A stretch of 14,224 bases of DNA, taken from NCBI GenBank assembly GCA_038279365.1, contig JAYODI010000014.1, positions 24,274-38,497 on the forward strand. The letters run 5' to 3'. The DNA is from Candidatus Latescibacterota bacterium. Lineage in GTDB: Bacteria > Latescibacterota > UBA2968. The notes below the pieces were generated by a model, which did no database searches, had not been told where the DNA came from, and worked only from the letters and a program-made list of their open reading frames with translations. The position numbers and the translations under genes are program-made. Shown here one piece after another: positions 1-14,224 of the stretch; positions within the stretch are counted from its first letter, which is position 1, and every line of letters begins with the position of its first letter.

Positions 1-1082
1 CTATAGGAGAAGACGGGGAGTATGGGTTCGTTGCCAGATTGGGAGGCTTCCACAAATTGTTGGTATGTGCGCGAAGTGCCCGTTTGAGGGATATAGGAAA
101 TGGAAGATTGGCGGGTTTGGACAAAGTTAGAAACCTGAACCCAAATTGGTATGGGAAATGTGTCAGATGGTTTTCTGTTTGAAATGAGATTTTGGGGAAG
201 AGTAAGTGACAGTGTTTGCATTCCTGGGGCCAAGGAATGTGTCATAAGTGAGGTGTTGTTGGTGCCAATGGTCACCTCAAGTGTGCCATTTGTTATGTTG
301 TTGAGTGTGAGGGGTAATTGCCAGTTTGTGCCATCAGAACCAAAGTGTTGGGCGAAGAGAATAAAGTCGGTAAAATTGATCAATCCGTCATTGTTAAAAT
401 CGAAACGAGGTTCAAAATTCACGGAGTCGTTGTTGCTAAAATATTGAACAAAAAGAATAAAATCTGAAAAACCGACTTGGCTGTCACTGTCAAGATCATA
501 TTTCTCGATTGAGGTCTGGATCAAGGTAGGAGGGGCCGTTTCGTAGCTAAATGTTTTGTCAATGGCCACAATTTGATCAATAGACAATTTGGCTGTGGCA
601 TTTGCGCCCGTAATGGTTCGAAATGTAATGTAACGCCTGGCTTGGTCGGGTTCATTGCCCCAGTCGTCGAATAGGGGTTTGGCCAGTTCAATGGTGGCCA
701 ATTGCCATCCTTCAGGCACGCTCTGTCCACTCCAAATGGTGTATACAGCTTCCATTCCGCCAACTAAGGGATAATTGCGAATTTTAATTTTTAAATCTTG
801 TAGACCCGATCCTTCCGCTTTCCACCAAAATGCAAGGGTGTGCTTTTGCGAAATGTCAATGTTTGTGCTTTGGTAGTTGAACGTGAGAAAACCCGTTTGG
901 TTGGTTGGAATATTAAATTGAATGGCTTTTTGCCCTTGTTTGGCATCTAAAACCGTTTGTGCACCATTTCCCCAACCGGTAAGGGTTTCGCATTCTGTAA
1001 GTGTTATGATAGGAGACTGAGCGCAGGCAGGGGGTTGCCAAAAACCCAGAAGGCTTAATAGCAAAATCCAAAGACGAAACAT
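1..1082 (-). CDS. Secreted modular protein, partial (runs off the window): signal peptide + CBM-like beta-sandwich + dockerin-like double EF-hand + probable Ig-like segment
   Basis: Manual translation from ATG at 1082 (GGAG 6 nt upstream) gives 360 codons with no stop: MFRLWILLLSLLGFWQPPACA|QSPIITLTECETLTGW...LAFWWKAEG...GWQLATIEL...YDLDSDSQVGFSDFILFVQYF...FDFNNDGLINFTDFILFAQHFG...GNEPILPVFSY. It is probably absent from the ORF track because no stop codon falls inside the window. Confidence 0.88.
   Translation of the reverse strand, partial: MFRLWILLLSLLGFWQPPACAQSPIITLTECETLTGWGNGAQTVLDAKQGQKAIQFNIPTNQTGFLTFNYQSTNIDISQKHTLAFWWKAEGSGLQDLKIKIRNYPLVGGMEAVYTIWSGQSVPEGWQLATIELAKPLFDDWGNEPDQARRYITFRTITGANATAKLSIDQIVAIDKTFSYETAPPTLIQTSIEKYDLDSDSQVGFSDFILFVQYFSNNDSVNFEPRFDFNNDGLINFTDFILFAQHFGSDGTNWQLPLTLNNITNGTLEVTIGTNNTSLMTHSLAPGMQTLSLTLPQNLISNRKPSDTFPIPIWVQVSNFVQTRQSSISYIPQTGTSRTYQQFVEASQSGNEPILPVFSY
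339..500 (-). repeat. Duplicated Ca2+-binding EF-hand-like segments (dockerin type I-like) inside the minus-strand CDS
   Basis: Two copies of the pattern D-x-[DN]-x-D-x-x-[VI]-x-F-x-D-F-I-L-F: YDLDSDSQVGFSDFILFVQYF and FDFNNDGLINFTDFILFAQHFG. Confidence 0.85.
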
Positions 1083-1194
1083 AAGTAACTCCAGGGGGGA
1101 ATGGCTGTTGTGATTTTTTAACAAATATAGCTGGTTATCCAATTGAAAACGAGTTCTTTGTCATTGCAAGAATGTAAGAATTGCAGTTCTTTGT

Positions 1195-1248
1195 TGCCAA
1201 TTTAGCAGTGCGCGTGAAAGAAATTCATTTTTGGTGTCATAATGGCAC
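1195..1248. promoter_or_regulatory. Two imperfect palindromes, candidate upstream activator (bEBP) sites
   Basis: TGCCA-ATT-TAGCA (1195-1207) and GTGTCAT-A-ATGGCAC (1234-1248) share the layout TGYCA-N3-TRGCA. Their centres are 40 bp apart, at about -184 and -144 from the predicted sigma54 start site. Confidence 0.5.
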
Positions 1249-1302
1249 AGTGCAAGTTTGGCTTGATGTTTTGGATACGAAATACACGGATCGCCAAACT
1301 TG

Positions 1303-1315
1303 TAACAAGATGTTG
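1303..1315 (+). promoter_or_regulatory. Possible IHF site
   Basis: TAACAAGATGTTG has one mismatch to WATCAANNNNTTR. It lies between the candidate activator sites and the -24/-12 element, next to an AT-rich tract. Confidence 0.3.
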
Positions 1316-1358
1316 TTTTTTATTGATTTATATTTTTGTGTAAAAGGGATTGCATTGC

Positions 1359-1373
1359 TGGCACACGCATTGC
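1359..1373 (+). promoter_or_regulatory. sigma54 (RpoN) -24/-12 promoter of the hsp20-dnaJ-clpB operon
   Basis: TGGCACACGCATTGC matches TGGCAC-N5-TTGC with exact GG...GC spacing. The predicted start is about 1385, some 55 nt before the hsp20 ATG. Confidence 0.75.
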
Positions 1374-1440
1374 GATAGGTTTGGGTGTCAGGCAACAAAT
1401 AAAAATACAAACCAAAAACTTAAATATAAGGAGGTTTATT

Positions 1441-1875
1441 ATGGCACTCATTCGTTGGCAACCCCGTGACACGTTCGCAGTGAATCGTGAGATTGACAAT
1501 TTGGTCAACCAATTTTGGGGCGATTATGCAAACCGAAATGGTCAAGGATGGTATCCCAAAGTAGATATTGAAGAGCATGAAGGCAATTTTGTATTAAATG
1601 CAGAATTGCCAGGTTTGAATCGCGAAGATATTCAAGTGGCCTTAGAAGACGGTGTGTTGACAGTGTCGGGTGAACGCAAATTGCAAGAAGAAAAAGAAGG
1701 TAAAAATTATCTTCATCGTGAAAGGGCTTATGGCCGTTTCACACGTTCATTCCAAATGGGAAAAAATGTACAGGCTGACAAAATCTCCGCAACCTATAAA
1801 GATGGTGTGTTGCGCATTACGTTGCCCAAGGCAGAAGAAGTCAAACCCCGTCAAATAGAAGTAACGGTTTCATAA
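1441..1875 (+). CDS. Hsp20/alpha-crystallin family small heat shock protein (144 aa)
   Basis: The start is reassigned to ATG 1441 behind AGGAGG (1429-1434). Alpha-crystallin motifs are present: PKVDIEE, AELPG, LTVSGER, ERAYGRFTRSF, ATYKDGVLRITLPK, and a C-terminal IEV (IxI/V) motif. Confidence 0.97.
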   Translation: MALIRWQPRDTFAVNREIDNLVNQFWGDYANRNGQGWYPKVDIEEHEGNFVLNAELPGLNREDIQVALEDGVLTVSGERKLQEEKEGKNYLHRERAYGRFTRSFQMGKNVQADKISATYKDGVLRITLPKAEEVKPRQIEVTVS

Positions 1876-1895
1876 GTTTGTCAGTATAATTTGTT

Positions 1896-1928
1896 TTGGG
1901 CCATCTCGCATTGGGCGAGGTGGCCCAA
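1896..1928 (+). terminator. GC-rich hairpin between hsp20 and dnaJ (partial terminator or 3' stabiliser)
   Basis: TTGGGCCATCTCGC-ATTGG-GCGAGGTGGCCCAA forms a 14-bp stem with one G.U pair, followed by only an interrupted T tract (CTTATGTCTTTT). Confidence 0.6.
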
Positions 1929-1958
1929 CTTATGTCTTTTGAAAGGAGGTGGTGACTG

Positions 1959-2870
1959 ATGGAATTTAAAGACTATTATAACATTTTGGGCGTTACCAAA
2001 ACGGCGACCCAAGATGATATCCAAAAGGCTTATCGAAAGTTGGCTAAAAAATATCATCCCGATAAAAACAAAGACAATGGATCTGAAAACAAATTTAAAG
2101 AAATTGGCGAAGCGTATGATGTGCTCAAAGACCCAGAAAAACGGGCAAAATATGATCGATATGGTTCCGCATGGAAGGCCGCAGCAAACGGTCATCAGGC
2201 ACCGCCAGGGTTTGATGGGATTCGGTTTGAGTTTAATGGCAACGGTTTTGGAAAAAATGAAAGTTTTTTTGATATTCTGGAACACATGTTTGGCCACGGA
2301 ACGGGTGGGCATGGATTTGCTGGATTTGGTCAGCGAACCCGGCAGACAAACGGTGAAGATGTAGAAGCACGTTTGTCGCTCACGCTTGAAGATGCGATGC
2401 GTGGTGGCAAGCAAACCGTTTCGCTAAGAGATCCACAAACGGGTCGTCAAAAATCTTATACGGTTCATATTCCTGCCGGTGTCACCTCTGGGAAGCGGAT
2501 CCGTTTGGCTGGTCAAGGCCGAGAAGGCATCGGAAATGGCAAACCCGGAGATCTTTACCTTGTGGTTGATTTGGTTGACCATGCCAAATACGAAGTTAAA
2601 GGAAATCAGGTCTATACGACATTGGATGTTTTGCCCCACCAAGCAGCGTTGGGCGATAAAGTTATTGTAGATACACCCGAAGGCCAGGTGCGTATCAATA
2701 TTCCACCCCGGTCAAGCTCTGGACAAAAAATAAGGCTTAAAGGTCGTGGGCTTGGAGATGTTGGCGATCTTTATGTTGAAATTAGAATTGTGATGCCTAA
2801 AACTTTATCGGCACGCGAACAAGAACTTTATGAGCAGTTGGCCCAGGAGGCTGGTGTATCTGTTTCGTAA
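1959..2870 (+). CDS. Class B J-domain protein (CbpA-like DnaJ: J domain, G/F region, DnaJ_C, no zinc finger)
   Basis: MEFKDYY start, HPD motif, [15 protein letters not shown], a G/F-rich linker, and the C-terminal motifs IPAGV, IRLAGQG, GDLYL and RLKGRG. There are no CxxCxGxG repeats. RBS AAAGGAGGT at 1942-1950. Confidence 0.95.
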
Positions 2871-2922
2871 ACGGGATTTAAAAGAAAAAACGATTGGTGG
2901 TCTACTTAAAGGAGGACGCCCA

Positions 2923-5553
2923 ATGGATATGAACAAGTTAACGCATAAATCGCAAGAAGCCTTACAAGCGGCTCAGACCAAAGCTTTGCGATTTGGTCAT
3001 CAAGAAGTAGATGGGGAACATTTGCTGGTGTGTTTGTTGGAGCAAGCAGACGGTATTTTGCCACGAATTTTACAAAAAATGGATGTCAACGCAGAAGCCT
3101 TAAAACAAGCTGTTGAATCTGAATTGTCTCGAAAACCCAAAGTGTCGGGTTCGGGTGTGGAGCAAGGAAAGTTTTATGTGACACAGCGATTTCAAACGGT
3201 TTTTGTTAACGCAGAAGAAGAAGCAAAACGCTTAAAGGATGAATACGTTTCCATAGAACATTTGGTTTTGGCATTGATTGATGAAGGGAACAAAACATCT
3301 GCTGGACGGATTTTGAAACAATTTCAGGTTACTCGGGAAAGGTTTTTGGCTGTGTTGACCCAAATTCGTGGCAACCAACGTGTAACCAGTGCCACGCCTG
3401 AAAGTGCTTATGAAGCTTTGGAAAAATACGGCATTGATTTGGTTGCTGAAGCACGAAAAGGCAAGTTAGATCCTGTTATTGGTCGCGATGATGAAATTCG
3501 GCGCGTAATTCGCATATTGTCGCGCAAAACGAAGAACAATCCTGTGCTGATTGGTGAACCTGGTGTGGGTAAAACGGCTATTGTTGAAGGTCTTGCCCAA
3601 CGCATTGTACGTGGCGATGTGCCCGAATGGATTAAAGATCGTTCTGTGTTTTCCCTTGATATGGGGGCTCTGATGGCTGGGGCAAAATATCGAGGGGAAT
3701 TTGAAGAGCGTTTAAAAGCTGTCTTAAACGAAATTAAAAGCAGTGACGGACGCATTTTGCTCTTTATTGATGAAGTTCACACCATTGTTGGTGCAGGCAA
3801 AACGGAAGGTTCAACAGATGCTGGCAATATGTTAAAGCCTATGTTGGCACGTGGTGAATTGCACTGTATTGGGGCTACAACATTGGATGAGCATCGAAAA
3901 TACATTGAAAAAGATGCCGCTTTAGAACGACGGTTCCAACCTGTCATGGTGGATGCGCCAACCGTAGAAGATTCGGTGTCTATTTTGCGCGGTTTGCGCG
4001 AGCGTTTTGAAGTGCATCATGGGGTGCGCATTCAGGACAATGCATTGGTTCATGCGGTGACTTTGTCTGATCGCTACATCTCAGATCGTTTTTTGCCCGA
4101 TAAGGCCATTGATTTGGTAGATGAAGCCTGTGCCATGGTGCGCACGGAAATTGATTCGATGCCTGCCGAATTGGACGCAGTTACCCGACGGGTGATGCAA
4201 TTGGAAATAGAAGAGGCAGCTCTTAAAAAGGAAAAAGACAAGTCGAGTAAAGAACGGCTTGAAAATTTGCAAAAAGAATTGGTAGACTTAAAATCTCAAG
4301 CCGGTGCGATGCGTACACAGTGGGAAGCCGAAAAGGACGTGTTGGACTCTGTACGGGGTTTGCGTGAAGAAATAGAGCACGTAAAGTATGAAATAGAGCA
4401 AGCAGAACGCCAATATGACCTAAACCGAGCAGCCGAGCTCAAGCATGGCCGTTTGCCAGAGTTAGAACGCAAATTGGCACAAAGTGAGGGCCCTCAAATA
4501 AGCGACAATCGTTTGCTTCGTGAAGAAGTGACCGAAGATGAAATCGCCGATATTGTTTCGCGCTGGACAGGTATTCCTGTGGCGCGTTTGGTAGAAGGCG
4601 AGCGTGAAAAACTGTTGCGTTTAGACGATATTTTGCACGAACGGGTTATTGGTCAACACGAGGCCGTGAACTTGGTTGCCGATGCTGTGATTCGGGCGCG
4701 TGCGGGCATCAAAGACCCCCGCCGTCCTATCGGTTCGTTTATCTTTTTGGGACCCACAGGGGTGGGAAAAACGGAGTTGGCACGCACACTTGCCCAGGCT
4801 TTGTTTGATAGCGAAGACAATATGATTCGCATAGACATGAGTGAGTATATGGAAAAGCATACGGTGTCTCGCCTCATAGGTGCCCCTCCTGGGTATATCG
4901 GATTTGATGAAGGCGGGCAATTGACCGAAGCGGTGCGTCGAAAGCCTTATTCGGTGATCTTGTTTGATGAGATTGAAAAAGCCCATCCAGATGTATTTAA
5001 CGTATTGTTGCAGTTGCTCGATGATGGTCGTTTGACAGATTCTCAAGGGCATACGGTTGACTTCAAAAACACCGTGGTCATCATGACGTCTAATATTGGT
5101 TCACCTTTCTTGTTGGATGGTGTTACGCCAGAAGGTGATATCCAAGAATCTGCCCGGCAGGCCGTAATGCGGGAAATGCGGCAGCAATTTAGGCCTGAGT
5201 TTTTGAATCGCGTAGATGATATTGTGATGTTTAAACCGTTGGTGATGGACGAAATTGTACAGATTGTCGATTTGTTGGCGGCTGATCTAAGTCATCGGTT
5301 GGCTGAGCGACGGATCCAATTGACTTTGTCAAATGAAGTCAAAGAATATGTGGCAAAGGAAGGATTTGACCCTGTTTATGGGGCGCGCCCACTGAAGCGG
5401 TTTATTCAACGCGAGTTGGAAACGCGCATTGGACGGGCGTTAATTGGGGGAGAAATCTTGGAAGGCGCCCACATATTTGTTGAAATAGCAGATGGCGAAA
5501 TTCGGGTAAGCCATCAAAATGCAAAAGTAGAAAACCTAAAAGAAGTGGCATAA
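2923..5553 (+). CDS. clpB: ATP-dependent disaggregase ClpB (876 aa)
   Basis: The start is reassigned to ATG 2923 behind AAAGGAGG (2908-2915). It has Clp N repeats, NBD1 ([28 protein letters not shown]), a long coiled-coil M domain ([12 protein letters not shown]) and NBD2 ([33 protein letters not shown]). Confidence 0.98.
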
Positions 5554-5689
5554 TTTATAAAATGTTTTTTAACGCTCATAATTTGTAAACCCATCACTTT
5601 TAAAGGTGAGCTGGTATAACAAAGCTTCACCCCAAATAGGTGGTTAACGGGCAGTTGGTACAATATACGACTGCAACAATTTATGAACC

Positions 5690-5731
5690 AAACAGGCAGT
5701 GATCTCATCATGAGACCACTGCCTGTTTTTT
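5690..5731 (+). terminator. Rho-independent terminator downstream of clpB
   Basis: AAACAGGCAGTG-A-TCTCA-TCA-TGAGA-C-CACTGCCTGTTT is a long stem with one mismatch that ends in a run of 6 T (5726-5731). Confidence 0.85.
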
Positions 5732-5758
5732 ATTCCAATGGCATATAAAAGAAAGCAT

Positions 5759-5787
5759 TTGATCAGCCTATGACCCCATTGTATCTT
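5759..5787 (+). promoter_or_regulatory. Candidate sigma70-type promoter for the pyk operon
   Basis: TTGATC-N17-TATCTT lies just after the terminator and before the RBS AGGAGGT (5804-5810). Confidence 0.45.
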
Positions 5788-5813
5788 CTTTATCAAGCCT
5801 ACGAGGAGGTATT

Positions 5814-7238
5814 ATGAAAAAAGCAAAGATTGTGAGCACTTTGGGACCCGCCAGTTCTTCTGAAGAGATGTTGGAACAACTTATTGCGGCGGGGGTAGAT
5901 GTTTTTCGGCTCAATTTTTCGCATGGCACACAAGACGAACATTCAGAGCTGGTAAGCCGAATTAGGGCTGTTGCGCGTAAAATGAGTCGCCCTGTGGCCA
6001 TTTTGCAAGACTTGCAAGGCCCTAAAATAAGGGTGGGAAAGTTGGTAAAAGAACCCATTTTATTGGAAGCCGGAGCGCGTTTAACCATTACCACACGGGA
6101 TGTTCCAGGTGACAGCACATGTGTTCCCACTACTTATGAGGGCTTGCCCCGCGATGTAAAACCTGCAGATCGGGTCTTGCTTGATGATGGCAATATTGAG
6201 TTGGTGGTTCGTGAGGTTTATGGAACGGACGTCGTTTGTGAAGTGGTGGTAGGTGGCGATCTCAAATCAAATAAAGGTATTAATCTGCCGGGGGTAAGGG
6301 TGAGTGCCCCTTCGCTTACAACCAAAGATCGCGCTGATTTGGAATTGGGTATTGCGCTGGATGTCGATTTTATTGCATTGTCTTTTGTGCGAGAACCCGA
6401 TGATGTAAGAGAAGTTCAACACATCATATCTCAAGCTGGCAAAGATATTCCTGTTATTGCAAAGTTAGAACGGGGTGAGGCCGTAGATCGTTTAGAAGAA
6501 ATTTTAGAAGTCGCAGGTGGAGTGATGGTTGCACGAGGAGACTTGGGGGTAGAGGTGTCGCCAGAAGAAGTGCCTGTGCTTCAAAAGAAAATCATATCTG
6601 CGGCCAATCAGGCGGGTGTTTTGGTCATTACGGCAACGCAAATGTTGGAGTCTATGACTGATAATCCACGCCCAACACGTGCAGAAGCTTCGGATGTGGC
6701 CAATGCCATTTTTGATGGCACTGATGCCGTGATGTTGTCTGGGGAGACAGCCGTGGGCAAATATCCTGTTCGCACCGTTCAAATGATGGTGCGTATTATA
6801 GAAACTGCTGAAGCGAGTATGAAATATGATATGCCCATTTTGAGTTCGCACCGATCAGATGGTTCGCTGTCATTTCCAGATGCCATTGGACAAGCTGCTG
6901 CTGCCGTTTCTGCTGGTGTTTCGACAAAGGCCATTGTGGCTTTTACCCAATCGGGGTCTACTGCGCGGTTGATTTCTAAGCGGCGTCCTCGCACGCCCAT
7001 TGTTGCATTTACGCCCAGTGAGCGAATTTGGCGACAGCTGTGTTTGTGTTGGGGAACGGAATCTCGGCTTATTGCCCAAATTGAACAAACAGATCGTATG
7101 GTTTCTGAAGTGGAAGCGCGTTTGTTGTTGGAAGGCAGTGTGCGGGTAGGCGATACCCTTGTGATTTTGGCAGGAGCACCCATTACAGCCAAAGCGGAAA
7201 CAAATTTGCTCAAATTGCATCGGGTGGGTGAACGTTAA
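5814..7238 (+). CDS. pyk: Pyruvate kinase (474 aa), K+-independent signature
   Basis: Motifs KIVSTLGP, RLNFSHG, DLQGPKIR, KGINLPG, VIAKLE, MVARGDLGVE, TATQMLESM, PTRAEASDVANA and MLSGETA; strong RBS. Confidence 0.98.
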   Translation: MKKAKIVSTLGPASSSEEMLEQLIAAGVDVFRLNFSHGTQDEHSELVSRIRAVARKMSRPVAILQDLQGPKIRVGKLVKEPILLEAGARLTITTRDVPGDSTCVPTTYEGLPRDVKPADRVLLDDGNIELVVREVYGTDVVCEVVVGGDLKSNKGINLPGVRVSAPSLTTKDRADLELGIALDVDFIALSFVREPDDVREVQHIISQAGKDIPVIAKLERGEAVDRLEEILEVAGGVMVARGDLGVEVSPEEVPVLQKKIISAANQAGVLVITATQMLESMTDNPRPTRAEASDVANAIFDGTDAVMLSGETAVGKYPVRTVQMMVRIIETAEASMKYDMPILSSHRSDGSLSFPDAIGQAAAAVSAGVSTKAIVAFTQSGSTARLISKRRPRTPIVAFTPSERIWRQLCLCWGTESRLIAQIEQTDRMVSEVEARLLLEGSVRVGDTLVILAGAPITAKAETNLLKLHRVGER

Positions 7239-7300
7239 TATGTAATGGTGTTGGAAATGGTCTGGTTTTTGGATCTGTGCGTGGGATCGGTGAGGCATTT

Positions 7301-8689
7301 ATGGCAGAAGATATCATACAAGAAAAAGGTGTTGAAGACACAGAAGCCCGTATTCAGGCGTTGCTGGAGGTGGTGACGTCGTTGATGGCATTAGACGATG
7401 AGGCAGGGTTGCGCAAATTGCTGAATCAGGAGCACAGTGCAGATGTGGCAGATGTGCTTCGGCGGGTAGATGACGAAACAACCCAGCGGTTATTTGCCTA
7501 TTTGGACAGCACACAGGCTGCGGAAGCATTGGTTGAATCTGATGCATCCACTTTGCGAACCATTGTGGATGATTTGGAGCATGAGGCCTTGTCTGGGCTT
7601 GTTGAAGAAATGGCACCAGATGATGCGGTGGATGTGCTTGCCGAATTAGATGAAGAACATGCCGCTCAAGTCTTAAACTTTATGGATGAGGAAGAGGCAC
7701 AAGAATTACAAGACTTGTTGGCGCACGAAGAGGATACAGGCGGCGGGTTGATGACGCCCGATTTTGTGCTGGTGCACGAAGGGGCAACCGTTGGAGATGC
7801 GTTAATAGCATTACAAAATGAAGAAGAAGCCGCCGATTTGTTTTATGTGTTTGTGGTTGATGATGAAAACAGACCCGTTGGTGCGATTTCTATTCACAAA
7901 TTGGTGCGGGCAAAACCAAATCAATTGGTGAATACGATTATGACCAAAGACGTTGTGACGGTTGGTTACGATACGGATCAAGAAGAAATTGCGCACATTT
8001 TTGGGCGATATAATTTGATGGCGATGCCTGTGGTGGATGAGGCTGGGCGCTTGGTGGGGCGGATTACTGCAGATGATGTGATGGATGTTATTGAAGAAGA
8101 AAGCTCGGAAGATATTTACAAAATGGCAGGTACCAGCCATGACGAAACCGAAAATTTGTCGGTATTTGGGGTTGCCCGTTCTCGGTTGCCATGGTTGATG
8201 ATTTGCCTGGTTGGGAGTATCTTTTCTGGTGCAGTCATTCACTTGTTTGAGGCCACTTTGTCACAGGTGATTGCCTTGGCAGCATTCTTGCCCGTGATCA
8301 CAGCAACAGGGGGCAACAGTGGTTTACAAGCGTCTACAGTAACTGTGCGTGGGCTGGTTACTGGGCAGGTGTCATCGGGGCTCATTTTAAAAACGGTTTT
8401 TAGAGAATGTGGTATTGCACTGGTAATTGGTTTAACGTGTGGCGCAACTGCAAGTTGTGTGGCGTGGTTTTGGTTGGGTGAAACATTGGTGGGTATTTGT
8501 GTGGGGCTGGCTATGTTTTTGGCTATATCGGTTGCAGTACTGATGGGTGTTTTGGTGCCCATGACGTTTGATCGTTTGGGCATTGATCCTGCCATAGCTT
8601 CGGGGCCTTTTATCACCACAACCAATGATATTTTAGGCTTTTTTATTTATTTGGGCTTGGCAACGTTGATGTTGCAATATTTATCATAA
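7301..8689 (+). CDS. mgtE: Magnesium transporter MgtE (462 aa)
   Basis: ATG 7301 follows GAGG. It has an acidic N domain, GGLMTP, a CBS pair, RSRLPWL, GGNSGLQ, and DPAIASGPFITTTND with the conserved pore Asp. Confidence 0.96.
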   Translation: MAEDIIQEKGVEDTEARIQALLEVVTSLMALDDEAGLRKLLNQEHSADVADVLRRVDDETTQRLFAYLDSTQAAEALVESDASTLRTIVDDLEHEALSGLVEEMAPDDAVDVLAELDEEHAAQVLNFMDEEEAQELQDLLAHEEDTGGGLMTPDFVLVHEGATVGDALIALQNEEEAADLFYVFVVDDENRPVGAISIHKLVRAKPNQLVNTIMTKDVVTVGYDTDQEEIAHIFGRYNLMAMPVVDEAGRLVGRITADDVMDVIEEESSEDIYKMAGTSHDETENLSVFGVARSRLPWLMICLVGSIFSGAVIHLFEATLSQVIALAAFLPVITATGGNSGLQASTVTVRGLVTGQVSSGLILKTVFRECGIALVIGLTCGATASCVAWFWLGETLVGICVGLAMFLAISVAVLMGVLVPMTFDRLGIDPAIASGPFITTTNDILGFFIYLGLATLMLQYLS

Positions 8690-8702
8690 GGAAATGTTTT
8701 AA

Positions 8703-9530
8703 ATGGAATCCGTACAAGGAGATTTCGTCACAAATTTGATACAGTCTGACCTGTTTCAATATATCAAAATGGCCAGTCAGGTGGTTTTGTTGGTGCTTGT
8801 GGGATGGTTTGGAGGGATGTGGGCCCGAAGAGGGATTTTAAAGTCTGCACGTAAAATGGGTTTTGATGAGATTTTGTGGGGTTATTTTGGTACTGTGGTT
8901 CGTTATACCATCATGATAGTTTCATTTACCACAGCCATACGCATGGCAGGGATTGATATTTCTCCTATTCTGGCAACTTTTGGTATCAGCGGTGTGATCA
9001 TTGGGTTGGGAGCCAGGCAATCGATTTCCAATTATTTTTTTGGCATTATGATGTTATCCGCTCGTCCCTTTAAGCGGGGGGATTTGATTGAGTTTGGGCC
9101 CCCGCCACAAATAGGGGTTGTGCGTGAAGTGAAAATGACCTACACCGCAATGGATACCTTAGACAATGTGAGATTGGTGGTGCCAAATTCGGTGGTGTGG
9201 CGAGGAAAAATTACCAATTTTTCCGTTCATACAGATCGGGCCATAAAAATCACGATAAAATTTGGCTATGATGTGGATGTCGATTGGGTTCGGGATTTGG
9301 CCGTAAATGTTCTTTACGATCACAGTGCGGTTTTGAACAATCCTGAACCTCGGTTTACGCTGGGCAATATGACAAGTGATCATGTAATTGCGCAACTTGT
9401 TGCCTGGAGCAGAGTTGAAACAATGACTGTTTTTGGTGATGTGATTACGCAAATGCGTAAAGCTTTTGAAACGGCTGGCCTCAGTGTTGTTGTTCCTGCT
9501 GGAGATATTGATTTGAAACGTGAGGAATAG
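8703..9530 (+). CDS. Small-conductance mechanosensitive channel (MscS family)
   Basis: Three predicted TM segments, a Gly-rich TM3 (GISGVIIGLGA), RPFKRGDLIE, GVVREV, VVPNS, ITNFS and a C-terminal beta/alpha domain. Confidence 0.92.
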   Translation: MESVQGDFVTNLIQSDLFQYIKMASQVVLLVLVGWFGGMWARRGILKSARKMGFDEILWGYFGTVVRYTIMIVSFTTAIRMAGIDISPILATFGISGVIIGLGARQSISNYFFGIMMLSARPFKRGDLIEFGPPPQIGVVREVKMTYTAMDTLDNVRLVVPNSVVWRGKITNFSVHTDRAIKITIKFGYDVDVDWVRDLAVNVLYDHSAVLNNPEPRFTLGNMTSDHVIAQLVAWSRVETMTVFGDVITQMRKAFETAGLSVVVPAGDIDLKREE

Positions 9531-9532
9531 GC

Positions 9533-11035
9533 ATGCCCGAAGAGACAAAAGAAAACGAAACGGTATGGCTTGATTTTGATACTGTTATGGCGCGGTTGAC
9601 CCTGAAGCGCCCCGAACTGTATCGCTTGGTGAAAGATGGCAAGTTAAAAGCCGAAAAAAAAGATCAATTGCTTCGGTTTTCGGAAACGGTTGTGGTTGAT
9701 TTTGATACAAAACGCAATAATGACGAAAAAGTTTTGTTGGATGCCATTGTCGCTTGGGAAGTGTTGCTTTCAGAACGGTTTCCAATACCTAAAAAAGAAG
9801 AAGCTCCACCGACCGAAGCTCCCAAACAAGAAGAGGCTGAACGGGTTGACTCAAATTCCGAAAAAGATAAACCCATTGCAGAAACACCTGAGGTTCCAAC
9901 AGAAACAAACGTGTCGAAACCTACAGAAGTTAAGGTTGATGTGGGCGCACGCGTGAAGGCATTGGTGGATCAGTTGGTTCGGGCAGGTATTCGCGAGGGC
10001 ATTACAGATCTTTATGTAGATCCGTTGTCTGTTGGTGATCGCATTCTATTCCGCTATGGTGATGCACTCGTCAACTTGGGGAAAGTTGAGGCGTGTTTGT
10101 CTGGGCCATTGCGGGTTGCATTGCGAGAATTTGGTAAGATTGCCAACGATGATGATGTGACCAAACGGCGTGGTATCGTGGCATTAACCGAACAAGAGCA
10201 GGGGCATCAAATACTCATAGAGATTGCTCCCACCCGTCTTGGTGATCATGTGCATATTCATTATTGGGGTGCCGATAAGAGTGCCGATTTGTCTGCGTTG
10301 GGATATTCTGATGAGCAAGCAAATCTTGTAATGAATCAGTTGGCTGCATCTGGATGTATTCTGATTGCGCGGGGTGTGGGAGCTTTTGACGATTTGCACC
10401 ATGTGGCTTTGGGGCGTGCAGTTGCCGAAAGCAATTTGGTTGTTTCTTGTGAGACGGGCATTTTTCCCAAATCAGAGCATTTGGTACAAGTGACAGTAAA
10501 TGCCAAAGATGAAAACGGTTTGGCAACAGCCCTAGACACGGCATTGGGTTTGGAGCCAGATGTGTTGATGATAGATTTGGTGTCAAAACCCGAAGAGTTA
10601 AAAGCCTTGTTTGCCATTTTGTCGATGGGGGGCGTGGTGGTGGCGGGGGTTCGGGCTTTGGATATGGCAGATGTTTTTCGTCGGTTTGCTGCATCAGATA
10701 TTGAAACAGAACAGCTTCAAAAGTGGCTATCTTTTGGCATCGAAAGAGCCTGGGTTCGTCGTTTATGCCCCGATTGTAAAACTGTGCGTGAAATGACGGA
10801 TGAAGAAAAAGGTTTTTGGAAAACGGAAAAAGAAGCACGTGTATGTGAACCTGTTGGATGTGTCCGTTGTCAAAATGGATATTTGGATCGGCGTGGTATT
10901 TTTGGTATTCGTCGAAAGCATTTGTCAACGGATTGTTTGGGAGCGGGTTCGGTGATTCGCAAGTGCTTGTTGGATGGCGAAATATCGGAAACCGATGCCC
11001 GCCAAGTGTATGCACGCTTTGGGGAGGTCTCTTAG
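9533..11035 (+). CDS. Excisionase-like HTH fused to a degenerate PilB/GspE-family ATPase domain (probable pseudo-ATPase)
   Basis: The N-terminus WLDFDTVMARLTLKRPELYRLVKDGKLKAEK...LRF resembles HTH_17/Xis and is followed by a P/E/K/T-rich linker. GspE-like segments then appear in the expected order: LVDQLVRAGIREGITDLYVDP...ILFRYG, APTRLGD, LSALGYS, LVQVTVN, ALGLEPDVLMI, RRLCPDCK...GCVRCQNGYLDRRGIF, LLDGEIS. Confidence 0.8.
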   Translation: MPEETKENETVWLDFDTVMARLTLKRPELYRLVKDGKLKAEKKDQLLRFSETVVVDFDTKRNNDEKVLLDAIVAWEVLLSERFPIPKKEEAPPTEAPKQEEAERVDSNSEKDKPIAETPEVPTETNVSKPTEVKVDVGARVKALVDQLVRAGIREGITDLYVDPLSVGDRILFRYGDALVNLGKVEACLSGPLRVALREFGKIANDDDVTKRRGIVALTEQEQGHQILIEIAPTRLGDHVHIHYWGADKSADLSALGYSDEQANLVMNQLAASGCILIARGVGAFDDLHHVALGRAVAESNLVVSCETGIFPKSEHLVQVTVNAKDENGLATALDTALGLEPDVLMIDLVSKPEELKALFAILSMGGVVVAGVRALDMADVFRRFAASDIETEQLQKWLSFGIERAWVRRLCPDCKTVREMTDEEKGFWKTEKEARVCEPVGCVRCQNGYLDRRGIFGIRRKHLSTDCLGAGSVIRKCLLDGEISETDARQVYARFGEVS

Positions 11036-11051
11036 CAATTTTTAGGAATCT

Positions 11052-12869
11052 ATGAAGCAAATTTCCAATTTTTTTAGGTCTGCTTTTTGGGGTATACTGA
11101 TCGTGCTTTTCTGGCACCCATTGCGTGTCATGGCCCAAGATGACCTCGTAATCGAGTCGCTCCAGTTTTGGGGCAATAAAGAAATATCAACCAGTGTGTT
11201 GAACGCGCAAATGCTTACCAAGGCCACGCCATGGTACGATTTTATGCCATTTGTAAAGCCCCGCAAATTTGATGCGGGGCTGTTTCATAGTGATATGCAG
11301 CGTTTAAGGGCGTTTTATCAAGGAAAAGGTTTTTATCAAGTCCAAATTGATACCACGTTGGGACAGCGTAAAAATGGACACCTCTTTGCTCAGATTCGTA
11401 TAAAAGAAGGTCCTCGTTCTCGTTTTGGTATGCTCCAAATATTGGGGGTAGACAGCAGTCGTATAAGTGTTCATGGGGTGGTTGCCGATTTGCAAAAACT
11501 TTCGGGAGAACCTTTTGTACAAACTCAACTGGCAACCGAATTAACAAATGCTTTGCGCGTGTTAAGAAATGAGGGATTTGCATTTACCAAAGCAGAAGTT
11601 ACCTCTTTTGTAGATAGTCTGTTGGTCAATGTTGATGTTATTTTTGAACTGGGGCCAATGTGTACGGTTTCTGATATTCAGATCAGTGGCAATGTAGGTG
11701 TTTCCCAAAAAACGGTTTTAAGGGGACTCACGTTTGCTGAAGGGCAGGTGTTTGAGGGGAAGCAGTTGGATGACAGCCGTCGACAATTGTATCGGGCTGG
11801 TGTGTTTCGCGCTGTGCGCATCGACCTACCCGACACTGTTTTGCAGTATACACCCGTGCGAGTCAATGTGTCTGAACGCCCTTTTCGGAGTATGACATTG
11901 GGTGGGGGGTATGATACCGAAATTGGTCTTCGGGCATCTGCGGCCTGGTTGCATAGGAACTTTGGGGGGGGCGCAAGACAGTTGAGGCTTTCTGGTAGGG
12001 TGTCTTCTGCATCAAGAGATATTGTGGTGGGTATTCGAGAACCCTACTTTTTTGGGGGGCGCAACTGGTTAAACTTGAGCGGTTTTGTTCAAAGACGCCA
12101 ACAGGCCGATGCAGAACAAAATGAATTGGGTGGCAGTACGTCATTTGAGCGAAACATATCTGAGCGGTTGGATTTTGTGCTTCAATTTAGTGGTGGGTTG
12201 GTGGCTTCGCAAACCGACAGTGCTTTTAGTGAGATACGGGCTGCATTACGTTGGGATACACGTGATGATCTTTTTGATCCACACGAGGGTTTTTTGGCAT
12301 CCTTTACGGTGAGAGAGCGCGGGTGGTGGTTACATTCTCCTTGGGAATTTTGGGAGGTGACCACAGAAGGGCGTTGGTTTCAGCCGTTGCCTTTTAAGAA
12401 TGTGTGGGGTATTCGATTGGTGGGCGGTGCCATATTTCGGATCAATACACGCGAAGATGTGCCCACCATAGAGCGATATTACAGTGGGGGATTAAACAGT
12501 GTGCGCGGTTGGAGTTATCAGGAATTGGGACCTAAGGAAATTCGTTTTGACAATAAAAAAATGAGGGATGAGATCGTTCCTCTTGGTGGTACCAGTCACT
12601 TTGAGGGAAGCATTGAACTGCGAACGACCTTGTTGCGTTATTTTGGGACGGCATTGTTTGTCGATGCCGCACGGGTGGCGAATGAACTCAATGCTTTTTC
12701 CCTGCCAGATTTACAATGGTCTGTTGGAGGCGGATTGCGTTTGCTCACACCTGTGGGACCCGTGCGTTTTGATGTTGGATATCGCATATCAGATGATCCT
12801 GTGTTAGACAATCATGTCGATTTTGATTCTCGATGGCGCTTGCATTGGAGTTTGGGACAGGCTTTTTAG
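11052..12869 (+). CDS. Omp85-family outer-membrane protein, TamA-like (signal peptide, about 3 POTRA domains, beta-barrel)
   Basis: Signal peptide ending VMA|Q; POTRA-type segments (FWGNKEIS...YQGKGF, LRNEGF, ISGN...LYRAGVF); barrel motifs WDTRDD, YSGGLNSVRGW, TPVGPVRFD; C-terminal SLGQAF. It lies directly upstream of a TamB-like gene. Confidence 0.92.
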   Translation: MKQISNFFRSAFWGILIVLFWHPLRVMAQDDLVIESLQFWGNKEISTSVLNAQMLTKATPWYDFMPFVKPRKFDAGLFHSDMQRLRAFYQGKGFYQVQIDTTLGQRKNGHLFAQIRIKEGPRSRFGMLQILGVDSSRISVHGVVADLQKLSGEPFVQTQLATELTNALRVLRNEGFAFTKAEVTSFVDSLLVNVDVIFELGPMCTVSDIQISGNVGVSQKTVLRGLTFAEGQVFEGKQLDDSRRQLYRAGVFRAVRIDLPDTVLQYTPVRVNVSERPFRSMTLGGGYDTEIGLRASAAWLHRNFGGGARQLRLSGRVSSASRDIVVGIREPYFFGGRNWLNLSGFVQRRQQADAEQNELGGSTSFERNISERLDFVLQFSGGLVASQTDSAFSEIRAALRWDTRDDLFDPHEGFLASFTVRERGWWLHSPWEFWEVTTEGRWFQPLPFKNVWGIRLVGGAIFRINTREDVPTIERYYSGGLNSVRGWSYQELGPKEIRFDNKKMRDEIVPLGGTSHFEGSIELRTTLLRYFGTALFVDAARVANELNAFSLPDLQWSVGGGLRLLTPVGPVRFDVGYRISDDPVLDNHVDFDSRWRLHWSLGQAF

Positions 12870-12879
12870 GTGATGGTCA

Positions 12880-14220
12880 ATGACAAAAAAATATAAATGG
12901 TTGGGTGCTCTTGGTGGATCAGGATTGGTTTTTGTTTTGCTGGTAGGTATGTTCTATTGGGTTTTGGTTTCTGGCAAAGCAAATGGATGGATTCGTGACT
13001 ATCTCGTAGACGAATTGTCGAGTCAGTTGGCATTACCTTGTCACATAGGACATATTGAAGGCAACCCTTTTGGTGGATATCAGGTGTTGGATGTACGGGT
13101 GGGAGACTTGTTTTTGGCAGATACGATAGAGGTGCATTATAAACCCGTTTTTGCTTACCGTGTTGTGATCGATTCGCTAAAGATAAAAGGATTACAAGTA
13201 AACATATCAGAAATCAAAAACGCAGAATCTCCAAAAGATTTTAACGCATTAAAAACATGGGTGCCTTTTGAAATTGCCAATATTGACATTGCTCGGGGCA
13301 CGGTTGTTTTGGCCGATAAAACTGAAATATCCAATCTGTTTTTTAGGGGTGGATTCTCTGCGAGAGACGATGTTTTCAAACTCATTGTGTCACGCTACCA
13401 GTCTCATCAATTTGATCCGCCATGGGTGATCTCAAATTTAAGTGGGATAGGGGTTATGGATGGCGGACAAATTGCATTGCAAGATGTAGCGTTGTCATTG
13501 CCACACTCTCAAATTTACTTGAGTGGTAAGGTGGGTAATTTGAATCGTCCCCTATTTGATTTTTCATTTCGCGGCAATCCGTTGTCCTTGCAAGATTTTC
13601 GTACATGGCTGCCTGATCAGTCACCTGACTTGTTATTTGATGCAGAGGGTGTGTTACGCGGTGGTTTACAATCTGCATCTGCAGAAATGACAGTTCAATG
13701 GGATGCTACGACGACGAATATTTCCGTCAATGGTTCTTTGGTGCCGCTCGATATTCGCGTAGATGCCCATGCATTGATGCACCCATTTACATTACAGAAA
13801 ATATTAAAAAGTGAGACGAACGTTCTTGCAGAAGGAAAAGTAGATGCTGTTGTTTATCTCGACTCTATGGGGGTTAATACGGTAAGCACGGAGGCGCATA
13901 TTACGCGATTGGTGGTGGGTGAGGTGGTTCAAAAAGAAACCCTTGTCAAGGTGTCATACGATGCTGGAGATGTGTCTGGAGAAATAACAACTGTTGGGAC
14001 TTTGGGGCATTTGGATCTGCGAGGCAATTATCACTTAGGCCATAAAAAGGGACAGGCTCAGATTGAGTTTCAAGAATTAGATGTGTCATTGCTGCCTGAA
14101 GCACCAAGGGAACTCAAAAAGCTTACGGGGCAAGTTTCAATTGTTTCCGATTCGTTATGGACTGGGCAACTTCATTTGACAAAAGCTTTTTACGATTCAA
14201 ATGAATTCAAGAATTTATAG
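12880..14220 (+). CDS. TamB/AsmA-like inner-membrane-anchored beta-taco protein (N-terminal portion; stop codon 4 nt from the window end)
   Basis: Basic N-terminus plus one TM helix, then IRDYLVDELSSQL...HIGHIEGNPF and long amphipathic beta-strand sequence. It starts 10 nt after the tamA-like gene. No DUF490-type C-terminus is visible. Confidence 0.7.
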   Translation: MTKKYKWLGALGGSGLVFVLLVGMFYWVLVSGKANGWIRDYLVDELSSQLALPCHIGHIEGNPFGGYQVLDVRVGDLFLADTIEVHYKPVFAYRVVIDSLKIKGLQVNISEIKNAESPKDFNALKTWVPFEIANIDIARGTVVLADKTEISNLFFRGGFSARDDVFKLIVSRYQSHQFDPPWVISNLSGIGVMDGGQIALQDVALSLPHSQIYLSGKVGNLNRPLFDFSFRGNPLSLQDFRTWLPDQSPDLLFDAEGVLRGGLQSASAEMTVQWDATTTNISVNGSLVPLDIRVDAHALMHPFTLQKILKSETNVLAEGKVDAVVYLDSMGVNTVSTEAHITRLVVGEVVQKETLVKVSYDAGDVSGEITTVGTLGHLDLRGNYHLGHKKGQAQIEFQELDVSLLPEAPRELKKLTGQVSIVSDSLWTGQLHLTKAFYDSNEFKNL

Positions 14221-14224
14221 GCAT

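Follow-up and report, generated by a model that had tools for sequence, protein, structure and literature searches.

P0001, the product of an intact 500-codon ORF at positions 9533-11035 (+) of the window (the whole stretch of 14,224 nucleotides of Candidatus Latescibacterota DNA that was analysed), is assigned on its sequence to an old and conserved clade of dead GspE/PilB-type proteins. We propose, with about even confidence, that it acts as a non-catalytic regulator of an ion/osmotic-homeostasis module and not as a pilus or secretion motor.

A preliminary description of this DNA had reported an intact 500-codon frame with a ribosome-binding site. The ORF is indeed complete and preceded by GAGGA at 9522-9526, and the motif strings quoted in that description were all found where it had placed them. 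The organization of the gene and its upstream partner is as follows.

8703-9530, + strand: gene of an MscS-type small mechanosensitive channel, 275 aa, the conserved upstream partner (Pfam, NCBIfam)
9522-9526, + strand: Shine-Dalgarno sequence GAGGA, 6 nt 5' of the ATG and within the final two mscS codons (Glu-Glu)
9533-11035, + strand: HTH-pseudo-GspE/PilB gene, 500 aa, P0001 (ORF, Pfam, PDB profile, AF2, Foldseek)
9566-9703, + strand: predicted N-terminal winged HTH of the HTH_17/excisionase type, residues 12-57 (Pfam, AF2)
9683-9778, + strand: long helix C-terminal to the HTH, residues 51-82 (both AF2 models)
9785-9937, + strand: acidic linker rich in Pro, Glu, Thr and Lys, modelled with low confidence, residues ~85-135 (AF2)
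9941-10282, + strand: N2D-like domain, residues ~137-250 (PDB profile alignment, AF2, Foldseek)
10241-10267, + strand: His strand GDHVHIHYW, part of the N2D-like domain, in place of the Lys/Arg strand
10352-10396, + strand: former Walker A, residues 274-288, with neither Lys nor Ser/Thr (alignment)
10439-10462, + strand: former Asp box, residues 303-310 (alignment)
10544-10585, + strand: former Walker B, residues 338-351, with Leu at the catalytic Glu position (alignment)
10628-10657, + strand: former His box, residues 366-375, without either His (alignment)
10766-10870, + strand: retained tetracysteine (CxxC...CxxC) site of the zinc type, with CPDC at 10766-10777 and CVRC at 10859-10870 (alignment)

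The relationship to T2SSE proteins suggested previously was borne out by the HMM check and by structure comparison. Pfam T2SSE (PF00437) matched residues 140-459 with E=5.8e-19 (68.4 bits, cutoff 24.9), the best PDB profile match of the family was V. cholerae EpsE (1p9r, E=6.3e-17), and 12 distinct GspE/PilB/PilF sequences were found in the PDB profile search with E<=0.001. The AF2 model of P0001 reached a pLDDT of 90.7 and a pTM of 0.84, a confidence that rests on the 126 rows, mostly canonical ATPases, of the alignment from which it was built. Foldseek placed this model closest to PilF, PilB and EpsE (E=1e-24 to 1e-22, with a match at E=1.3e-24, and TM up to 0.78), while an earlier model from 6 close homologues (pLDDT 42) was usable for the HTH only. 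It must be noted that canonical PilB/GspE are only 16-24% identical to P0001, and that its scores of 64-67 bits against the NCBIfam PilB/GspE equivalogs (66.7 bits for a cutoff of 675.65 and 63.7 bits for a cutoff of 630.25) are far below the equivalog cutoffs of 617-676 bits. P0001 is thus best described, from these comparisons, as a predicted GspE/PilB-derived scaffold with the N2D+CTD core as its folded unit. It has in common with the GspE/EpsE and PilB/PilF ATPases (PF00437; 1p9r, 5tsh, 5oiu) the N2D+CTD, the order of the motif segments and the CxxC...CxxC pattern; unlike them, it lacks the catalytic motifs, the N2D arginines, the N1D/MshEN domain and pilus or T2SS neighbours.

The N1D/MshEN domain couples PilB/GspE to the platform. 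No MshEN match was obtained in P0001, and HTH_17 (PF12728) was found at that position instead, on residues 12-56 (E=4.2e-4). Unlike HTH_17 and excisionase members, P0001 scores there under the Pfam cutoff (21 bits, cutoff 27) and also under that of TIGR01764 'excise'. In its relatives, HTH_17 rises above the cutoff (33 bits in P0014 and 29.5 bits in the L001 protein), and it matches 31/34 family members at E<=0.01. A profile built from the family's own HTH matched 39 of 162 collected proteins, none of which has a Walker A, while the HTH region alone gave no match against PDB sequences at E<=10. The AF2 model shows E12-13, H15-22, H26-34, E41-43 and E46-50 with a pLDDT of ~97, and these elements recur, together with H51-82, in the shallow model. 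The N-terminus is therefore predicted to be a winged HTH of the excisionase/MerR type that replaces the usual N1D/MshEN, in agreement with the Xis-like HTH read there before, which the 31/34 matches and the winged topology support. As in HTH_17, excisionase and MerR proteins, a strand-helix-helix-wing with a conserved Tyr-Arg in the second helix is followed by a long helix; in the models this helix, residues 51-82, is a possible dimerisation helix. The layout is also like that of MerR-type one-component regulators, which have an N-terminal HTH and a C-terminal effector domain, but the C-terminal module of P0001 differs from those of HTH_17/MerR proteins in being a 360-residue pseudo-ATPase joined via a disordered acidic linker. 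The linker (residues ~85-135) has a pLDDT of 51-69 and no secondary structure in the model, and close homologues differ in both its length and its sequence. The ESM Atlas clusters named 'Helix-turn-helix/Type II/IV secretion system protein' combine HTH_17 and T2SSE as P0001 does, with Planctomycetota as their commonest phylum; their likeness to P0001 is one of language-model features only (feature scores 0.90-0.92, 61-64 members each).

The product of the upstream gene (8703-9530) matches Pfam MS_channel_2nd/3rd/1st and an NCBIfam MscS subfamily (E=9e-29). In the 3/3 DNA contexts available, namely the window and two Ca. Latescibacterota MAGs, the pseudo-GspE gene lies directly 3' of an MscS-type gene of ~275 aa, and L001 and L003 repeat the GAGGAA-stop-2/3 nt-ATG arrangement of the window. 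We accordingly regard the pseudo-GspE gene, from this sequence arrangement, as translationally coupled to mscS. The C-terminal tail of MscS, DIDLKREE, is invariant. The window MscS shares 58% and 67% identity with the products encoded just upstream of pseudo-GspE in L001 and L003, whereas pseudo-GspE is only ~30% identical where the MscS orthologues are 58-67% identical; over 78 pairs the mean identity was 37% for pseudo-GspE vs 62% for its neighbours, so the family evolves much faster. Nevertheless, the pairwise identities of both proteins rise together (Spearman 0.41, 13 pairs, 78 non-independent comparisons).

Identical longest-contig sizes were then used as a proxy for a shared contig, from which adjacency is not read. 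They were found between pseudo-GspE and MscS-homologue clusters in 19/30 cases, of which 18, including the window itself, are physically possible, the P0035/P0189 match (1731 bp) being impossible from the gene lengths. The other 11/30 clusters had no MscS contig match, among them P0034, P0038 and P0039, the three clusters looked up from the subclade P0034/P0038/P0039/P0044/P0046/P0054, and a pyruvate-kinase control list gave 2/30 matches, both near relatives. MscS and pseudo-GspE are therefore probably on one contig in 18/30 clusters. In addition, other genes for ion transport are found nearby, namely that of MgtE in the window and, in relatives, that of an RCK-domain K+ channel, and no pilus or T2SS genes were found in the window or in L001-L003. 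In this regard, the 'orphan' status assigned in the preliminary description holds for the lack of pilus/T2SS genes in the window, but not otherwise, since P0001 belongs to a family and its MscS neighbour is conserved.

Given an MscS-type neighbour and no pilus genes, the likely biology shifts to ion/osmotic homeostasis, and adjacency to a channel rather than to pilus genes suggests a regulatory role that was not previously described. In the regulator that we propose, the HTH would bind DNA, most simply at the promoter of its own module, and the pseudo-ATPase core would give oligomerisation and/or use its remodelled pocket as a sensor of a cytoplasmic ligand or ion. As the two genes are small and expressible in E. 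coli, these hypotheses are directly testable.

The same linkage would suit an accessory subunit of MscS, in which the pseudo-ATPase docks on the cytoplasmic cage of the channel and modulates or reports gating, with the HTH as a DNA tether or protein-contact module. The adjacency with the Shine-Dalgarno sequence inside the final mscS codons at 3/3 loci, the probable co-residence in 18/30 clusters and the correlated identities speak for it, and DIDLKREE could be a docking peptide, though the Shine-Dalgarno sequence also constrains these final codons. However, co-regulation explains the adjacency equally well, the homology-search matches included no fusion of MscS with pseudo-GspE, and there is a mismatch of symmetry, MscS being heptameric and PilB/GspE-type rings hexameric. 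We consider this subunit a rather doubtful alternative. A bolder version, in which P0001 assembles on the MscS cage and binds DNA according to the state of the channel (membrane tension or ion flux), is unlikely in our opinion; if true, it would be a channel-coupled transcription factor made from a dead secretion motor, and would link envelope mechanics to gene expression in a way not known before.

The preliminary description had offered, as the second of two ideas, an inhibitory subunit of PilB/GspE, that is, a 'poison' subunit which enters active hexamers and connects DNA with pilus/T2SS status. The N2D+CTD scaffold for the contacts of the PilB/GspE ring is still present, and type IV pilus genes have been reported in Latescibacteria SAGs (PMC4454575). 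Against this, the conserved partner is an MscS-type gene and not a pilus/T2SS gene, and therefore the idea finds no contextual support in the window or in L001-L003; moreover, the identity to canonical PilB/GspE is low and the platform-coupling N1D/MshEN domain is absent. This subunit is accordingly held to be improbable.

With respect to the regulator that we prefer, its non-catalytic nature is read from the motif segments. In the alignment with EpsE, the Walker A GPTGSGKS pairs with RGVGAFDD, so that the P-loop Lys and Ser/Thr are both Asp in P0001; the Asp box VEDPIE pairs with SCETGI, the Walker B VMVGEIRD with LMVDLVSK, and the His box TGHLVMSTLHT with MGGVVVAGVRA. The N2D arginines of GspE/PilB motors face the nucleotide. 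The N2D basic residues are substituted in P0001 (DGR to RGI, FRV to ILI and GEKvvLR to GDHvhIH), while both of its CxxC pairs align with those of EpsE. The preliminary description had recognized the loss of all the catalytic motifs, an apparent replacement of the N2D arginines and the persistence of the four Cys of the zinc site, and these three claims hold when compared with EpsE, the arginines being replaced by Ile, Leu and His. P0001 is thus predicted to be catalytically dead, without any canonical catalytic motif.

These changes extend to the family. Of the 40 family rows that cover the former Walker A, none has GK[ST] (0/40); H241 (Val in canonical proteins) and D348 (Gly in the canonical Walker B) are each kept in 34/36 rows, and each Cys of the tetracysteine in 35/36. 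Of all 9-mers in the family, those of the former motif segments and the zinc knuckles are the most conserved, and the one of lowest entropy, residues 300-308, overlaps the former Asp box. The nucleotide pocket is therefore judged, from these alignments, to have been rebuilt, with two new conserved features, a His-x-His-x-His strand and the Asp that replaces the Gly of Walker B. That such a non-canonical pocket still binds or weakly hydrolyses nucleotide, P0001 not being a true pseudoenzyme, would agree with conservation in the family being highest in the former active-site segments and with the acidic residue that the wider family often retains at the Walker B Glu position (DDVR/DEVR). The P-loop Lys and Ser/Thr are, however, missing in 40/40 covering rows, and the window's subfamily has Leu for the Walker B Glu, no His-box His and no N2D Arg/Lys. 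Such residual binding or hydrolysis is improbable on this evidence.

An exhaustive search, in which 1.84 billion proteins were scored, yielded 39 cluster representatives at E<1e-30. The 5 close homologues (55-81% identity) have every motif substitution in common, and 99 columns are invariant across 6 close homologues. In the FastTree phylogeny (125 rows), the 44 rows without G..G.GK[ST], among them P0001, are separated from the rest by a branch of support 100, and IQ-TREE gave the Walker-A-less clade an SH-aLRT of 100 with a hand-picked subset of 21 of these 44 rows and 22 canonical ones. The window's subfamily is on a long stem of ~1.1 changes per site, and the ORFs are intact and full-length across the whole 44-row clade. 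In genome contigs, the 3 loci obtained by a scan with a 10-row alignment all belong to Ca. Latescibacterota MAGs, while a scan with the close-subfamily alignment gave 31 pattern matches, of which 0 were confirmed. The motif loss is therefore old and maintained, and simple decay with close relatives of intact Walker motifs, named beforehand as the refuting case, is rejected by the 44-row clade and the substitutions shared by the 5 homologues: that P0001 is a functionless, decaying remnant of a PilB/GspE gene would fit the disappearance of every catalytic motif and the long stem, but has a negligible probability in view of the intact ORFs, the invariant columns, the retained Cys ligands and the conserved gene position with its coupled Shine-Dalgarno sequence.

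PilB/GspE-type ATPases are regarded as dedicated type IV filament motors. A clade that has no catalytic motif, has gained a domain of DNA-binding type and is now beside a mechanosensitive channel gene would clearly exemplify the conversion of a secretion motor into a pseudoenzyme regulator, and would give a first handle on the control of ion/osmotic homeostasis in the uncultured phylum Latescibacterota. It would also be a natural experiment on the structural vs the catalytic parts of PilB/GspE, with the zinc subdomain and the N2D-CTD packing kept and the pocket rewritten. FimX, a degenerate GGDEF/EAL protein that regulates PilB, is comparable in that an inactive catalytic domain is retained as a binding or regulatory module (PMC11656802); it differs in fold and system, and in P0001 the dead domain is the motor ATPase itself. 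No HTH-T2SSE fusion, natural Walker-less PilB/GspE or link between MscS and GspE was found in the literature outside subscription-only papers.

No Rfam or tRNA match was obtained in the window, and PADLOC assigned no defence family to P0001 or its MscS partner; a weak mad1 HTH match was obtained for P0014 only. No inverted or operator-like repeat shared upstream of the modules was found. The only strong hairpin, at 5690-5728 and accompanied by a T-run, resembles the clpB terminator.

The product of the ORF at 9533-11035 (+ strand), designated P0001, belongs to the T2SSE superfamily by homology yet shows none of the catalytic features that define GspE/PilB. The Pfam T2SSE model matched residues 140-459 (E=5.8e-19), while the NCBIfam PilB/GspE models gave 64-67 bits, about one-tenth of their equivalog cutoffs. 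At E≤0.001, the PDB sequences matched by a profile built from P0001 and five close homologues (12 distinct ones) were exclusively GspE/EpsE, PilB or PilF, with EpsE 1p9r as the top match (E=6.3e-17). The four catalytic motifs had been described as degenerate in a preliminary description, and the profile alignment to canonical sequences confirmed it.

Catalytic motifs in the profile alignment
Walker A: canonical GPTGSGKS, P0001 RGVGAFDD
Asp box: canonical VEDPIE, P0001 SCETGI
Walker B: canonical VMVGEIRD, P0001 LMVDLVSK
His box: canonical TGHLVMSTLHT, P0001 MGGVVVAGVRA

The same alignment agreed with that description on two further points, since both CxxC pairs of the four-Cys site are retained in P0001 and Ile, Leu and His stand where N2D has basic residues, including the arginines said to be replaced. 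The N-terminal HTH_17 domain, of the kind found in excisionase/MerR proteins, was backed at the level of the family (31/34 members); in P0001 itself the Pfam match (residues 12-56, E=4.2e-4) scored only 21 bits against a cutoff of 27.

An AlphaFold2 model of P0001 obtained from a 126-row alignment had a pLDDT of 90.7 and a pTM of 0.84; given that most of these rows were canonical ATPases, it indicates fold compatibility rather than independence from them. The model from six sequences only had a pLDDT of 42. In Foldseek, PilF, PilB and EpsE ranked first (E=1.3e-24 to ~1e-22), with TM scores up to 0.78, to 5tsh_E at 16% identity. The predicted N-terminus comprises an HTH_17-type wing-helix, a long helix (51-82) and a disordered acidic linker. 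P0001 is a folded GspE/PilB-type scaffold devoid of the canonical catalytic residues.

A word-based search of 8000 scored candidates recovered 13 proteins at E≤1e-3, namely P0001 itself, 5 relatives (55-81% identity) and 7 canonical PilB/GspE proteins (20-24%). Every motif substitution of P0001 was common to the close relatives, with 99 invariant columns. An exhaustive profile search gave 8096 matches at E≤0.001, and most of the 39 at E≤1e-30 had 426-506 aa, the remainder being a small number of shorter fragments; they have the same HTH and a T2SSE core. A common loss of Walker A was found in these homologues: GK[ST] was absent from all 40 family rows covering that region, and each of the four Cys was kept in 35 of 36 rows. 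The former motifs read VVSLEHR (Asp box), PDVLFIDDVR (Walker B) and AGxxVVAQxRA (His box). A family-HTH profile matched 39 of the 162 collected proteins, with Walker A in 0 of those 39; as the profile came from the family itself, what this result adds is only the zero count in canonical proteins. In a FastTree phylogeny (125 rows), the family rows without G..G.GK[ST], 44 in number, made up one side of a support-100 branch, and three more regex-negative rows fell among canonical proteins. A quick IQ-TREE run on 43 hand-picked rows (21 from this set of 44 and 22 canonical ones) gave an SH-aLRT of 100. The window subfamily has a long stem (~1.1 changes per site) and was placed beside P0030, another row of the tree, a position that carries a long-branch warning.

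The lowest-variation 9-mers of the family lie in the ex-Asp box, the N2D His strand, the HTH, the two Zn knuckles and the ex-Walker B; the P-loop is not among them. Because ex-motif segments rank so high, the nucleotide pocket looks rewritten and maintained, not abandoned. Simple decay, the refuting case in the preliminary description, is therefore not borne out, and the tetracysteine site has been retained in a family conserved over the long term. The automatic database names of its members (GspE/PulE/PilB-like ATPase, or excisionase-family DNA-binding protein) are misleading, since these proteins lack a P-loop. The partners of PilB, its N1D and its zinc motif are treated in a review from 2024 on PilB and cofactors, in whose retrieved passages neither a natural dead PilB nor an HTH-fused PilB is mentioned (PMC11656802). 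In the openly accessible full-text literature nothing was found on the HTH-pseudo-GspE protein or on a link to MscS.

The window carries 9 genes on the + strand and 1 on the - strand.

Features of the window
3-1142, -, EF-hand/dockerin-like protein (sole minus-strand gene)
1336-1875, +, HSP20
1959-2870, +, DnaJ-type protein (J domain and DnaJ_C)
2830-5553, +, ClpB (907 aa for the ORF as listed)
5690-5728, hairpin with T-run, 3' of the ClpB gene
5814-7238, +, pyruvate kinase
7277-8689, +, MgtE
8703-9530, +, MscS-type channel
9510-9530, DIDLKREE-tail region of the channel (L001, 7950-7970; L003, 7960-7982), last two codons forming the SD of the next gene
9533-11035, +, HTH-pseudo-GspE ORF (500 codons)
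11052-12869, +, Omp85/BamA-TamA-like protein
12880-14220, +, protein with weak DUF748 match, continuing past the window end

Three genome loci with family members, all in Ca. Latescibacterota MAGs, were available for comparison (L001-L003). L002 3-842 encodes a C-terminal part (query residues 214-473) and L003 7980-8747 an N-terminal part (9-242); both are contig ends within one MAG, and they probably represent a single gene split at the assembly break. ESM Atlas look-alike clusters with HTH_17+T2SSE, most commonly from Planctomycetota, are only a lead.

The pseudo-GspE gene is translationally coupled to, and linked with, an MscS-type channel gene. A gene for a 275-277-aa channel lies directly upstream of it in the window, L001 and L003, and the junction is GAGGAA-stop, 2-3 nt, ATG in 3/3; in the window GAGGA (9522-9526) sits within the last two mscS codons. 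The L001 and L003 channels are 58% and 67% identical to that of the window, an MscS paralogue in L003 only 27%, and the pseudo-GspE proteins only ~30%. The DIDLKREE tail shows little or no variation across 20 orthologues; its last two codons also serve as the SD, so that protein sequence and translation signal are under joint constraint. The next gene upstream always encodes an ion transporter (MgtE in the window, a TrkA_N-domain K+ channel in L001 and L003), and L003 has in addition two MscS paralogues and a Castor/Pollux-like channel. Genes 3' of pseudo-GspE differ. The ion-channel island of L003 (1866-7983), on the 5' side of the module, runs Castor/Pollux-like RCK channel, two MscS paralogues, TrkA_N K+ channel (also present in L001) and MscS-pseudoGspE pair.

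As a proxy for co-residence elsewhere, the longest-contig sizes of 30 pseudo-GspE clusters were compared with those of 120 listed MscS homologues. Exact matches were found for 19/30, among the homologues listed. The match between P0035 and the MscS homologue P0189 (1731 bp) was rejected, as the two genes would take up at least 2259 bp and come from different sources, leaving plausible co-residence in 18/30, the window's own pair included. Several matched contigs are only 2.7-5.6 kb, so short that co-residence means adjacency or near-adjacency. In the control with 120 pyruvate-kinase homologues 2/30 matched, both close relatives of the window. Across 13 matched pairs, mean identity was 62% for MscS and 37% for the pseudo-GspE core, and the two rise together (Spearman 0.41, 78 non-independent comparisons). 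Eleven clusters had no match among the 120, including P0034, P0038 and P0039, the members looked up from the well-supported subclade P0034/P0038/P0039/P0044/P0046/P0054; there the linkage may have been lost, or the MscS may have diverged too far to be listed. Contig size was 0.77 and 0.92 Mb for two of the clusters looked up.

We infer that P0001 does not act as a motor but regulates an ion/osmotic module. In the simplest version, a one-component regulator, the predicted HTH would bind DNA and the pseudo-ATPase core would provide for oligomerisation and offer a remodelled pocket for a ligand or ion. This pocket combines an HxHxH strand with two conserved acidic residues, Asp where Walker B has Gly and Glu within the ex-Asp box. 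A bolder version would have P0001 dock directly on the cytoplasmic cage of the channel. That it is an inhibitory (poison) subunit co-assembling with active PilB/GspE, as the preliminary description proposed, is improbable: the abstract of PMC4454575 reports pilus genes in Latescibacteria, but the idea has no contextual support and the conserved neighbour is the MscS-type channel gene.

With respect to the rest of the window, the HSP20, DnaJ-type and ClpB genes form a heat-shock cluster (1336-5553). The listed ClpB ORF and the DnaJ gene share 41 nt, and the first Clp_N repeat of ClpB begins at residue 48; therefore, the true ClpB start is probably further downstream. The inverted repeat at 5690-5728 (19-nt arms, 95% complementary, 1-nt loop, then a T-run) is probably the clpB terminator, so that the promoter of PK-MgtE-MscS-pseudoGspE-Omp85 would fall at ~5730-5813. 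The pyruvate kinase, MgtE and MscS-type channel genes form a close-packed run beginning 3' of this hairpin. The pyruvate kinase shares 90% identity with 'MAG: pyruvate kinase [Candidatus Latescibacteria bacterium]'; its nearest relatives, P0294 and P0295 (93% and 92%), have contig sizes equal to those of the pseudo-GspE proteins P0002 and P0005, and hence the PK...pseudoGspE synteny seems confined to the close subfamily. The Omp85-family protein has POTRA repeats, a BamA score of 238 bits (against a cutoff of 297) and a TamA-like match, and the large DUF748-match protein begins 10 nt after its gene. These two genes (11052-14220) may be a TamA/TamB-like pair, which is not conserved 3' of the pseudo-GspE members in L001 or L002. 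The minus-strand gene, which continues past the window end, has EF-hand matches below the cutoff and a dockerin match at the cutoff, which points to a repeat protein that binds Ca. Every 1-kb segment shows positive GC skew (0.14-0.31), which together with 9/10 genes on the + strand is as expected for a leading strand.
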